Source: Candidatus Eiseniibacteriota bacterium
GTDB taxonomy: Bacteria > Eisenbacteria > RBG-16-71-46
Assembly: GCA_038231135.1 (NCBI GenBank)
Contig: JBBRLX010000006.1
Span: 32,001-96,000 of the forward strand
Reading direction: 5' to 3'
DNA length: 64,000 nt
The translations under genes were made by a program, and so were the position numbers. Within the stretch, counting starts at the first letter, position 1. The number at the start of each line of letters is the position of its first letter. Below the pieces are notes generated by a model, which did no database searches, was not told the DNA's origin, and saw only the letters and a program-made list of their open reading frames with translations. Below are positions 1 through 64,000 of the stretch, piece by piece.

Positions 1-382
1 CGCGCCGCGCGAGCGGCTGCTCGCGCTGCTCGCGGCGCTCGAGCGGGCCGAGCGGCCGCGCGCGGGGGTGGGCGTGGGGATTCCGCCCGGGACCGGCAAG
101 CTGTGGATCCGTCACGTCGAAGGGGCGTTCGAGGTCCACGTGTTCGCGGTGAGCGCCGCGGACGGCGCCCAGCTCGAGCGCATGATCGCGCTGCTCAAGC
201 GCAGCGCCGCGGTGCGCGCGGTCGCGTCGGGCGCGCCCCGCGTGGCCGCATTCCGGGCGGTGCTCGGCGCCGGGATGCTGAACGGGATCGTGGTCCAGAT
301 GCTCGAGGACGAGCGCACCCCGTCGGCGACGCGCGACGTTCAGCTATGGTGGAGCGTGACGCTCGGGGACGCACCCGGCTAG
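1..382 (+). CDS. hypothetical protein, 5'-truncated by the window edge
   Basis: Frame is open from the window start to TAG at 380-382, with GC3-rich codons; no recognisable motif. Confidence 0.5.
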   Translation, partial: APRERLLALLAALERAERPRAGVGVGIPPGTGKLWIRHVEGAFEVHVFAVSAADGAQLERMIALLKRSAAVRAVASGAPRVAAFRAVLGAGMLNGIVVQMLEDERTPSATRDVQLWWSVTLGDAPG

Positions 383-1197
383 GCCAGTCCCCACTCCTCC
401 AGGTCGTCCTCGTCGAGCCCCAGCAGATGGCCGACCTCGTGCTGCACGGTCACGCGCACCTCCTTCTGCAGCTCCTCGCGCGAATGACACACGCGCAGCA
501 GGTTGCGCCGGAACAGGTAGATCGCGCCGGGACCGCTCGCCACGTCCTGGGTGGTGCGGCTCATCAGGTCGCGCCCCACGAACAATCCGAGGATGTCGGG
601 CGGCAGCGGCGGATTCTCGGAGGTCAGTACGTCGAGCAGCGGCAGCGGCTGCACCAGCACCGGGAATTCGTCGAGGTGCTTGCGGACCTGCGGCGGCAAC
701 TCGGCCAGGCTGTCCTCCACGAGCTGGTCGAACTCCGCGTCGGTGTACTCCAGCGCCGGCGGGAAGTTCTCGGGGTCGAGGTCGTGGGCCTCCTCCGCGT
801 GTTCCGCCGCGCCGCCCGCGTCGCCGAGGTGCTCGAGCGTGCGCGACAGCAGATCGTGCGCGTCGGCGAACTCGGGGCGCACGGCGAGCGACCGCTCCGC
901 GTCGTCCCGCGCGGACTCGAGCTTGCACAGGTCGAACTCGGCGCTGGCGCGCAGGTGGAAGAACAGCGCGGGATCCGCAGACATCTCGGCGCCATCGAGC
1001 GCCGCGAGCGCCAGCGTGGGCTCGCCCTCCTCGAGCGCGATCGCCGCATCCACGATGCGCACGTCGGCGTGCCGCGCCCGCGCCCGGAACCGCATCTTGA
1101 GCTCGCGCCGGGCGGCCTCGGCGTCGCCGTTCTCGAGCAGGTCCCAGATCTTGCTCAGCTCGTCCCAGTCCGTCTCGGACAGTGTCTCGAAGTGCAC
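379..1197 (-). CDS. TPR-repeat plus Zincin_1-type metallopeptidase family protein
   Basis: N-terminal TPR-like helices; C-terminal ILGLF..., IYLFRRNL and HEVGHLLG (HExxH). Confidence 0.85.
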   Translation of the reverse strand: MHFETLSETDWDELSKIWDLLENGDAEAARRELKMRFRARARHADVRIVDAAIALEEGEPTLALAALDGAEMSADPALFFHLRASAEFDLCKLESARDDAERSLAVRPEFADAHDLLSRTLEHLGDAGGAAEHAEEAHDLDPENFPPALEYTDAEFDQLVEDSLAELPPQVRKHLDEFPVLVQPLPLLDVLTSENPPLPPDILGLFVGRDLMSRTTQDVASGPGAIYLFRRNLLRVCHSREELQKEVRVTVQHEVGHLLGLDEDDLEEWGLA

Positions 1198-1430
1198 GCG
1201 CGCTCCCGAATTCCGTTTCGCGGCCGACCTGTGGCGCCTGGCAACCGCGCCGGACCACTGGTCGCGAGACTACGCTCGGGGGTTGGGCGGCGGCAATCGC
1301 GGGCCCGGACGGCGCCCGGCGCGCCGACGCCGCGCGTGGGCGCCCGATCCGAAACTACCGGGTCGAAGCTGCCGACGGTCCGGGTGGCTGTCAGCGATTC
1401 CGCAACTTGCGCAGCGCCCCAACCCGGGCC

Positions 1431-1445
1431 GGGGACGGCTCTTGC
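1431..1445 (+). promoter_or_regulatory. possible sigma-54 (-24/-12) promoter
   Basis: GGGGACGGCTCTTGC compared with consensus TGGCACG-N4-TTGC; GG-N10-GC spacing is correct, about 70 nt upstream of ATG 1515. Confidence 0.3.
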
Positions 1446-1514
1446 GCTTCGATCGGCGTCCCCGTAGACTCCCCGCAGGCTGGTCTGCAGAGTCCCAACG
1501 TCACCGGAGATTCC

Positions 1515-2939
1515 ATGAAGTCTCTTACCACCCGAATTCTTGCTGCTGCCGTGGTCGCCGTCGTGAGCTGGCTCGTGCTCGCCTCCGCCGCCGCGCCCCA
1601 CTCGCTACAGCCGAACAAACTGGTCATCCTCTCGACAACGGACGTCAAGGGCAAGACCAGCCCCTGTGGCTGACACACGCCCAAGGGGGGTCTGGCCCGG
1701 CGGGCCAGTTTCGCAGACAGCGTAAAGCTCCAGTACAGCAACGTGCTGCTGGTCGATGCCGGAGGGTTCTTCCCCGAAGGCGCCACCGAGTACGACGTGG
1801 CGTGGTTCATGATGGACGCCATGAAGCTGCTCGGCACCGACGGCGTCGGCGTGGGTGAGCGCGACCTCAAGTACGGGCTCGCGTGGCTCAAGGGGCAGCA
1901 GAAGCGCACCGGACTCCCGATCGTGTCGGCGAACCTGCTCGACAAGAAGACCGGCAGGCCGGTGTTCGCGCCGTTCGTGATCAAGCGGGTCGGCACCGCG
2001 AAGGTGGGCATCTTCGGGCTGATCAGTGACAAGGTCGACCTCGGGCCGGCGCGGGATTCGCTCACCGCCCAGGACCCGATGGTGGCGGCGAAGAAGGCGA
2101 TCGCCGACATGCACAAGGCCGGGGCGACGGTGATCGTGCTGCTGTCCCAGCTGGGCAAGGTCGAGAGCGAGGACCTCGTCACTGCGGTGGACGGCGTCGA
2201 CGTTGTGATCGCGGGCCGCAACGTGCCGCTGATCCAGAAGGGCCGGCTGATCAAGAACACGGTCGTGGCGTACGGCGGCGAGCAGGGCCAGTACGTCGGC
2301 CGCACGATCATCACGCTCGGGCCCGGCGGCAAGGCGACGGCCGGGGACGACGACATGTTCATCCTGAGCCCCGAAGTCGGCGAGAAGCCCGAAGTGCTCG
2401 CGCTGGTCAAGAGCTTCGAGGACGCCTACAACGAGAAGCTGCGCAAGGGCCAGATGGATTCCGAGGCGTCGAAGGCGGTGGCGCAGGAGAACAATCCCGA
2501 CCGCTACCTCGGAGCCGAGTTGTGCACGCGCTGCCATTCGTCCGAAGGTGAACAGTGGAAGACCACCGCGCATTCGCTGGCGTGGCAGACGCTGGTGAAC
2601 GTGAAGAAGGACGCGACGCCCGAGTGCATCGGCTGCCATTCGGTCGGCTTCAACAAGTCGGGCGGCTTCACGAGCGCGACGGCGACGCCGCACCTCGAGA
2701 ACGTGCAGTGCGAGAACTGCCACGGCATCGGCACCCAGCACGACTCGTTCGCGGCCACGCCGCACCCGGTGACGGCCGAGGTGTGCCAGACCTGCCACCA
2801 TGGCGATAACGATCCCGACTTCAACTTTGCGAAGTACCTGCCGAAGATCGCGCACAGCAACCTGTCCGGCGAGACGATCAAGAACATGAAGAACAAGATG
2901 TCGCCGGGAATGATGAAGGGGAGCGGCGGCACGAACTGA
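1515..2939 (+). CDS. secreted selenoprotein: UshA/5'-nucleotidase-like domain with CGU motif fused to a tetraheme cytochrome c (c554-like) domain; TGA 1671-1673 read as Sec
   Basis: GGAGA RBS before ATG 1515, signal peptide, then LVILSTTDVKGKTSPCG-TGA-HTPKGGLARRA continuing in frame into ORF 1743..2939; CxxCH at 2523, 2625, 2709 and 2784. Confidence 0.88.
1686..1712 (+). promoter_or_regulatory. bacterial SECIS-like hairpin
   Basis: CTGGCCC-GGC-GGGCCAG (1692-1708) begins 18 nt after the TGA, with a G-starting apical loop. Confidence 0.7.
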
Positions 2940-2998
2940 CCGCCGCACCGGCCCTGCCCTCGCCCCACACCATCGACTCCAGCCGGGAGCCGCAAGCT

Positions 2999-4390
2999 TT
3001 GACGAACGTGCTCGAGGGTGTTCGGTACTTCGAGAACATCCTGCAGACCGTCGGCAACACGCCGCTCGTCCGCCTGCGCAACGTGGCGCGGGACTGCCCA
3101 TGCCCGGTGCTCGCCAAGCTCGAATACTTCAATCCCGGCGGCAGCGTGAAGGACCGGATCGGGCTCGCGATGGTCGAGGCCGCGGAGCGCGACGGCAATC
3201 TCAAGCCCGGCGGGACGATCGTCGAGTGCACGTCGGGCAACACCGGCCTCGGGCTCGCGATGGTGGCGTCGGTGCGGGGCTACCACGCGGTGTTCTGCAT
3301 GCCGGACAAGGTGTCGAGCGAGAAGGTGAACCTGCTCAAGGCGTTCGGCGCCGAGGTGCTGCTGAGTCCCACCGCCGTCGAGCCCGACTCGCCCGAATCC
3401 TACTATTCGGTCGCGCGCCGCATCGCCGCCGAGCGGCCGGGCGCCTACCTCACGAACCAGTACCACAACCCGGCGAACCCGCTGGCGCACTACCTCACCA
3501 CGGGACCCGAGTTGTGGCAGCAGACCGCGGGGCACATCACGCACTTCGTCGCCGGCATGGGCACGGGCGGCACGATCAGCGGCACCAGCCGCTATCTCAA
3601 GGAGCAGAATCCGCAGGTCCAGACCATCGGCGCCGATCCCGTCGGCTCGATCCTCAAGCACTACCACGAGACGAAACAGCTCAGCGAAGCGCACACCTAC
3701 AAGATCGAAGGCGTGGGCGAGGACTTCATCCCGAGCGCGACCGATTTCTCGGTGGTGGACCGCGTGGTGGCGTGCAACGACCGCAACGGGCTCAACATGG
3801 CGCGCACGCTGGCGCGCGAGGAGGCGATCTTCGTCGGCGGCTCGGGCGGCATGGCCACGTGGGTCGCGATCGAGGTGGCGAAGGCGCTGCCGGCCGACAG
3901 CCTGGTCGTGGTGCTGCTGCCCGACACCGGCGAGCGCTACCTGAGCAAGGTGCACAACGACGAGTGGATGCGCGACAACCATCTGCTCGACCCGACCGCC
4001 GCTTCGGCGGGGCAGATCGTCGACACCAAGAAGCGCAAGATCCCGAATCTTCTGTCGGTGCCGTCCGGCGCGTCGCTCAAGCAGGCGCTGGCGCTGGTCG
4101 AACAGCACGAGATCAGCCAGATCCCGGTCGTCGACGGCGACACGGTGATCGGCACGCTCGAGGAGAGCGACATCCTCAAGCTGGCGATGTCCGATCGCGC
4201 CGCGCTCGATCGTCCGGTGAACGCGTGGATGAAGCCGCCGCTGCCGATGGTGAACGCGGACGAGCACGTCGACCAGGTCACGCGGCTGCTGGTGCGGGAG
4301 CCGGCGGTGCTCGTGAAACGCGAAGGCCGTGTGGTCGGCATCCTGACGCGCTACGACATGCTGCAGTTCATCGCCGGAGGCGAGGGATGA
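2999..4390 (+). CDS. cbs: cystathionine beta-synthase (PLP) with C-terminal CBS domains
   Basis: NPGGSVKDR, TSGNTG, GTGGT and YKIEGVGEDF motifs; tandem CBS domains at the C terminus; TTG start. Confidence 0.92.
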   Translation: MTNVLEGVRYFENILQTVGNTPLVRLRNVARDCPCPVLAKLEYFNPGGSVKDRIGLAMVEAAERDGNLKPGGTIVECTSGNTGLGLAMVASVRGYHAVFCMPDKVSSEKVNLLKAFGAEVLLSPTAVEPDSPESYYSVARRIAAERPGAYLTNQYHNPANPLAHYLTTGPELWQQTAGHITHFVAGMGTGGTISGTSRYLKEQNPQVQTIGADPVGSILKHYHETKQLSEAHTYKIEGVGEDFIPSATDFSVVDRVVACNDRNGLNMARTLAREEAIFVGGSGGMATWVAIEVAKALPADSLVVVLLPDTGERYLSKVHNDEWMRDNHLLDPTAASAGQIVDTKKRKIPNLLSVPSGASLKQALALVEQHEISQIPVVDGDTVIGTLEESDILKLAMSDRAALDRPVNAWMKPPLPMVNADEHVDQVTRLLVREPAVLVKREGRVVGILTRYDMLQFIAGGEG

Positions 4391-5559
4391 CCGACGACGC
4401 GCTCACCCCCACGTCGGGCTTTTCCACGCGCGCCGTGCACGCGGGGCAGATGCCCGATCCCACCACGGGCGCCGTGGTGGTGCCGATCTACCAGACGTCA
4501 ACGTATGCCCAGGAGGCGCTGGGCAAGAACACGGGCTTCGAGTACGCGCGCACCCACAACGCGACCCGGTCCGCGCTCGAGGGCAACCTGGCGTCGCTCG
4601 AAGGCGGCCGCCACGGGCTGTGCTTCGCGTCGGGACTCGCCGCCACCACCACCCTGATGCACACGCTGTCGGCGGGCGACCACGTGATCGCCGGCGACAA
4701 TCTCTACGGCGGCACCTACCGGCTGTTCGAGCGCGTGTTCCGCAGGTTCGGCCTCACGTTTACGTACGTGAGCGGCACCGACAGCGCCGAGATCGAGCGC
4801 GCGTTCACGCCCGAGACGAAGCTGGTGTTCGTCGAGACGCCGACGAACCCGATGATGCGGCTCGTCGATCTGGCCGCGGTGAGCGAGGCCGCGCACCGGC
4901 GCCAGGCGCTGGTGGCCGTCGACAACACGTTCATGACCCCGTATTTCCAGCGTCCGCTCGAATTCGGCGCGGACGTGGTGCTGCACTCGGTCACCAAGTA
5001 CCTCAATGGCCACAGCGACATGGTGGGGGGGGCTCTGGTGACGAGCCACGAGGAGCTGGCGACGCAGCTGCGGTTCCTCCAGAACGCGGCGGGGTCGGTG
5101 CCGGGGCCCATGGACTGCTGGCTGGCGCTGCGCGGCACGAAGACGCTGGCGCTCCGCATGGAGCGGCACAACTCGAACGCCATCGCGCTGGCACGCTCGC
5201 TGGCCGCGCACCCGGGCGTCCAGCGCGTGTTCTATCCGGGGCTCGACAGTCACCCCCAGCACGAGCTGGCGAAGCGGCAAGCCAGCGGATTCGGCGGCAT
5301 GATCTCGTTCGTCCCGGGGGACGGATCCCTCGAGACCGGCCGCCGGGTGTTCGACCGGTTCCGGCTGTTCACCCGCGCCGAGAGCCTGGGCGGTGTCGAG
5401 AGCCTGGTGTGCCACCCGGCGTCGATGACGCACGCCTCCGTGCCCCGCGACCACCGGCTCGCCATGGGATTCGCCGACGGGCTGCTGCGGCTGTCCGTGG
5501 GGATCGAGGACCTCGATGATCTGCGCGCGGACCTCGCGCAGGCGCTCCAGGAAGGATAA
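4387..5559 (+). CDS. cystathionine gamma-lyase/gamma-synthase (Cys/Met metabolism PLP enzyme)
   Basis: PIYQTSTY, DNTF, SVTKYLNGHSD, AESLGGVESL and RLSVGIED motifs; ATGA overlap with cbs. Confidence 0.93.
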   Translation: MTDDALTPTSGFSTRAVHAGQMPDPTTGAVVVPIYQTSTYAQEALGKNTGFEYARTHNATRSALEGNLASLEGGRHGLCFASGLAATTTLMHTLSAGDHVIAGDNLYGGTYRLFERVFRRFGLTFTYVSGTDSAEIERAFTPETKLVFVETPTNPMMRLVDLAAVSEAAHRRQALVAVDNTFMTPYFQRPLEFGADVVLHSVTKYLNGHSDMVGGALVTSHEELATQLRFLQNAAGSVPGPMDCWLALRGTKTLALRMERHNSNAIALARSLAAHPGVQRVFYPGLDSHPQHELAKRQASGFGGMISFVPGDGSLETGRRVFDRFRLFTRAESLGGVESLVCHPASMTHASVPRDHRLAMGFADGLLRLSVGIEDLDDLRADLAQALQEG

Positions 5560-5623
5560 ACATTTGTGCCGTGGTGTTTTCCCCGGACCGAACCCCTCGA
5601 AACCTCCGGGAACAGAAACACAG

Positions 5624-5653
5624 TTGACAAATCGGAGCCGTCGCTCATAGCCT
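5624..5653 (+). promoter_or_regulatory. sigma-70-like promoter
   Basis: TTGACA-18 nt-TAGCCT in an AT-richer intergenic stretch. Confidence 0.45.
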
Positions 5654-5846
5654 TTCGCGCGTTTTGGTCGGCTGGATCCCGGCGATGATTCCTTCGTGCA
5701 TCGCGCCTAACGAGCATCGCGCACGACAACTTGCAGCCCATGGGGCCGATGCCACCGCCTTGGGACACCTCAGCAGGGTGTCCTTGATTTTGATCGTGAG
5801 AGAAAAACCAGGGGCCGCTACGGCGGCGATTCCGAGAGGAGGTGAA

Positions 5847-6044
5847 ATGAAAACCATGCGGAAGAATTTCGCGCTCGTGATGGTGGCTCTGCTGTCGCTG
5901 ACCATCGCGTTGGCTGTCGCAGGCTGCGGGAAGAAGGCTGAGGAGACGTCCACCACCTCGACCGAGACGACCACGCCGGCGATGTCGGACACCTCCTCCA
6001 TGATGCACGACAGCACGATGGCCGATACCGGCTCCCACAAGTAG
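5847..6044 (+). CDS. small Ser/Thr-rich lipoprotein (65 aa)
   Basis: Strong RBS AGGAGGT; signal peptide with lipobox VAGC followed by GKK; low-complexity tail. Confidence 0.8.
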   Translation: MKTMRKNFALVMVALLSLTIALAVAGCGKKAEETSTTSTETTTPAMSDTSSMMHDSTMADTGSHK

Positions 6045-6073
6045 ATCGGGCCAGTCGTCGAGGAGAATCATCG

Positions 6074-6113
6074 GGAGGGGAGAATCCATCGGGAGGCTCC
6101 CCTCCTTCATTTT
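6074..6113 (+). terminator. intrinsic terminator
   Basis: GGAGGGGAG...CTCCCCTCC stem followed by TTCATTTT. Confidence 0.55.
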
Positions 6114-6199
6114 GTCCCCGTCCGGGGCCGGTTCGTGCCCCTGTCCCGAAACCCTGGGCCCCTCCCGTCCGTATGTCCTGCACAGAGGAGGAATTCCCG

Positions 6200-7264
6200 G
6201 TGAGGAACATACGGCTGGCGGTGCTGGTTCTGGCGGTTCTCGGGGTGCTCCCCCGCATGGCGGGGGCCGAGACCCGGCAGGAGCAGAGCACCCTCGACAT
6301 CCCGGTGGCCGGCATCCGGTCGCTGCGGGTCGAGAATGGCCGGGGGCTCGTCACCGTGTCCCGCGGCGCCGGATCCCGGATCCACCTCACCGCCCTCAAG
6401 ATCGTGCGCTCCCGGGACGACGCGTGGGCCCGCCGGGTGGCGCGGCAGACCCAGGTCGAAACGGACATGAGGGGCGGCGAGTATGAGATTCGGGTCGTGT
6501 ATCCTCAGCGCCAGGCGATCCGGGTGCGGTTCTGGGACCTGTTCTCGGACTTCGAATTCCCCAACATCGAGGTGCGGCTGGCGATCGAAGTGCCCGACGG
6601 GCTGCCGCTGACGCTCGAATCCACGAGCGGTGACCTGATCTCCTCGGGGGTGCGCGCGACCCAGGTGCTGGAATCGACGAGCGGCGACGTCACGGTGACC
6701 GGTGCGGCCACCGTGAACGCGTCCAGCACCAGCGGCGACGTGCACATCTCGGATGCCGGCCCGTCACGCGTCCGCACCGTGAGCGGCGACCTCGTGGCCC
6801 AGCGCATGCGCGGCCCGCTGGCGGCAAGCACCACGAGCGGCGACGTGCGGGTGAGCGAGAGCGCGGACTCGCTCGTCCTCGCCACGGTGAGCGGGGACAT
6901 CACGGTGGACGCGGCGCCCCGCGGGCTCGAGCTGTCCACGACCAGCGGCACCGTGGACGTGCGACGCGCGTCGGGCATCGTCCGCGTGCAGAGCACCAGC
7001 GGAGACGCGGCGCTGGGATTCGTCGCGCCGGTCCGTCGCACGCAGATCGTCACCGGCAACGGCGACGTGCGCCTCCGGTTCGCCCCGGCGCTCGCGTACT
7101 CGCTCGATCTCGCCACATCGAGCGGCGAGATCCAGGTCGAGGTTCCGCTCGACGTCGAGAACGTCACGCGCCACAGACTCACGGGAGTCGTGCGGCACGG
7201 CGCCACGCCGATCGTCGTGCACACGGTATCGGGAGACATCAGCATCGCGGAGGGGGCACGATGA
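6200..7264 (+). CDS. DUF4097-type beta-strand-repeat secreted protein
   Basis: Signal peptide; many (S/T)xSGD(V/I/L) repeats; GAGGAGG RBS before GTG 6200. Confidence 0.85.
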   Translation: MRNIRLAVLVLAVLGVLPRMAGAETRQEQSTLDIPVAGIRSLRVENGRGLVTVSRGAGSRIHLTALKIVRSRDDAWARRVARQTQVETDMRGGEYEIRVVYPQRQAIRVRFWDLFSDFEFPNIEVRLAIEVPDGLPLTLESTSGDLISSGVRATQVLESTSGDVTVTGAATVNASSTSGDVHISDAGPSRVRTVSGDLVAQRMRGPLAASTTSGDVRVSESADSLVLATVSGDITVDAAPRGLELSTTSGTVDVRRASGIVRVQSTSGDAALGFVAPVRRTQIVTGNGDVRLRFAPALAYSLDLATSSGEIQVEVPLDVENVTRHRLTGVVRHGATPIVVHTVSGDISIAEGAR

Positions 7265-9009
7265 ACAGGAAGCCACGGCTATGGGAGGCGCTGCTCGCGG
7301 CGGCGCTGGTGGGAGTGGTGGTGTGGGGAGTCGCGGGTTCGTTCGTGGTGCCCCTGGGCCGCGCGGCGTGCGGTGGCCCCGCGTGGGTCGTGAACGGTCT
7401 CCCGCTGCGCCGGGAAGCGCGCGTGCTGTCGCAGGTGCGGCGGCAGGCACTGTGGGCGCTCGGCCACTGGAGCGCGCCGCCGGCGTCCGCGGACGTGCTG
7501 CCGTTCAAGCCGGTGCCGCCCGAGAGCGTGTCGCAGTTCGAGCGGCGCACGCGGACGCGGATGCACGGACATCGGGCGCCGGCCACTCCGCCCGCGCCCG
7601 ACGCCGTCGCCGCGCCCGACGCGCCCGATGCTCCCGACGAGCCGGACACGCCCGACTCGATCACGACGCCGCTGCCGCCGTCGCCGCCCGGCAAGTCCGG
7701 CAACATCACCCGGCTGGGCTCCGACATCTACATCGCGCCCGACCAGGTCGTGGTGGGCGACGTGGTCGCGGTCGGCGGCGACGTCACGGTCGCAGGGCAC
7801 GTCGAGGGTGACGTGGCCTCGATGGGCGGCGACGTGTCGCTCAAGGCCACCGCGCGCGTGGACGGCGACGTGGTATCGATGGGCGGCCGGCTGCTCGAGG
7901 AACCGGGTGCGTCCGTGGGCGGCCAGCGCGTGAGCGGGCTCGGCTCGCACCGCACGCGGATCCGGCAGGTGACGAGCCACATGGTGGAGCGTGGCACGGG
8001 CAGGTTCGTGGCCTCGCTGATCTGGCTGCTGATACTGCTCGGGCTCGCGTGGGGGTTCACCCGGCTGGGCCCGGGACGCACCCGCGACGCCGCCGACACC
8101 CTGCGGCGTGAGCCCGCGGTATCGCTCGGCGTGGGCGCCCTGATCTTCGCGCTGATCGTGCCGTCGGTGGTGGCGCTGGCGCTGGTGGTCGCGATCCTGT
8201 GCATCACGATCATCGGGATTCCGTTCGGCCTCGCGGCGCTGCTGGCGTACGCCATGTTCCTGTGCCTGTTATGGGGCTGGGGATTCGTGATCGCCGCGGT
8301 GGTCATCGGCCAGACCATACTGGGCCGCACCGGCGCTCATCCTCATCTGTCGGGCTACGGCGCGGTGCCGCCGGGCGGTACCGGAGCCCCCGCGCCGTAC
8401 GCGCCGGCACCGGGCTATGCTCCGGCACCCGGGTACGCCGCCACGCCAGGCTACGCTCCCGCGCCCGGTGCTCCCGGTGTCCCCGGCATGGCACCGTGGA
8501 TCCCCGCGCCGCCGTCGCTCACGCGATGCGCGGTGGTGGGTATCCTGTTCCTTGGCGCGTCCAACCTGCTGGGCCGCATGTTCCAGGCGATCGGGCCGCT
8601 GCACGCCCTGGGGACGCTGATCCACGTGCTGGCGTCCATCGCCGGCCTGGTGGCGATCACGTTCGGCTCGGGGGCGTGGCTGCGCACCGAGATTCGCGCC
8701 GGCACGGTGGCGCGCTGGTGGCGCGGCAGCCAGTGGGGCCGCGGCTCGTCCGGCCCGGTGCCGCCGGTGGGCGGCGTCCCGCCCGGAGCCGCACCCGCGT
8801 CCGCGGCGGGCGCCGCCTATGGGGCGAATCCCTACGCCAGCTCGGCGTCGACTCCGGCTGCGGCTCCCTATGCGGCTCCCGGACCGCCGCCGTCCGGCGG
8901 CTCGGGATGGGAAACCCCATCCGCGCCTCCGCCACCGCCGCCGTCGGCCTACATGCCGCCGCGGCCGCCCGAGCCACCGGAGCCGCCGCCCTCGGCCCCG
9001 GTCGCCTGA
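7261..9009 (+). CDS. membrane protein with a bactofilin-like (polymer-forming) beta-helix, several TM helices and Pro-rich regions
   Basis: VxGDVVxxGGDV repeats; hydrophobic segments; Pro-rich C terminus. Confidence 0.75.
   Translation: MNRKPRLWEALLAAALVGVVVWGVAGSFVVPLGRAACGGPAWVVNGLPLRREARVLSQVRRQALWALGHWSAPPASADVLPFKPVPPESVSQFERRTRTRMHGHRAPATPPAPDAVAAPDAPDAPDEPDTPDSITTPLPPSPPGKSGNITRLGSDIYIAPDQVVVGDVVAVGGDVTVAGHVEGDVASMGGDVSLKATARVDGDVVSMGGRLLEEPGASVGGQRVSGLGSHRTRIRQVTSHMVERGTGRFVASLIWLLILLGLAWGFTRLGPGRTRDAADTLRREPAVSLGVGALIFALIVPSVVALALVVAILCITIIGIPFGLAALLAYAMFLCLLWGWGFVIAAVVIGQTILGRTGAHPHLSGYGAVPPGGTGAPAPYAPAPGYAPAPGYAATPGYAPAPGAPGVPGMAPWIPAPPSLTRCAVVGILFLGASNLLGRMFQAIGPLHALGTLIHVLASIAGLVAITFGSGAWLRTEIRAGTVARWWRGSQWGRGSSGPVPPVGGVPPGAAPASAAGAAYGANPYASSASTPAAAPYAAPGPPPSGGSGWETPSAPPPPPPSAYMPPRPPEPPEPPPSAPVA
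8398..8469 (+). repeat. four degenerate 18-bp coding tandem repeats (YAPAPG)
   Basis: YAPAPG-YAPAPG-YAATPG-YAPAPG. Confidence 0.85.
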
Positions 9010-9033
9010 GACGGCGCACCCGAATTCGTACCC

Positions 9034-9071
9034 GCGCCCGGGATCCCCTAGGATCCCGGGCGCTTCGACTT
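9034..9071 (+). terminator. intrinsic terminator-like hairpin
   Basis: 13-bp perfect stem GCGCCCGGGATCC-CCTA-GGATCCCGGGCGC followed by TTCGACTT. Confidence 0.7.
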
Positions 9072-9086
9072 GCCGGGAGGTGATCG

Positions 9087-11123
9087 ATCGAGAGTTCGCT
9101 GCTCGTCCAGGGTCGCGCCGCCGGCGCCTCCTTTGCAGAACCGCCCGCCGCCATCGGCGTCGACACCGGCGGCACGTTCACGGACTTCGTGGCCGTGCTG
9201 GGCCGGCGCCTGGTGGTGTTCAAGCTGCCGTCCACGCCCTCGGGCCCGGACCGCGCCGTGATCGCGGGGCTCGACCGGTTGCGCGCCGCGCGCTCGACCC
9301 GGGTGCGCCACGGCTCCACCGTCGCCACGAACGCGTTGCTCGAGCGCCGCGGCGCCCGTGTGGTGTTCGTCACCACCGCGGGGTTCGAGGACCTGCTCGA
9401 GATCGGCCGCCAGGAGCGGCCCGACATCTACGCGCTCACGCCGCGGCGGGAGCCGCCGCTGGTGCCGGCGAGGCGGCGGCTCGGTGTGCGGGAACGCACG
9501 GGTCCGCGCGGCGAGCGCCTGCTGCGGCTGTCGGCGGCGGAGCGGTCGCGCGTGCGCCGCGCGGTCGCGCGGGCGCGGCCGGAGGCGATCGCGATCGGGC
9601 TGCTGCATTCCTACGCCGATCCCGCACACGAGCGGGCGCTGGCACGCGAGCTGCGCGGTCTGGGGGTGCCGGTCACCTGCTCCTCCGAGCTGTGTCCCGA
9701 GATCCGTGAATACGAGCGGTTCGCCACCACGGTGGTGAACGCGTGGCTGGCCCCGCGCGTCGGCCGCTATCTGGCGGCTGTGGCGCGGCGCGCGGGACCG
9801 GCGTTCGAGGTCGTGCTGTCGCACGGTGGCACCGCGCCCGCGGCGGTCGCGGCGCGCGAGCCGGCGAAGCAACTGCTGTCGGGTCCGGCGGCGGGGGTCC
9901 GCGCCGCCCGCGACGCGGCGCGCGCCTGCGGCTTCGCGGCCGCGCTCACGCTGGACGTCGGCGGCACATCGACCGACTGCGCCTACGTCGGCCGCGAGTT
10001 GCCGCGCCGGCGCGCCCGCATGGTGGCCGGGATCCCGATTCAGCTGCCGATGCTCGACGTGCATACGATCGGCGCGGGCGGCGGCTCGGTGGCGCGCGTC
10101 GACGCGGGCGGGCTGCTGCACGTCGGGCCGGACAGCGCCGGGGCCGATCCCGGGCCCGCGTGCTACGGGCGGGGCGGACCCCCCACCGTCACGGACGCGC
10201 TGGTGGTGCTCGGCCGGCTGCCGGCGCGGGCTCTCGCCGGCGGCACGTTTCCGATCGATGCGGGCGCGGCGCGGGCGGCGATGGCGCAGCTCGCGCGGTC
10301 GCTCGGCCATCGCGACGCGCTGCGCGCCGCCGCCGGCGTCGCGACGCTCGCCGAGTCGCACATGGGGGCGGCGCTGCGGCGCGTGTCGGTCGAGCGCGGC
10401 CACGATCCGCGCGGCGCCGCCCTGGTGTGCTTCGGCGGCGCGGGCGGGCTGTTCGCCTGCGCGCTCGCGGCGGAGCTGGGGACGGCGGTGGTGTTCCCGC
10501 GCCACGCCGGCGTGCTGTCGGCGCTGGGGGCGCTGACCGGCGGCTCGCGGCGCGAGAAGAGCCGCTCGGTGCTGCTCGACGCCGGCGACCGCCCGCGCAT
10601 CGCCCGCGTGCTCGCGGCGCTCGAGGCGGCGGCGCGCCGCGAGTTCGCGCCGGCGCTGCGCGGGCGCGCGACCGTGGAGCGCTGGGCCGAGGCGCGCTAC
10701 CGCGGCCAGGCGCACGAGCTCCCGATTCCCGCCGCCGGCGACCTCGCGCGCCGGTTCCATGCCGCGCACGAGCACCGCTATGGCTTCGCCGATCCCGCGG
10801 CGCCGGTCGAGATCGTGACGCTCGAGGCGCGGGTGTCGGTGGCCGGCGAGCGGCTGCCGGCGATGCGGCCGGCGCCGCGCCGCGGACCGCGGCCGCCGGG
10901 CAGCGTCACCGTCCGCCACGCGGGACGCGACATCAGGGCCCTGGTGTGGGACGCCGCCCAGCTCGGCCGCGGGGCGCGCGTGGCCGGCCCGGCGGTGGTG
11001 GTGGAGGACGGCGCGACGCTGTGGGTGGTGCCCGGGTGGTCGGGCACGCGCCACGCGAGCGGCGCCCTGGTGCTCGTGCCCGGAAGGCTGCGCGCCGCGC
11101 CGCGACGCCGGGGGCCGCGATGA
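9087..11123 (+). CDS. hydantoinase/5-oxoprolinase subunit A family protein (start uncertain)
   Basis: IGVDTGGTFTD (upstream of the track's start), HGSTVATNALLER, SGPAAG, DVGGTSTD, IGAGGGS and SAGADPGPACYG motifs. Confidence 0.88.
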   Translation: MESSLLVQGRAAGASFAEPPAAIGVDTGGTFTDFVAVLGRRLVVFKLPSTPSGPDRAVIAGLDRLRAARSTRVRHGSTVATNALLERRGARVVFVTTAGFEDLLEIGRQERPDIYALTPRREPPLVPARRRLGVRERTGPRGERLLRLSAAERSRVRRAVARARPEAIAIGLLHSYADPAHERALARELRGLGVPVTCSSELCPEIREYERFATTVVNAWLAPRVGRYLAAVARRAGPAFEVVLSHGGTAPAAVAAREPAKQLLSGPAAGVRAARDAARACGFAAALTLDVGGTSTDCAYVGRELPRRRARMVAGIPIQLPMLDVHTIGAGGGSVARVDAGGLLHVGPDSAGADPGPACYGRGGPPTVTDALVVLGRLPARALAGGTFPIDAGAARAAMAQLARSLGHRDALRAAAGVATLAESHMGAALRRVSVERGHDPRGAALVCFGGAGGLFACALAAELGTAVVFPRHAGVLSALGALTGGSRREKSRSVLLDAGDRPRIARVLAALEAAARREFAPALRGRATVERWAEARYRGQAHELPIPAAGDLARRFHAAHEHRYGFADPAAPVEIVTLEARVSVAGERLPAMRPAPRRGPRPPGSVTVRHAGRDIRALVWDAAQLGRGARVAGPAVVVEDGATLWVVPGWSGTRHASGALVLVPGRLRAAPRRRGPR

Positions 11124-12766
11124 CCGCCGCGTTCGACGGCGCGCGGCTCGCGCTGTTCCAGGCGCGGTTCGCCGCGTGCGCCGAGGAGATGGGCGTGACG
11201 CTGATGCGCACCGCGCATTCGCCGAACATCACCGAGCGCCTCGACCACTCGTGCGCGGTGTTCGACGGCCGTGGCCGGCTCATCGCCCAGGCCGCGCACA
11301 TTCCCGTGCATCTCGGCAGCATGCCGCGCGCGGTCGAGGTGGTGCTCGAGCGCTCGACGCTATTGCCCGGCGACGTGGTGATGCTCAACGATCCGTTCGC
11401 CGGCGGCACGCACCTGCCGGACGTTACGCTGGTTTCGCCGGTGTTCGCCGGTTCCGCGCCCGGCCGCGGCGGCCCGCGGCGGCCCGATTACTTCGTCGCG
11501 AGCCGCGCGCACCACGCCGACATCGGCGGCGCGGCGCCCGGGTCGATGCCCCTCGCGCGCGAAGTCTACGAGGAGGGCCTCCGTATCCCGCCCGTGCACC
11601 TGGTGCGCGGCGGCGACGTCCAGGCGGACGTGCTCGCGATCGTGCTCGCGAACGTGCGGACGGCGCGCGAACGCCATGCCGACCTGATGGCGCAGGCCGG
11701 CGCCCAGACCACCGGCATAAGGCGGCTGGAGGCGCTGATCGCGTCCCACGGCACGGCGACGCTGAATCGTGCGGCGGAGGCGCTGATGCGTCACGCCGCG
11801 CGCAGCGTGCTCGCCGCCGTGCGGACCCTGCCGCGGGGGACGTTCCGCTTCGAGGACGTGCTCGACGACGACGGGCTCGGCCACGGGCCGATCCCGATCC
11901 GCGCCGCGGTGACGCTCGGGGCCCGAGGCGTGACCGTCGACTTCACCGGCTCGAGCCCGCAGACGGCCGGGCCGGTGAACGCCGTCGCCGCCGTCACCCG
12001 CGCGGCCGCGACCTACGCGGTGAGGATCGTGCTGGGCGGCGAGCTGCCGATCAACCACGGCACCCTGGAGGCCATCCGCGTGATCGCGCCGCCCGGCACC
12101 GTGGTGAATCCGCTGCCGCCGGCCGCGGTCGCCGCGGGCAACGTCGAGACCTCGCAGCGCATCGTCGACGTCGTGCTGGGCGCGCTGGCGCGCGCGCTGC
12201 CCCATCGTGTGCCGGCGGCGAGCAGCGGCACCATGAACAACCTGCTGATCGGCGGCCGCGATCCGCAAGCCGGCCCGTTCGCATACTACGAGACGCTGGC
12301 CGGCGGCCATGGCGCGGGCCCGGGCGGGGATGGCGCGTCGGCGATGCAGGCGCACATGACGAACACCCGCAACACGCCGGTCGAGAGCCTGGAGCACGCG
12401 TATCCCCTGCGCGTCCGCTCCACGCGCGTGCGGCGTGGCAGCGGGGGCCTGGGCCGGCATCGCGGCGGCGACGGCATCGAGCGTGCGCTCGAGCTCATGG
12501 CCCCGGCGCGCGTCACCGTGATCTCGGAGCGGCGGCTGCGCGGCCCGTGGGGGCTCGCCGGCGGCCGGCCGGGAGCGCCGGGCCGGAACACCGTGCGCGA
12601 GTCGCCCGGCGCCCGCGCGCGCCGGATGCCCGGGAAGTTCGTGGTCGATCTCGCGGCGGGCGCCGTGCTCACGGTGACGAGCCCCGGCGGCGGCGGCTAC
12701 GGGCGACCGGGCTTCGCCGCATCGCGCGCGAAGCGCCGGGTCGCGCGTCGCGCTCCGCAGCGGTAG
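11120..12766 (+). CDS. hydantoinase B/oxoprolinase family protein
   Basis: EEMGVTLMRTAHSPNI, HIPVHLGSM, NDPFAGGTHLPD, HHADIGG and SPGGGGYG motifs; ATGA overlap with subunit A. Confidence 0.92.
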   Translation: MTAAFDGARLALFQARFAACAEEMGVTLMRTAHSPNITERLDHSCAVFDGRGRLIAQAAHIPVHLGSMPRAVEVVLERSTLLPGDVVMLNDPFAGGTHLPDVTLVSPVFAGSAPGRGGPRRPDYFVASRAHHADIGGAAPGSMPLAREVYEEGLRIPPVHLVRGGDVQADVLAIVLANVRTARERHADLMAQAGAQTTGIRRLEALIASHGTATLNRAAEALMRHAARSVLAAVRTLPRGTFRFEDVLDDDGLGHGPIPIRAAVTLGARGVTVDFTGSSPQTAGPVNAVAAVTRAAATYAVRIVLGGELPINHGTLEAIRVIAPPGTVVNPLPPAAVAAGNVETSQRIVDVVLGALARALPHRVPAASSGTMNNLLIGGRDPQAGPFAYYETLAGGHGAGPGGDGASAMQAHMTNTRNTPVESLEHAYPLRVRSTRVRRGSGGLGRHRGGDGIERALELMAPARVTVISERRLRGPWGLAGGRPGAPGRNTVRESPGARARRMPGKFVVDLAAGAVLTVTSPGGGGYGRPGFAASRAKRRVARRAPQR

Positions 12767-12869
12767 AGTGCGCGGTCGAGCAGGCCGCGGCTCGCCGCCC
12801 GCGCGCCGGCATTTCGAAGGTAACGCATCATGGGGCGCCGGACGTGGCACCCCGCTCTCCGGAGGTACG

Positions 12870-14087
12870 ATGCATCGCGCCATACGTGCCGTCGTGCTGC
12901 TGCTCCTCGTCGCTCCGCTGGCCTCGCTATTCGGCTCGCGTGCCGCGCACACCCTGCCGCTCTACGCCGCGCGCACTGGCTACATGTGCCAGCAGTGCCA
13001 TTTCGATCCCAACGGCGGCGGGCCCCGCAACGACTTCGGGTTCATGTTCGCGCGCAACCGCCACAGCACGGATGCCGACACCACGGGCGCGTGGAAGGAT
13101 CTCAACCTCACGAACAGGATCGGCGACACCATGCCGGTCTACTTCGGCGTCAATCAGCGGTTCATGCTGCTGACGGGCACCTCGACCCACTCCGACTCGC
13201 TCGATCGGTTCGCGTTCTTCGGCATGGAGAACAGCCTCCACATCACGTTCCAGCCCCACGAGAAGCTCACGCTCGTATACAGCCGGGATGCGTTCGCGAT
13301 CGACGCCTCGAACGCCAGCGTCGAGCAGAAGGAGGCGTTCGGCATCCTCCACTTCAACGACACTCATTACGTGAAGATCGGCCGGTTCCGCAATCCGTTC
13401 GGCCTGCGCATGGACGACCACACGGTGGCGACGCGCAACGGGTTCCTCGACCTGAGCAGTGGCCAGGGGTTCCTGCCGTACGATCCGCGATATCCGGACA
13501 TGGGTGTCGAGGTCGGCGGCGCGCGCGGGCCGTTCTTCGGCCGAGTCGCGTTCACGAACGGCCATGCGAACTTCTCGAACGGGTTCGCGGAGACCAAGGC
13601 CATCAAGCTCGGCTACAACAGCTCGTTCTATCAGGGCGGCGTGTCGTTCTACGACGAATATCAGAAGGTGCCGGTGACCAACCTGAAACGTTCGACGCGC
13701 TGGGGCTACTACGCGCTCGGCCACCATGGCCCGGTCGCGCTGGTCGGCGAGATCGCGGCGGGCACGGACGAGGCGTTGCCGGTGCTGCCCGGCGCCGTGA
13801 CGGGAGCGAAGACCAACCTGCTCGCCGGATTCGCCGAGCTCGACTGGGCGGCCGGCCGCTCGGTGAACTTCCGGGCGCGCTACGACTACCTGAACCCCGA
13901 TCGCAGCAGCATCCAGGTGATCCGGGACCTGAACTCGCACCAGCGCTACGCGCTCGAGAGCGAGTGGGTGCCGGTGCCGTTCGCGGAACTGCGGTTCGCG
14001 GTGCGCCGCATCCAACACCAGGACGAGGCCGCGTTCGGCTTCAAGGACGAGACGCAGTTCTTCACCCAGGCGCACTTCTCGTACTGA
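12870..14087 (+). CDS. monoheme cytochrome c-porin fusion (Cyc2-like architecture)
   Basis: GGAGG RBS, signal peptide, LPLYAARTGYMCQQCH, alternating beta-strands and C-terminal QAHFSY. Confidence 0.72.
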   Translation: MHRAIRAVVLLLLVAPLASLFGSRAAHTLPLYAARTGYMCQQCHFDPNGGGPRNDFGFMFARNRHSTDADTTGAWKDLNLTNRIGDTMPVYFGVNQRFMLLTGTSTHSDSLDRFAFFGMENSLHITFQPHEKLTLVYSRDAFAIDASNASVEQKEAFGILHFNDTHYVKIGRFRNPFGLRMDDHTVATRNGFLDLSSGQGFLPYDPRYPDMGVEVGGARGPFFGRVAFTNGHANFSNGFAETKAIKLGYNSSFYQGGVSFYDEYQKVPVTNLKRSTRWGYYALGHHGPVALVGEIAAGTDEALPVLPGAVTGAKTNLLAGFAELDWAAGRSVNFRARYDYLNPDRSSIQVIRDLNSHQRYALESEWVPVPFAELRFAVRRIQHQDEAAFGFKDETQFFTQAHFSY

Positions 14088-14108
14088 GTGGACGCCCCGG
14101 TGTCACGC

Positions 14109-14136
14109 GCGAGGCGCCCGTCCGCGGGCGCCTCGC
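14109..14136. terminator. hairpin between convergent genes
   Basis: 12-bp perfect stem GCGAGGCGCCCG-TCCG-CGGGCGCCTCGC. Confidence 0.6.
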
Positions 14137-14143
14137 AGGCGTG

Positions 14144-15631
14144 TCAGCGGCGCAGCGCCGCCAGCCGCCGGGTGACGACGCGCTGCGTCAGCGGCGTGCG
14201 GTCGGCGGCGGACAGCGTGAGCGCCGCCTCGGGGACCTCATCGAGGAACGCGTCGTTCTGAAGACCCACCACGATCGTGGGTCGCTCGCGGCACGCGGCG
14301 CGCAGCGCCTCGACGCGCGCGGCCTCGAGCGGCAGCCGCGTGGCGACCACCGCCACCCGCGCCGTGGCGAGCGCCGGGTCCTCGGTGAGCGGCACGCCCG
14401 CGTCCGCGAACGCGCGCAGCAGCGGAGTCTCGCCCGGCGGCTCGGCCGGCGTGATGCCGCGCGCCGCCAGCTCGGCCGCCAGCGGGGGCAGCGTGTCGGG
14501 CCCGAAGTTCACCACCTGCCACGGGCCGTTGACCGCGCCCCCGGGCAGCGAACCCCGCACGATCAGCGCGCGATCGACGATCGCCTCTAGTCGCGGCTCC
14601 CAGTCGGCCGGCGTGAGCGCCGCGAGCGGCGCCGCGAGCTCGGCGGCGGTGGGCTCGGGATGCGCGCGGTCCAGCGCCGCGAGCCGCGGGCGCGCGGCGT
14701 CGAAGTTGTCGCGCTCGAGCGTGCCGTCGGTGATCGCGCGCGCCAGCTCCAGCCGCACGCGGCGCAGCTCGTCGTCGTGGAATGCGAACAGCAGCAGGTC
14801 GGCGCCGGCCTCGAGCGCGCGCCGCGCCGCCGCGGCCGGCGCCGCATCGCCGGTCGCGCCCTTCATCTCGAGCGCATCGGTGATGCTGACGCCCGGAAAG
14901 CCCAGCCGGTCGCGCAGCAGATCGTGCGTGATCGCGCGCGAGAACGTCGCCGGGCTCGCGGCATCGAGCGCGCGGTAGAGCACGTGCGCGGTCATCACGG
15001 CATCGGCGTCGAGGTGGGCCGCGAACGGCGCCAGCTCGCGCTGTTCGAGCTGCGCGCGCGACGCCTCGCTCACCGGCAGCGACAGGTGCGAATCCGTGCG
15101 CGTGTCGCCGTGCCCGGGGAAATGCTTGAGACACGCCGCCACGCCCGCGGCGCGGTAGCCGCGCAGCAGCTCGCCCACGCGCGCCGTCACGTCGGCCGCG
15201 GTCATGCCCCATGCGCGCGGCCCGATCACCGGATTGAGCGGCTCGGAATGGATGTCGGCGACCGGCGCGAACACCCAGTCGAGCCCGAGCGCCCGCAGCC
15301 GGGCGCCGGTCACGCGCGCGATCCATTCGAGATCGCCGGGCCCGGCGCCGCGTCCCAGCGTGAGCGCGTTCGGTGGCACCGTCAGGTGCCCGGCGAGCTG
15401 CGATACGTGGCCGCCCTCCTCGTCGATCGCGAGGAACAGCCGGCGCGGCTTCGCCAGCTCGCGCAGGTGGGCCGTGAGCCGCCGCAGGCCGTCCAGGTCC
15501 TGGAAGTCGCGGCGGAACACGATCACGCCCGCCGGGGGATAGGCAGCGAAGTCGCGCTCCCACGCGGGCGTGGGCCCGCCCAGGGGAATGCCGATCATCA
15601 TCCGGCGCGCGATGCCGCGTTGTGCGTCCAT
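14144..15631 (-). CDS. nagZ: GH3 beta-N-acetylhexosaminidase
   Basis: AIDEEGG, APVAD, KHFPGHGDTRTDSH and TDALEM motifs. Confidence 0.88.
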   Translation of the reverse strand: MDAQRGIARRMMIGIPLGGPTPAWERDFAAYPPAGVIVFRRDFQDLDGLRRLTAHLRELAKPRRLFLAIDEEGGHVSQLAGHLTVPPNALTLGRGAGPGDLEWIARVTGARLRALGLDWVFAPVADIHSEPLNPVIGPRAWGMTAADVTARVGELLRGYRAAGVAACLKHFPGHGDTRTDSHLSLPVSEASRAQLEQRELAPFAAHLDADAVMTAHVLYRALDAASPATFSRAITHDLLRDRLGFPGVSITDALEMKGATGDAAPAAAARRALEAGADLLLFAFHDDELRRVRLELARAITDGTLERDNFDAARPRLAALDRAHPEPTAAELAAPLAALTPADWEPRLEAIVDRALIVRGSLPGGAVNGPWQVVNFGPDTLPPLAAELAARGITPAEPPGETPLLRAFADAGVPLTEDPALATARVAVVATRLPLEAARVEALRAACRERPTIVVGLQNDAFLDEVPEAALTLSAADRTPLTQRVVTRRLAALRR

Positions 15632-15847
15632 GGCGGCAACCTGCGGAAGCGTTGCGCGAGTGTCAAGCATCGGCCCGCAACGACGGGCCTGGGACCCGCT
15701 CGGGCCGCCCGTTCCCACGCTGGTAAAGATACACTCGCCTGGCGCGTCGCGAGACCCGACACTATGACTGTGCACCCTGAAGCCCAAGTTGACCGGGATC
15801 TTGCAAAACGCACGTTGGGGCGGCGCTCCGGCCCGCGCTACACTGGC

Positions 15848-17029
15848 ATGATGAAGAACCCCGTCTCCCGGCGCAGCCTGCGGTTCACCGAGTCCGTGAT
15901 CCGCGAAATGACGCGGCTATGCGCGCGCTACGATGGGGTCAATCTGGCCCAGGGCTTCCCGGATTTCGCGGCTCCCGAGGTCCTCAAGGAGGCCGCGGCA
16001 CGGGCAGTGCTAGAAGACCACAACCAATACGCGATCACGTGGGGCGCCAAGCGCCTGCGGGACGCGATCGTGGCCAAGACCCTGCGGTTTCAGGGCCTCG
16101 GCTACGAACCCGAGACCGAGTTGACAGTGTGCTGCGGGGCGACCGAGTGCATGGCGTCGACGATGCTGGCGCTGGTCGATCCGGGCGACGAAGTCATCGT
16201 GTTCGAACCGTTCTACGAGAACTACGGTCCGGATGCGATCCTGTGCGAAGCACAGCCGCGGTTCGTGCGGCTGCGGGAGCCCGACTGGGTCTACGACCCG
16301 GCCGAGCTCGAAGCGGCGTTCTCGAACCGGACGCGCGCGATCGTCATCAATACACCCAACAATCCGACCGGCAAGGTGTTCAGCCGGGATGAACTCGAGC
16401 ACATCGCCGCGCTGTGCCGGAAGTGGGATGTGATCGCGATCACGGACGAGATCTACGAGCACATTCTCTACGATGGCGCGGAGCACGTGCCGCTCGCGTC
16501 GCTGGACGGAATGCGGGAGCGCACGGTGACGATCAGCGGCATGTCGAAGACATACAGCGTAACCGGATGGCGGATCGGCTGGTGCCTCGCGGCGCCGGCG
16601 CTGACGGGCGCGATCCGCAAGGTCCACGACTTCCTCACCGTGGGTGCTCCGGCGCCGCTGCAGGAGGCGGCTTCCGTGGCGCTCGAGCTGCCCGACGATT
16701 ACTACCGCGGCCTCGCCGATCGCTATCGCGAGCGGCGCGAGTTCCTGGTGCCCGCGCTCGAAGCGGCGGGGTTCCGCGCGTTCCGTCCGCGTGGCGCGTA
16801 TTACGTGATGACGGACATTTCGGAGTTCGGGTTCGACAACGATGTCGAGTTCGCGCGCCACCTGGTGGAAACGGTGGGCGTGGCCGCGGTGCCGGGGTCG
16901 AGCTTCTATTCGGATCCAGGCTCGGGACGCCACCGGTTGCGGTTCCATTTCGCTCGCCGGCGCGAAACACTCGAAAACGCTGCGGAACGGCTCGGCCGCC
17001 TCGCGGCCCGTTCCAGTACTGCTCACTAA
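15848..17029 (+). CDS. class I/II PLP aminotransferase (YbdL/kynurenine-methionine transaminase-like)
   Basis: NLAQGFPDF, NTPNNPTGKVF, DEIYEH and SKTYSVTGWRIG motifs. Confidence 0.9.
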   Translation: MMKNPVSRRSLRFTESVIREMTRLCARYDGVNLAQGFPDFAAPEVLKEAAARAVLEDHNQYAITWGAKRLRDAIVAKTLRFQGLGYEPETELTVCCGATECMASTMLALVDPGDEVIVFEPFYENYGPDAILCEAQPRFVRLREPDWVYDPAELEAAFSNRTRAIVINTPNNPTGKVFSRDELEHIAALCRKWDVIAITDEIYEHILYDGAEHVPLASLDGMRERTVTISGMSKTYSVTGWRIGWCLAAPALTGAIRKVHDFLTVGAPAPLQEAASVALELPDDYYRGLADRYRERREFLVPALEAAGFRAFRPRGAYYVMTDISEFGFDNDVEFARHLVETVGVAAVPGSSFYSDPGSGRHRLRFHFARRRETLENAAERLGRLAARSSTAH

Positions 17030-17050
17030 CCGACACCCGGGGTATCATCG

Positions 17051-18676
17051 ATGCCGTTCCTTCGTCGCAACTCGAAAGGTCCACTCGTCGTGGCCATGGC
17101 GCTGTCGCTGCTGCTCGGATTCGGGCTGGCTCGCGGGCTCCAGGCCACCGACGATCTGCGCAGCCAGCTCGACGTGTTCTCGCAGGTGCTGGGCCTGGTG
17201 CAGAACAACTACGTCGAGGTTCCCGACAACGAAAAGCTCATCAAGGGCGCGATCGACGGGATGCTCAAGACGCTCGATCCGCACACCGTGTACGTTCCCG
17301 AGCAGCGCGCCGAGCGCATGGACGAGGAATTCCAGGGCGAGTACTCGGGCATCGGCATCCAGTTCGAGATCCGTGACGGCGCGATCGTGGTGATCTCGCC
17401 GCTCGAGGGCACGCCGGCCTACCGGCTCGGCATCGGCGCCGGCGACCGCATCACCGCGGTCGACGACAAGCCGCTGCCGAAGACGATCACGAACGACGAC
17501 GTGTTCAAGCTGCTGCGCGGGCCGACCGGCAGCACGGTCAAGGTCACGATCGACCGCGTGGACACCGCCGAGCCGCTGACGTTCTCGATCGAACGCGCGA
17601 AGATCCCGATCGAGAGCATTCCCTACGCCTACATGATGCGTCCGGGCGTGGGCTACGTGCGCATCATCCGGTTCTCGCAGACGACCGGCGAGGAGCTCGA
17701 AAAGGCGATGGCGACGCTGCGCGCCCAGGGCATGAAGTCGCTGATGCTCGACCTGCGCTCGAACTCGGGCGGCCTGCTGTCGCAGGCGGTGGACGTGCTC
17801 GATCAGCTGGTGCCGACGAACAAGCTGCTGGTGTACACGCGCGGCCGCATCCCGTCGTCGAACGCGGACTACAAGAGCAGCGAGCGGAAGAAGTTCCTCG
17901 ACGGGCCGCTGGTGGTGCTGATCGACCACGGCAGCGCGTCGGCGTCCGAGATCGTGTCGGGAGCGATCCAGGATCTCGACCGCGGCCTGGTGGTCGGCAC
18001 GAACTCGTTCGGCAAGGGCCTGGTGCAGAACCAGCTCCGGCTGTCGAACGGCTCCAAGCTGCTGCTCACGATCGCGCACTACTACACGCCGAGCGGACGC
18101 CTGATCCAGCGCGACTACTCCAAGTTCTCGGACCGCGCGGAGTATCAGGAGGACGCCTACAAGGTCGACGTGCCGAGCGATTCGGTGATGGCGACGCTGC
18201 CCAAGTTCAAGACCGCGGGCGGACGCACGGTGTACGGCGGCGGCGGCATCTATCCCGACGTGATCGTGAAGGACGACCCGAACCTGAGTCAGGCCGAGGC
18301 CAACCTGATCCAGAACCGCGTATTCTGGGAGTTCGCAACCGGCTACGTCCACAAGCACAAGGACACGAAGTGGACGTCCGACGCGCTCAACTCGCGCAAC
18401 TTCCAGCTCAACGATGGCGATTGGAGCGACCTCAAGACCGTGGCGAAGTCGCGCAAGGTGGCGGTCGCCGACTCGGTGTGGCAGAACGACCGGCCGTTCG
18501 TGGTGCGCCAGATCCGCGCCGAGATCGCGAGCAACACCATGGGCCAGCTCGAGCGCTACAAGGTGCTGATCGAGGACGACATCCAGCTCAACCAGGCGCT
18601 GGAGCTGTTCCCGCGCGCGACGCGGCTGATGTCGGGCAACTTCGACAACAATACGGAGCCGGCGAAGAAGCGGTAG
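17051..18676 (+). CDS. ctpA: S41A carboxyl-terminal processing protease with PDZ domain
   Basis: LDPHT, GIGI (PDZ), DLRSNSGG, SASASEI, FGKGLVQ and YYTPSGR motifs. Confidence 0.93.
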   Translation: MPFLRRNSKGPLVVAMALSLLLGFGLARGLQATDDLRSQLDVFSQVLGLVQNNYVEVPDNEKLIKGAIDGMLKTLDPHTVYVPEQRAERMDEEFQGEYSGIGIQFEIRDGAIVVISPLEGTPAYRLGIGAGDRITAVDDKPLPKTITNDDVFKLLRGPTGSTVKVTIDRVDTAEPLTFSIERAKIPIESIPYAYMMRPGVGYVRIIRFSQTTGEELEKAMATLRAQGMKSLMLDLRSNSGGLLSQAVDVLDQLVPTNKLLVYTRGRIPSSNADYKSSERKKFLDGPLVVLIDHGSASASEIVSGAIQDLDRGLVVGTNSFGKGLVQNQLRLSNGSKLLLTIAHYYTPSGRLIQRDYSKFSDRAEYQEDAYKVDVPSDSVMATLPKFKTAGGRTVYGGGGIYPDVIVKDDPNLSQAEANLIQNRVFWEFATGYVHKHKDTKWTSDALNSRNFQLNDGDWSDLKTVAKSRKVAVADSVWQNDRPFVVRQIRAEIASNTMGQLERYKVLIEDDIQLNQALELFPRATRLMSGNFDNNTEPAKKR

Positions 18677-18701
18677 CGGTCACCGAACTCCGGAGTCATC
18701 G

Positions 18702-18733
18702 AGGCGGGCACTTCCTTGCGGAGGTGCCCGCCT
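18702..18733. terminator. bidirectional terminator hairpin
   Basis: AGGCGGGCACTTCC-TTGC-GGAGGTGCCCGCCT between convergent genes. Confidence 0.7.
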
Positions 18734-18751
18734 TCGCATGGAGCCGCACCG

Positions 18752-19549
18752 TCACCGCGCGCGGATCGTGACCGTGTCCCCGATGCCGAGGCCGACGCGC
18801 AACGCGGCGTGGCCGCCGACCTGCGCGACCTCCAGCCGGTTGCTGGAGCCCACGATCGCGACCAGCGTGCCGATCGGCGAGTCGCCGTAGGAGCGCGCGA
18901 TGCCGCTGATGCGGCGGCCTCCCAGCTCGACCAGCAGATCCTCCTCGGGCACGCCGTGGAACGCCGCCCATAGATCGGCCGACATCACGTTGGTGAGCGC
19001 GTTGCCGAAATGGTCGATGTAGGCGATGCGGCCCACGAGCGCGTCGCCGACGCGCCGGCTCAGGACCTTCTCGAGCCGCACGGGATCGTTGATCTGCGGT
19101 CCCAGCGCCTGGATCGAGACGCCGCGCGCGAGATGCGCGGCCACCGGCGCGAACACGTCGCGGCCATGGAACGTGCGGCTCACCGGCTGGCGGAAGTAGC
19201 GTTCGTCCTTGAGCGCGTGCACCACCGCGCCCGGCGAGCGCAGCGCCCAGTCGAGCACGCCGTTGTCGGGGGCCACGAACGTCTGGCCGCGCGCATGCAC
19301 GGCGAGCGCGCGGCGCGCCGTGCCCACGCCGGGGTCCACGACGACGAGATGCACGGCGCCCGGCGGAAAGTCCTCGGCCGCGGCCTCGATCAGGAACGCC
19401 GCGCGGCCCACGTCCGCGGGCTCGACGGTGTGATTGAGATCCACCACGCGCGCCTCGGGGCACAACTCGTGGATGACGCCATGCACAACTCCCACGAACC
19501 AGTCCGCGTTGCCGAAATCGGAAGTGAACGTGACGATGGGGGCGCCCAT
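18752..19549 (-). CDS. SAM hydroxide adenosyltransferase (DUF62, fluorinase/chlorinase family)
   Basis: TFTSDFG, VVDPGVGT, APDNG, TFHGRDVFAP and IDHFGN motifs. Confidence 0.92.
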   Translation of the reverse strand: MGAPIVTFTSDFGNADWFVGVVHGVIHELCPEARVVDLNHTVEPADVGRAAFLIEAAAEDFPPGAVHLVVVDPGVGTARRALAVHARGQTFVAPDNGVLDWALRSPGAVVHALKDERYFRQPVSRTFHGRDVFAPVAAHLARGVSIQALGPQINDPVRLEKVLSRRVGDALVGRIAYIDHFGNALTNVMSADLWAAFHGVPEEDLLVELGGRRISGIARSYGDSPIGTLVAIVGSSNRLEVAQVGGHAALRVGLGIGDTVTIRAR

Positions 19550-19672
19550 GCGCGGCAGCCTAGCACAGGAGCCGCGCGCCGCGCCGCGCCCCAAATGCTT
19601 GCGGCAGGCCAGCTTGGAAGGGCCATCCCCAGTCCTGCAGCGAACCCGGCCCCGAAATGCCGAATCTTTCGC

Positions 19673-19700
19673 TGGACAAGTGATATCACAATAGTATCTT
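19673..19700 (+). promoter_or_regulatory. promoter containing palindromic operator GTGATATCAC
   Basis: TGGACA-16 nt-TATCTT with a perfect 10-bp palindrome at 19680-19689. Confidence 0.6.
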
Positions 19701-19725
19701 TAGAGAATCAACCAAGGAGGAGTTC

Positions 19726-20595
19726 ATGTTCCGCGAACGGGTAGCCCGGACCCTGCCGGGCGTGGTCATGCTGGTCGTGCTCCTGATCGTCGCCGTGGCG
19801 CTGGTGGCGCTGTTCATCCTCAACATCGCGAGCGGACACTGGGTGATGGCCGTCACGAGCCTGGTGGTGCTGTTCCTGGACGTCATGTCGCTCACCGGGC
19901 TGTTCGTCGTGAATCCCAACGAGGCCAAGGTGGTGCAGATGCTCGGCAACTACGTGGGCTCGGTGCGGACTCCCGGGTTCCACTGGGTGAACCCGCTGAC
20001 CACGCGCCGCGTGTTGTCGCTGCGCGTGCGCAATTTCGAGAGCGCCAAGCTCAAGGTGAACGAGCACTACGGCAACCCGATCGAGATCGCGTCGGTCGTG
20101 GTGTGGAAGGTCGTCGACAGCGCCGAGGCGATGTTCGAAGTCGACGACTTCAAGAACTTCGTCCAGGTCCAGACCGAAGCGGCGCTGCGCACGCTCGCGA
20201 CGGCGTTCCCGTACGATGCCCACATCGAGGGCGAGATCTCGCTGCGCAGCCACACCCAGGAGATCGCGGAGCGGCTGCAGCACGAGATCCAGGAGCGGCT
20301 GTCGAAGGCCGGCGTCGAGGTGCTCGAGGCGCGCATCAGCCACCTGGCCTACGCGCCCGAGATCGCGAGCGCGATGCTGCAGCGCCAGCAGGCCAGCGCG
20401 ATCGTCGCCGCGCGCACGCGCATCGTCGAGGGTGCGGTCGGCATGGTCGAGATGGCGCTCGCCCAGTTGTCCGCCAAGGGCATCGTGCAACTCGACGACG
20501 AGCGGCGGGTCGCAATGGTGTCGAACCTGCTCGTGGTGCTGTGCAGCGACCGGCACGCGCAGCCGGTGGTCAATGCCGGAACGCTCTACAACTAG
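19726..20595 (+). CDS. SPFH/Band-7 domain membrane protein
   Basis: Two TM helices; [28 protein letters not shown] and [10 protein letters not shown] motifs. Confidence 0.92.
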
Positions 20596-20612
20596 GCCGG
20601 AACGAGGGCGAC

Positions 20613-20816
20613 ATGGCGGAGCGCAAGCCGTATCTATTGAGGCTCGATCCGGCCGTGTTCGACGCGCTGCAACGCTGGGCGGGGGACGATCTGCGCAGCC
20701 TGAACGCACAGATCGAATTCCTGCTGCGCCAGAACCTGCAGCGGGAGGGCCGGCTCCGGCCGGATGGCGCGGCACAGCCGGGCCGCCGGACGCCGCGGCC
20801 GCGGGAGGAGAGGTGA
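20613..20816 (+). CDS. Arc/ribbon-helix-helix DNA-binding protein
   Basis: MAERKPYLLRLDPAVFDALQRWAGDDLRSLNAQIEFLLR. Confidence 0.85.
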   Translation: MAERKPYLLRLDPAVFDALQRWAGDDLRSLNAQIEFLLRQNLQREGRLRPDGAAQPGRRTPRPREER

Positions 20817-21637
20817 GCCTGGAAGACTGCAAGCGCCCGGCGCACGCGGGGCAACGATGGCTCGTACTGTCGATCGCATGGCTCGCGCTGGCGACCCCCG
20901 CACATGCGGGCTACGGCCCGAACGGCCCGTTCAGCTTTGGCGCCGTCATCAACGACTCCGTCGTCGTGAACGCGCCGTTTCACTGTCACTGGGCGCTGTT
21001 CTCTGCGGATTCCACACCGGCCGAAATCCGCCTGCGGTTCCCGCCCGGGGTGTCCTGGGTGGCGGGCGATACGATCCTGAACTGCTCCCAGCCCTGCGGG
21101 GGATCGCTTACCGCAGTCATGAGCCGGGCCCGGCCCGCAACGATTCGCCTGGACGCGAGGGTCGAGCACGTGGATGGCAGCGCGGATCTGGGTCACGTCG
21201 ATCTCGAGGTGCGGCCGGGGCTCAAGGGAACGAGCGTGGCCGAGATCACCCGGCTGTGGCCCGGGCAGAGCCGCGCCGTGTGGGCTGCCGGAGGCTGGCT
21301 GCCGGTCGGCACCCGAAACGGCGTGTCCCAGGACGTCATCGCGAGCCGGGGCAGGAAGCCCGTCGTCCGGCATATGGAGGATGCCGAGGATACTTCCGGC
21401 GTCATCCACCAGGCGGTCGAGGTGCCCGTCATCGTGGTAATCGACGAGCACGGCGCCGCCGTAGGAGCCGTGAGAGACGCCGGCAACCCCGGCCGCTGGC
21501 CGGACGGCGTATACAAATCAGCCATCGACTGCGCCCGCTACCGCTGGAAATTCGCCGCGGCCGAGGCCGACCATCGGCAATATGCGGACTGGTTACACGT
21601 CAAGGTCCGGGTTCGGCCGTCGCCCCTGAGGAAATGA
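20813..21637 (+). CDS. secreted protein with a TonB C-terminal-like domain
   Basis: Signal-like AHA site; C-terminal VPVIVVIDEHG...AIDCARYRWKFAAA pattern. Confidence 0.55.
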   Translation: MSLEDCKRPAHAGQRWLVLSIAWLALATPAHAGYGPNGPFSFGAVINDSVVVNAPFHCHWALFSADSTPAEIRLRFPPGVSWVAGDTILNCSQPCGGSLTAVMSRARPATIRLDARVEHVDGSADLGHVDLEVRPGLKGTSVAEITRLWPGQSRAVWAAGGWLPVGTRNGVSQDVIASRGRKPVVRHMEDAEDTSGVIHQAVEVPVIVVIDEHGAAVGAVRDAGNPGRWPDGVYKSAIDCARYRWKFAAAEADHRQYADWLHVKVRVRPSPLRK

Positions 21638-22757
21638 TTACCAGGGAACCGGACGGGCCCTGCCGGGCGCCGCCGAGCATCTCCCGCAGCAACTCCCACG
21701 CCCCGTCCACGGTCAGCCGCGTCAGGCAGCGCAGGTCCTCGCACTCGTCGCGGTTGCACGGGCTGCACTCGACGCGCGCGTAGTGCGCGCGATGGCCGGC
21801 GGCTTCGGAGTACGGGAAGAACATCGCCGGGCGGTTGCGCGACATGAGGCCCAGCGTCGGCGTTCCCGAGGCGACCGCGGTGTGCAGCGGACCGGTGTCG
21901 CCCGACACGAACGCCGCGCACAGCGATTGCAACGCGACGAATCGCGCGATCGGCCAGCCGACGATCGCCCGCGCCCGACCCGCCGGCAGCCGGGCCACGA
22001 TCGCGGCGGCGAGCTCGCGCTCGTTCAGCGCACCCGTCACCAGCGCGATCGCGGCAGGATCGGATGCCAGCAGCCGGTTCGCCAGCTCGGCGAACCGCTC
22101 GGGCGCCCAGCGGCGCGTGGGCCAGCGGGCGCCGGGATGGAATCCCACGAGCGTGGCCCCGGTGCCGATGCCGAGCGCGGCCAGCGCGTCCCGCGCCTCG
22201 CCGCGGCGCTCGAGGCCGATGTGGAGCGCGGGCACCCGGTCGGGCGCGGGCCAGCCGAGTGCCGCGACCGAAGCGAGGTGGAACCGCACCGCCGACAGCG
22301 TGCGCGGCCGCGCGTGATGGGTGTAGAGCGCCGAGCGCCAGCCCTTGTTGGGATAGCCCACGCGCACGCGCGCACCCGACGCGAACGTCCACACCGCGGT
22401 GCGCGGGTTGCAGAAGAAATCGATCGCGAGGTCGGGAGCGAACCGGCGCAGGCGCGCGAGCAGCTCCAGCGTCTCGCGCGGGCCCGGGCTCCGCGGCACG
22501 ACGAAGCGCTCGTGTATGCGCGGATCGCCCTCGAGCAGCGGCGCGCTGTCGCGTTCGACGACATAACCGATGCGCGCGCGCGGGCACGCGGCGCGGATCG
22601 CCTCGAGCGCCGGCAGCGTCAGGCAGATATCGCCGAGGAAGCGCGGCCGCACGAGCAGCACGCGGCTCACGCCCGCGGGATCCACGGCGGCGGTCGCCGC
22701 GGCCGCCGCGGAGGCGAACCCGGCCGCACCCCCGGGGGCGGAATCGGAGGCCCGCAT
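21600..22757 (-). CDS. GT9 LPS heptosyltransferase family protein (start uncertain)
   Basis: RFLGDI, FHPGARWPTRRW, DTGPLHTA and C-terminal CSPC..C motifs. Confidence 0.88.
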   Translation of the reverse strand: MRASDSAPGGAAGFASAAAAATAAVDPAGVSRVLLVRPRFLGDICLTLPALEAIRAACPRARIGYVVERDSAPLLEGDPRIHERFVVPRSPGPRETLELLARLRRFAPDLAIDFFCNPRTAVWTFASGARVRVGYPNKGWRSALYTHHARPRTLSAVRFHLASVAALGWPAPDRVPALHIGLERRGEARDALAALGIGTGATLVGFHPGARWPTRRWAPERFAELANRLLASDPAAIALVTGALNERELAAAIVARLPAGRARAIVGWPIARFVALQSLCAAFVSGDTGPLHTAVASGTPTLGLMSRNRPAMFFPYSEAAGHRAHYARVECSPCNRDECEDLRCLTRLTVDGAWELLREMLGGARQGPSGSLVIISSGATAEPGP

Positions 22758-22866
22758 GCCTCCGGCGGGCCCGGGGAGGATCACATTCGCGGAAGCTGCG
22801 TTCGGCATGCGCTGGAGTATGATCGGGGTCCGCCTTCGTTCCAACCGCCCTCGAAAGGACAGCAGC

Positions 22867-24075
22867 ATGGCCCGCGATTCCGATTCCCCGCGGCCGCGCG
22901 GTCTGCGGACCCGCGCCGTTCACGGCACCACGCACCTCCCGCCGGGAGCCGTGAGCACGCCGATCGTGCACTCGTCGACGTTCACGTCCGCGAGCATCGA
23001 CGACATGATGCACCAGCAGGAACTCGGGGCCGACGGCAGCTTCTACCAGCGCAGCGGGCACCCCACGCTGAAGGCCGTGGAGGCCCGGCTGGCCGATCTC
23101 GACGGCGCCGAGCGGGCGCTGCTGTTCGCGTCCGGCATGGCCGCGATCGCCGCGGCGTTCCTCGCGCATCTCGAGCCCGGCGACCACATCGTCGCGCTGC
23201 AGCAGAGCTACGGCGGCACGACCGAGCTGCTGCATTGGGGCGCGAAGCGCTTCGGCTGGGAGGTCGCGTTCGCCGACGCGCGCGAGCCCGACGCGATCGA
23301 GCGCGCACTCAAGCCCAACACCCGCATCGTGCACGTGGAATCGCCGACGAATCCCACGCTGTGCATCGTCGACCTGGCGCGCACCGCCGAGCGCACGCAC
23401 CGCCACGGTGCGCTGTTCTTCGTCGACAACACGTTCGCGTCGCCCGCCGGCCAGCGCGCGATCGAGCTGGGCGCCGACCTCGTGATGTACAGCGCCACCA
23501 AGTCCATCGGTGGCCACAGCGATCTGCTGGCCGGCGTCGTCGTGGGGCCCGCGAAGGTCGTGAAACCGGTGTGGAAGGCGCGCGTGGTGTTCGGCGGCAT
23601 CGCCGATCCCACGACGGCGTGGCTGATCGAGCGCAGCCTCAACACGCTGCCGCTGCGGGTCGCCGCGGCGAACGCGAACGCGCTGACGATCGCCACCCGG
23701 CTCGCGGCCAATCCCGAGGTGGTGCGCGTGTTCTACCCCGGGCTCGCCGGCCATGCGAACCACGAGGTGGCGGCACGGCAGATGGCGCTCGGGTTCGGCC
23801 CCGTGGTGTCGTTCGAGCTGCGCGACGCGGCGCAGGCCCAGGCGGTGGTGGACGGGCTCGGGCTGATCTCGGTGGGACCGAGCCTCGGCGGGGTCGAGTC
23901 GCTCGTGACGCTGCCGACGCTGACGTCGCACCGCATGCTGTCGCCGTCCGAGCGCCGGGAGTCCGGCGTCGCGGACGGCCTCGTGCGACTCGCTCTGGGT
24001 ATCGAGGACGCCGACGATCTGTGGGCCGATCTGGAGTCGGCGCTGGCCCGCAGCCGGGTGCCCGCGGCGCGCTGA
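22867..24075 (+). CDS. second trans-sulfuration PLP enzyme (cystathionine gamma-synthase/methionine gamma-lyase family)
   Basis: PIVHSSTF, FASGMAA, ESPTNP, DNTFASP, SATKSIGGHSD and SLGGVES motifs. Confidence 0.9.
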   Translation: MARDSDSPRPRGLRTRAVHGTTHLPPGAVSTPIVHSSTFTSASIDDMMHQQELGADGSFYQRSGHPTLKAVEARLADLDGAERALLFASGMAAIAAAFLAHLEPGDHIVALQQSYGGTTELLHWGAKRFGWEVAFADAREPDAIERALKPNTRIVHVESPTNPTLCIVDLARTAERTHRHGALFFVDNTFASPAGQRAIELGADLVMYSATKSIGGHSDLLAGVVVGPAKVVKPVWKARVVFGGIADPTTAWLIERSLNTLPLRVAAANANALTIATRLAANPEVVRVFYPGLAGHANHEVAARQMALGFGPVVSFELRDAAQAQAVVDGLGLISVGPSLGGVESLVTLPTLTSHRMLSPSERRESGVADGLVRLALGIEDADDLWADLESALARSRVPAAR

Positions 24076-24210
24076 GGGACGATCCCGCATCCGGTTTCGG
24101 GCCCGAACCCGCGGCTTCCGCGGGTTGCGTGCCCTGTGGCCGGAAACCGCCGCCCCATGCTACGCTGGTGCCGCTCTGACCCCCCGTACACCCCCTGTGG
24201 AGGATTGCCC

Positions 24211-25017
24211 GTGAAGCGCTCGATCCTGGCGCTCGTTCCGCTTGCCCTCGCCGCGTGTCTCGCGGCGGGACCGTCGGCTGCCCAGACCGGCTCCACGCTC
24301 GCGGCTCCGAAGAAGCCCGCGTCCGCCACCAAGACTAAGGCGGCGCCCGCACCCGCGGTGACGGCCCCCGCGGCGACGACCCCGGGAACCGAATCCGCCA
24401 CGCCCGGTGCGACATCGAGTCCGGTGGGAACGACCAGCACTCCGGCTCCCGGCATGCCGACCTCGACAGAGCCGGCGAAGCCGGCGGGCGTCGACAGTCT
24501 CGGCCTGCTCGAGCGCGCCGTGAAACGGGACTCCACCAAGTTCGACAACCTGTACCGGCTCGGCGTCATGTACCTCGATCGCGATCGCGTGACCGAGGCG
24601 ATGACCGTGCTGCTCAAGGCCCACCGGCTCAGGCCCAAGAACCACCGGGTGCTCGTGAACCTCGGCGCCGCGTTCGACGCCGCCGGCCAGCCGGCGACCG
24701 CCCAGACCTACTACAAGGAAGCCCTGGCCGCGGCTCCCGGTGACTCGGTCGCCACCTGCCGGCTCGCGAGTTCGCTGTACGCGCAGGCGAACTACAAGGA
24801 CGCGATGAAGCTGCTGCGCTCGATGATCGGCGACCCGAAGAAGAACACCGGCGCCTATTGCGCGTACTTCACGCTGGGCGTGGCGTTCGCGGATGCCGGC
24901 ATCTATCGCGACGCGATCCGGATGTGGAAGAAGGTCATCGAGATCGCTCCCAACTCCGCCGAGGCGAACAGCGCCAAGGAAAGCATCGACGTCCTGGAAA
25001 AATTCGTGAAGCAGTAG
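24211..25017 (+). CDS. secreted TPR protein
   Basis: GGAGG RBS before GTG, signal peptide, Pro/Thr linker and TPR repeats. Confidence 0.82.
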   Translation: MKRSILALVPLALAACLAAGPSAAQTGSTLAAPKKPASATKTKAAPAPAVTAPAATTPGTESATPGATSSPVGTTSTPAPGMPTSTEPAKPAGVDSLGLLERAVKRDSTKFDNLYRLGVMYLDRDRVTEAMTVLLKAHRLRPKNHRVLVNLGAAFDAAGQPATAQTYYKEALAAAPGDSVATCRLASSLYAQANYKDAMKLLRSMIGDPKKNTGAYCAYFTLGVAFADAGIYRDAIRMWKKVIEIAPNSAEANSAKESIDVLEKFVKQ

Positions 25018-25078
25018 CGCAACCGGGACGGGGCGGGCCTGAGACAGCCTCGATTCCCGAGGCGGCGCACGAGGCCCC

Positions 25079-26239
25079 ATGATTTACTTCGACCACAACG
25101 CGTCCACGCCGGTGCGGCCGGAGGTGATCGCCGCGATGTCCGCGGCGCTCTCCGATCTGCACGCGAATCCGTCCAGCTCCCACCGCGAAGGCCAGCGCTC
25201 CCGCGCGGCCATCGATCGCGCGCGCGAGCACGTGGCGGCGCTGGTGAATGCGCGGCCCTCCGGGATCGTGTTCACGAGCGGCGGGACCGAGGGCGATCAC
25301 GCCGCGATCATCGGCGCCGCGTGGGCGCTCGAATCGCAGGGCCGGCGCATCGCGATCTCGGCGCTCGAGCACCACGCGGTGCACGGCGCGGCCCAGGTGC
25401 TGGTGCGCGGCGGCTGGAGCGTGGAGCACCTGCATGCGACGCCGGCGGGGGCACTCCAGCCCGCGGGCGTCGACGCGCTGCCGGCCGGGACCACGCTCGT
25501 GTCGCTGATGCTCGCGAACAACGAGACGGGCGCGGTGCAGCCGGTGGCCGAAGTGGCGCGGCGTGCCCACGCGCGCGGCATGCGCGTCCATTGCGATGCC
25601 GTGCAGGCGGCGGGCAAGATTCCGGTCGACGTGACGGAACTCGGCGCCGACTACCTCGTGATCTCGGCCCACAAACTCGGCGGCCCGAAGGGCGTGGGCG
25701 CACTGGTGCTGCGCGATGGCGCGCCGTACGAGCCGCTGTTCCGCGGCAGCGGCCACGAGCACGGGCGGCGCGGCGGCACCGAGAACCTGGCGGGTATCGT
25801 GGGGTTCGGCGTGGCCGCGGAGCTGGCGGCCCGCGAACTCGCCGCCGAGCACGCCCGCATGCTCGTGCTGCGTGAGCGGCTGGAGCAGGGCCTGCGGGCG
25901 GCGCTGCCGGATGCCGTGATCCACGCCACCGCGACCGCGCGGCTGCCGAACACCGTCAATGTGTCGGTTCCCGGCGCCCGCAGCGATCACATGCTGATGA
26001 GCCTCGACGCACGCGGCGTCGAGGTGTCGGCGGGCGCGGCATGCGCGAGCGGGGCGGTGGAGCCGTCGCCGGTGCTCGCGGCCATGAGCGTGCCCCGCGA
26101 TCTCGCCGTGTGTGCGATCCGGCTGAGCATGGGGCGCACCACGACCGCGGCCGAAGTCGACGCGGTGGTCGCGGCGATGGTGGCGAGTGCGGCGGCGGCG
26201 CGCACGCTCGGCGGCGTGACCGCGGCGGCGGGCGCGTGA
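25079..26239 (+). CDS. iscS: cysteine desulfurase (IscS/NifS class)
   Basis: YFDHNASTP, NPSS, FTSGGTE, HCDAVQ, SAHK and SAGAACASG motifs. Confidence 0.9.
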   Translation: MIYFDHNASTPVRPEVIAAMSAALSDLHANPSSSHREGQRSRAAIDRAREHVAALVNARPSGIVFTSGGTEGDHAAIIGAAWALESQGRRIAISALEHHAVHGAAQVLVRGGWSVEHLHATPAGALQPAGVDALPAGTTLVSLMLANNETGAVQPVAEVARRAHARGMRVHCDAVQAAGKIPVDVTELGADYLVISAHKLGGPKGVGALVLRDGAPYEPLFRGSGHEHGRRGGTENLAGIVGFGVAAELAARELAAEHARMLVLRERLEQGLRAALPDAVIHATATARLPNTVNVSVPGARSDHMLMSLDARGVEVSAGAACASGAVEPSPVLAAMSVPRDLAVCAIRLSMGRTTTAAEVDAVVAAMVASAAAARTLGGVTAAAGA

Positions 26240-27462
26240 CCGCGTCGATGCCTGCTCCGCGCCGCCGCGTGCTCGCCGCGATGAGCGGTGGCGTCGATTC
26301 CGCGGTGGCCGCGGCGCTGCTCGCGGAGCAGGGCCACGACGTCACCGGCGTGACGCTCAAGCTGTGGTGCTACGGCACCTCGCCGGTGTCGCCGCGCGCG
26401 TGCTGCACGCTCGACGCGATCGACGACGCGCGCTCGGTGGCGCGGCGCATGGGGTTCCCGCACTTCACGGTCGAGGCCGAGGAGGTGTTCCGCGCGCGCG
26501 TGCTGCAGCCGTTTCTCGACGCCTACGCCGAGGGCCGGACGCCGTATCCATGCGCGCTGTGCAACCAGCACCTCAAGTTCGGCGACCTGGTGTCGCGCAT
26601 GGAGCTGATCGGCGCCGACACGCTTGCGACCGGCCACTACGCGCGCGTCACGCAGGAGCCCGACGGGCCCGCGCTATGGCGCGCCGCCGACACCACCAAG
26701 GACCAGAGCTACGCGCTGGCGCTGGTGCCGTACGCCGCGCTCGGCCGGGCGGTGTTCCCGCTGGGCGCGCTCGAGAAGTCCGAGGTGCGCGGCCATGCCG
26801 AGCGCCTGGGGCTGACCGTGTGGGACAAGCCCGAGAGCCAGGATCTGTGCTTCGTGCCCGATGGCGACTACGCCGGCTACATGACCTCGAAACTCGGCGA
26901 GACGCGCGGCACCGCGCCCGGCGCGTTCGTCACCGCGGGGGGGCGCGAGGTCGGTGCGCATCGCGGCATCATCCACTACACGGTCGGCCAGCGGCGCGGC
27001 CTCGGCATCGGGTCGGGCGAGCCGCTCTACGTGCTGTCGATCGATTCCGCGCGCAACCAGGTCGTGGTCGGCGCCCGCAGTGAGCTCGATTCACCGGGGC
27101 TCGTCACCGGTCCCATGAACTGGCTGGTGCCCGAGCCGCCCGCCGCGGGGACGCGCGCCGAAGTCCAGATCCGCTCGCATCACACGCCGGCCGCCGTGAC
27201 GCTCCATCCGCGGCCCGACGGCGGCGTCGAGGCGTGGTTCGACGTGCCGCAGGCCGCGGTCACGCCGGGCCAGCTCGCGGTGTTCTATTGCGGCGATCGC
27301 GTGCTCGGCGGCGCCACGATCGCGGGCGCGACCCAGGCGGAGGCGGCGGGCTCCGGCTCCGTGCGCGCCCTGGCGACGGCCGCCGCCACGCTCGCGACGG
27401 CGCCGACGGCGGCGACGGCCGCTGCACCGTCGCCGGACGCGACCGCCGCCGCGAGCGTGTGA
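26236..27462 (+). CDS. mnmA: tRNA U34 2-thiouridylase
   Basis: AMSGGVDS, TPYPCALCN, ATGHY, KDQSY, ESQDLCF, YTVGQRRG and TPGQ motifs. Confidence 0.95.
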   Translation: MTASMPAPRRRVLAAMSGGVDSAVAAALLAEQGHDVTGVTLKLWCYGTSPVSPRACCTLDAIDDARSVARRMGFPHFTVEAEEVFRARVLQPFLDAYAEGRTPYPCALCNQHLKFGDLVSRMELIGADTLATGHYARVTQEPDGPALWRAADTTKDQSYALALVPYAALGRAVFPLGALEKSEVRGHAERLGLTVWDKPESQDLCFVPDGDYAGYMTSKLGETRGTAPGAFVTAGGREVGAHRGIIHYTVGQRRGLGIGSGEPLYVLSIDSARNQVVVGARSELDSPGLVTGPMNWLVPEPPAAGTRAEVQIRSHHTPAAVTLHPRPDGGVEAWFDVPQAAVTPGQLAVFYCGDRVLGGATIAGATQAEAAGSGSVRALATAAATLATAPTAATAAAPSPDATAAASV

Positions 27463-28391
27463 GCACCGTACCCGCCACCGCCGCGAGCCCGCCGCTCGCG
27501 GTGCGCACGCTCGAACGCTGCCTGGTGTGCGGGAGTGCGAGGCTCCTGCCGCTCGGGATGGCCTACGAGTTCCGCGGCCGGCGCTTTCCCGCCGTGCGGT
27601 GCCACGAGTGCGGGATGCGGTTCCTCGCCGTCCAGCCCGCTCCCGAGGCGTTCGCGGAACTCTACGGCGCCGAGTACTTCGAGACCGATTTTCGCTGCGG
27701 CCGCAGCGACGCCCATTCGTTCGCCGAGGCCGCGTTCCGGGCCGAGAACGCCGGGTTGCTCGACGAGTTCGCGAAGCTCGGGCCCCCGGGCCGGCTGCTC
27801 GAGGTGGGCAGCGCGAGCGGCTGGCTGCTGCGCCACGCCGCGGAGCGTGGCTGGCAGGCGCGCGGCGTCGAGCTGTCCGGGGAGGCGGTCGCACATTCGC
27901 GCTCGATTGGCGCCGAGGTGTTCCATGGCGATCTGCTTGCCGCGCAGTTCCCGGCGGCGTCGTTTGACCTGATCTACCTGGGCGACGTGCTCGAGCACGT
28001 GCCCGACTGCCGTTCTGTGATGGCGGAGGTCGCTCGCCTGCTGGCGCCGGGCGGGCAGCTCTACCTGCGCGGGCCGATCACCACGAACTCGCTGGCCCGC
28101 CGGCTCGCGCTCGCGGCCATGGCGGCGACCGGCCGCACGATCGTGCTGCGCGAGCCGCCGTACCACCTGTGGGAGTTCACGCCGGCATCGCTGCGCCGGC
28201 TGGTGGCGGACTGCGGGCTCGAACTCGTTGCGATGCGCCAGAGCAAGATTCCCGCGGGGCGGCCGCACGGCACGAAGTCGGCGCCCGAGCGCCTGGCGCT
28301 CCGCGTGTTCGACGCCGTGAACGTCCCGATCACCCGCACGTTCCGCGTGTTCGGCGATCGCGTGGTGATGATCGCCCGCCAGCCGCGCTGA
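27459..28391 (+). CDS. class I SAM-dependent methyltransferase with N-terminal CxxC pair
   Basis: CLVC...CHEC, LLEVGSASG, VLEHVPD and PPYHL motifs. Confidence 0.85.
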   Translation: MSTVPATAASPPLAVRTLERCLVCGSARLLPLGMAYEFRGRRFPAVRCHECGMRFLAVQPAPEAFAELYGAEYFETDFRCGRSDAHSFAEAAFRAENAGLLDEFAKLGPPGRLLEVGSASGWLLRHAAERGWQARGVELSGEAVAHSRSIGAEVFHGDLLAAQFPAASFDLIYLGDVLEHVPDCRSVMAEVARLLAPGGQLYLRGPITTNSLARRLALAAMAATGRTIVLREPPYHLWEFTPASLRRLVADCGLELVAMRQSKIPAGRPHGTKSAPERLALRVFDAVNVPITRTFRVFGDRVVMIARQPR

Positions 28392-28500
28392 TCCGCGATT
28401 CCTGGGCCGGTTTTTCCGCTGGACCTGGGGCCTAAGAGATGCGTAAGTTCCGGGCGCACAGGACACTTCGGCCTTCGATCCCCTAAGAGGAGGATGAGCC

Positions 28501-29118
28501 ATGCGATGGACGCGTGTGGTGGCAGCATGCGGGACCCTCGGCGCGATCGGCGCAATCGCGTTCGTGAGTTCGTGCGCCCAGAAGACCAGCGAAACCGCGT
28601 CCACCGGCACGGCGGGGAGTGCCATGACGATGGACCAGCGGCTCGAGCACGGGCGGCGGCTGGCGTTGTCGAGCGGCTGCGTCGACTGTCACACCCCGGG
28701 CTCCCTGTATGGCACGCCGGATACCACGCGCATGCTGTCCGGGAGCGAACTCGGCTGGCAGGGTCCGTGGGGTGTGTCGTATCCGCGCAACCTCACTCCC
28801 GATTCCACGACCGGCCTCGGCACATGGACCGAGGATCAGATCGTGACGGCGTTCACCACCGGCCATCGGCCCGACGGTACCGTGCTGCTGCCGCCGATGC
28901 CGTGGCCCGGCTTCGGGGCCGGCTTCACGCCCGATGACGCCCACGCGCTGGCCGCCTATCTCAAGTCGATCCCGGCCGTGCATCATCAGATGCCTGCGGT
29001 CATGCCGCCGGGCAAGCCCGTCAAGGGCCCGGTGATGATCTTCCCGCCGCCTCCGGCATGGGACGCGCAGAATCTGCCGCCGCCTCCTGGCGCACCGGCG
29101 GCCGCGGGCGCGCACTAA
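28501..29118 (+). CDS. monoheme cytochrome c lipoprotein
   Basis: Lipobox VSSC; GCVDCHTP, NLTPD.TTGLG.W, PPMPW and YLKSIP motifs. Confidence 0.88.
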   Translation: MRWTRVVAACGTLGAIGAIAFVSSCAQKTSETASTGTAGSAMTMDQRLEHGRRLALSSGCVDCHTPGSLYGTPDTTRMLSGSELGWQGPWGVSYPRNLTPDSTTGLGTWTEDQIVTAFTTGHRPDGTVLLPPMPWPGFGAGFTPDDAHALAAYLKSIPAVHHQMPAVMPPGKPVKGPVMIFPPPPAWDAQNLPPPPGAPAAAGAH

Positions 29119-29167
29119 CCGCGTCAAAGGGCCTGCGCGGTTCACGCGCGGCCACGGCATCCAGTAT

Positions 29168-29207
29168 CGCGGCGGGCCCACGACGGGCCCGCCGCGTGTG
29201 TGTGTTT
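29168..29207 (+). terminator. intrinsic terminator
   Basis: CGCGGCGGGCCC-ACGAC-GGGCCCGCCGCG followed by TGTGTGTGTTT. Confidence 0.65.
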
Positions 29208-29243
29208 GGTGGACGCCCGATCGCTTGCTAGCCTCCCCCGCCC

Positions 29244-30257
29244 ATGTCCGATCCAGCGTCGATCCATGCCCCCGCCGTCGAGGTCCGCGGCATCCGCCGC
29301 ACGTTCAAGGCATCGCGCGGCGGCGGCGAAGTGCAGGCGCTCGCGGGTGTGGACGCCCGCATCGAGCGGGGCGAGGTGTTCGGCCTCCTGGGTCCCAACG
29401 GCGCCGGCAAGACCACGCTGATCAAGATCCTCACCACGCTGCTGTACCCGAGCGCCGGCGAGGCGAAGGTCGCGGGCTACGACGTCGTGCGCGAGGACAT
29501 CGAAGTGCGCCGCCGGATCAGCCTGGTGTCGGGCGGCGAGAGCGCGGGCTACGGCATTCTCACCGTGCGCGAGTGCCTGTGGATGTTCTCCCAGTACTAT
29601 GGCGTGCCGTCGTCGGTGGCATGGCCGCGCGTGGATGCCCTGATCGACGTGGTGGGCCTCAAGGAGCACCAGCACTCGCGCATCAACCGGCTGTCGACCG
29701 GGCAGCGGCAGCGCATGAACTTCGCGCGCGGGTTCGTGAGCGACCCCGAGGTGCTGTTCCTCGACGAGCCGACGCTCGGCATGGACGTGACCGCGGCGCG
29801 CCAGCTCCGCACCTACGTCGCCGAGTGGGTGCGCGAGCGGCCCGGCCGCACGGTGCTGCTCACCACCCACTACATGGCCGAGGCCGAGGAGCTGTGCGAC
29901 CGCGTCGCGATCATCGACCGCGGCCGCGTGCTGGCGTGCGACAGCACGGCCGCGCTGCGCCGCCAGGTGCAGGGCGGCCAGCACGTGGAACTGGAGCTGC
30001 GGAACGCGGACGGCGCGCTGGCCGATCTCCGGATGCTCGGCGACACGCCCACGGCGTGGGGGGCGGTCCATCCCGAGCGCGGCACGCGGACGCTCAAGTT
30101 CCTGCTGCCGCCCGGCCGGCCGCTGGTCGACGTGCTGCGGGCGCTCGAGCTCCAGCGCGTGCGCGTGGAAGGCATTGCCACCCACGAGACCACGCTCGAG
30201 GACGTGTTCATCGCGGTGGTGGGACGCGGGCTCGAGGACCTGGAGCCGCCGTCGTGA
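29244..30257 (+). CDS. ABC-2 exporter ATP-binding protein
   Basis: GPNGAGKT, LSTGQ, FLDEPT and TTHY motifs. Confidence 0.93.
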   Translation: MSDPASIHAPAVEVRGIRRTFKASRGGGEVQALAGVDARIERGEVFGLLGPNGAGKTTLIKILTTLLYPSAGEAKVAGYDVVREDIEVRRRISLVSGGESAGYGILTVRECLWMFSQYYGVPSSVAWPRVDALIDVVGLKEHQHSRINRLSTGQRQRMNFARGFVSDPEVLFLDEPTLGMDVTAARQLRTYVAEWVRERPGRTVLLTTHYMAEAEELCDRVAIIDRGRVLACDSTAALRRQVQGGQHVELELRNADGALADLRMLGDTPTAWGAVHPERGTRTLKFLLPPGRPLVDVLRALELQRVRVEGIATHETTLEDVFIAVVGRGLEDLEPPS

Positions 30258-31081
30258 GCACCACGATCGTCCGCGGTCCGGCGCTCGAGGTGCGCGCGTG
30301 CCTGGCGCGCGCGTACGTGCGGCTCGTGGGATCGGTGCGGGAGCCGTCGTGGATCATCAACGACGCGGTGTTCCCGGCACTCGGCATGGTCGCGTTCGTG
30401 CTGCTGTACCGCGCGCTGGGCGCGCCGCGCAGCTACGAGGCGGTGGCCGTGATCGGCGGCATCCTGTCCACGTTCTGGCTCAACGTGCTGTGGGGCATGG
30501 GCGCCCAGCTCTACTGGGAGAAGCAGCAGGGCCAGCTCCAGTTGTATTTCGCGGCGCCGTGCTCGCGCATGGCGATCCTCGCCGGCATGGCGCTGGGCGG
30601 CCTCGGCATGACCTCGGTGCGCGCGATCTTCGGCATCGCCCTCGGGTTCGGCGTGTTCGGCGTGCGCGTGCAGCCATTCTCGATCGGCGAACTGCTGGGC
30701 GTGTTCCTGCTGACGATGTTCGCGCTGTATGCGCTCGGCATGGTGCTCGCGTCACTGTTCCTGTTGTATGGCCGCGAGGCGTGGCATCTGTGCAACGCGC
30801 TCACCGAGCCGGTGTACTTCCTGTCGGGAATGTACTTTCCGCTGCGCACGCTGGGAGCGCTCGGCGGCGTGGTCGCGGGGATCATCCCGCTCGCGCTCGG
30901 CATCGACGCCATGCGCCAGGTGCTGCTCGGCCGCGGCGCCCACGGCATGCTGCCGGTCGCCCTGGAGGCCGGGATCCTCGCCGCGCTGGGCGCGGCGCTG
31001 CTGGTGCTGGCGCGGTTCACGCTGCGTTACCTCGAGGGCCTGTCGAAGCGCGAAGGCCGGCTCACCCAGCGATGGCAGTGA
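30254..31081 (+). CDS. ABC-2 exporter permease
   Basis: About 6 TM helices, EKQQGQL and LSGMYFP; GTGA overlap with the ATPase gene. Confidence 0.88.
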   Translation: MSTTIVRGPALEVRACLARAYVRLVGSVREPSWIINDAVFPALGMVAFVLLYRALGAPRSYEAVAVIGGILSTFWLNVLWGMGAQLYWEKQQGQLQLYFAAPCSRMAILAGMALGGLGMTSVRAIFGIALGFGVFGVRVQPFSIGELLGVFLLTMFALYALGMVLASLFLLYGREAWHLCNALTEPVYFLSGMYFPLRTLGALGGVVAGIIPLALGIDAMRQVLLGRGAHGMLPVALEAGILAALGAALLVLARFTLRYLEGLSKREGRLTQRWQ

Positions 31082-31085
31082 CGCG

Positions 31086-31928
31086 ATGACGGCGCTCGTA
31101 CAGCGCGCCCGCGCCGCCGCCTGGCTCGGCTGGCAGATCGAATCGAACTGGGCGGACTGGTTCACGTTCTCGGTCTACACGCTGATCCGTCCGATCGGCA
31201 CCGCGCTGATCCTCGGCGGCATGTACTGGGCCGTCGGCGGCGCTGCCCGCCACGCGTCGCTGTTCGCGGCGTTCTACCTCGCCAACGCGTTGCACGAGTA
31301 CGTCACGCGCGTGCTCGTCGGCATGGGCTGGGTCGTGGTCGAGGAACGCGAGGACTACGAGACGCTCAAGCTGGTATACACCTCGCCGGTCGGCATGCGC
31401 ACGTACCTGCTGGGCCGGGCCGGCGTGAAGTTCGGCCTCGCGACCTGCAGCGCCGTGCTGGTGCTGGCGCTCGGCTGGTTCGCGCTCGGCGTGCGGTGGC
31501 ACTGGGGCGACGTGCGCTGGCTGCCGCTCGCGGTCGCGGTCGGGATGATCCTGGTCTCGACGCTGTTCCTGGGGTTCCTCGTCGCCGGGTTCGCGCTGCT
31601 GCTGACGCGCGCCGCCGTGAGCATGAACGAAGGCGTGTCGATCGGACTCTATCTGCTGTGCGGCGTGATCTTCCCGATCGACCTGCTGCCGCATGGCCTG
31701 CGTGAGGTGGCGCTGGTGCTGCCGTTCACCTACGGCTACGAAGCCGTGCGCCGGTTCGTGCTGGGACACGGCGCGAGCGCCATGCTCGGCCGCCTCGGCG
31801 ACGTCCAGTTGCTGGGGATGCTGGCGCTCACGACGGCGCTGATCTCGGTGATCGGCTATCGCGGCTACGGCGCGCTCGAACGCAAGGCGCGGCGGGAGGG
31901 CAAGCTGGACCAGACGACGATGTTCTGA
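31086..31928 (+). CDS. ABC-2 exporter permease
   Basis: About 6 TM helices, EREDYETL, GVIFPIDLLP and LPFTY. Confidence 0.88.
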   Translation: MTALVQRARAAAWLGWQIESNWADWFTFSVYTLIRPIGTALILGGMYWAVGGAARHASLFAAFYLANALHEYVTRVLVGMGWVVVEEREDYETLKLVYTSPVGMRTYLLGRAGVKFGLATCSAVLVLALGWFALGVRWHWGDVRWLPLAVAVGMILVSTLFLGFLVAGFALLLTRAAVSMNEGVSIGLYLLCGVIFPIDLLPHGLREVALVLPFTYGYEAVRRFVLGHGASAMLGRLGDVQLLGMLALTTALISVIGYRGYGALERKARREGKLDQTTMF

Positions 31929-31937
31929 ACGGCGTCG

Positions 31938-34583
31938 CTACTTCGCCGGGTCCGCCTCGCCGGTCTGGGAGTAATTCGCCTCGAGCCACGTCGCCGCGTC
32001 GCCGCCTTCGCGTTCGCGCAACTCCGCGCACTCCCGAATGGCCTGGGACATCTGTGTGAATTCCTGCTCGGTGCCCGCGGGATGGTGGCGGGGGTCGTCG
32101 AAGTACGTCTGCGCCGCCGCCACCTGCTGCGGCGAGCAGCCCTGCACGATGCGCGGCAGCGCCACCGCGTAGCTCGCCGGCATGCGGGACGTGATCGCGT
32201 CGTAGTTCGTCGCCAGCCACAGGAACAGGTCGTCGTCGAACCGGCCCGAATTCGCGATGCCCGTCGGAATGCGCAGACGCTCGCCGGCGTCGAGCGGGCC
32301 GCGCATCGAGTAGTCGAGCGCGCGGTGCACCAGCGCCCGCGTGCCGAAGCTGCCGATCGCGTCGAGGAATCGCGCCCGCTCCTCGGGCGTCGCCGCCACT
32401 TCGAAGCGTTGCGCATATTCCGAGAACAGCGTCGTGTCGCCGCGGATCGCGGCAATCTGCAGCGCCGCGTCCGCCACCGACGGGGCGATCGACTCGGGGG
32501 ACTTGAGGAACGCCGCGGTCAGCGCCTCGCCCCGCGCCATCACGCCCGCGTCGTGGCCCTGGAATGCCAGGCGCCGCATCAACTCGGGCCGCAGCTCGCC
32601 CACCGCCTCGGATTCACCCGGCCGCGGATTCGCGCCGATATGGTCGAGTGCCGGCGACAGCGTGGCGTGCACGTAGCCCGCGAACAGCGGCTCCGAGCCC
32701 GGCAGCGAGAACGGCCGGCGCACGTGATCGAGCGCCGCCATCACCGCGGTCAGCACGTCGGCGTCGGGGTCGGCGCCGAAGCGCCGCACCGCAGCGAGGT
32801 ACTCGCCGCCATGGATCACGCCGGCGTCGAGCAGCGCGATCAGGTTGTAGACGAACGCCACGCGCTCGCGGGGCGTGAGCAGCTGCTGGGACACCGCGCC
32901 GATCGCGTCGAGCATCGTGTCGGGCACCTGCCAGCGGTAGTAGCCGCGCGCGTCGAGGTCGGGCAGCACCCAGCGCGTGCTGCGGCCGGTCGGCAGATCC
33001 ACCGACTGCGTGGCTTCGGTGAGGAACACGATTTCGGCGTGCAGCGTGGCGCCGTCCGAATACTTGATCGCCACCGGTACGTTCCAGCGCTGTGGGCCGG
33101 CGGCCGCGCCGTCGGTGCGGAGCCGCTGCTGGTGCAGCACCAGGCGACCGTTCTCGAACAGCTCGCAGCTCACGAGCGGCACGCCCGGCTGATCGAGAAA
33201 CGTGCGCATCGGCGCCGCCATGTCGCGACCGGACGCCTCGCCCAGCGACTTCCACAGGTCGCCCGCGGTGGCGGTCTTCCAGGCGTTGTCCCGCAGGTAG
33301 CGGCTCACGCCGTTCTGGAACACGTCGGTTCCGAGCCACTGCTCGAACATCCCGAGCACCGCCTGGCCCTTGTCGTAGGACAGGCCGTCGGCGAGGTCGC
33401 CGAGCTGGTCCGGCGCGTCGACGCGGCGCCGGATCGGGTGCGTGTTCGGCCGGGCGTCGGCTGCCATCGCCCGGTGCGCTCCCACGACGTCGCCCTGGCT
33501 GGTGCGGTACTCGGGGAACACCTGGTCCGAGATCCTGCCGCCCATCCACGACGCGAACGCCTCCGACAGCCACAGGTCGTCCCACCAGCGCATCGTCACC
33601 AGGTCGCCGAACCACATGTGGGCCAGTTCGTGCGCCATCACGCGCACCAGCTGGCGGCGCGGGCCGGGCAGCGCGTGGTCGGGATCGATGAGCAGCAGTT
33701 TGTCGTTGAACATGACGGCGCCCGGATTCTCCATGGCACCGTAGGCGTAGCCCGGCACCGCGATCACGTCGAGCTTGTCGAACGGATAGGCCTGACCGAA
33801 GTAGTCCTCGAGCGGTTTGAGCAGCGCCGGCACGACGCGCGCCGCCTGGCCGGTGAGGCGGGACTGCCCGGCGCACGTGATGATGCGTCCCGGCACCGAC
33901 AGGCCCGGAATCTCGACGGCCTCGAACGGCCCGGTCGCGAACGCGACGAGGTACGACGGCAGCGGTGGCGTGGTGCGGAACACCACGGCCTTCTGCTCGC
34001 CGACCGGCGTCTCCTTGTCGACCGCGGCGTTCGAGATCGCGAGCTGATCCTTGGGCAGGATCAGCGTGATCTGCCACGGGATCTTGAACTCGGGTTCATC
34101 CCAGCACGGGAATGCGCGGCGCGCGGCGGCCGGCTCGAACTGGGTGAACGCGTAGCTCCGGCCGTCCACCGTGAGCTTGTAGAACCCGGACCCGTCGGCG
34201 CCGAATCGCGCATCGAAGTCGAGCGCCAGCGTGCACGCGCCCGGTTCCAGCGCAGGCGACACGTGCGCCGTGACCATGCCGTCGCGTTCGGGGCCGAGCG
34301 TGATCGCGTACGCGTGCTTGTCCGAGCGCAGCGACGCCGCGGAGAAGCTCAGATCGCGGGCGTGGAACCGGAACGAGTCGGAGCGCTCCCGCACGTCGAG
34401 GTCGATGCGCACGGACCCGCGATAGCCGTCCTGCCCGGCGTCGACCGCGAGGCGGACTGCCTCCGCGGTGGGCACGACGCCGTGGCCGAGACGGGTATCG
34501 GTGGGACTCGCCGGCGCGCCGCGGGCGCTCGTCAGCGGCGCCAGCACGAGCGCGAGTGGCAGCAGGAAACCCCTGAGACGCAT
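31938..34583 (-). CDS. secreted M1 aminopeptidase with ERAP1-like C terminus
   Basis: TQFE, AFPCWDEP, GAMEN, HELAH...WLSE and YDKG motifs. Confidence 0.93.
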   Translation of the reverse strand: MRLRGFLLPLALVLAPLTSARGAPASPTDTRLGHGVVPTAEAVRLAVDAGQDGYRGSVRIDLDVRERSDSFRFHARDLSFSAASLRSDKHAYAITLGPERDGMVTAHVSPALEPGACTLALDFDARFGADGSGFYKLTVDGRSYAFTQFEPAAARRAFPCWDEPEFKIPWQITLILPKDQLAISNAAVDKETPVGEQKAVVFRTTPPLPSYLVAFATGPFEAVEIPGLSVPGRIITCAGQSRLTGQAARVVPALLKPLEDYFGQAYPFDKLDVIAVPGYAYGAMENPGAVMFNDKLLLIDPDHALPGPRRQLVRVMAHELAHMWFGDLVTMRWWDDLWLSEAFASWMGGRISDQVFPEYRTSQGDVVGAHRAMAADARPNTHPIRRRVDAPDQLGDLADGLSYDKGQAVLGMFEQWLGTDVFQNGVSRYLRDNAWKTATAGDLWKSLGEASGRDMAAPMRTFLDQPGVPLVSCELFENGRLVLHQQRLRTDGAAAGPQRWNVPVAIKYSDGATLHAEIVFLTEATQSVDLPTGRSTRWVLPDLDARGYYRWQVPDTMLDAIGAVSQQLLTPRERVAFVYNLIALLDAGVIHGGEYLAAVRRFGADPDADVLTAVMAALDHVRRPFSLPGSEPLFAGYVHATLSPALDHIGANPRPGESEAVGELRPELMRRLAFQGHDAGVMARGEALTAAFLKSPESIAPSVADAALQIAAIRGDTTLFSEYAQRFEVAATPEERARFLDAIGSFGTRALVHRALDYSMRGPLDAGERLRIPTGIANSGRFDDDLFLWLATNYDAITSRMPASYAVALPRIVQGCSPQQVAAAQTYFDDPRHHPAGTEQEFTQMSQAIRECAELREREGGDAATWLEANYSQTGEADPAK

Positions 34584-34778
34584 GCAGACCCTCCTCGTGC
34601 GGGGTTATCGGCCGGGAACGGGCCGAGAAACAGGGGTCTCGGGGCCGCAGCGGGCGGCGGCCGCGGTTCGCCCCCGCCCGCCACCCGCTCGTCACGGACC
34701 GGACGGTCGCCCGGGGTCCGGTTGCTACGCTCGTGCGAGTCGAAGCGCCGGGACCACACTCTGCCAGGAGCCGTCCGT

Positions 34779-36557
34779 ATGCGTGCCAGCTGGAACGCCA
34801 CCGGCGTGCTGATCGCCGCCATCGCGCTGATCGTCGCCGCCATGTCGATCGCCGTCGTGCCCGTCATCGCCCGGGCCCAGACGTTCACCCGCATCACCGA
34901 TCCCGCGAACCCCATCGTGACCGAGATCGCCGAATCGGCCGGCGGCTCGTGGATCGACCTGAACGGCGACGGCCTGCTCGACCTGTTCATCGCCAAGGGC
35001 AATCTCTCGAACCAGAACGACGGGCTGTATCTCAATCGTGGAGCGTTCGTATTCCAGGCCGTCACGACCGGACCGGTCGTCGGCTCCGGCGGCTCGTCGA
35101 TCGGCGGCGCATGGGGCGACTGGAACGGCGACGGCAGGCCCGACCTGTTCGTCGCGAACCGCTCCTCGTTCGGCAATTTCCTGTTTCGCGGGCTGGGCGA
35201 CACGGCGTTCGTGAGCGACACGAGCGGCACCGTCACCACCGATCTCGCGAACAGCAACAGCGCCGCGTGGCTGGACCTCGACAACGACGGCGATCTGGAC
35301 CTGTACGTCGTGAATTTCCAGGGCGACGACTTCTTCTATCGCAACGCGGGCTCGCCCACCTGGGCGCTGTCGCGCGTGGTGCTGCCCACGATCGGCATCG
35401 GCGGCGAGTTCTCGATCCACGGCACCTGGGCGGACTTCGACAACGACGGCGATCTCGACCTGTTCGTCGCGAACGGCGGCCCGCAGAACGACGACCTGTA
35501 CGTGAACCAGGGCAACCTCACGTTCGTCCGGCGCTCCCTCAACGATGGCCTGTCGACCATCGGCGGCAGCTGGGGGGACTACGACAACGACGGCTACCTG
35601 GATCTGTTCGCGACGTCGAATCAGAACCAGCCGTCGGTGCTCTATCACAACGACGGACCGCCGAACTGGACGTTGACGCCGGTCTCCGCGAGCGTGTTTT
35701 CGGGACTCGCCGCCGCCGCGGTCGGGAGCGCGTGGGGCGACGTCGACAACGACGGCGACCTCGACCTGCTGGTGGCGTGCGACAACGGCCAGAACGAAGC
35801 GCTGTTCCTGAACGACTCGGAACACGGCACGTTCACCCGCGTGACGTCCGGTCCGCTGGTCGCGAGCGGCGGCAATTCGTTCGGGTGCTCGTTCGCCGAC
35901 ATCGATCGCGATGGTGACCTCGACGTGTTCGTCGCGAACCGGTCGAACCAGCAGAGCTTCCTGTTCCGCAACGACTCGCCGCCGGGCTCGTGGCTCGGCG
36001 TCCGGCTGCGCGGCCCCGCCTGGAATTCCGCCGGTGTCGGCGCGCGCGTGCGCGTGCTCGCGAGCCCGGCCGGCACGCCGCGCTGGCAGATGCAGCAGGT
36101 GCTGCCGAGCACCGGCTACAACAGCCAGAACCTGGAGCTGCATTTCGGGCTCGGGCAATCGACGGTCGTGGACAGCGTCGAGATACAGTGGCCGGACGGC
36201 ACGCTTCAGCGGCTCGCCGGAGTGGCCGGTGGGCAGGTGGTGGTGATCTCGGAGCATCCGACCGGCGGCGTGCCGACGGCGCCGGGCACGGCGGGACCGC
36301 GGCTCGCACTCGCGAGCGCCAATCCTGTGCGCGGGCCCGCGGATCTGGCGATCACGCTCGCGCTGGCCGGCAGCGTCTCGATCTCGATCGTCGACATCCA
36401 CGGGCGACTGCGCGGGACGCCCGAGGTGCGCTCCCTGCCGGCGGGACGGTCGACGCTGCGCCTCGCGGCGACCGCGGCGCTCGAGCCCGGGGTGTTCTGG
36501 GTGCGGGCGCGCGGTGCCGACGGGCAGAGCGCGCTGCGCGTGGCCGTGCTGCGCTGA
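34779..36557 (+). CDS. CRTAC1/ASPIC-UnbV family FG-GAP repeat protein with a C-terminal sorting-like Ig domain
   Basis: Seven DxDNDGDLDL-type repeats; GVGARV and LHFGLG..IQWPDG motifs; tail NPVRG...IVDIHGR...PGVFWVR. Confidence 0.88.
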   Translation: MRASWNATGVLIAAIALIVAAMSIAVVPVIARAQTFTRITDPANPIVTEIAESAGGSWIDLNGDGLLDLFIAKGNLSNQNDGLYLNRGAFVFQAVTTGPVVGSGGSSIGGAWGDWNGDGRPDLFVANRSSFGNFLFRGLGDTAFVSDTSGTVTTDLANSNSAAWLDLDNDGDLDLYVVNFQGDDFFYRNAGSPTWALSRVVLPTIGIGGEFSIHGTWADFDNDGDLDLFVANGGPQNDDLYVNQGNLTFVRRSLNDGLSTIGGSWGDYDNDGYLDLFATSNQNQPSVLYHNDGPPNWTLTPVSASVFSGLAAAAVGSAWGDVDNDGDLDLLVACDNGQNEALFLNDSEHGTFTRVTSGPLVASGGNSFGCSFADIDRDGDLDVFVANRSNQQSFLFRNDSPPGSWLGVRLRGPAWNSAGVGARVRVLASPAGTPRWQMQQVLPSTGYNSQNLELHFGLGQSTVVDSVEIQWPDGTLQRLAGVAGGQVVVISEHPTGGVPTAPGTAGPRLALASANPVRGPADLAITLALAGSVSISIVDIHGRLRGTPEVRSLPAGRSTLRLAATAALEPGVFWVRARGADGQSALRVAVLR

Positions 36558-36584
36558 TGCAGGGTGTGCAGTAGCCTTTCCCGC

Positions 36585-37769
36585 ATGACGACCACGAAGC
36601 GGCACCACGAGCGGCGCCGGCTCGCCCTGGCGTGGGTGGCCGGATGGCTCGCGCTCGGCATCCTCGAGGTCAGCCAGAATCTGATGCAGGCGCGGGCCGT
36701 GGGGGTGAAACCGGACCTGCGCGGGGCCGTCGGGATTCCGGGGATCGAGATGCTGTTCTGGGCATTGATGACGCCGGCGGTCCTCTGGATCCACGCCCGC
36801 GCACCGTTGCGCCGGGGACGCCTCGCCGCGTCGGTGGCGAAGCACCTGGTCGCCTGCGTCGCGCTGTCGGTCCTCCAGTCCCTGATCTCCGGGCCGTTCA
36901 TCATCGCGCTCGGCTTGTTCAAGACCTGGCGCTGGTCCTACGCGCACCTGTTGTCCGGTATGGTGACCGGGAAACTGGTGCAGAATGTCCTCACCTACGC
37001 GGCGATCGTCGCCGTGGCTCACGGCTATCGGCTGTGGGACCGGGTCCGCGCCCACGAACTCGACGCGACGCGGCTCGAGGCCCGGCTCGCCGAAGCGCGC
37101 CTCGACGTGCTGCGCATGCAGCTCCAGCCGCACTTCCTGTTCAACACGCTGAACGCGGTGTCGAGCTTGATGCGCCACGACGTCGCCGCCGCCGACCGGG
37201 TGCTGACGCGGCTGTCCGATCTGCTGCGGCTCGCCATGGACCACAATGACGCGCGCGACGTGTCGCTGCGGGATGAGATCGAATTCCTGAGCGGCTACCT
37301 GGAGATCCAGAAGATCCGCTTCGGGGACCGCTTCCGCTTCGTCGTCACGATCGACCCGGCGGCGCTCGACCTGCGAATCCCCCCGCTGCTGCTGCAGCCA
37401 CTGGTCGAGAACGCGATCCGGCACGGCCTCAAGAATCGCGTCAAAGGCGGAGTGGTCGAAGTCGAGGCCCGTCTCGACCGGGGGCGGCTGATCGTGGAGG
37501 TTCGCGACAACGGCGTCGGCCTGGCAGCCGCGGCGGAATCCCGCGCGACGCCGTGGGCATCCGCGACGGCAAACGGCTCCGAAGCTACGGCCGCGTTTCC
37601 GGGGCGCCCTGCAGGGCGCGGCCTCGCGAATACCCGCGCGCGGCTCGCCTACTTCTATGGGCCCGCGCACCGGTTCGAGACGTCGTCGCCGCCGGCGGGG
37701 GGGACGGTGTTCCGGATCGAAGCGCCCGTCCAGCCCGCCGACGGCTCGGCCGCCGAGGCCAAAGCGTGA
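36585..37769 (+). CDS. LytS/YehU-type sensor histidine kinase
   Basis: TM helices; QLQPHFLFNTLN, LQPLVENAIRHG, DNGVG and GLAN motifs. Confidence 0.92.
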   Translation: MTTTKRHHERRRLALAWVAGWLALGILEVSQNLMQARAVGVKPDLRGAVGIPGIEMLFWALMTPAVLWIHARAPLRRGRLAASVAKHLVACVALSVLQSLISGPFIIALGLFKTWRWSYAHLLSGMVTGKLVQNVLTYAAIVAVAHGYRLWDRVRAHELDATRLEARLAEARLDVLRMQLQPHFLFNTLNAVSSLMRHDVAAADRVLTRLSDLLRLAMDHNDARDVSLRDEIEFLSGYLEIQKIRFGDRFRFVVTIDPAALDLRIPPLLLQPLVENAIRHGLKNRVKGGVVEVEARLDRGRLIVEVRDNGVGLAAAAESRATPWASATANGSEATAAFPGRPAGRGLANTRARLAYFYGPAHRFETSSPPAGGTVFRIEAPVQPADGSAAEAKA

Positions 37770-38599
37770 GCGAAGGCGCCGGCCGTCCGGACGCCGCCCC
37801 GGGCGAGGACGCCGCCGAGGCGCCGCGCATCCGGCTGCGCGTCCTGCTGATCGACGACGAAGCGCCGGCCCGCGACAAGCTGCGCTCGATGCTCGTCCGG
37901 GAACCGGATGTGGAGGTGGTGGGGGAATGCGCCACGGGCCTCGAGGCGCTGGAGTGGATCCGCCGCGACCGGCCGGATCTGGTGTTCCTCGACATCGAGA
38001 TGCCGCAACTCGATGGGCTATCGATGCTGACGGCTCTCGGATCGGAGAACGTGCCCGCCGTGGTGTTCGTGACCGCGTATGACCGCTACGCGATCGAGGC
38101 GTTCGAGGTCCATGCGCTGGATTACCTGCTCAAGCCGTTCGACCAGGATCGCCTCACTCGATCGCTGAGCCACGTGCGCCGCATCCTCGAGACCGCGCCG
38201 GGCGTGTTCGGAACGCGCGTGGCGGGATTGATCGACGCGCTGCGGCATGCCCCGGAGTTCGAGTTGCGGCTGGTCGTGAAGGACGGCGACCGCGTCACGT
38301 TCATCGAGGTCGGCGACATCGACTGGGTGCAGGCGGCCGGCAACTACGTCGAGATCCATGCGGGTCCGGAGCGGCACCTGCTGCGCGAGACGCTCAAGGC
38401 GCTCGAGGCGCGTCTGGACGGCCGGCGCTTCGTTCGCATCCATCGCTCGGCGCTCGTGAACCTCGACCGCATTCGCGACATGCGCGCCGGCGACCACGGC
38501 GAGTATCACATCACGCTCACCGATGGCCGGCGATTGAAGGCGGGCCGGGGCGCGAGCGCGCTGCTGAGGCAGCGGCTGGCGGGTCGCGAGTCGCGCTGA
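37766..38599 (+). CDS. LytTR family response regulator
   Basis: IDDE, FLDIEMP, TAYD, DYLLKP and FVRIHRS motifs. Confidence 0.93.
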   Translation: MSEGAGRPDAAPGEDAAEAPRIRLRVLLIDDEAPARDKLRSMLVREPDVEVVGECATGLEALEWIRRDRPDLVFLDIEMPQLDGLSMLTALGSENVPAVVFVTAYDRYAIEAFEVHALDYLLKPFDQDRLTRSLSHVRRILETAPGVFGTRVAGLIDALRHAPEFELRLVVKDGDRVTFIEVGDIDWVQAAGNYVEIHAGPERHLLRETLKALEARLDGRRFVRIHRSALVNLDRIRDMRAGDHGEYHITLTDGRRLKAGRGASALLRQRLAGRESR

Positions 38600-38658
38600 C
38601 CGCGGCCGCGGGCGGGACCGCGCGATGCATTTCCGCGGCGAAGGGCTAAGCTGCCGCC

Positions 38659-40269
38659 GTGATCGAACTGCTCGTGCAGCAGCCTTTGCTGCTGCTGTTC
38701 CTGGTGCTGGCGCTCGGCTTCGCCCTCGGGCGGGTGTCGGTGCGCGGCGTCAGCGTGGGCGTGGCCGCCGTGCTGTTCGTCGGACTCGCGGTGGGCGCGC
38801 TCGACCCGCGGCTCCAGATCCCCGAGATCATTCAGCGCCTCGGTCTCGTGTTGTTCGTCTACACCGTCGGGTTGTCGACGGGCCCGGGGTTCGCCTCCGC
38901 GCTGCGCCGTGGCGGGGTTCGCGACGTGATCCTCGCCGTTCTGGCGCTGGCCGCCGGCGCCGGCCTGGCGCTCGCCGCCCAGCGCGCGTTGCACCTGAGC
39001 CCGGCGCTCACCGCGGGATTGTTCGCCGGCAGTCTCACGAACACCCCGGCGCTCGCCGCGGTGCTCGAGCGGATCGGCGCGGGTGTCGCCGCCGGCCCCG
39101 CCGGCCAGCCCGCGGCGCCGGTCGTGGCGTACGCGGTCAGCTATCCCATCGGCGTGCTGGGAACGCTGCTCGCGGTCGTGCTGGCGCGCCGCACGCTGTT
39201 CCGCGGCGTGCCACCCGAAACGCGGGAGCCGGTGGTCGTCGTCATCGCGCGCGTCACACGCGCCGAAGCGTGCCGGATGCCGCTCGGCGCGCTGGCGCGA
39301 TCCTCGGGCTGGCGCACGCGGTTCGGCCGCCTCGAACGTGACAGCCAGGTTCGCGTCGTCGACCCGCGCGAGCCGCTTCGCATCGGCGATCTCGTGAGCC
39401 TGGTCGGCCCCGTCGGCGAACTGCCCGAGGTGCTGGCCGCGCTGGGGGAGCGCTCGTCCGAGCGCATCGACCTCGATCGACGCGTGCTCGACTATCGCCG
39501 CATCTTCGTTTCGAACCCCGCCGTGCTCGAGCAGCGGGTCCGCGACCTCAAGGGGCTGGCGCGTCTGGGGGCGCGGATCACGCGGCTGCGGCGCGGCGAC
39601 GTGGACGTGCTGCCCACCGGCGGCACGATCCTTCAGCCGGGTGACCGCGTGCGCGTGCTCGCGCCGGTGGCGCGCATGCAGGAAGTTGCGCGCTACTTCG
39701 GGGATTCGTACCGCGAGCTGGCCGAGGTCGACGTGCTCACGTTCGGTCTCGGCGCCGGCCTGGGCCTGCTGCTGGGCATGGTCCCGCTGCCGCTGCCCGG
39801 CGGCTGGACGTTCCAACTCGGCATCGCCGGCGGGCCGCTGATCGCGGGGTTGCTGCTCGGCTGGATCGGGCGCAGCGGGCCCATCATCTGGGTGATGCCG
39901 TACGGCGCCAACCTCACGCTGCGGCAGATCGGGCTCGTGCTGTTCTTCGCCGGCGTGGGCACGCGCTCGGGCTGGGTGTTCGCCACCACGCTGCGCCAGA
40001 GCGGCGGGTTGCCGCTGCTCGTCGCCGGCGCGGTAATCACGTGCAGCGTGGCGTGGCTCACGCTATGGATCGGACGCGCGGTGTTCAAGATCCGCCCCGC
40101 GGTGCTCGAGGGCATGGTGTCGGGCATCCAGACCCAGCCCGCGGTGCTCGCATTCGCGAAACTGGGTTCGGATGACGACGGCCCGGACGTCGGGTATGCG
40201 TCGGTGTTCCCGGTCGCGACGATCGCGAAGATCGTGCTCGCGCAGTTGCTGCTGGGGTTTGGGAGGTAG
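38659..40269 (+). CDS. AspT/YidE/YbjL family antiporter with TrkA-C domain
   Basis: LFVYTVGL..GPGF, GSLTNTPAL, YPIG and TQPAVL motifs; duplicated membrane domains. Confidence 0.9.
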   Translation: MIELLVQQPLLLLFLVLALGFALGRVSVRGVSVGVAAVLFVGLAVGALDPRLQIPEIIQRLGLVLFVYTVGLSTGPGFASALRRGGVRDVILAVLALAAGAGLALAAQRALHLSPALTAGLFAGSLTNTPALAAVLERIGAGVAAGPAGQPAAPVVAYAVSYPIGVLGTLLAVVLARRTLFRGVPPETREPVVVVIARVTRAEACRMPLGALARSSGWRTRFGRLERDSQVRVVDPREPLRIGDLVSLVGPVGELPEVLAALGERSSERIDLDRRVLDYRRIFVSNPAVLEQRVRDLKGLARLGARITRLRRGDVDVLPTGGTILQPGDRVRVLAPVARMQEVARYFGDSYRELAEVDVLTFGLGAGLGLLLGMVPLPLPGGWTFQLGIAGGPLIAGLLLGWIGRSGPIIWVMPYGANLTLRQIGLVLFFAGVGTRSGWVFATTLRQSGGLPLLVAGAVITCSVAWLTLWIGRAVFKIRPAVLEGMVSGIQTQPAVLAFAKLGSDDDGPDVGYASVFPVATIAKIVLAQLLLGFGR

Positions 40270-40318
40270 CGAGGCGCGAGACATCCGCGGGCATCATGCG
40301 TCGGACGCCTGACGCACT

Positions 40319-41323
40319 TCAGGCTCCGGGTTTGCGCCCGATCACGAGCGTCGCGGGATCGAAGTACTTCATTCGCTCGATCTCCACGAAGCCCGCCTCC
40401 GCGAGCCATTCCCCGTAGTTCGCGGCCGAACGCTCCACGTCGGGCGCTCTCAGCAGAACGTCCTGCATGCTGAACAGCAGCGGCATGAGGGGGCCGGTAT
40501 CATCGTCATCGAGCATCCAGCCGCTCAGCACCACGGCACCGCCGGCGGGCAGGTACTCGAAGACACGTCGCAGCAGTGCGCGATGGGCCGCGGCGCTCGA
40601 CATGGACAGGACGTTGGCCAGCAGGACGACGTCTGCGCCGACGGGAATCGTGCCCTCGACGAAGTCACCCTCCGCCACATCGATGCGCTCCCCGAGTCCG
40701 CTCTCGCGCACGAATGTCCGTGCGGCAGGGGCGATCGCCGGCCGTTCGAGGATGGTGGCGCACAGCCCGGAATAACGCCGGCAGAGCGCGATCGACATCG
40801 CGCCGGTGCCACCGCCCAGGTCGAGCAGGCGTCGGTGCGCGGACAGGTCGAAGGCTTTGCCGAGCGCGTCTCCCGCGAGCAGCGACAGGCGGTGCTGGCC
40901 GCGCAACTCGTCGCCGACCGGGGCGAACTCGCGCGAGGTCGAATCGTGCGGTGCCCCCGGCCGCCACGCTCGCAGACGGTGTGCGAACGCGGCCCACGCC
41001 GGCGAGGCGGATTCACGCTCGTAGTGGCGGAACACGTCGCCGAGATCGTCGGGTGCGCCGTGCACGAGGAAGCGTTGCGCTTCGGGAGCGTTGCGAAAGC
41101 CGGCGTCATCCCGAATCAGCAGACCGAGAGCCACGCACGCATGAAGCAGGCGGTCGACGGCCAGCGGATCGGCCCCGAGACTCGCCGCGATCTCGGCCGC
41201 CGTGCGCGGGCCTTCGGCGAGGAGCGTGGGAATCTTCAACTCGACCATCGCGAACAGGATCTTCGAGCGCTGGTAGCCCGCCGCGAGCTCCAGCAGCGCA
41301 GCAGGGGAGTAGGGTTCGTGCAT
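40319..41323 (-). CDS. O-methyltransferase (Methyltransf_2 with dimerisation domain)
   Basis: N-terminal HTH-like region; LLDLGGGTG and GDF motifs. Confidence 0.88.
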   Translation of the reverse strand: MHEPYSPAALLELAAGYQRSKILFAMVELKIPTLLAEGPRTAAEIAASLGADPLAVDRLLHACVALGLLIRDDAGFRNAPEAQRFLVHGAPDDLGDVFRHYERESASPAWAAFAHRLRAWRPGAPHDSTSREFAPVGDELRGQHRLSLLAGDALGKAFDLSAHRRLLDLGGGTGAMSIALCRRYSGLCATILERPAIAPAARTFVRESGLGERIDVAEGDFVEGTIPVGADVVLLANVLSMSSAAAHRALLRRVFEYLPAGGAVVLSGWMLDDDDTGPLMPLLFSMQDVLLRAPDVERSAANYGEWLAEAGFVEIERMKYFDPATLVIGRKPGA

Positions 41324-41355
41324 GGGCCGCATTCTACCCGGACCTGCCCGCGCGC

Positions 41356-42159
41356 CTACCGCGTTCCGCCGGCCTCCAGGCGGAGGCGATGCGTCTCGGC
41401 CACCTCCCAGAACGTCTTCGGTTCGAGCGGCGGCGTCGCATGCCGGCGCTCGATCTCGGCCAGCGCGGCGAGACGCCGGGCGTCGAAGTTGGCGGACAGG
41501 TTCCCGCAGTCGGGCCAGATCCGCACCGTGATGACGACGCGAGGCAGGCGAGTGAAGGTCGTGGCTTTTGCGGCGCGCAGCAGCCAGTCCCAGTCGTCGG
41601 AGACATGCAGGCTCTCGTCGAACGGGCCGACGGTGTCGTAGAGCGAACGCCGGTGCATCATGCCGCCGGGGACGATGAAGTCGTCGCGGCGCAGCTCATC
41701 GAGGTCGAACGGCACCGCCAGCGTTCGGGTGCCGGCCTGCCGCCAGCATTCGTCAGTGCTCCCTCCGTTCGAAGGGATGCGCTCCATCCGACGGACCTCG
41801 GCGTCTCCGTAAGCCAGCCCCGTGGCCGCATGAGCGTCGAGCACGCCGACAAACCCTTCCAGGTGATTCGGATGCCACAGGTCGTCGTCGTCGAGGTAGG
41901 TGAGCAACTCCCCACCGGCGAGCGCCACGCCGCGGTTCCGCGTGGCGGCAACGCCGGCGTTGACGGGGCAATGGTGATAGCGCACCGGGAAGTCCGAACC
42001 GAAAGCGAAGTCCTCGACCAGCGCCCGCGAATCGGCGCCATGATCGTTGACCACGATCACCTCGAAGTCGCGGTAGGTCTGCGACGCGATCGAGCCGAGC
42101 GCTTCGAGCAGCAGCGCCTGGCGATCGAAGTGGCTGACGATGACGCTGACGCGTGGCAT
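41356..42159 (-). CDS. GT2 glycosyltransferase
   Basis: VSVIV, VVNDHG, TRNRG, YLDDDD and DWDWLLR motifs. Confidence 0.9.
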   Translation of the reverse strand: MPRVSVIVSHFDRQALLLEALGSIASQTYRDFEVIVVNDHGADSRALVEDFAFGSDFPVRYHHCPVNAGVAATRNRGVALAGGELLTYLDDDDLWHPNHLEGFVGVLDAHAATGLAYGDAEVRRMERIPSNGGSTDECWRQAGTRTLAVPFDLDELRRDDFIVPGGMMHRRSLYDTVGPFDESLHVSDDWDWLLRAAKATTFTRLPRVVITVRIWPDCGNLSANFDARRLAALAEIERRHATPPLEPKTFWEVAETHRLRLEAGGTR

Positions 42160-42277
42160 GGCGGCGGGCCCGTCGGAAGTGAAAGGGGATGGAGATGGTG
42201 ATGGCGCTCGAGAACCGAGATGACACTTGCGGCATGAGCCGCAAACCGACCGGCTAGGCTACAGTATCCGTCTGTGC

Positions 42278-42363
42278 GGAGGGATGGCCGAGTGGTTTAA
42301 GGCGCCGGTCTTGAAAACCGGAGGACGAAAGTCCCGTGGGTTCGAATCCTACTCCCTCCGCCA
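42278..42363 (+). tRNA. tRNA-Ser(UGA)
   Basis: GGAGGGA/TCCCTCC acceptor stem, anticodon loop CTTGAAA, long variable arm, TTCGAAT and CCA end. Confidence 0.96.
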
Positions 42364-42690
42364 CTCTCTCTCGGCGATTCGTGGGGCGCCCCAGGACCAA
42401 AGGCGAAGCCTGATCCCTCAACCCCTCGAGGAACCAGGCTCGCCTCCCCACCGTGGATCCGTGTCGCCTCCAACGAGCGGCTCTAAGTGGCGAGCGTCCT
42501 GAAGGGCGATCACAAGATCGGCAGGATATCTGTTGCTCTGGCTGGTGATGTCGTTTGCCCGATCACCGGCGAGCACAGTTAGATGCACGCGTGGGCAGTC
42601 GATTCATGGATTTCTTCGGGTCCTTCCGGCTTGGATCGGCGCGCGCAGCGTTCCTGGGTGACGCGGGTTCGGACGCGCGGAAATGCCCGT

Positions 42691-42719
42691 TTGGACGCGC
42701 GCGGCCGATCGGCTAAAGT
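42691..42719 (+). promoter_or_regulatory. sigma-70-like promoter upstream of tRNA-Ser(GCU) and tRNA-Arg
   Basis: TTGGAC-17 nt-TAAAGT. Confidence 0.45.
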
Positions 42720-42778
42720 GCTCCGTCGCAAGGCAGATGAGACTGCGGTTCGGTGCCCGCTCCAAGGTCCGTTTCACC

Positions 42779-42802
42779 GGGTTCGAATCCACTCCCTCCG
42801 CC
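42779..42802 (+). repeat. duplicated 3' end of tRNA-Ser(UGA), att-like
   Basis: GGGTTCGAATCC-ACTCCCTCCGCC matches 42338-42362 except for one missing T. Confidence 0.8.
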
Positions 42803-42813
42803 GCACAGATTTT

Positions 42814-42905
42814 GGAGAGGTGGCCGAGTGGCTGAAGGCATCCGCCTGCTAAGCGGTTGATCGGGTAAAACTGATCCGGAGGTTCGAATCCTCTCCTCTC
42901 CGCCA
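42814..42905 (+). tRNA. tRNA-Ser(GCU)
   Basis: GGAGAGG/CCTCTCC acceptor stem, anticodon loop CTGCTAA, long variable arm and CCA end. Confidence 0.96.
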
Positions 42906-42957
42906 GACCCGTCGAACCTGCTCGGCCGCCCCCAGGCCCGCAGCCCCGTTTCAAGGC

Positions 42958-43034
42958 GCGCCCTTAGCTCAATTGGATAGAGCATCTGACTACGGATCAG
43001 AAGGTTGGGGGTTCAAATCCTCCAGGGCGCACCA
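42958..43034 (+). tRNA. tRNA-Arg(ACG)
   Basis: GCGCCCT/AGGGCGC acceptor stem, anticodon loop CTACGGA and CCA end. Confidence 0.96.
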
Positions 43035-43225
43035 CCTTGCGGGATGGGCTTGGGCCGCGTGCCCGTTTTCTTGCCCACTCACGTCCCTGAATCGCGGTCC
43101 GCTAGCTTCTCGACCGCGGCGCTGAGATCGGCCTCGGACACGATGCCTCGCAGTCACAGGCGCGACCACTGACAACGCAGGGCTCCGTTCCCGAAGTGGC
43201 AACGCTATCGGGGTGGCGTGGCGGA

Positions 43226-43404
43226 AGGGTGTTCATCACCCACGGCCGGAACACGGAGATCGTCCATCAACTCAAGGACATGCTCACCTATGCGGGGTTC
43301 ACACCCGTCGTCGCGATGGAGAACGAGACCGCTATCGGGGCGACAAGCTCGACTACGACTCAACGGTGAAGCTGTTGAAGGCGTGCAATGACTTTCGGTC
43401 ATAA
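43226..43404 (+). pseudogene. internally deleted TIR-like nucleotide-binding domain gene relic
   Basis: RVFITHGRNTEIVHQLKDMLTYAGFTPVVAMENET joined out of frame to RYRGDKLDYDSTVKLLKACNDFRS-stop. Confidence 0.6.
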
Positions 43405-43847
43405 CCTTCAGGGATGAGCTACTTGTGACTGAGGGCCGTCGAGTTGAGCGGACTTCCAACACCCGCGCAGAGTTGCCAGCAGCCACGAGGAAGAGCAGCG
43501 AGTCCAGACCGCAGCCTGCTCATCCCACAACATCATTCTCCAAGACGGGCGGCCGGCCGGCAAGTCGCTCGGCCAGTCGGGGGCCCCAGCCCGGGCGTGG
43601 ACCGGATCCGCCACCAACGTAGGATGCGGGAAGTCGTGAGCGGAAGCATGCCGGCAACGCCGCCTGCACCGCGCGAGCCGAGTGGTATGCTCCGCCACCG
43701 TGGCCTTCGATGATAATCTCCCGCACCCCTCCGGGAACTGGTCGCCGGCGAGGACCCGCCCGTTGCGCATCCGCCGCTGACGGGCGCACGCACTGTAGTC
43801 CGGATTCGGTGTCTTGCCGTTCAGGTCCAACTTACGGAGGGGACGTC

Positions 43848-44378
43848 ATGGTTGCTAGGCCGTTTTCGCACGTGCGTGTCTGGCTGTTGGGACTTGCCCT
43901 GGCGTCGTTGGCTCTGGCGGGGTGTGGAAAGGGCAAATCGAACCCCGCTGCGCCGCAGATGAATCTCAGCGCCGCGTTCAACGGCACGTGGATCGGCTCG
44001 TTGACAGGTCCGGACTCCACCCAGCAGTCGGGCTGGTCGCCACGGGATCGCGACTCCCTGTGGATCGTGTTCAGCGACACATCGATGACGTACTACATGG
44101 CTCCCGCTCAGGGCGCCGATTCATCGCTCTCGCCTCCCCCCGATACCTGCTTCATCAGCTACCCGGTGGCACTGAACTCGCTCGCGGACCCGGATGTGTC
44201 GTTCCGCGTCAACCTGTTCACCCGGCTGCATCTCTCGCCGGCCGTGCCATTCGACGGCGTGCGCAACGGCACCACGCTCACGGGTACCATGGCGATCCCC
44301 GGAGACTCGCTCGGCGGCCACTGGTCGGCGGTGTTTTGTTCGACCTGCCCGGACACGGCGAAGGCGTGCGGCCCCTGA
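43848..44378 (+). CDS. hypothetical lipoprotein
   Basis: GGAGG RBS; lipobox LAGC; beta-rich body; C-terminal CSTC...C. Confidence 0.75.
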   Translation: MVARPFSHVRVWLLGLALASLALAGCGKGKSNPAAPQMNLSAAFNGTWIGSLTGPDSTQQSGWSPRDRDSLWIVFSDTSMTYYMAPAQGADSSLSPPPDTCFISYPVALNSLADPDVSFRVNLFTRLHLSPAVPFDGVRNGTTLTGTMAIPGDSLGGHWSAVFCSTCPDTAKACGP

Positions 44379-44576
44379 ATTTCAGGGGCACGACTCCCGG
44401 AGCCCCCGCCGCACGCACCATCCCGGCGACCCACAATATCCGCCCGGTTCATTCGTCTACAACGCCGGTCGCGAACCAGGACGACGAGCTGCTGCACCTG
44501 GAGGATCTGTTGCCGTCACCCGATGCAGGGCTTGAGGCGCTCTACGCCCGCGGCCGCAACCACCGCGAGGCTTGAA

Positions 44577-44984
44577 ATGCCACGCATCATTGGAATCATG
44601 TCGTTTCTTCTCGTCGTAGCTGTAACGTCGGGCGCCTGCCACAAATACTCAACTGCTCCCCGCAACCACTATCCGACGATGTCATCCCTGACCGTTGCGC
44701 CTCCCGAGATTGGACCTGCTGATTCCGCCGTTGTGACCTGCATCGCAAGTGATCCCGACGGCGATACCCTGGTTTACGATTGGGACACGGACCTTCGCCT
44801 TCGCATCAAGGGCAATGATCCAGGCGATCCGACCAAATCCAATACCTTCAACAACTCAGAGACCTTTTACCCGGACGCCAATTATCATCCAACCCGCCTG
44901 GACTCCGTCGCAATCGTCGTCACAGCTCGTGATGGTCGTGGCGGCGCGGTCGCACGCCCAATCTATCTCCTCGTTCACCCGTAG
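44577..44984 (+). CDS. hypothetical lipoprotein with an Ig/PKD-like domain
   Basis: SGAC lipobox-like site; ASDPDGDTLVYDW and VTARDGRGG motifs; atypical codon usage. Confidence 0.75.
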   Translation: MPRIIGIMSFLLVVAVTSGACHKYSTAPRNHYPTMSSLTVAPPEIGPADSAVVTCIASDPDGDTLVYDWDTDLRLRIKGNDPGDPTKSNTFNNSETFYPDANYHPTRLDSVAIVVTARDGRGGAVARPIYLLVHP

Positions 44985-45320
44985 TATCTCACCTTTCGGA
45001 CACTGTCGGAGGCTGTGACTCGTACATCGTGGCCTACGACTGGGAGCGTGACCTGCCGATCGCGAAGCTGCATCAGGAGGAAGCCGACGCTTTCCACATC
45101 CTGCGCGTTCGCCCATCGAGGTCATCAATGACGTGTTCCTCGCGCCGGAGGGTACTTCGTGACGCACTGGTCTGTATGACGCACCCTGCCCGCGAATCCG
45201 ATCACGCGATCTCCTGCGTCCGCCGATGACGTGAGTTGAGACCGGGACCGCGGAGCTCGACGAGCCCCGCGGTGGAAGACGTAGGCCATGCCGGGATCGC
45301 CTTCAACCCTCCGGAATCCC

Positions 45321-48300
45321 ATGTCGGCCACGGCATCACCCACAGCGCTCCGACGTTCGATCGAGCTGCTCGCCACGGCTGCGGCCTACTACGTCGTGGG
45401 CCGGCTGTCGCTGCTGCTTGCCATTCCGCCGGGCTATGCCACCGCCGTGTGGCCCGCCGCGGGCCTCGCGCTCGCCGCCGTGCTGCTGCTCGGCTTCCGC
45501 GTGTGGCCCGCCGTTCTGCTGGGTTCGTTCCTGGTCAACGTTCCCACGTCGTTCGCCGCAGCGTCGTTCGCCGCGATGTTCCGGTCGCTGCCGGTCCCGC
45601 TCGCCATATCGGCTGGCGCCACGCTGCAGGCGTTGCTGGGGGCGGCTCTGATCCGACGCTTCATAGGGACTTCCGATCCCCTTGCACACCGCCCGATCCG
45701 ATTCCTGCTGTTCGGCGGTCCCATCGCCAGCGTCGTAAGCGCCTCGATCGGCGTGAGCACGCTGTTCGCGGCCGGCCTGCTGACCCGGGATTCCCTGTTG
45801 TTCAGCTGGACGACGTGGTGGGTCGGAGACTGCATCGGAACGGTCCTGTTCGCGCCGCTCGTGTTCCAGTTGCAATGGGATTCGCGGCGCGCGTGGATCC
45901 GCCGGCAGTTGTGGGTGTCGCTGCCGCTGCTACTCACGTCGGCGATCGTCGTGCTGCTGTTCTTTCAGACGAGCTCATGGGAGCAGCGGCGTATCCAGCA
46001 GGAGTTCCAGCGGCGCACCGGCAATGTCGCGATCGCGTTCCGGAGCCGCCTCGACCGCTATCTGGACGTGATGCATTCGATCGAAAGCCTCTACGCCGCC
46101 TCGGCGAGCGTGTCCCAGGCGCAATTCCATGCGTTCGTGAGTCCGATTTTCGGCCGAACCCCCGGAATCGTGGTGCTGGGGTGGGACGTCTGGGTTCCAG
46201 ATGTGGAGCGATCCAGGTTCGAGAGCGAAGTGCGCGCCACCGGGTTGCCGGGTTTCGCGATCCGCGAACTCGACGCCCATGGCGCGCTGATCCCGGCGCG
46301 CCGGCGTGGCGACTACGTCGTAGCGCGCTACATCGAGCCCCGGGGCAACGAATCGGCCCTGGGGTACGACGTCGCCAGCGAACGGGCCCGATTCAGGTCG
46401 CTCTCCGCCGCGCGCGATCGAGGTCGTACGGTTGCCAGCCCGCTGCTGCGGCTGGTGCAGCAGACCGACCGGCGTTACGGCCTGCTCGTATTCCAACCGA
46501 TCTATCGTGGCGGCCTCGCGCCCGCGACGCCGGCAGAGCGCCGGGCGCGGTTGCGTGGATTCATCGTGGGAGCGTTCCTCGTTGGCGATATCGTTACCGC
46601 GGCCCTGCACGACGTGGATCACTCCGGCATCGACGTGTCGCTGGACGACGTGTCCGACGCGAACACCACCCGCCTGTTCCCTTCCGACGCCGAGAGCGCG
46701 ATCGCACCGCTCGGGGCGACGGCGCGGCCGCTGTCCGTGACCAGCACGCTGATCGTGGCGGGCCGGCGCTGGAGTCTCACCCAATCGCAGACCTATGGCG
46801 CCGCCGACGAGGACCGCTCGTGGCAGCCGTGGCTGGTGCTCGCCTGCGGTCTCCTGTTCACGAGCCTGCTGGGGGCGCTGCTGATCATGTCGAGCACGCG
46901 CGCCATGCGCACGGAGGCGCTGATCGCATTGCGGACCATCGAACTCGAGCGCGAGGTCGCGGAGCGGAGGCGCGCGGAGGCGGCGGTGCGGGAAGCCAAC
47001 GGGGTGCTGAACGCGGTGCTGGATGGCACCACCGACCTGGTGTTCGTCAAGGATCTCGACGGTCGCTACGAACTCGCGAACCGCGCCCTGTGCGAATTGC
47101 TGCAGCGGCCGAAGCAGGAGGTGCTGGGGCGCATGTCGACGGAGCTGCTCGGCGCCGAGGTGGGTGACGCCATGGCCGCGGAGGACTCGGAAGTCCTGGA
47201 ATCGGACAAGACCCGTACGTTCGAGAGCTCCATGGACCTGCCGGGCGGTCGGCGTTACTACCTGACGACCAAGGGCGTGCTCAGGGACGCCTACGGCAAG
47301 CCACGCGCGGTGTTCGGAATTGCGCACGACATCACCGGTCGGCGTCTGGCCGAAGACCAGCGCGCCCGCCAGAACGCGGAGCAGCTCGAGGTCAAGGACC
47401 AGTTCTTCTCGCACGTCTCGCACGAGCTCGGGTCACCGATCGCGACGGTGTACCAGTTCGTCACCATCCTGCAGGACGGCCTCGCGGGCGAACTCAACGC
47501 GGAACAGCACGACTACCTGCAGATCGTGCGTCGCAACACCATGCAGCTCAAGACCATGATCGGCGACCTGCTCGAGGTGACCCGCGCGCAGACCGGCAAG
47601 CTGTCGGTGCGCCCGCAATGCCTGCAGCTCGGCCCGATTCTCGAGGAAACGGTCACCACGTATCGCGGGACCGCCGGTCTGCGTGAGATCGGCCTGTCGG
47701 CGGACTTCGAACCGGAGTTGCCCGAAGTGCTCGCGGATCCGGCGCGGGTGCGCCAGATCCTGACCAACCTGCTGGACAACGCTCTCAAGTTCACGCCCGC
47801 AGGCGGGAGCATTCGCGTGCAGGCCCGCAGCGTGTCCGAGGCGTTCGTCGAACTGTCGGTGTTCGATGACGGCTGCGGCATCCCCGCGGCCGATCAGTCC
47901 CGGATCTTCGAACACCTGTTCCAGTCCGCGAACTCCGTGAAGCAGAGCCGGCATGGCCTGGGGCTCGGACTGTACATCTGCCGCGATCTGGTGAATCGGC
48001 AGGGCGGGGAGATCTCGGTCGAGAGCGAGGTCGGGGCCGGCGCGACCTTCAGGGTCACGTTCCCCACGGTGTCCTTGCGCCGGACGCTGGAAGCGATGCT
48101 CGGACCGGACACCGCCGTCGGACCGCTGTCGCTGATCACGGTGGAGTTCGAAGGTGTGGGGTCCGATGTACGTGCCGAGGCGATCGAAGCGGCCCGCGAG
48201 GCGATGGAACGCAGCATCGTGCCGAGCATCGACGTGTTGCTACCATGGCGCCGAACCGGTGCAGGCTCCGAGACTTCCCATGTCATCGCGCGCTGCGATG

Positions 48301-48500
48301 TCGCCGGGTCGCTGGTGATGGCGCGGCGCCTCGAGTCGCAACTGGCGCGCTGTTCGACGTTGGCGCAGGATCAAGTGTCGTGGCGTATCACTCAGGAGAC
48401 TCTGTCGTTCACGGATGTTCGAGCGACGGTGGACCTCGCCACGCTGACCGAGACCCTGGAGTCGCGGCTGCGTGGGGATTCGAACCGGAAGGCGGCCTGA
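45321..48500 (+). CDS. MASE1-CHASE-PAS sensor histidine kinase
   Basis: VWPAAG/WWVGD (MASE1), YIEP..NESALGYD (CHASE), FVKDLDGRY (PAS), SHEL, NLLDNALKFT, DDGCGI and GLGLGL motifs. Confidence 0.9.
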   Translation: MSATASPTALRRSIELLATAAAYYVVGRLSLLLAIPPGYATAVWPAAGLALAAVLLLGFRVWPAVLLGSFLVNVPTSFAAASFAAMFRSLPVPLAISAGATLQALLGAALIRRFIGTSDPLAHRPIRFLLFGGPIASVVSASIGVSTLFAAGLLTRDSLLFSWTTWWVGDCIGTVLFAPLVFQLQWDSRRAWIRRQLWVSLPLLLTSAIVVLLFFQTSSWEQRRIQQEFQRRTGNVAIAFRSRLDRYLDVMHSIESLYAASASVSQAQFHAFVSPIFGRTPGIVVLGWDVWVPDVERSRFESEVRATGLPGFAIRELDAHGALIPARRRGDYVVARYIEPRGNESALGYDVASERARFRSLSAARDRGRTVASPLLRLVQQTDRRYGLLVFQPIYRGGLAPATPAERRARLRGFIVGAFLVGDIVTAALHDVDHSGIDVSLDDVSDANTTRLFPSDAESAIAPLGATARPLSVTSTLIVAGRRWSLTQSQTYGAADEDRSWQPWLVLACGLLFTSLLGALLIMSSTRAMRTEALIALRTIELEREVAERRRAEAAVREANGVLNAVLDGTTDLVFVKDLDGRYELANRALCELLQRPKQEVLGRMSTELLGAEVGDAMAAEDSEVLESDKTRTFESSMDLPGGRRYYLTTKGVLRDAYGKPRAVFGIAHDITGRRLAEDQRARQNAEQLEVKDQFFSHVSHELGSPIATVYQFVTILQDGLAGELNAEQHDYLQIVRRNTMQLKTMIGDLLEVTRAQTGKLSVRPQCLQLGPILEETVTTYRGTAGLREIGLSADFEPELPEVLADPARVRQILTNLLDNALKFTPAGGSIRVQARSVSEAFVELSVFDDGCGIPAADQSRIFEHLFQSANSVKQSRHGLGLGLYICRDLVNRQGGEISVESEVGAGATFRVTFPTVSLRRTLEAMLGPDTAVGPLSLITVEFEGVGSDVRAEAIEAAREAMERSIVPSIDVLLPWRRTGAGSETSHVIARCDVAGSLVMARRLESQLARCSTLAQDQVSWRITQETLSFTDVRATVDLATLTETLESRLRGDSNRKAA

Positions 48501-48501
48501 C

Positions 48502-48882
48502 ATGGCGGGAAAGAAGCTGCTGATCATCGACGACGACGCGGACTTGCTTAGAGCGCTCAGCGTGCGCTTGAGAGCCAGCGGGTATCAGGTGTCGCAGGCC
48601 GGAGACGGCACTCAGGCCATCAGCGCCGCCCGGCGGGATGTCCCGGATCTGATCCTGCTCGACATCGGACTGCCGGGAGGTGATGGCTACGTCGTTCTGG
48701 AGCGCCTGCGCGGGCTGAACACGCTGTCGTCGATCCCGGTGATCGTGCTGAGCGCCAAGGACCCCGCGGTCCATCGCCCGAGGGTGCTCAAGGCGGGCGC
48801 GATTTCCTTCCACGAGAAGACGGAAGACAGTGCCGTGCTGCTGGCGGACATCCGGCGCCTGCTGGGCGAGGATGCCGCGTAG
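48502..48882 (+). CDS. single-domain response regulator
   Basis: IIDDD, PDLILLDIGLPGGDG and LSA motifs. Confidence 0.9.
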   Translation: MAGKKLLIIDDDADLLRALSVRLRASGYQVSQAGDGTQAISAARRDVPDLILLDIGLPGGDGYVVLERLRGLNTLSSIPVIVLSAKDPAVHRPRVLKAGAISFHEKTEDSAVLLADIRRLLGEDAA

Positions 48883-48927
48883 TCTTCCCGGGTTCGAGTC
48901 CCGGCCAAAACGTGTACATTGAGCGCC

Positions 48928-49659
48928 ATGCGCCGCGTACTTCGACGGATCCTGGCTCCCCTGGCGATGCTCGCCCTCGCGACCGTCACCGCGCTCGCCG
49001 CGAGCCGTGCGGGGAAGGCGCTCGATGCGATCGCGGTGAGTCCCGAGTTCGCCCACCGTCCGGTCGATCGCATCGCGATGCTGCCGATCGCCACGTACGA
49101 CAACAGCCTCGAGGCGGAGAAGACGATCGAGCAGGCGTTCGGTCAGGCGTTCAAGAATTCGGGCTATCGCTGGCTCTCGGCCAGCGGTGTCCGTGACCTG
49201 CTGCGCTCGCGCGCCAGTGGCGGCGACTCGCTGGTGAACGCATTCCGCGGCCGGTTCCTCACGAGCGGCCGCGTCGATTCCACCGACGCCGTGCTGCTGT
49301 GTTCGTGGTTCCGGACGGGTGCCGTGATCGGCGTGCGCGTCGACCAGTGGGACCGGCAGGAAGTGGAGCCGAACCAGACCGGCAGGCCGTACACGCAGAT
49401 CGCGGCGAAGGCGACGCTGGTCGACGCCGCCGGCCGGGTGCTGTGGTCCATTTCGGGCAGCCAGCGCGGCGAGGGCACGTACAACGATCCGAATGCCACG
49501 GTCGCCGGCGTCACGTCGGGCGGGCTCGACTTCAAGCCGATCACCGCGCAGGCGGGTGCGCCGTCGTTCGCCGAGGTCGCGCTCGCGCTGTTCACGCGCT
49601 GGGCGCTCGAGCTGCCGGCGCGGGCGGCGCCGGATTCCGCCGCGGCGCCGCCGCGGTAA
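48928..49659 (+). CDS. secreted alpha/beta protein of unknown function
   Basis: Signal peptide; RIAMLP...ATLVD..GRVLW pattern reminiscent of TolB-N/CsgG-like folds. Confidence 0.6.
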   Translation: MRRVLRRILAPLAMLALATVTALAASRAGKALDAIAVSPEFAHRPVDRIAMLPIATYDNSLEAEKTIEQAFGQAFKNSGYRWLSASGVRDLLRSRASGGDSLVNAFRGRFLTSGRVDSTDAVLLCSWFRTGAVIGVRVDQWDRQEVEPNQTGRPYTQIAAKATLVDAAGRVLWSISGSQRGEGTYNDPNATVAGVTSGGLDFKPITAQAGAPSFAEVALALFTRWALELPARAAPDSAAAPPR

Positions 49660-49681
49660 CGAGGTGCGTTCCGGCCCCGGC

Positions 49682-50173
49682 ATGCTGATTCGCGACGACG
49701 AAGCCGGCATGCGCGCTGCGCTGGGCCAGGCGGAGCTGTCGGCCGAACGCGACGAAGTGCCGGTGGGCTGCGTGATCGTTCACGACGGCATCATCGTCGG
49801 CCGCGGGCACAACCTCACCGAGAGCCTGCAGGACGCCACGGCGCACGCGGAGATCGTCGCGATCGGCGCGGCGTCGAGCACGCTGGGCTCGTGGCGCCTC
49901 ACGGACTGCTCGCTGTACGTGACGCTCGAGCCGTGCGCGATGTGCGCGGGCGCCATGATCCTCGCGCGCATCGGACGCCTGGTGTACGGCGCGACCGATC
50001 CCAAGGCGGGCGCGTGCGGATCGGTGCTCGACGTGATCCACGAGCCGCGGCTCAATCATCGCGTGCGGGTCACCGCGGGCACGCTGGAGTTCGACTGCGG
50101 CGAGATCCTGCGCGAGTTCTTCCGCCGCAAGCGTGGCGGCGCCACGCCGCGCATGGACCCCGGGCAGGGCTGA
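49682..50173 (+). CDS. tadA: tRNA adenosine(34) deaminase
   Basis: EVPVG, TAHAE, TLEPCAMC, DPKAGA and FF.RKR motifs. Confidence 0.95.
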   Translation: MLIRDDEAGMRAALGQAELSAERDEVPVGCVIVHDGIIVGRGHNLTESLQDATAHAEIVAIGAASSTLGSWRLTDCSLYVTLEPCAMCAGAMILARIGRLVYGATDPKAGACGSVLDVIHEPRLNHRVRVTAGTLEFDCGEILREFFRRKRGGATPRMDPGQG

Positions 50174-50348
50174 GCCAGTGGCCGGCGGGACGCGGGTCGA
50201 GATCGTGCACACGGGCTGGGAGCACCTGCTCGATCGCGGTCCCGAGGCACGCAACGGTTACGACACCGGCCGGGGCGCCGTGCTCCCAGAATTTCACGAA
50301 GCTCTGCGCGGGAGGCACGCGATGATCGCGGCCGGGTGTCCGAAATAG
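50172..50348 (+). pseudogene. C-terminal fragment of an SRPBCC/AHSA1-domain gene
   Basis: EPVAGGTRVEIVHTGWE...YDTGRGAVL with no start codon or N-terminal half. Confidence 0.55.
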
Positions 50349-50534
50349 TTTGCACTTTGTCCGCGCCGCTTTGCTACGCTTGATGTGCAGGACACGGGGC
50401 GCCCACGAGTCCCCGCCGGCGTGATGCCGGGAAGCGCCCCGGGTGAGGTCACGCCGTCCTAACGGACGGACGCGCCGCCACCCGGCGAGGCATGCGGCGC
50501 GCCTCAAGGCCCGCCCCGCCCGTGAGAGGTCGCC

Positions 50535-51680
50535 ATGCGCCACGCGCACTGCGACGTCCGTCATCCGGTGCTGTGCATCGTTCCGCCGCACATCCTCGAG
50601 CACCTCGCGCGCCAGGCCGATCCCGAGCTGCGCGCGATCGCCCGGGCCGCACTCCAGACGCTGCTCGCCACCGAGCGCCTGCGAAGCCGCCGCGAGTCGC
50701 TCGCCGGCATTGCGCCGCCCACGGCGCCCGCCGCAGCCGAACATCGCACGATCTACGACGCGCGCCACGGCGAGTCGCTGCCGGGGCGCGAGCGGCGCGC
50801 CGAAGGCGAGGCGCCGGTGGACGACGTTTCGGCGAACGAGGCCTACGACGGCCTCGGCGCCACCTACGAACTGTTCAGCGACGCGTTCCAGCGCCGTTCG
50901 ATCGACGGCCGGGGCGGGCGGCTCGACGCGTCGATCCACTACCGGCGGCGATTCAACAACGCGTTCTGGGACGGCGGGCAGATGGTGTTCGGCGACGGAG
51001 ATGGCGTGATCTTCCAGCGGTTCACGCGGTGCGTGGACGTGATCGGGCACGAGCTCGCGCACGGAGTCACCCAGTGCGAGGCGGCGCTCGAGTATCACGA
51101 CCAGCCGGGCGCCCTGAACGAGCACTTCTCGGACGTGTTCGGCTCGCTCGTGAAGCAGTTCCGGAACGGCGACACCGCGGATACGGCCGACTGGCTGATC
51201 GGCGCGGGCCTGTTTGAGCCCGGCGTTCACGGCGCAGCCCTGCGCTCGATGAAGGCGCCAGGCACGGCGTACGACGATCCGCGCATCGGCCGCGATCCCC
51301 AGCCGGCGCACATGCGCGACTACGACGACACGTTCGACGACAGCGGCGGCGTGCACGTGAATTCGGGGATCCCGAATCATGCGTTCCAGCTCGCCGCGAC
51401 GGCGCTCGGCGGGCATGCGTGGGAGCGGGCCGGCGTCGCGTGGTACCTGGCGCTCACGGATCGTCTCGACGCGACGGCGCAGTTCACGGACGCCGCCGAA
51501 GCGACGGTGGAAGCGGCGGGAGAGCTGTTCGGCGCGGCGGCGGCGGACGCGGTGCGGGCGGCGTGGACGGCGGTCGGCGTTCCCAGTCATGCGAGCCGGC
51601 GTACGCGGCCGCGGAGGCGGATGCATGAACATTCGGGTGGTGCGGAGCGGCGGGCTCGCCGGACTCCGAAGGCAACGTGA
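50535..51680 (+). CDS. protealysin-like M4 metalloprotease
   Basis: CIVPPHIL propeptide motif; NNAFWDG, HELAHGV, GALNE and GGVHVNSGIPN motifs; no signal peptide. Confidence 0.93.
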   Translation: MRHAHCDVRHPVLCIVPPHILEHLARQADPELRAIARAALQTLLATERLRSRRESLAGIAPPTAPAAAEHRTIYDARHGESLPGRERRAEGEAPVDDVSANEAYDGLGATYELFSDAFQRRSIDGRGGRLDASIHYRRRFNNAFWDGGQMVFGDGDGVIFQRFTRCVDVIGHELAHGVTQCEAALEYHDQPGALNEHFSDVFGSLVKQFRNGDTADTADWLIGAGLFEPGVHGAALRSMKAPGTAYDDPRIGRDPQPAHMRDYDDTFDDSGGVHVNSGIPNHAFQLAATALGGHAWERAGVAWYLALTDRLDATAQFTDAAEATVEAAGELFGAAAADAVRAAWTAVGVPSHASRRTRPRRRMHEHSGGAERRARRTPKAT

Positions 51681-51930
51681 GCTCGACTCAGGCGGGCTGA
51701 GCGGAGGGGAGCGCGCGCGGCTCGAGGGTCTCGTCGACGCGGCGCGATTCTTCGAGCTGCCACACACGCTCACGCGCGGCACTCCTGACATGATCCGGTA
51801 TCGCGTCACCGTCGAGCGGGCCGGCGCGGTCCACGAGGTCGAGGTCGACGACGACCTCGCGGATTCCGCGCTGCTCGCGCTGATCGAAATCGTGCTCGAT
51901 GAACCGGGAGACCCTCACCACCGGCCGTGA
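51625..51930 (+). CDS. emfourin (protealysin inhibitor) family protein
   Basis: MNIRVVRSGGLAG...PDMIRYRVTV, directly downstream of the M4 protease; GGAGG RBS. Confidence 0.88.
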   Translation: MNIRVVRSGGLAGLRRQRELDSGGLSGGERARLEGLVDAARFFELPHTLTRGTPDMIRYRVTVERAGAVHEVEVDDDLADSALLALIEIVLDEPGDPHHRP

Positions 51931-51951
51931 CGGCTGGCCTAGGGAGGTAGC

Positions 51952-53052
51952 ATGAGTCAGTTCTTCGTCGCAAATGGCAGACGGGTGGGCGCGGACGCGT
52001 CGGCAGCGCGTTTGCCAACCGCCATGGCGGCGGTGGCGGCGCCGGCGGACGCTCCCGCCCCTGCGGAATCGCCGGCGCTGGCGGACGCACCGGGATACAG
52101 CCCGATCGGCATTGGGCAGCCGCTGAGCCTCGAAATCCTCACCGCCTACGTGGGCGACCTGCCCGCGCGATTCGGCGTCGCGGGGCGCCCCGACGTGCTG
52201 ATCGCGTCGGGGGTGCGCACGCCGGTGACGTTCGACGCCGCGCCCCGCGCGATCCACGCGATCGTGCCGCGGGTGGCGGACGGCACCCGGCTCGAGCCGT
52301 CGGCGGTGCTGCCGGGCTCGCCGGTGGTCTACGCCACGCGCGCGCTCACCGCGGGCACGCTGCTGGTGTCGTTCGAGATCGCGGCCGGCACCATCGACCG
52401 GCGCTCGATCGAACGCGTCGCCGCGCTGTTCCCGCTGGCGGCCGGACTGCCGGTGTTTGCGCCGGCGTCCATGATGCTGCTCGCGGCCGGTCGCATCCTC
52501 ACGATGGGGTCGGGGCTGCTGGCGGCGTTACTGCGGCGCGAGCCGTGCCTGAGCGCCGATCTCGACCTGCGCTTCGACACCCCCGGCATGCCGACGGTCG
52601 CAGCGGGAATGGCGGCGGTGTGCAACGACGCGGACGCCGCGGAGCTCGCGAACTGCGAACTGCGCGTGCGCGGAGCCGGCGCGGAGCAGCAGATTGTGCT
52701 CGCGCATGCCGGCGGGGGGGCTGAGTACCGCGGGCGCGCGCCCTACCTGATCGTGAGCCTCGACGGCCGCCCGCGGCCCGAGCTCGACGACTTCGCCCGC
52801 ACCTACGCGACGGCCGCCATGCTGGAAAAATTCTACCGCAAGGATCCGTCGGCCGAGGTGATCGCGCTGCTTGCCGCGGCGCTCGAACTCTACAGCGATC
52901 TCGGGTTCCGCGAGCGCGCGCAGGCGCTGGTGCGCGACATGGAGGCGATGCGCGATCGCACGCTGCCCGAATATGCGGCGGCGCGGCGCATGTACGACGC
53001 GTGCCGGGCGAACATCCACGCCGAGCCGCTGCGGCTGCCGGAGGTCGCCTGA
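51952..53052 (+). CDS. hypothetical protein
   Basis: Strong RBS GGAGGT and GC3-rich codons; no motif recognised. Confidence 0.75.
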   Translation: MSQFFVANGRRVGADASAARLPTAMAAVAAPADAPAPAESPALADAPGYSPIGIGQPLSLEILTAYVGDLPARFGVAGRPDVLIASGVRTPVTFDAAPRAIHAIVPRVADGTRLEPSAVLPGSPVVYATRALTAGTLLVSFEIAAGTIDRRSIERVAALFPLAAGLPVFAPASMMLLAAGRILTMGSGLLAALLRREPCLSADLDLRFDTPGMPTVAAGMAAVCNDADAAELANCELRVRGAGAEQQIVLAHAGGGAEYRGRAPYLIVSLDGRPRPELDDFARTYATAAMLEKFYRKDPSAEVIALLAAALELYSDLGFRERAQALVRDMEAMRDRTLPEYAAARRMYDACRANIHAEPLRLPEVA

Positions 53053-53066
53053 GCCGGTGAGCCGGA

Positions 53067-53111
53067 CCGGGGCACCGGGTGTCCGGCGCCCCGGAATCAC
53101 TCATTCATTTT
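53067..53111 (+). terminator. possible terminator
   Basis: CCGGGGC.CCGG-GTGT-CCGG.GCCCCGG hairpin followed by an AT-rich tract. Confidence 0.45.
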
Positions 53112-53204
53112 GCCCGGCCACCCGCCGATATCTGCACTATCGGGCGCACCCTCCCCTTGGGGTAAGTGTCCGCGCATGCCATCCGTACCCGCGAGAAACC
53201 GCCC

Positions 53205-55256
53205 ATGTACCCACCCCACAGTCAGTTCCGTTCCCGAGGACGGCCTGGCACGGCGCTGTATGGCCTGCGCGTCGCGGCCGTGACTTTCGTGCTATGCGCA
53301 GGACTCGCAGCCGCGGTGCGCGCCCAGACCGCGGTTCCGTATTACGCCCATACCGGCGACAGCAATGGCCAGCCGGGCGACGTGCTCGGGAGCACACTGC
53401 GCCGCAGCCTCACCGCGCCGTCCGCCGAGGGTCGCTGGGGGGATCTGCCGCAATACGGCCGCGACCTGTTCCTGCCGGGGGCCAACGCGTTCGCCCCGCC
53501 CGAGAGCGGTCCCGTCGATCCGCAGTACGTGCTCGGGCCGGGCGACGAGATCACCGTGTTCATATCGGGGTTGTCGGACACCAGCTACGCGCTCGGGATC
53601 AACCGCGAGGGCAAGGTGTTCCTGCCGCGTGTCGGCAGCACCTACCTGTGGGGGCTGTCGTATGCCGACGCCGAGAGTCTGATCGTGTCGCGCGTCGGCA
53701 GCGTGCTCCGCAACGCCAAGGTTCAGGTGTCGATGGGCCGCATGCGCACGATCGACATCTTCGTGCTCGGCCAGGTGCGCTCACCCGGCAAGCGCACGCT
53801 GTCGGGCCTCGCGACCACGTTCCACGCGCTGATCGCCGCCGGCGGGCCCACCGAACTCGGCAGCCTGCGCGACGTGCGCGTGCTGCGGTCGAACCGGGAA
53901 GTGGCGCGCTTCGACTGCTATCCGTTCCTGCTCGAGGGCGACCGATCGAACGACGTGCGCCTCGAGTCGGGCGACGTGGTGTTCGTGGGCGCCGCGCGGC
54001 CGCGCGCCGGCATCCAGGGCGCGGTGGCGCATCCCGCGGTGTACGAGATGGACGAGCCGTTCACGCTGCGCCGGCTGCTGAAGCTCGCCGGCGGCGCGAC
54101 GCCGTTCGCCGACCTCGCGCGCATCCAGATCGAACGCGTCGACGCCAACGGCGGCTTCCGGCTCCAGGATCTGCCGCTCGACCACGGCCACGGCGTCGAT
54201 CCCGACTCGCTGCTGCTGTCGGACTACGACCTCGTGACGGTGCTGGCGTTGAACGAGCGCGTGAAGAATTACGTGACGCTCGATGGCTTCGTGCGGCACC
54301 CCGGGTCCTACGAGCTGGCGCCGAACATGAAGCTGTCGACGCTCGTGGCGCGCGACCAGTTGCTGCCCGAGGCCGCGCTCGATCGCGCGGAGCTGAGGCG
54401 CCTGAACCCGGTGACGTTCGCCGTCGAAGTGCATCCATTCAGTCTGACCGACGTGCTCGCCGGCCGCACCGACATGCCGCTGCAGTCGCTCGACGCCGTG
54501 ACCGTGTTCTCGAGTGCGCGCATGCCGCGCACGATCGTGATGGAAGGCGAGCTGGCGCGCCCCGGAGCCTACACGCTGACGCCGGGCGAGCGGCTGTCGT
54601 CGGTGATCGCGCGCGCGGGCGGGCTGACCCCGATGGCGTCGCTGCGGGCCGCGGTGTTCACGCGCGCCAGCGCCGCCGCCACCGAACGCAAGGCCAGCCA
54701 GGACTTCCTGATGCGCCAGCAGGTCGAGATCGCCCGCCAGCGCGCGGACCTGGCGGCGCAGGGTGACAGCGTCAATGCCGCCGCGGTGGCGACGGCACAG
54801 ATGCAACTGCTCGCAGCGCTCGAGAAGAGCGCCAAGCCCGGCCGGGTGGTGCTCAATCTCGACGACCGGGGGCGCTGGCAGAACACGGTGCGCGATCCGG
54901 AGCTCGAGGACGGCGACCGGCTGTTCGTGCCCGAACACCCGACCACGGTCGCGGTGATCGGCAGCGTCAAGAACCCGGGCACGCTGCTCGCGCGTCCCGG
55001 CGCCTCGTCGGGCGACTACATGCGCGAGTCCGGCGGTGCGTCGCGCGAGGCCGACCTGGGCCGCAGTTACGTGCTGCGCGCGAACGGCTCGGCGCTCCGC
55101 TACCGGCCCGGCCTCAGGCTCGATGCCGGCGACGCGGTGGTGATCACGCCGCGCGGCGCCGGTACTTCGCTCGGCAAGGTTGCCGGCGCGGGCACCCGCT
55201 GGCTGCTCGACATCTCGGTGGCCGCGGCCCTCATCCTCGCCGCCACGAAGCGGTGA
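53205..55256 (+). CDS. polysaccharide export protein with multiple SLBB domains (Wza/KpsD-like)
   Basis: YVLGPGDEI, GQVRSPG, AGG...GSLRDV and repeated G.V..PG motifs. Confidence 0.9.
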   Translation: MYPPHSQFRSRGRPGTALYGLRVAAVTFVLCAGLAAAVRAQTAVPYYAHTGDSNGQPGDVLGSTLRRSLTAPSAEGRWGDLPQYGRDLFLPGANAFAPPESGPVDPQYVLGPGDEITVFISGLSDTSYALGINREGKVFLPRVGSTYLWGLSYADAESLIVSRVGSVLRNAKVQVSMGRMRTIDIFVLGQVRSPGKRTLSGLATTFHALIAAGGPTELGSLRDVRVLRSNREVARFDCYPFLLEGDRSNDVRLESGDVVFVGAARPRAGIQGAVAHPAVYEMDEPFTLRRLLKLAGGATPFADLARIQIERVDANGGFRLQDLPLDHGHGVDPDSLLLSDYDLVTVLALNERVKNYVTLDGFVRHPGSYELAPNMKLSTLVARDQLLPEAALDRAELRRLNPVTFAVEVHPFSLTDVLAGRTDMPLQSLDAVTVFSSARMPRTIVMEGELARPGAYTLTPGERLSSVIARAGGLTPMASLRAAVFTRASAAATERKASQDFLMRQQVEIARQRADLAAQGDSVNAAAVATAQMQLLAALEKSAKPGRVVLNLDDRGRWQNTVRDPELEDGDRLFVPEHPTTVAVIGSVKNPGTLLARPGASSGDYMRESGGASREADLGRSYVLRANGSALRYRPGLRLDAGDAVVITPRGAGTSLGKVAGAGTRWLLDISVAAALILAATKR

Positions 55257-56419
55257 CACCGGTGACGGACGCCCCGATGTTGCGATTCGACCTGCCGAAG
55301 ATCGCGCGGCTGGCGTGGCAACGGCGGGGCTGGCTGCTGCGGGTGAATCTCGCCGTGGCCGCGCTCGCGGTCGCCTTGGTGCTGCTGCTGCCACGCTGGT
55401 ACACCGCCTCGGTCACGCTGGTGCCCGGCTCGGACGGCTCATGGCTCGACCTGAGCGGCACCGGGGTCGGGCTCGGCAGCGCAATGTCGATGACGCTGGG
55501 TGCGCAGCCGACGCCCCAGGATCAGCTGCGCATGGTGATCAAGAGCCGAGCGCTCGCGGACTCGCTGATCCGCACCAGCCGGCTGCAGCAGCTGTGGCAC
55601 GAGAAGCAGCTGCGGCACGCCCGCGAAAAGCTCGCCGACTATACGACGGTGTCGACGCCCAAGGAGGGCCAGGTCGAGGTCGAGGTCGAAGCGCGCACGC
55701 CCCAGCTCGCGCTCGAGCTGGCGCAGAGCTATGCGAAATTCGCCGGCATGGAGACCGTGCGGCTCAAGACCAGCCTCGCCGCCCAGCGGCGCATGTATCT
55801 GGGGCAGCGGCTCGACGAGGTCGAGCGCGAGCTGGACCTGGCCGGCCAGCGGGTGCGCGCGTTCGAAGAGCTGCACCGCACGGTGAGTCTTCCCGATCAG
55901 GCGCGCGCCACGCTCGACGCCGAAGGCGCGCTGCAGGCGCAGGTGGCATTGCTCGAGACGGAGCTCGCGGCCACGCGCCGGTTCTTCACCGACAACTCGG
56001 CCGAGGTGCAGACGCTGCGCGACCGTGTGGACGAGCTGAAGCGCCAGACGCGCCGGATCGAGAACGGCGGCCAGGACGCGCTGCCCGGCAACGGTGTGCT
56101 GCCGGCGCTCAAGCAGGAGTACCTGAGGCTCACGCGCGAGCAGGCGAGTCTCGGCTCCGTCGCCGAGTTGCTGGGGCGGTTCTACGAGCAGGCGCGCGTC
56201 GAGGAATCGAACCCGGTGCCCACGTTCTCGATCCTGGACGCACCCGAGCTGCCGGAGCGGCCCTCGCGGCCGGCGCGCGGCATCACCATCGCGCTGACCT
56301 GCATGGTGGCGTTCGCCGCCTCGCTCGGCTATCTCGTGTGGCGTGAAGCACGCGCCGGCGCCGCGCCGGCACAGGAGTCCGCCGCCCCCGGAACGGACAT
56401 TTCGCGAGCCGCCGCTTGA
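55253..56419 (+). CDS. polysaccharide co-polymerase (Wzz/GumC-like, no kinase domain)
   Basis: N-terminal TM with P.WYTA, coiled coil, and ILDAPELPERPSRP before the C-terminal TM. Confidence 0.85.
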   Translation: MTPVTDAPMLRFDLPKIARLAWQRRGWLLRVNLAVAALAVALVLLLPRWYTASVTLVPGSDGSWLDLSGTGVGLGSAMSMTLGAQPTPQDQLRMVIKSRALADSLIRTSRLQQLWHEKQLRHAREKLADYTTVSTPKEGQVEVEVEARTPQLALELAQSYAKFAGMETVRLKTSLAAQRRMYLGQRLDEVERELDLAGQRVRAFEELHRTVSLPDQARATLDAEGALQAQVALLETELAATRRFFTDNSAEVQTLRDRVDELKRQTRRIENGGQDALPGNGVLPALKQEYLRLTREQASLGSVAELLGRFYEQARVEESNPVPTFSILDAPELPERPSRPARGITIALTCMVAFAASLGYLVWREARAGAAPAQESAAPGTDISRAAA

Positions 56420-57537
56420 AACACCGCGCGCGCGTCCTGTTCGAGCCGCATCTCGACCCGGCCGTGGCCACCGGCGCGCGGGACGCGATGGCGCTGTGGG
56501 TCGCGGGCGTGCTGTGGCTCGTGGTGTGCGGCGTCGTGGCGCGCCTGGACTTGACGGAACTGATGCCGGCGGCGCTCGGCGGCGCGCTGGTCCTCGCGAT
56601 CAGCGGACGCTTCCTGCTGAGTCTTGGCTGGTTCCCCGTGGCCACCGCGCTCGCGATCCTGGTCGATCCGCTGCTCGCGCAGTCCGGTGCGCGCCGCGGC
56701 AGCCTCGCGCATCTCGATCTCGTGGTGCTGGCGGTGCTCACGCTGACGGTGTCGCGGGTGATCACCGGCGGCGCGGGACGCATTCCCCGGATCCTGCGGC
56801 AGCCCTCGCTGCACCTGATCCTGGGCGCGCTGATCGTCGCCATCGCCGCGGCATCGACCGCGCACAACGGGATCGCCGAAGCCCGCGCCGTGGCCCGCGG
56901 GCTGACCGCATTCGCGGTCGGGGCGGTGATCTTCGCGCGCGCGCCGCGCGCGTCGCGGCTGTGGAGCGCGGCGGCGGTCGTGGCGTCGGCGATCATCGTG
57001 GCCGCGGCGATTGCGCTGACGGTGCACGGGATCCCGGGGCTCGCGGTGCTCGCGGTCGCGGCGGAGCGCGGCTGGCAGGCGCCCCGGGCGCTGATGCATA
57101 CGCTGCTGTTCGTGGCGCCGGTTACGATGGGATTCGCGCTCGACCGCTCGCGGCCCGTCGAGCGCGGCGGCCTGCTCGCAGTCGGCATCGCGGCACTCGC
57201 GACCGCCGAGGCGTTCGTGATCGCTCGCGGTGGCACGTGGCCGGTGTTCGCGCCGAACTTCGACCCGATTCACCTCGCCCTGCCGTATGCGCTGCTCGCC
57301 GTGGCCGTGACCGGCGCCATCGTCGTGAGCGCCGCACGTCCGCGCGAGCGCGGTTGCTGGACCGGTCTCGCGCTCGGGTTCTCGAGCCTGTTGATTGCGG
57401 ACGTGCCCTCGGCGTCGCTGTCCGCCGTGCCCGTGCTGCTGCTGAGCGCCGCCGCATTGGGCGCCGTCTCGACCGCTCTCGATCGCGAGGATCTGAGCAT
57501 GGCGGAGGATGACGTGCCGGTGGCAGAGGCGGCATGA
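56416..57537 (+). CDS. multi-pass membrane protein in the polysaccharide locus
   Basis: About 10 hydrophobic segments; coupled to both neighbours by 4-nt overlaps. Confidence 0.65.
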   Translation: MKHRARVLFEPHLDPAVATGARDAMALWVAGVLWLVVCGVVARLDLTELMPAALGGALVLAISGRFLLSLGWFPVATALAILVDPLLAQSGARRGSLAHLDLVVLAVLTLTVSRVITGGAGRIPRILRQPSLHLILGALIVAIAAASTAHNGIAEARAVARGLTAFAVGAVIFARAPRASRLWSAAAVVASAIIVAAAIALTVHGIPGLAVLAVAAERGWQAPRALMHTLLFVAPVTMGFALDRSRPVERGGLLAVGIAALATAEAFVIARGGTWPVFAPNFDPIHLALPYALLAVAVTGAIVVSAARPRERGCWTGLALGFSSLLIADVPSASLSAVPVLLLSAAALGAVSTALDREDLSMAEDDVPVAEAA

Positions 57538-58460
57538 GTGAGCCGCGCGTCTCGGTCGTGATCGTGAGCTATCGTTCACGCGAATCGCTCGCCGAATGCC
57601 TGCCTGCACTCCAGGCGTGCCGCGGGCGCGTGCCGCTCGAGGTGATCGTGGTGGACAACGCGTCCGGTGACGGCACCGAGGAATGGGTGCGCGCCACGCA
57701 TCCGTGGGTGCGGGTCATTGCCGCCGGCGCCAACGAAGGCTATTCGCGCGGGATCAATCGCGGCGTCGCCGTCGCCACCGGCGACGCGTTCCTGATCCTC
57801 AATCCGGATTGCATCGTGACGCCCGGCAGCCTCGAGAGCCTGCTGGCCGCGACCGGGCAGCGCGCCGATCTCGCGGCAGCGGCGCCGGCGCTGGCCGACG
57901 AACACGGCCGGGTGATGCGGTCCTGCGGCCGGTTCCCGTCCCTGTGGACGCTGGTGTGCGACCATCTCGGCCCGGTGCGATGGTTCCCCAACTCGCACGC
58001 GTTCGGCGGATACAAGTACGGAGAACGGTCCATGGCGTCGCTGGGCGATGTCGACTGGGCCTCGGGAGCAGCATTGCTGGTGCCGCGCACCGCATGGGAG
58101 CGCACCGGGCCGTTCGACGGCAACATCTTCATGTACATGGAAGAAGTCGACTGGTGCCGCCGCGCCGCGACCGCCGGATTGCGGGTGCAGTACGTGCCCG
58201 CGGCGACGATCGTTCATTACGGGCAGCGCTCGTCCTCGCTGGTGCCGGGCGCGACCTACCTGCACAACCTGCGGGCGCGGGTGTACTACTTCCGCAAGCA
58301 CCACGGGCGGCTCGCGGCGGGGTGCGCGCAACTGGTGCTGATCGCGAGTCTGCTCGGCAAGTGGAGCGTGACCGCGCTGCGCGGCGGGCTCGGGCACGCG
58401 CACGTGTATGCGCTCGGCCTCCGGGCCGTGTGGGAACCGCCGCAGGAGCGACCGATATGA
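57534..58460 (+). CDS. GT2 glycosyltransferase (WbbL-like)
   Basis: VVDNASGDG, LNPD, SGAALL and FMYMEEVDWC motifs. Confidence 0.9.
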   Translation: MSEPRVSVVIVSYRSRESLAECLPALQACRGRVPLEVIVVDNASGDGTEEWVRATHPWVRVIAAGANEGYSRGINRGVAVATGDAFLILNPDCIVTPGSLESLLAATGQRADLAAAAPALADEHGRVMRSCGRFPSLWTLVCDHLGPVRWFPNSHAFGGYKYGERSMASLGDVDWASGAALLVPRTAWERTGPFDGNIFMYMEEVDWCRRAATAGLRVQYVPAATIVHYGQRSSSLVPGATYLHNLRARVYYFRKHHGRLAAGCAQLVLIASLLGKWSVTALRGGLGHAHVYALGLRAVWEPPQERPI

Positions 58461-59497
58461 GACTGCGCCTGGGAGTCGTCGCCGCGTTGTTGCTGACGTT
58501 CGCATCGGAGCCGCAGGTCTCGCTGGGCGCCGCCGCCGCGGGCACGGTGCGCGCCGCGTACTGCTACGGCTACATGAGCCCGTCGCACGTCGATTCGCTC
58601 GCGGCTCACGGGTTCACGCGCGCGATCGTCCACACCATCTCCGACTCGATCGACGCCCGTAGCGTCACCGAGTTCCGCGGCTTCGCCCTCAGGTCCGCGG
58701 CGACCGGCCTCGAGTTCGTGCCCGAGTGGCTGTTCCAGTCGGATTCCCGGCTGGCCTTGAGGCCCGCGGCGCGCCGCTACACCTGGGGGCGCGGCACGAT
58801 CGAGGCGGCGGTGCCGTGTCCGCTCGATTCCGTCTACTGGCAGCGCGCGGTGTTCGACGCGGCCGACAGCGTGCTCGCCGCGGTGCCGGGCGTGGCGCGC
58901 GTGGCGGTGGACCTCGAGTTGTACCGCGACTCGCGCCATCACTACGACGCCGGGCCGTGCCGCTGCGCGGCGTGCCTGAGCGAATACCTGGTCGCCACGC
59001 CGGCGCTCGCCGGCCGTGATCCTTCGCGGCTGGGCGGACTCGCGGGCTGGGAGGAATCGCGCGTGGCCGCGTTTCTCAGGCCGATGCTGCGGCAGTTCGC
59101 GCGGCGGCATCCGGGCGTGCGGCTCGAGGTGTTCGACCTCGACCTCGACTCGTTCGTCCACCGGGCGCTGGGGCGCGCGCTGGCGCGCACCGCCGTGCCG
59201 ACCACCGACTACACCGAGCGCACGTACAGCACCGGCAGCGGCTCGCTGCAGGCTGCGCGCGACCGGCTGCGAAGCATCGGTCTCGCCGCCACGCCGCTCG
59301 TCGGCGGGCTGTGGCTCAAGCGGTATTCACCCGCGGCGCTGGTCGTCGCGATGCATGCGATCGAGCACGCCGCCGATGGCGTGTTCCTGTTCACCACCTA
59401 CAGCCTCGTGGTCGACGCGTCGAAGCTCACCGGCGGCTACGCGCTGCAGGGTGATGCGCGCGACTACTGGAACGCGCTCGGGAGCGACAGCCCATGA
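58457..59497 (+). CDS. secreted protein, possible glycoside-hydrolase-like TIM barrel
   Basis: Signal peptide; CPLD..YW, VAVDLELY, CRCAAC and DGVFLF motifs. Confidence 0.6.
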   Translation: MRLRLGVVAALLLTFASEPQVSLGAAAAGTVRAAYCYGYMSPSHVDSLAAHGFTRAIVHTISDSIDARSVTEFRGFALRSAATGLEFVPEWLFQSDSRLALRPAARRYTWGRGTIEAAVPCPLDSVYWQRAVFDAADSVLAAVPGVARVAVDLELYRDSRHHYDAGPCRCAACLSEYLVATPALAGRDPSRLGGLAGWEESRVAAFLRPMLRQFARRHPGVRLEVFDLDLDSFVHRALGRALARTAVPTTDYTERTYSTGSGSLQAARDRLRSIGLAATPLVGGLWLKRYSPAALVVAMHAIEHAADGVFLFTTYSLVVDASKLTGGYALQGDARDYWNALGSDSP

Positions 59498-60705
59498 CCC
59501 AACCGAATCACTCAGGCATCGAGCGCCGCACCGGCCAGGAGCCGCCGATCCGCATGCTGCACGTCATCACGCGGCTGGTCCGCGGCGGCGCCGACGAGAA
59601 CACGCTGCACACCGTGCGGAGTCTCGATCCGCGCCGCTACGTCGTCGATCTGGCGGTCGGCGACGGCTCGGACGAATCGCTGCTGACGGAGTTCGATCCC
59701 GGGCGCATCCACCGGCTGCCGGAATTGACCCGCAACCCGAATCCGTTCAAGGACGTCGCCGCGCTGGTGCGGATGGCGCTGCTCATCCGCCACGGCGACT
59801 ACCGGATCGTGCACACCCATACCGCGAAGGCCGGGTTCCTCGGGCGGCTCGCGGCGGCGCTGGCGGGCACGCCGATCATCGTGCACACCGTGCACGGCAC
59901 CACGTTCCCGGACCACCTGTCGGCGCCGATGCGCGCGTTCTACGTGCTGCTCGAGCGCATCGCCGGGCGCTTCACGCACCAGTTCATCACCGTCGGCGAG
60001 GACATGCGCGCCATCTACGTGAACGCCGGCATCGGGGACGCCGCGAGCTACGAGACGATCTACTCGGGCATGCCGCTGCAGGAGTTTCTCGACGCCGGCG
60101 CGATGGACGACGCGGAACGTGCGGAACTGCGCGCCACGCTCGGCTACGGCCCCGGCCTTCAGCTCGTCGTGGTGGCCGCCCGGCTCGAATCGCGCAAGGG
60201 CCACAGCTACCTGTTCGACGCCGTCGCGCTCATCCGCGAGCGGCATCCCGACCTGCGGGTGCTGGTGCTCGGCGAGGGTCCGCTGCGCCGCGAGCTGGAG
60301 GCGCGCACGCGCGAGCTCGGCATCGACGGCGTGGTGCGGTTCTTCGGCCACCGAATGGATTTCGCGCGGGTGCTCGCGGCCTGCGACATCTCGGTACTCA
60401 CGTCGTTGTGGGAGGGCCTGCCGCGGGTGCTCGTCCAGTCCGCGGCCGCCGGCCGGCCGATCGTGACGTTCGACGTCGAGGGCGCGTGGGAGGTGGTCCG
60501 CGAAGGCGTGAACGGGCTGATCGTCCCGTCGAAGGACGTGGCGACGCTGGCGTCGCGGCTCGACCGGCTGCTCACCGACCGCGAATGGGCGCGCGCACTC
60601 GGCGCCGCGGGCCCGGCGCGCGTGACCGACCAGTGGACCGTGGAGGCGATGATCGACCGGCTGGATCGCACCTACCAGGAACTGAACGACACCCACGCCG
60701 CGTGA
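59494..60705 (+). CDS. GT4 glycosyltransferase
   Basis: RGGA, HTHTAKAG, HTVHG, RKG and SLWEGLP motifs. Confidence 0.92.
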   Translation: MTQPNHSGIERRTGQEPPIRMLHVITRLVRGGADENTLHTVRSLDPRRYVVDLAVGDGSDESLLTEFDPGRIHRLPELTRNPNPFKDVAALVRMALLIRHGDYRIVHTHTAKAGFLGRLAAALAGTPIIVHTVHGTTFPDHLSAPMRAFYVLLERIAGRFTHQFITVGEDMRAIYVNAGIGDAASYETIYSGMPLQEFLDAGAMDDAERAELRATLGYGPGLQLVVVAARLESRKGHSYLFDAVALIRERHPDLRVLVLGEGPLRRELEARTRELGIDGVVRFFGHRMDFARVLAACDISVLTSLWEGLPRVLVQSAAAGRPIVTFDVEGAWEVVREGVNGLIVPSKDVATLASRLDRLLTDREWARALGAAGPARVTDQWTVEAMIDRLDRTYQELNDTHAA

Positions 60706-60766
60706 GCGGCAGCGGACTTTAGGCGCGGCAGGCCAGGCGCCACGGGACCCCAGGGAAGGCGAAGAC

Positions 60767-61945
60767 ATGAACGTTTGGGTGGTGGGCTTCGTGGTGGCGC
60801 TTGCCGCGACGCTCAGTGCGACCCAGTTCGTGCGGGTTACGGCGCTCCTGCTGAGCGCCGTCGACCGTCCGGGAGGCCGCCGCGTGCACCTGCGACCGAC
60901 CGCGCGGCTCGGCGGCCTCGGGATCTTCTGGGGATTCGCGAGCGCGCTGCTGCTCGTGATCTACGGCAACCCGTCGTGGAAGCCGATACTCGCCGGGCGC
61001 GAGCTCGAGCTGCTGGGGCTGCTCGGCGGCTCCGGCCTGCTGCTGATCCTCGGGCTCATCGACGACGTCCGCGGGCTGGGGCCCAAGATCAAGGTCGCCG
61101 TGCAGGTCGTCGCCGCCATCCTGCTGTGGAGCGCGGGCTGGCGCGTGGAGCAGATAGGCATCCCCGGCCTGGGATCGATCGCGGTCGGGAACCTGAGCCT
61201 GCCGCTCACCGTTTGCTGGATGGTGTTCGTGACGAACGCGTTCAACCTCATCGACGGCCTCGACGGGCTCGCGTGCGGCGTCGCCATGACGATCGCGATC
61301 GCGGTGGTGTGCATGCCCGGCGCCGACACCGGCTGCGTGCTGCTCGCGGTCACGGCGCTGTCCGGCGCGCTGCTGGGATTCCTGTGGTTCAACTTCAACC
61401 CGGCGCTGATCTTCATGGGGGACTCGGGCAGCCTGTTCGTGGGATTCGTGCTGTCGGCGGTGACGCTGCGCGCCGGCAGTCACATGCCGGGCGCGTTCCC
61501 GCTGGTGCCGGTGCTGCTGCTCGCGCTGCCAATCGCGGACGCGGCGGCGGCGATCGTGCGGCGGTCCACGAGCGCGATTCGCGATGTGCGCGCGGGCGGG
61601 TCGCTGATGCGGGCCGCGGCGGCGCGGGTGTTCACCGCCGACCGGGGGCATCTGCATCACGTCCTGATCCTGGCCGGATTCACGACGCGCCGGGCGGTCC
61701 TGATGCTGTGGACCGCCTCCGGCTCGTTCACCGTGGCGGCGTGGGTGGTCGCGGCCGGCGGCCCGTGGGGCTTCGTGCTCGCCGCGGCGCTGGGCGTCAT
61801 GTGGGGCGCCACGTTCCTCGGCTACAGCCGCAGCGTCGCGTCGGGTTTGCCGGCGCTCGGGCCACCCGCATCCGTGATCGCCGCGGCCGGCGCCGCCACC
61901 ACCGCCACGCCCGACGCAGGAGCCTCGGACGATGTCGCGGCCTGA
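60767..61945 (+). CDS. MraY/WecA/TagO-family undecaprenyl-phosphate GlcNAc-1-phosphate transferase
   Basis: GLIDD, NAFNLIDGLDGL, FMGDSGS and DRGHLHH motifs. Confidence 0.92.
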   Translation: MNVWVVGFVVALAATLSATQFVRVTALLLSAVDRPGGRRVHLRPTARLGGLGIFWGFASALLLVIYGNPSWKPILAGRELELLGLLGGSGLLLILGLIDDVRGLGPKIKVAVQVVAAILLWSAGWRVEQIGIPGLGSIAVGNLSLPLTVCWMVFVTNAFNLIDGLDGLACGVAMTIAIAVVCMPGADTGCVLLAVTALSGALLGFLWFNFNPALIFMGDSGSLFVGFVLSAVTLRAGSHMPGAFPLVPVLLLALPIADAAAAIVRRSTSAIRDVRAGGSLMRAAAARVFTADRGHLHHVLILAGFTTRRAVLMLWTASGSFTVAAWVVAAGGPWGFVLAAALGVMWGATFLGYSRSVASGLPALGPPASVIAAAGAATTATPDAGASDDVAA

Positions 61946-63185
61946 TCCGCCACGCCTGTCGGTGGTGCGGGGCGGCGCCCGGCCGACGCGCGCGCCGGGC
62001 ATCGTCGATGCCGCGGTGCCACACGCGGACGATACTCGCGCCGGCCGGGGCGTCGTGCTGATCGTGATCAACGATCTCGTCACGGGCGGCGCGCAGCGCG
62101 TCGCGCTGCAGCAGGCCTCGTGGCTGTCCGCAGCGGGCTGGGATGCGCGGCTCGTCAGCCTCGAGCGCCTGACGCGGGGACCGCTCGCCGGGGAAGCCCG
62201 CGCCGCGGGGCTGCCGGTGCACCTGCTGCGCACGCCGCACGAGCCCGAGGCGCTGGGTGTGGTGCGGCTCGACCGCCTGATCGGGGCCTCGCGCCCGGTG
62301 GTCGTGCACACGCATCTCGCGATCGCCGGCGTGGTGGGCCGGGTCTGCGCCTGGCATCACGGCGTGCCGCGGCTGATGAGCACGCTGCACAATCTCACGG
62401 ACTGGGAGGAGCGCTCGCGCGATCCGCTACGGCTGCTCGATCGCCGCACGCTGCGCTGGTGCGACGCGGTCATCGCCTCCAGCGAGGCGATCCGCACCGC
62501 GATGGCGCATCACGACCCCGCACTCGCGGCGCGGGCGCGCGTGATCCACAACGGCGTCGACGCCGCGGCGTTCGCGGGGGGCGATCCCGCGGTGCGCGCG
62601 GCGACGCGGGCGCGGCTCGGGTACCCGGTGGACGCGTGCGTCGTGGGTGCGGTCGCGCGACTCGAACGCCGCAAGGGCATCGACGTGCTGGTGACGGCAT
62701 TTGCCGGCGCCCGCGCTGCGCGGCCGGAGCTGCGGCTGCTGCTGGTGGGCGACGGGCCCGAGCGCGCCGCACTCGGCGCCGCGGCGGCGGAACTCGGCGT
62801 CGCCGGTGACGTGCGGTTCGCCGGCGACTGCGGCGACGTGCGCCCGCTGCTCGCTGCCATGGACGTGTTCGCCGCGCCCTCGCGCACCGAAGGCCTGGGA
62901 CTCGCGCTGATCGAGGCGCTGGCGGCCGGGCTGCCGGCCGTGGCGTCGCACGTCGGCGGCATCCCGGAAGTGGTGGGCGACGCCGGCTGCGCGTGGCTGC
63001 TGCCGGCGGGCGACGTCGAGCAATGGAGCGCGGCGCTCGTGCGCATCGCCGCCGACCCGGCGGCACGGGCGGCGATGTCGGCGGCGGCGCCGGCGCGGGC
63101 GCGCAAGTTCTCGATCGATGCGAGCCGCGACGCGCTGACCGCGCTGTACGACGAATTCGCGCCGCCGGTGCGGATGGCGGCGTGA
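61932..63185 (+). CDS. GT4 glycosyltransferase
   Basis: GGAQR, IHNGVD, RKG, EGLGLALIEA and GGIPE motifs. Confidence 0.92.
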   Translation: MSRPDPPRLSVVRGGARPTRAPGIVDAAVPHADDTRAGRGVVLIVINDLVTGGAQRVALQQASWLSAAGWDARLVSLERLTRGPLAGEARAAGLPVHLLRTPHEPEALGVVRLDRLIGASRPVVVHTHLAIAGVVGRVCAWHHGVPRLMSTLHNLTDWEERSRDPLRLLDRRTLRWCDAVIASSEAIRTAMAHHDPALAARARVIHNGVDAAAFAGGDPAVRAATRARLGYPVDACVVGAVARLERRKGIDVLVTAFAGARAARPELRLLLVGDGPERAALGAAAAELGVAGDVRFAGDCGDVRPLLAAMDVFAAPSRTEGLGLALIEALAAGLPAVASHVGGIPEVVGDAGCAWLLPAGDVEQWSAALVRIAADPAARAAMSAAAPARARKFSIDASRDALTALYDEFAPPVRMAA

Positions 63186-64000
63186 CGGGCACCGCAATCC
63201 GCGCCGCGCCGCGCGTCACGCCGGCGCTGCTCGGCCTGGTCGCGCTGCCGGTGGCGATCATCATCGCCGCGATCGCGCTCGGCGCGCCGCCGCCGGCCGT
63301 CGCGGCCGCGCTGGCGCTGGCGATCGCTCTCGGGGTGGTGGCGCGTCCGCTGCGGCGTGCGGGACTCGCGAGCGCATGGATGGTGCTGCTGCCGTTCACG
63401 ATCCTCGCCGGCGAGGTCACGGCGATCTCGCTGGGCGGCCAGAGCGGGCGGATCCTGTGGGCGGACCTGTGGGTCGGACTCGGCCTGCTCGTGCTGCTGG
63501 TGCGCGGCCGGTTCGTGCTCGACGTGCCGCGCGCGCCGCTGCTGGTCGCGACGCTGCCGTTCCTGGCGTGGTGCACGCTCGGGCTGCCGCTCGCGCGCGA
63601 TCCGCTCACCGCGATCGCCGAGCTCAAGGAGTGGGTCGTCGCACTCGCGGCCGGGGCGTGCGCGGTGCGCTGGGTGACCACCCGCATGCGTGCGCGCGTG
63701 CTGCTCGGCGCGACCGTGCTCACGGGCGTCGTGCTCACCGTCCTGATGGCCCATGTCGCGCTGCACGACCCGCGCGGATTCGCGATCGCCGTGCTCACCA
63801 AGAACGTGGATCTGCCGTGGGGGAAGTCGAACTACCTGGCCGGCCTGCTGCTGCTCGGATTCCCGGTGGCGCTCGGTCTGATGGGCTCGGCCGCGGGCGT
63901 GCGGGAGGGTGCCATGTGGCTCGCCGCCGCGGTCGTGATCGCGCTCGGGCTCGCGCTGTCGGCGTCGAAGGGCGCCGTGCTCGCCGTGGCGCTGGCGTGC
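63182..64000 (+). CDS. O-antigen ligase/Wzy-like membrane protein, truncated by the window end
   Basis: GTGA overlap with the GT4 gene; hydrophobic frame open to the window end with WGKSNYLAG and SASKGA motifs. Confidence 0.75.
   Translation, partial: MTGTAIRAAPRVTPALLGLVALPVAIIIAAIALGAPPPAVAAALALAIALGVVARPLRRAGLASAWMVLLPFTILAGEVTAISLGGQSGRILWADLWVGLGLLVLLVRGRFVLDVPRAPLLVATLPFLAWCTLGLPLARDPLTAIAELKEWVVALAAGACAVRWVTTRMRARVLLGATVLTGVVLTVLMAHVALHDPRGFAIAVLTKNVDLPWGKSNYLAGLLLLGFPVALGLMGSAAGVREGAMWLAAAVVIALGLALSASKGAVLAVALAC

Follow-up and report, generated by a model that had tools for sequence, protein, structure and literature searches.

The internal UGA codon of the gene described here is almost certainly read as selenocysteine, as the initial annotation of this DNA had proposed. 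This reading is supported by the presence of the selenocysteine machinery in the genome, by an alignment column that holds either TGA or a cysteine codon and by a conserved hairpin downstream of the codon, from which incorporation of the residue would follow. The coding sequence, located at positions 1515..2939 on the + strand of the window (the whole stretch of 64,000 nucleotides that was analysed), specifies a 474-amino acid UshA-like PCGU (seleno)protein with selenocysteine at codon 53, and was assigned by its match to NF041198. The protein is a member of this already catalogued family and not a new one, so that the gene itself represents the rescue of a truncated member of a known family, which is very common in understudied phyla.

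The in-frame UGA codon and its decoding

Translation of positions 1515-2939 gave a sole internal stop, TGA 1671-1673 (codon 53), which stands between the residues KTSPCG and HTPKGGLARRA and completes a Cys51-Gly-Sec53 motif (1665..1673, + strand). Under translation table 11, the region is listed as two ORFs, 1182..1673 and 1743..2939, which share one frame and are split by this TGA only, as had been claimed earlier. The upstream part had been said to hold the ribosome-binding site, the leader and the first beta-strand, and we indeed see there a GGAG ribosome-binding-like site (1506..1509, + strand, 5 nt before ATG 1515), a hydrophobic leader and a beta-strand. The predicted Sec-pathway signal peptide (amino acids 1 to ~27, 1515..1595, + strand), assigned by inspection and hydropathy, has an n-region with K/R, a hydrophobic core and an Ala-rich end, contains neither Cys nor RR, and coincides with a hydrophobic stretch of residues ~3-28. 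The protein is likely periplasmic, and the leader together with the read-through frame supports the earlier proposal of an exported 474-amino acid product. It had also been predicted that annotation pipelines would truncate the gene, and the protein database entry is indeed a 398-amino acid product (P0002). Members of the family are usually mis-annotated as hypothetical or nucleotidase-like proteins without the active-site N-terminus; among the matches listed (120 of 969 at E<=1e-20), 31 of the 120 homologues contain the CxC segment.

The genome, which is 93% complete, encodes selA, selB, selC (tRNA-Sec) and selD, all of which were found above cut-offs in profile searches, as the initial annotation had suggested checking. 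The selA match has an E-value of 2.7e-140, and the tRNA-Sec, with anticodon UCA, scores 66.5 bits. At G000:C31:7989-9183 (- strand), tRNA-Sec comes immediately after selD, and a gene for a translation GTPase lies at a greater distance downstream; no in-frame stop was found within the SelD match. All 41 related genomes searched match the protein at some level and 37 of them carry a TGA copy. Among the remaining four, G007 and G037 have no orthologue-level match, G009 has a Cys copy only, and the match in G032 begins past the column. G009, in which no selA was found, had been considered as a natural control and was dropped, as selB and tRNA-Sec are present; for the same reason, its selA is probably unassembled. 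G040 (86% complete) has a TGA copy and no selA, selB or selC above cut-off, and was kept out of the evidence.

Alignment of the homologues, likewise suggested at the outset, revealed only Cys or TGA at the column in question and neither Trp nor any other residue. In 58 distinct copies from relatives' genomes the codon is TGA in 39, TGC/TGT in 19 and nothing else, and among 80 distant-genome loci, 28 have TGA, 39 have Cys, 12 are unreadable and one is misregistered; these counts and those for the hairpin are not independent, as kin share sequence, and both include two rows (L047) from the unpublished genome G026. Residues C51 and C/U53 are each conserved to 99% in the 209 sequences spanning both. 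Over the 69 nt that would be intergenic if the TGA were a stop, the changes seen in 30 orthologues number 149, 84 and 230 at the first, second and third codon position, respectively, and are thus mostly third-position changes. An assembly error can be excluded, mainly because the TGA recurs in 38 other relatives' copies. Two public assemblies match the stretch with 0 differences, possibly as the source of the stretch itself, and two metatranscriptome contig sets cover the TGA in relatives with no change listed at 1671-1673 (shares 0.05-0.06, with DNA carry-over possible); the latter sets are not taken as a sign of expression.

An initial claim of a 7-bp hairpin with a G-starting loop 18 nt past the TGA was confirmed: a SECIS-like hairpin with the stem CTGGCCC-GGC-GGGCCAG and a GGC loop is located at 1692..1708 (+ strand). 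An alignment of 29 distinct TGA copies, with eight from more distant families set aside, shows 100% pairing in the hairpin and the same 18-nt spacing, and nine of these copies carry a two-sided swap from G-C to C-G at synonymous positions. At least six Watson-Crick pairs can form in 35 of the 39 TGA copies from relatives versus 5 of the 19 Cys copies, a comparison in which the misregistered TGA row of L064 is scored as a miss. The inner 5 bp and the G-starting loop are found in 20/28 distant TGA copies versus 2/39 Cys copies. The folding energy of the hairpin does not exceed what such GC-rich DNA yields by chance (z -0.08 to -1.93 in five folds), the TGA and the Cys copies of the relatives show no difference in minimum free energy (p 0.18), and ~5% of codon-usage-weighted codings of LARRAS would yield the hairpin. 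It is the conservation of the hairpin, and not its stability by itself, that provides the evidence for it. The codons GGT and AGT had been described as rare, which holds for the genome (8% of Gly and 3% of Ser codons, respectively); as an argument for the hairpin this is weak, since GGT is located immediately upstream of the stem and GGC/AGC take the place of these codons in many orthologues. Taken as a real stop or an error, the TGA would leave a pseudogene or a split gene, a reading that has nothing but the table 11 translation in its favour and is contradicted by the selenocysteine machinery, the TGA/Cys column, the compensated hairpin and the third-position changes; we assign it a vanishingly small probability.

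A genome-wide scan returned 38 candidate in-frame TGAs, nine of those with a stem of 6 bp or longer being listed, and besides the gene described here, two candidates coding for SelW-type and peroxiredoxin-like proteins were examined. The SelW/SelT/SelH-type gene (G000:C12:1534, - strand; L153:350-589) has a CxxU motif (CTA-TGA), and its product passes NF041051 and TIGR02174 when read through. The Peroxiredoxin Q/BCP-like gene (G000:C4:182652, + strand; L152:231-821) has an in-frame TGA in T-P-G-U, followed by an 8-bp stem, and is likely the third selenoprotein gene of the genome.

Family membership, copies and genomic neighbourhood

The read-through protein scores 285.3 bits against NF041198 (UshA_like_PCGU; cut-off 275), as compared to 238.4 for the 398-amino acid form. 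The match covers positions 2-269 and 354-518 of the 519-position model and therefore both domains, and the PCG[U/C] motif and the C-terminal cytochrome region, both traits of NF041198, are present. A same-genus orthologue scores 276.4, and six other relatives' copies score 146-268, below the cut-off. The novelty of the UshA-like/cytochrome fusion was not borne out, since the NF041198 model already spans both domains. In the portions available to us, three studies tabulate the family as COG0737 UshA-like with a CxU motif, and list it without a heme domain, structure or function (PMC2398784, PMC9312934, PMC13188914). Our search of article texts returned no functional or structural study of the UshA-like PCGU family, which supplementary tables might describe in more detail. 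CxU UshA-like selenoproteins had been described as occurring mainly in Deltaproteobacteria, which proved too narrow, as TGA copies are also found in Eisenbacteria, Krumholzibacteriia, Acidobacteriota/Blastocatellia, Myxococcales, Thermodesulfobacteriota and planctomycete-phylum genomes. The named close homologues are from Candidatus Eisenbacteria. The family comprises 831 clusters at E<=1e-30 and is matched in 70 of 121 sampled planctomycete-phylum genomes, and 76 Sec sequences of the family are given for the marine GOS set in the accessible part of the source (PMC2398784).

In a quick tree, Cys and heme-less copies arise repeatedly among Sec copies (12 changes, at least 8 of them forced), often beside the Sec gene of the same genome. 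The relatives' heme-less copies are derived duplicates, found in genomes that also hold a full-length TGA copy, and may act in trans or be diverging. Eight heme-less copies in relatives' loci keep CxC and one heme-less copy (L079) has a TGA; no CxxCH is present in 15 of 73 motif-bearing representatives, some of which are fragments. The genome itself encodes a distant all-Cys paralogue (G000:C9:96471-97790, - strand; L021) with CGC, four CxxCH motifs and ~30% identity, and similar copies are present in several relatives. Tandem Sec and Cys copies, with or without the heme domain, occur at L053, L055, L061, L067, L071, L079 and L081 and in the planctomycete-phylum genomes G135, G153, G170 and G202; the Cys copies of these pairs look like selenium-independent back-ups. 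Three proteins of ~1200 amino acids (P0137, P0156 and P0256) have two CxC-bearing phosphoesterase-fold domains around DsbA/GILT-like domains and a tetraheme domain at the end.

The gene is followed after 59 nt by a cystathionine beta-synthase gene, cbs (2999..4390, + strand; TIGR01137 529.8, cut-off 510.25), whose stop is overlapped by a gene for a cystathionine gamma-lyase/synthase family enzyme (4387..5559, + strand; PF01053), for which the nearest NCBIfam models all score under cut-off. Of the 37 related genomes in which a TGA copy is present, 29 have cbs directly downstream and 6 do not, while 2 could not be evaluated. We found no terminator-like site on the + strand between the selenoprotein gene and cbs, which are possibly co-transcribed, and no sigma-70-like promoter. 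The link to cbs is limited to the lineage, as of 80 distant loci only 4 contain cbs or cgl. A TPR and zincin-like protein is encoded by window:379-1197 (- strand), which is transcribed away from the selenoprotein gene and is kept there in most same-family genomes. Ordinary neighbours on the + strand (window:6173-9009 and 9189-12766) encode a DUF4097 protein, a bactofilin-like membrane protein, hydantoinase/oxoprolinase A and then probably B. Further along, window:12870-14087 (+ strand) codes for an exported-looking protein of 405 amino acids, with a CxxCH (CQQCH) in its N-terminal part and an aromatic C-terminus resembling that of porins, which has no Pfam match at 1e-3 and no NCBIfam match at 1e-8 and is possibly a heme-bearing outer-membrane barrel. 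In 16 distant loci (L085, L094, L101, L112 and 12 others), a gene for a DUF1573/Ig-like protein adjoins the family gene, and such a domain is fused to the protein in 4 of 24 long homologues.

The phosphoesterase-fold and tetraheme domains

The AlphaFold2 model of residues 30-451 comprises two domains (pLDDT 95.2, pTM 0.89). The first, assigned by fold match and alignments, is a 5'-nucleotidase/SoxB-type metallophosphoesterase-fold domain followed by a linker helix (1614..2474, + strand). It matches 5'-nucleotidases with VIA Z ~35 and an rmsd of 2.2-2.4 over ~280 residues, and SoxB with Z 32.7 (range for both together, 32-35). In an alignment with the Thermus 5'-nucleotidase, the motifs DAGD, GNHE, SH and GGH correspond to DAGG, GERD, SQ and AGR; the motif residues of the nucleotidase (DxH, GD, GNHE, H, GH) provide the dimetal ligands and the catalytic His. 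The metal-ligand positions are occupied by K45, G84, E115, R116, Q212 and R235, and only D43 is kept. Positions 84, 115, 212 and 235 are D, E/D, H and H in 75/188 distant and 10/15 intermediate sequences, are G, E/D, Q and R/H in 149 close sequences, and are among the strongest covarying pairs of the alignment. The metal ligands of the 5'-nucleotidases have thus been lost together in this clade, which argues that the protein is probably not a hydrolase. The metal site is also dispensable, because its ligands vary across the family while CxC/U, R62 and the heme motifs stay: conservation reaches 90-100% at C51, C/U53, G58-G59, R62 and every heme motif, with CxC/U and all CxxCH at 99-100%. A working hydrolase of the 5'-nucleotidase, phosphoesterase or SoxB type, to which the cytochrome is incidental, would be in keeping with a fold identical to that of 5'-nucleotidase and SoxB and with the D-E-H-H set kept by many distant members. 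However, with K45, G84, R116, Q212 and R235 at the aligned positions of the metal and catalytic His/Asp residues and a cytochrome in place of the substrate-binding C-terminal domain, we regard such an activity as highly improbable.

The second domain (2493..2867, + strand) is a cytochrome c554-type tetraheme domain (PF13435, E 4.5e-16; 1bvb, E 5.8e-14; VIA Z 11.3 over 125 residues). All four of the C-terminal CxxCH motifs claimed earlier were located, at nt 2523, 2625, 2709 and 2784 (amino acids 337, 371, 399 and 424), and cytochrome c assembly genes are present in the genome. In 343 domain sequences, exactly seven His residues are conserved, four of them in CxxCH motifs plus H353, H409 and H447, and no Met, Tyr or extra His exceeds 54% conservation in the heme domain. 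With seven conserved His residues for four hemes, one heme is therefore left without a His partner. By homology, on which the assignment of His residues to hemes is based, this would be heme 2. In c554, OcwA and MccA, heme 2 is described as the open, active-site heme in the available parts of two reports (10.1101/641308, PMC9250108), the first of which places copper at heme 2 of MccA.

Rigid fold alignments to 5'-nucleotidases mostly stop at model residues 338-344 (367-373 in the full protein, the heme-2 motif), against their C-domain; these end points would place heme 2 in the cleft between the domains, as a hint that is too weak to count. Interdomain covariation is at control level, with a top z of 6.6 versus 4.7-7.4 in shuffled pairings (352 and 211 sequences), and leaving out the heme domain does not lower the confidence of the prediction for the CxU loop (block pLDDT 93, versus 90 with the domain present).

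Proposed function and comparison with known systems

We give roughly even chances to a function as a periplasmic S-S/Se-S oxidoreductase, in which the Cys51/Sec53 pair would be redox-coupled to the hemes, act on a chalcogen substrate and work at heme 2, by analogy with MccSep. SelB-tRNA(Sec) almost certainly decodes the UGA via the hairpin at 1692-1708, and the protein would be exported and receive its four hemes, consistent with the cytochrome c assembly genes. The phosphoesterase-fold domain, in which the ligands are replaced, might serve as a scaffold presenting the CxU loop and the conserved Arg62/Arg63. Cys51 would be placed on or beside heme 2, Sec53 would attack an S-S bond, and the heme chain would reduce the mixed Se-S/S-S intermediate, as in MccSep. 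Direct ligation of heme 2 by Cys51 is a tentative part of this proposal. Its weakest step is the substrate, for which a small persulfide, polysulfide or disulfide is our best candidate, though a doubtful one. Of 24 long homologues selected for a domain scan, 6 have fused DsbA/GILT-like domains, and this thiol-redox context and the adjoining cbs lean weakly toward a role in sulfur redox chemistry. Sulfur respiration cannot be the general role, because many carrier lineages are aerobic. Placement of the CxU pair at heme 2 gains no support from the interdomain covariation or from the fold of the first domain alone, and the heme-less copies that keep CxC, one of which has a TGA, count against this proposal.

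The same DsbA/GILT-like fusions could also speak for a generator of protein disulfides in the envelope, whose CxU would take electrons from DsbA-like proteins and pass them via the hemes to the respiratory chain, in place of DsbB/VKOR. A DsbA-like gene adjoins 4 distant loci and a TlpA-like gene 3, fusions to LysM, Ig-like and DUF1573 domains suggest the envelope, and among 31 related genomes DsbB is present in none and VKOR in 5. However, this genome has a VKOR with a DsbA-like domain adjoining, 19 of 50 distant carriers encode DsbB or VKOR, and only one Cys is present in four of the five fused domains inspected (CPYG/CPFG type). Across 121 planctomycete-phylum genomes of unreported completeness, in which kin are not independent, DsbB or VKOR is present in 23/70 carriers versus 10/51 non-carriers (Fisher p 0.15), which is the wrong direction. 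A replacement of DsbB/VKOR is thus not supported, as no anticorrelation was seen in these 121 genomes, and we consider this function unlikely.

Copper in MccA is ligated by two Cys, and one might speculate that the CxU motif binds a metal, either as Cu(I) over an open heme 2 or as replacement of the metal-1 ligands together with Asp43, for the reduction of an oxyanion or for a thiophilic metal. The open heme 2 of c554, OcwA and MccA, as far as the available accounts go, and the copper found there in MccA would fit such a site, as would the covariation of K47 with Q257, which sets the loop by the former metal-1 side, the retention of D43 in 59/59 close sequences spanning the position, and the heme-less CxC copies, in which the metal site could stand alone. 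Yet D43 is variable in distant members (D in 63 of 137 covered), and no copper or metal-resistance gene is among the recurring neighbours; metal binding thus appears slightly less probable still than the generation of disulfides. A scavenger of peroxides or other oxidants in the periplasm, in which Sec53 reduces H2O2 or a similar compound, Cys51 resolves the product and the selenenylsulfide is re-reduced through the hemes at the expense of the quinol pool, would draw on established selenol chemistry and suit the broad spread of the family, which includes the marine GOS set in the accessible part of that study (PMC2398784). No peroxiredoxin-type motif is present, though, and no quinol dehydrogenase was found among the recurring neighbours, so that we rank this function as the least likely of the three.

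Returning to the S-S/Se-S oxidoreductase, the protein combines features of several known systems. The best match of its heme domain in sequence and fold is Nitrosomonas cytochrome c554 (PDB 1bvb), and both c554 and the N-modules of OcwA/MccA agree with it in how hemes 1-3 are spaced and in the position of the TAH His. Compared to c554, the loops are much shorter (125 vs 183 residues aligned) and the domain is fused to a CxU domain. The fold and the linker helix are shared with the 5'-nucleotidases UshA/CD73 and with the N-terminal domain of SoxB, whereas the metal and catalytic residues are replaced, the C-terminal substrate domain is swapped for a cytochrome, and the protein scores far below the cut-offs of the 5'-nucleotidase/SoxB families. 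Within NF041198, the protein is 45 amino acids shorter than the model, and its clade is without the D-E-H-H metal set that many distant members keep.

The closest functional parallel would be MccSep/ExtKL (GSU2937-2936, NF040886), whose model has no match in the genome in a profile search. According to the part of the report available, Geobacter MccSep is a periplasmic pentaheme selenoenzyme that reduces polysulfide and selenite, in which heme 2 has a Cys on its distal side as ligand, a Sec contributed by another domain lies 3.6 A away, and an Arg binds anions (PMC13510729). As far as this account allows, both are periplasmic multiheme selenoproteins with a heme 2 that has no distal His, in both the Sec comes from a domain of its own that binds no heme, and a conserved Cys and Arg are available. 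The PCGU family might be a second Cys/Sec-heme enzyme for chalcogen redox chemistry, assembled independently of the first, in which a dead 5'-nucleotidase domain supplies the Cys51 ligand and the Sec53 nucleophile at a c554-type heme 2, a possibility that we put forward with clear reservation. If true, it would represent convergence on the MccSep active site, with a far wider spread than MccSep appears to have. Together with the MccSep structure of 2026, the His count and the joint loss of the metal ligands make this active-site hypothesis testable, and the interest there exceeds that of the gene itself. MccSep has five hemes, a C-terminal Ig-like Sec domain and, in the part of the report seen, Cys239 and Sec325 far apart in sequence, whereas in the protein described here there are four hemes, and the phosphoesterase-fold domain at its N-terminus carries a CxU motif; the scaffolds are unrelated, and the likeness is one of analogy only.
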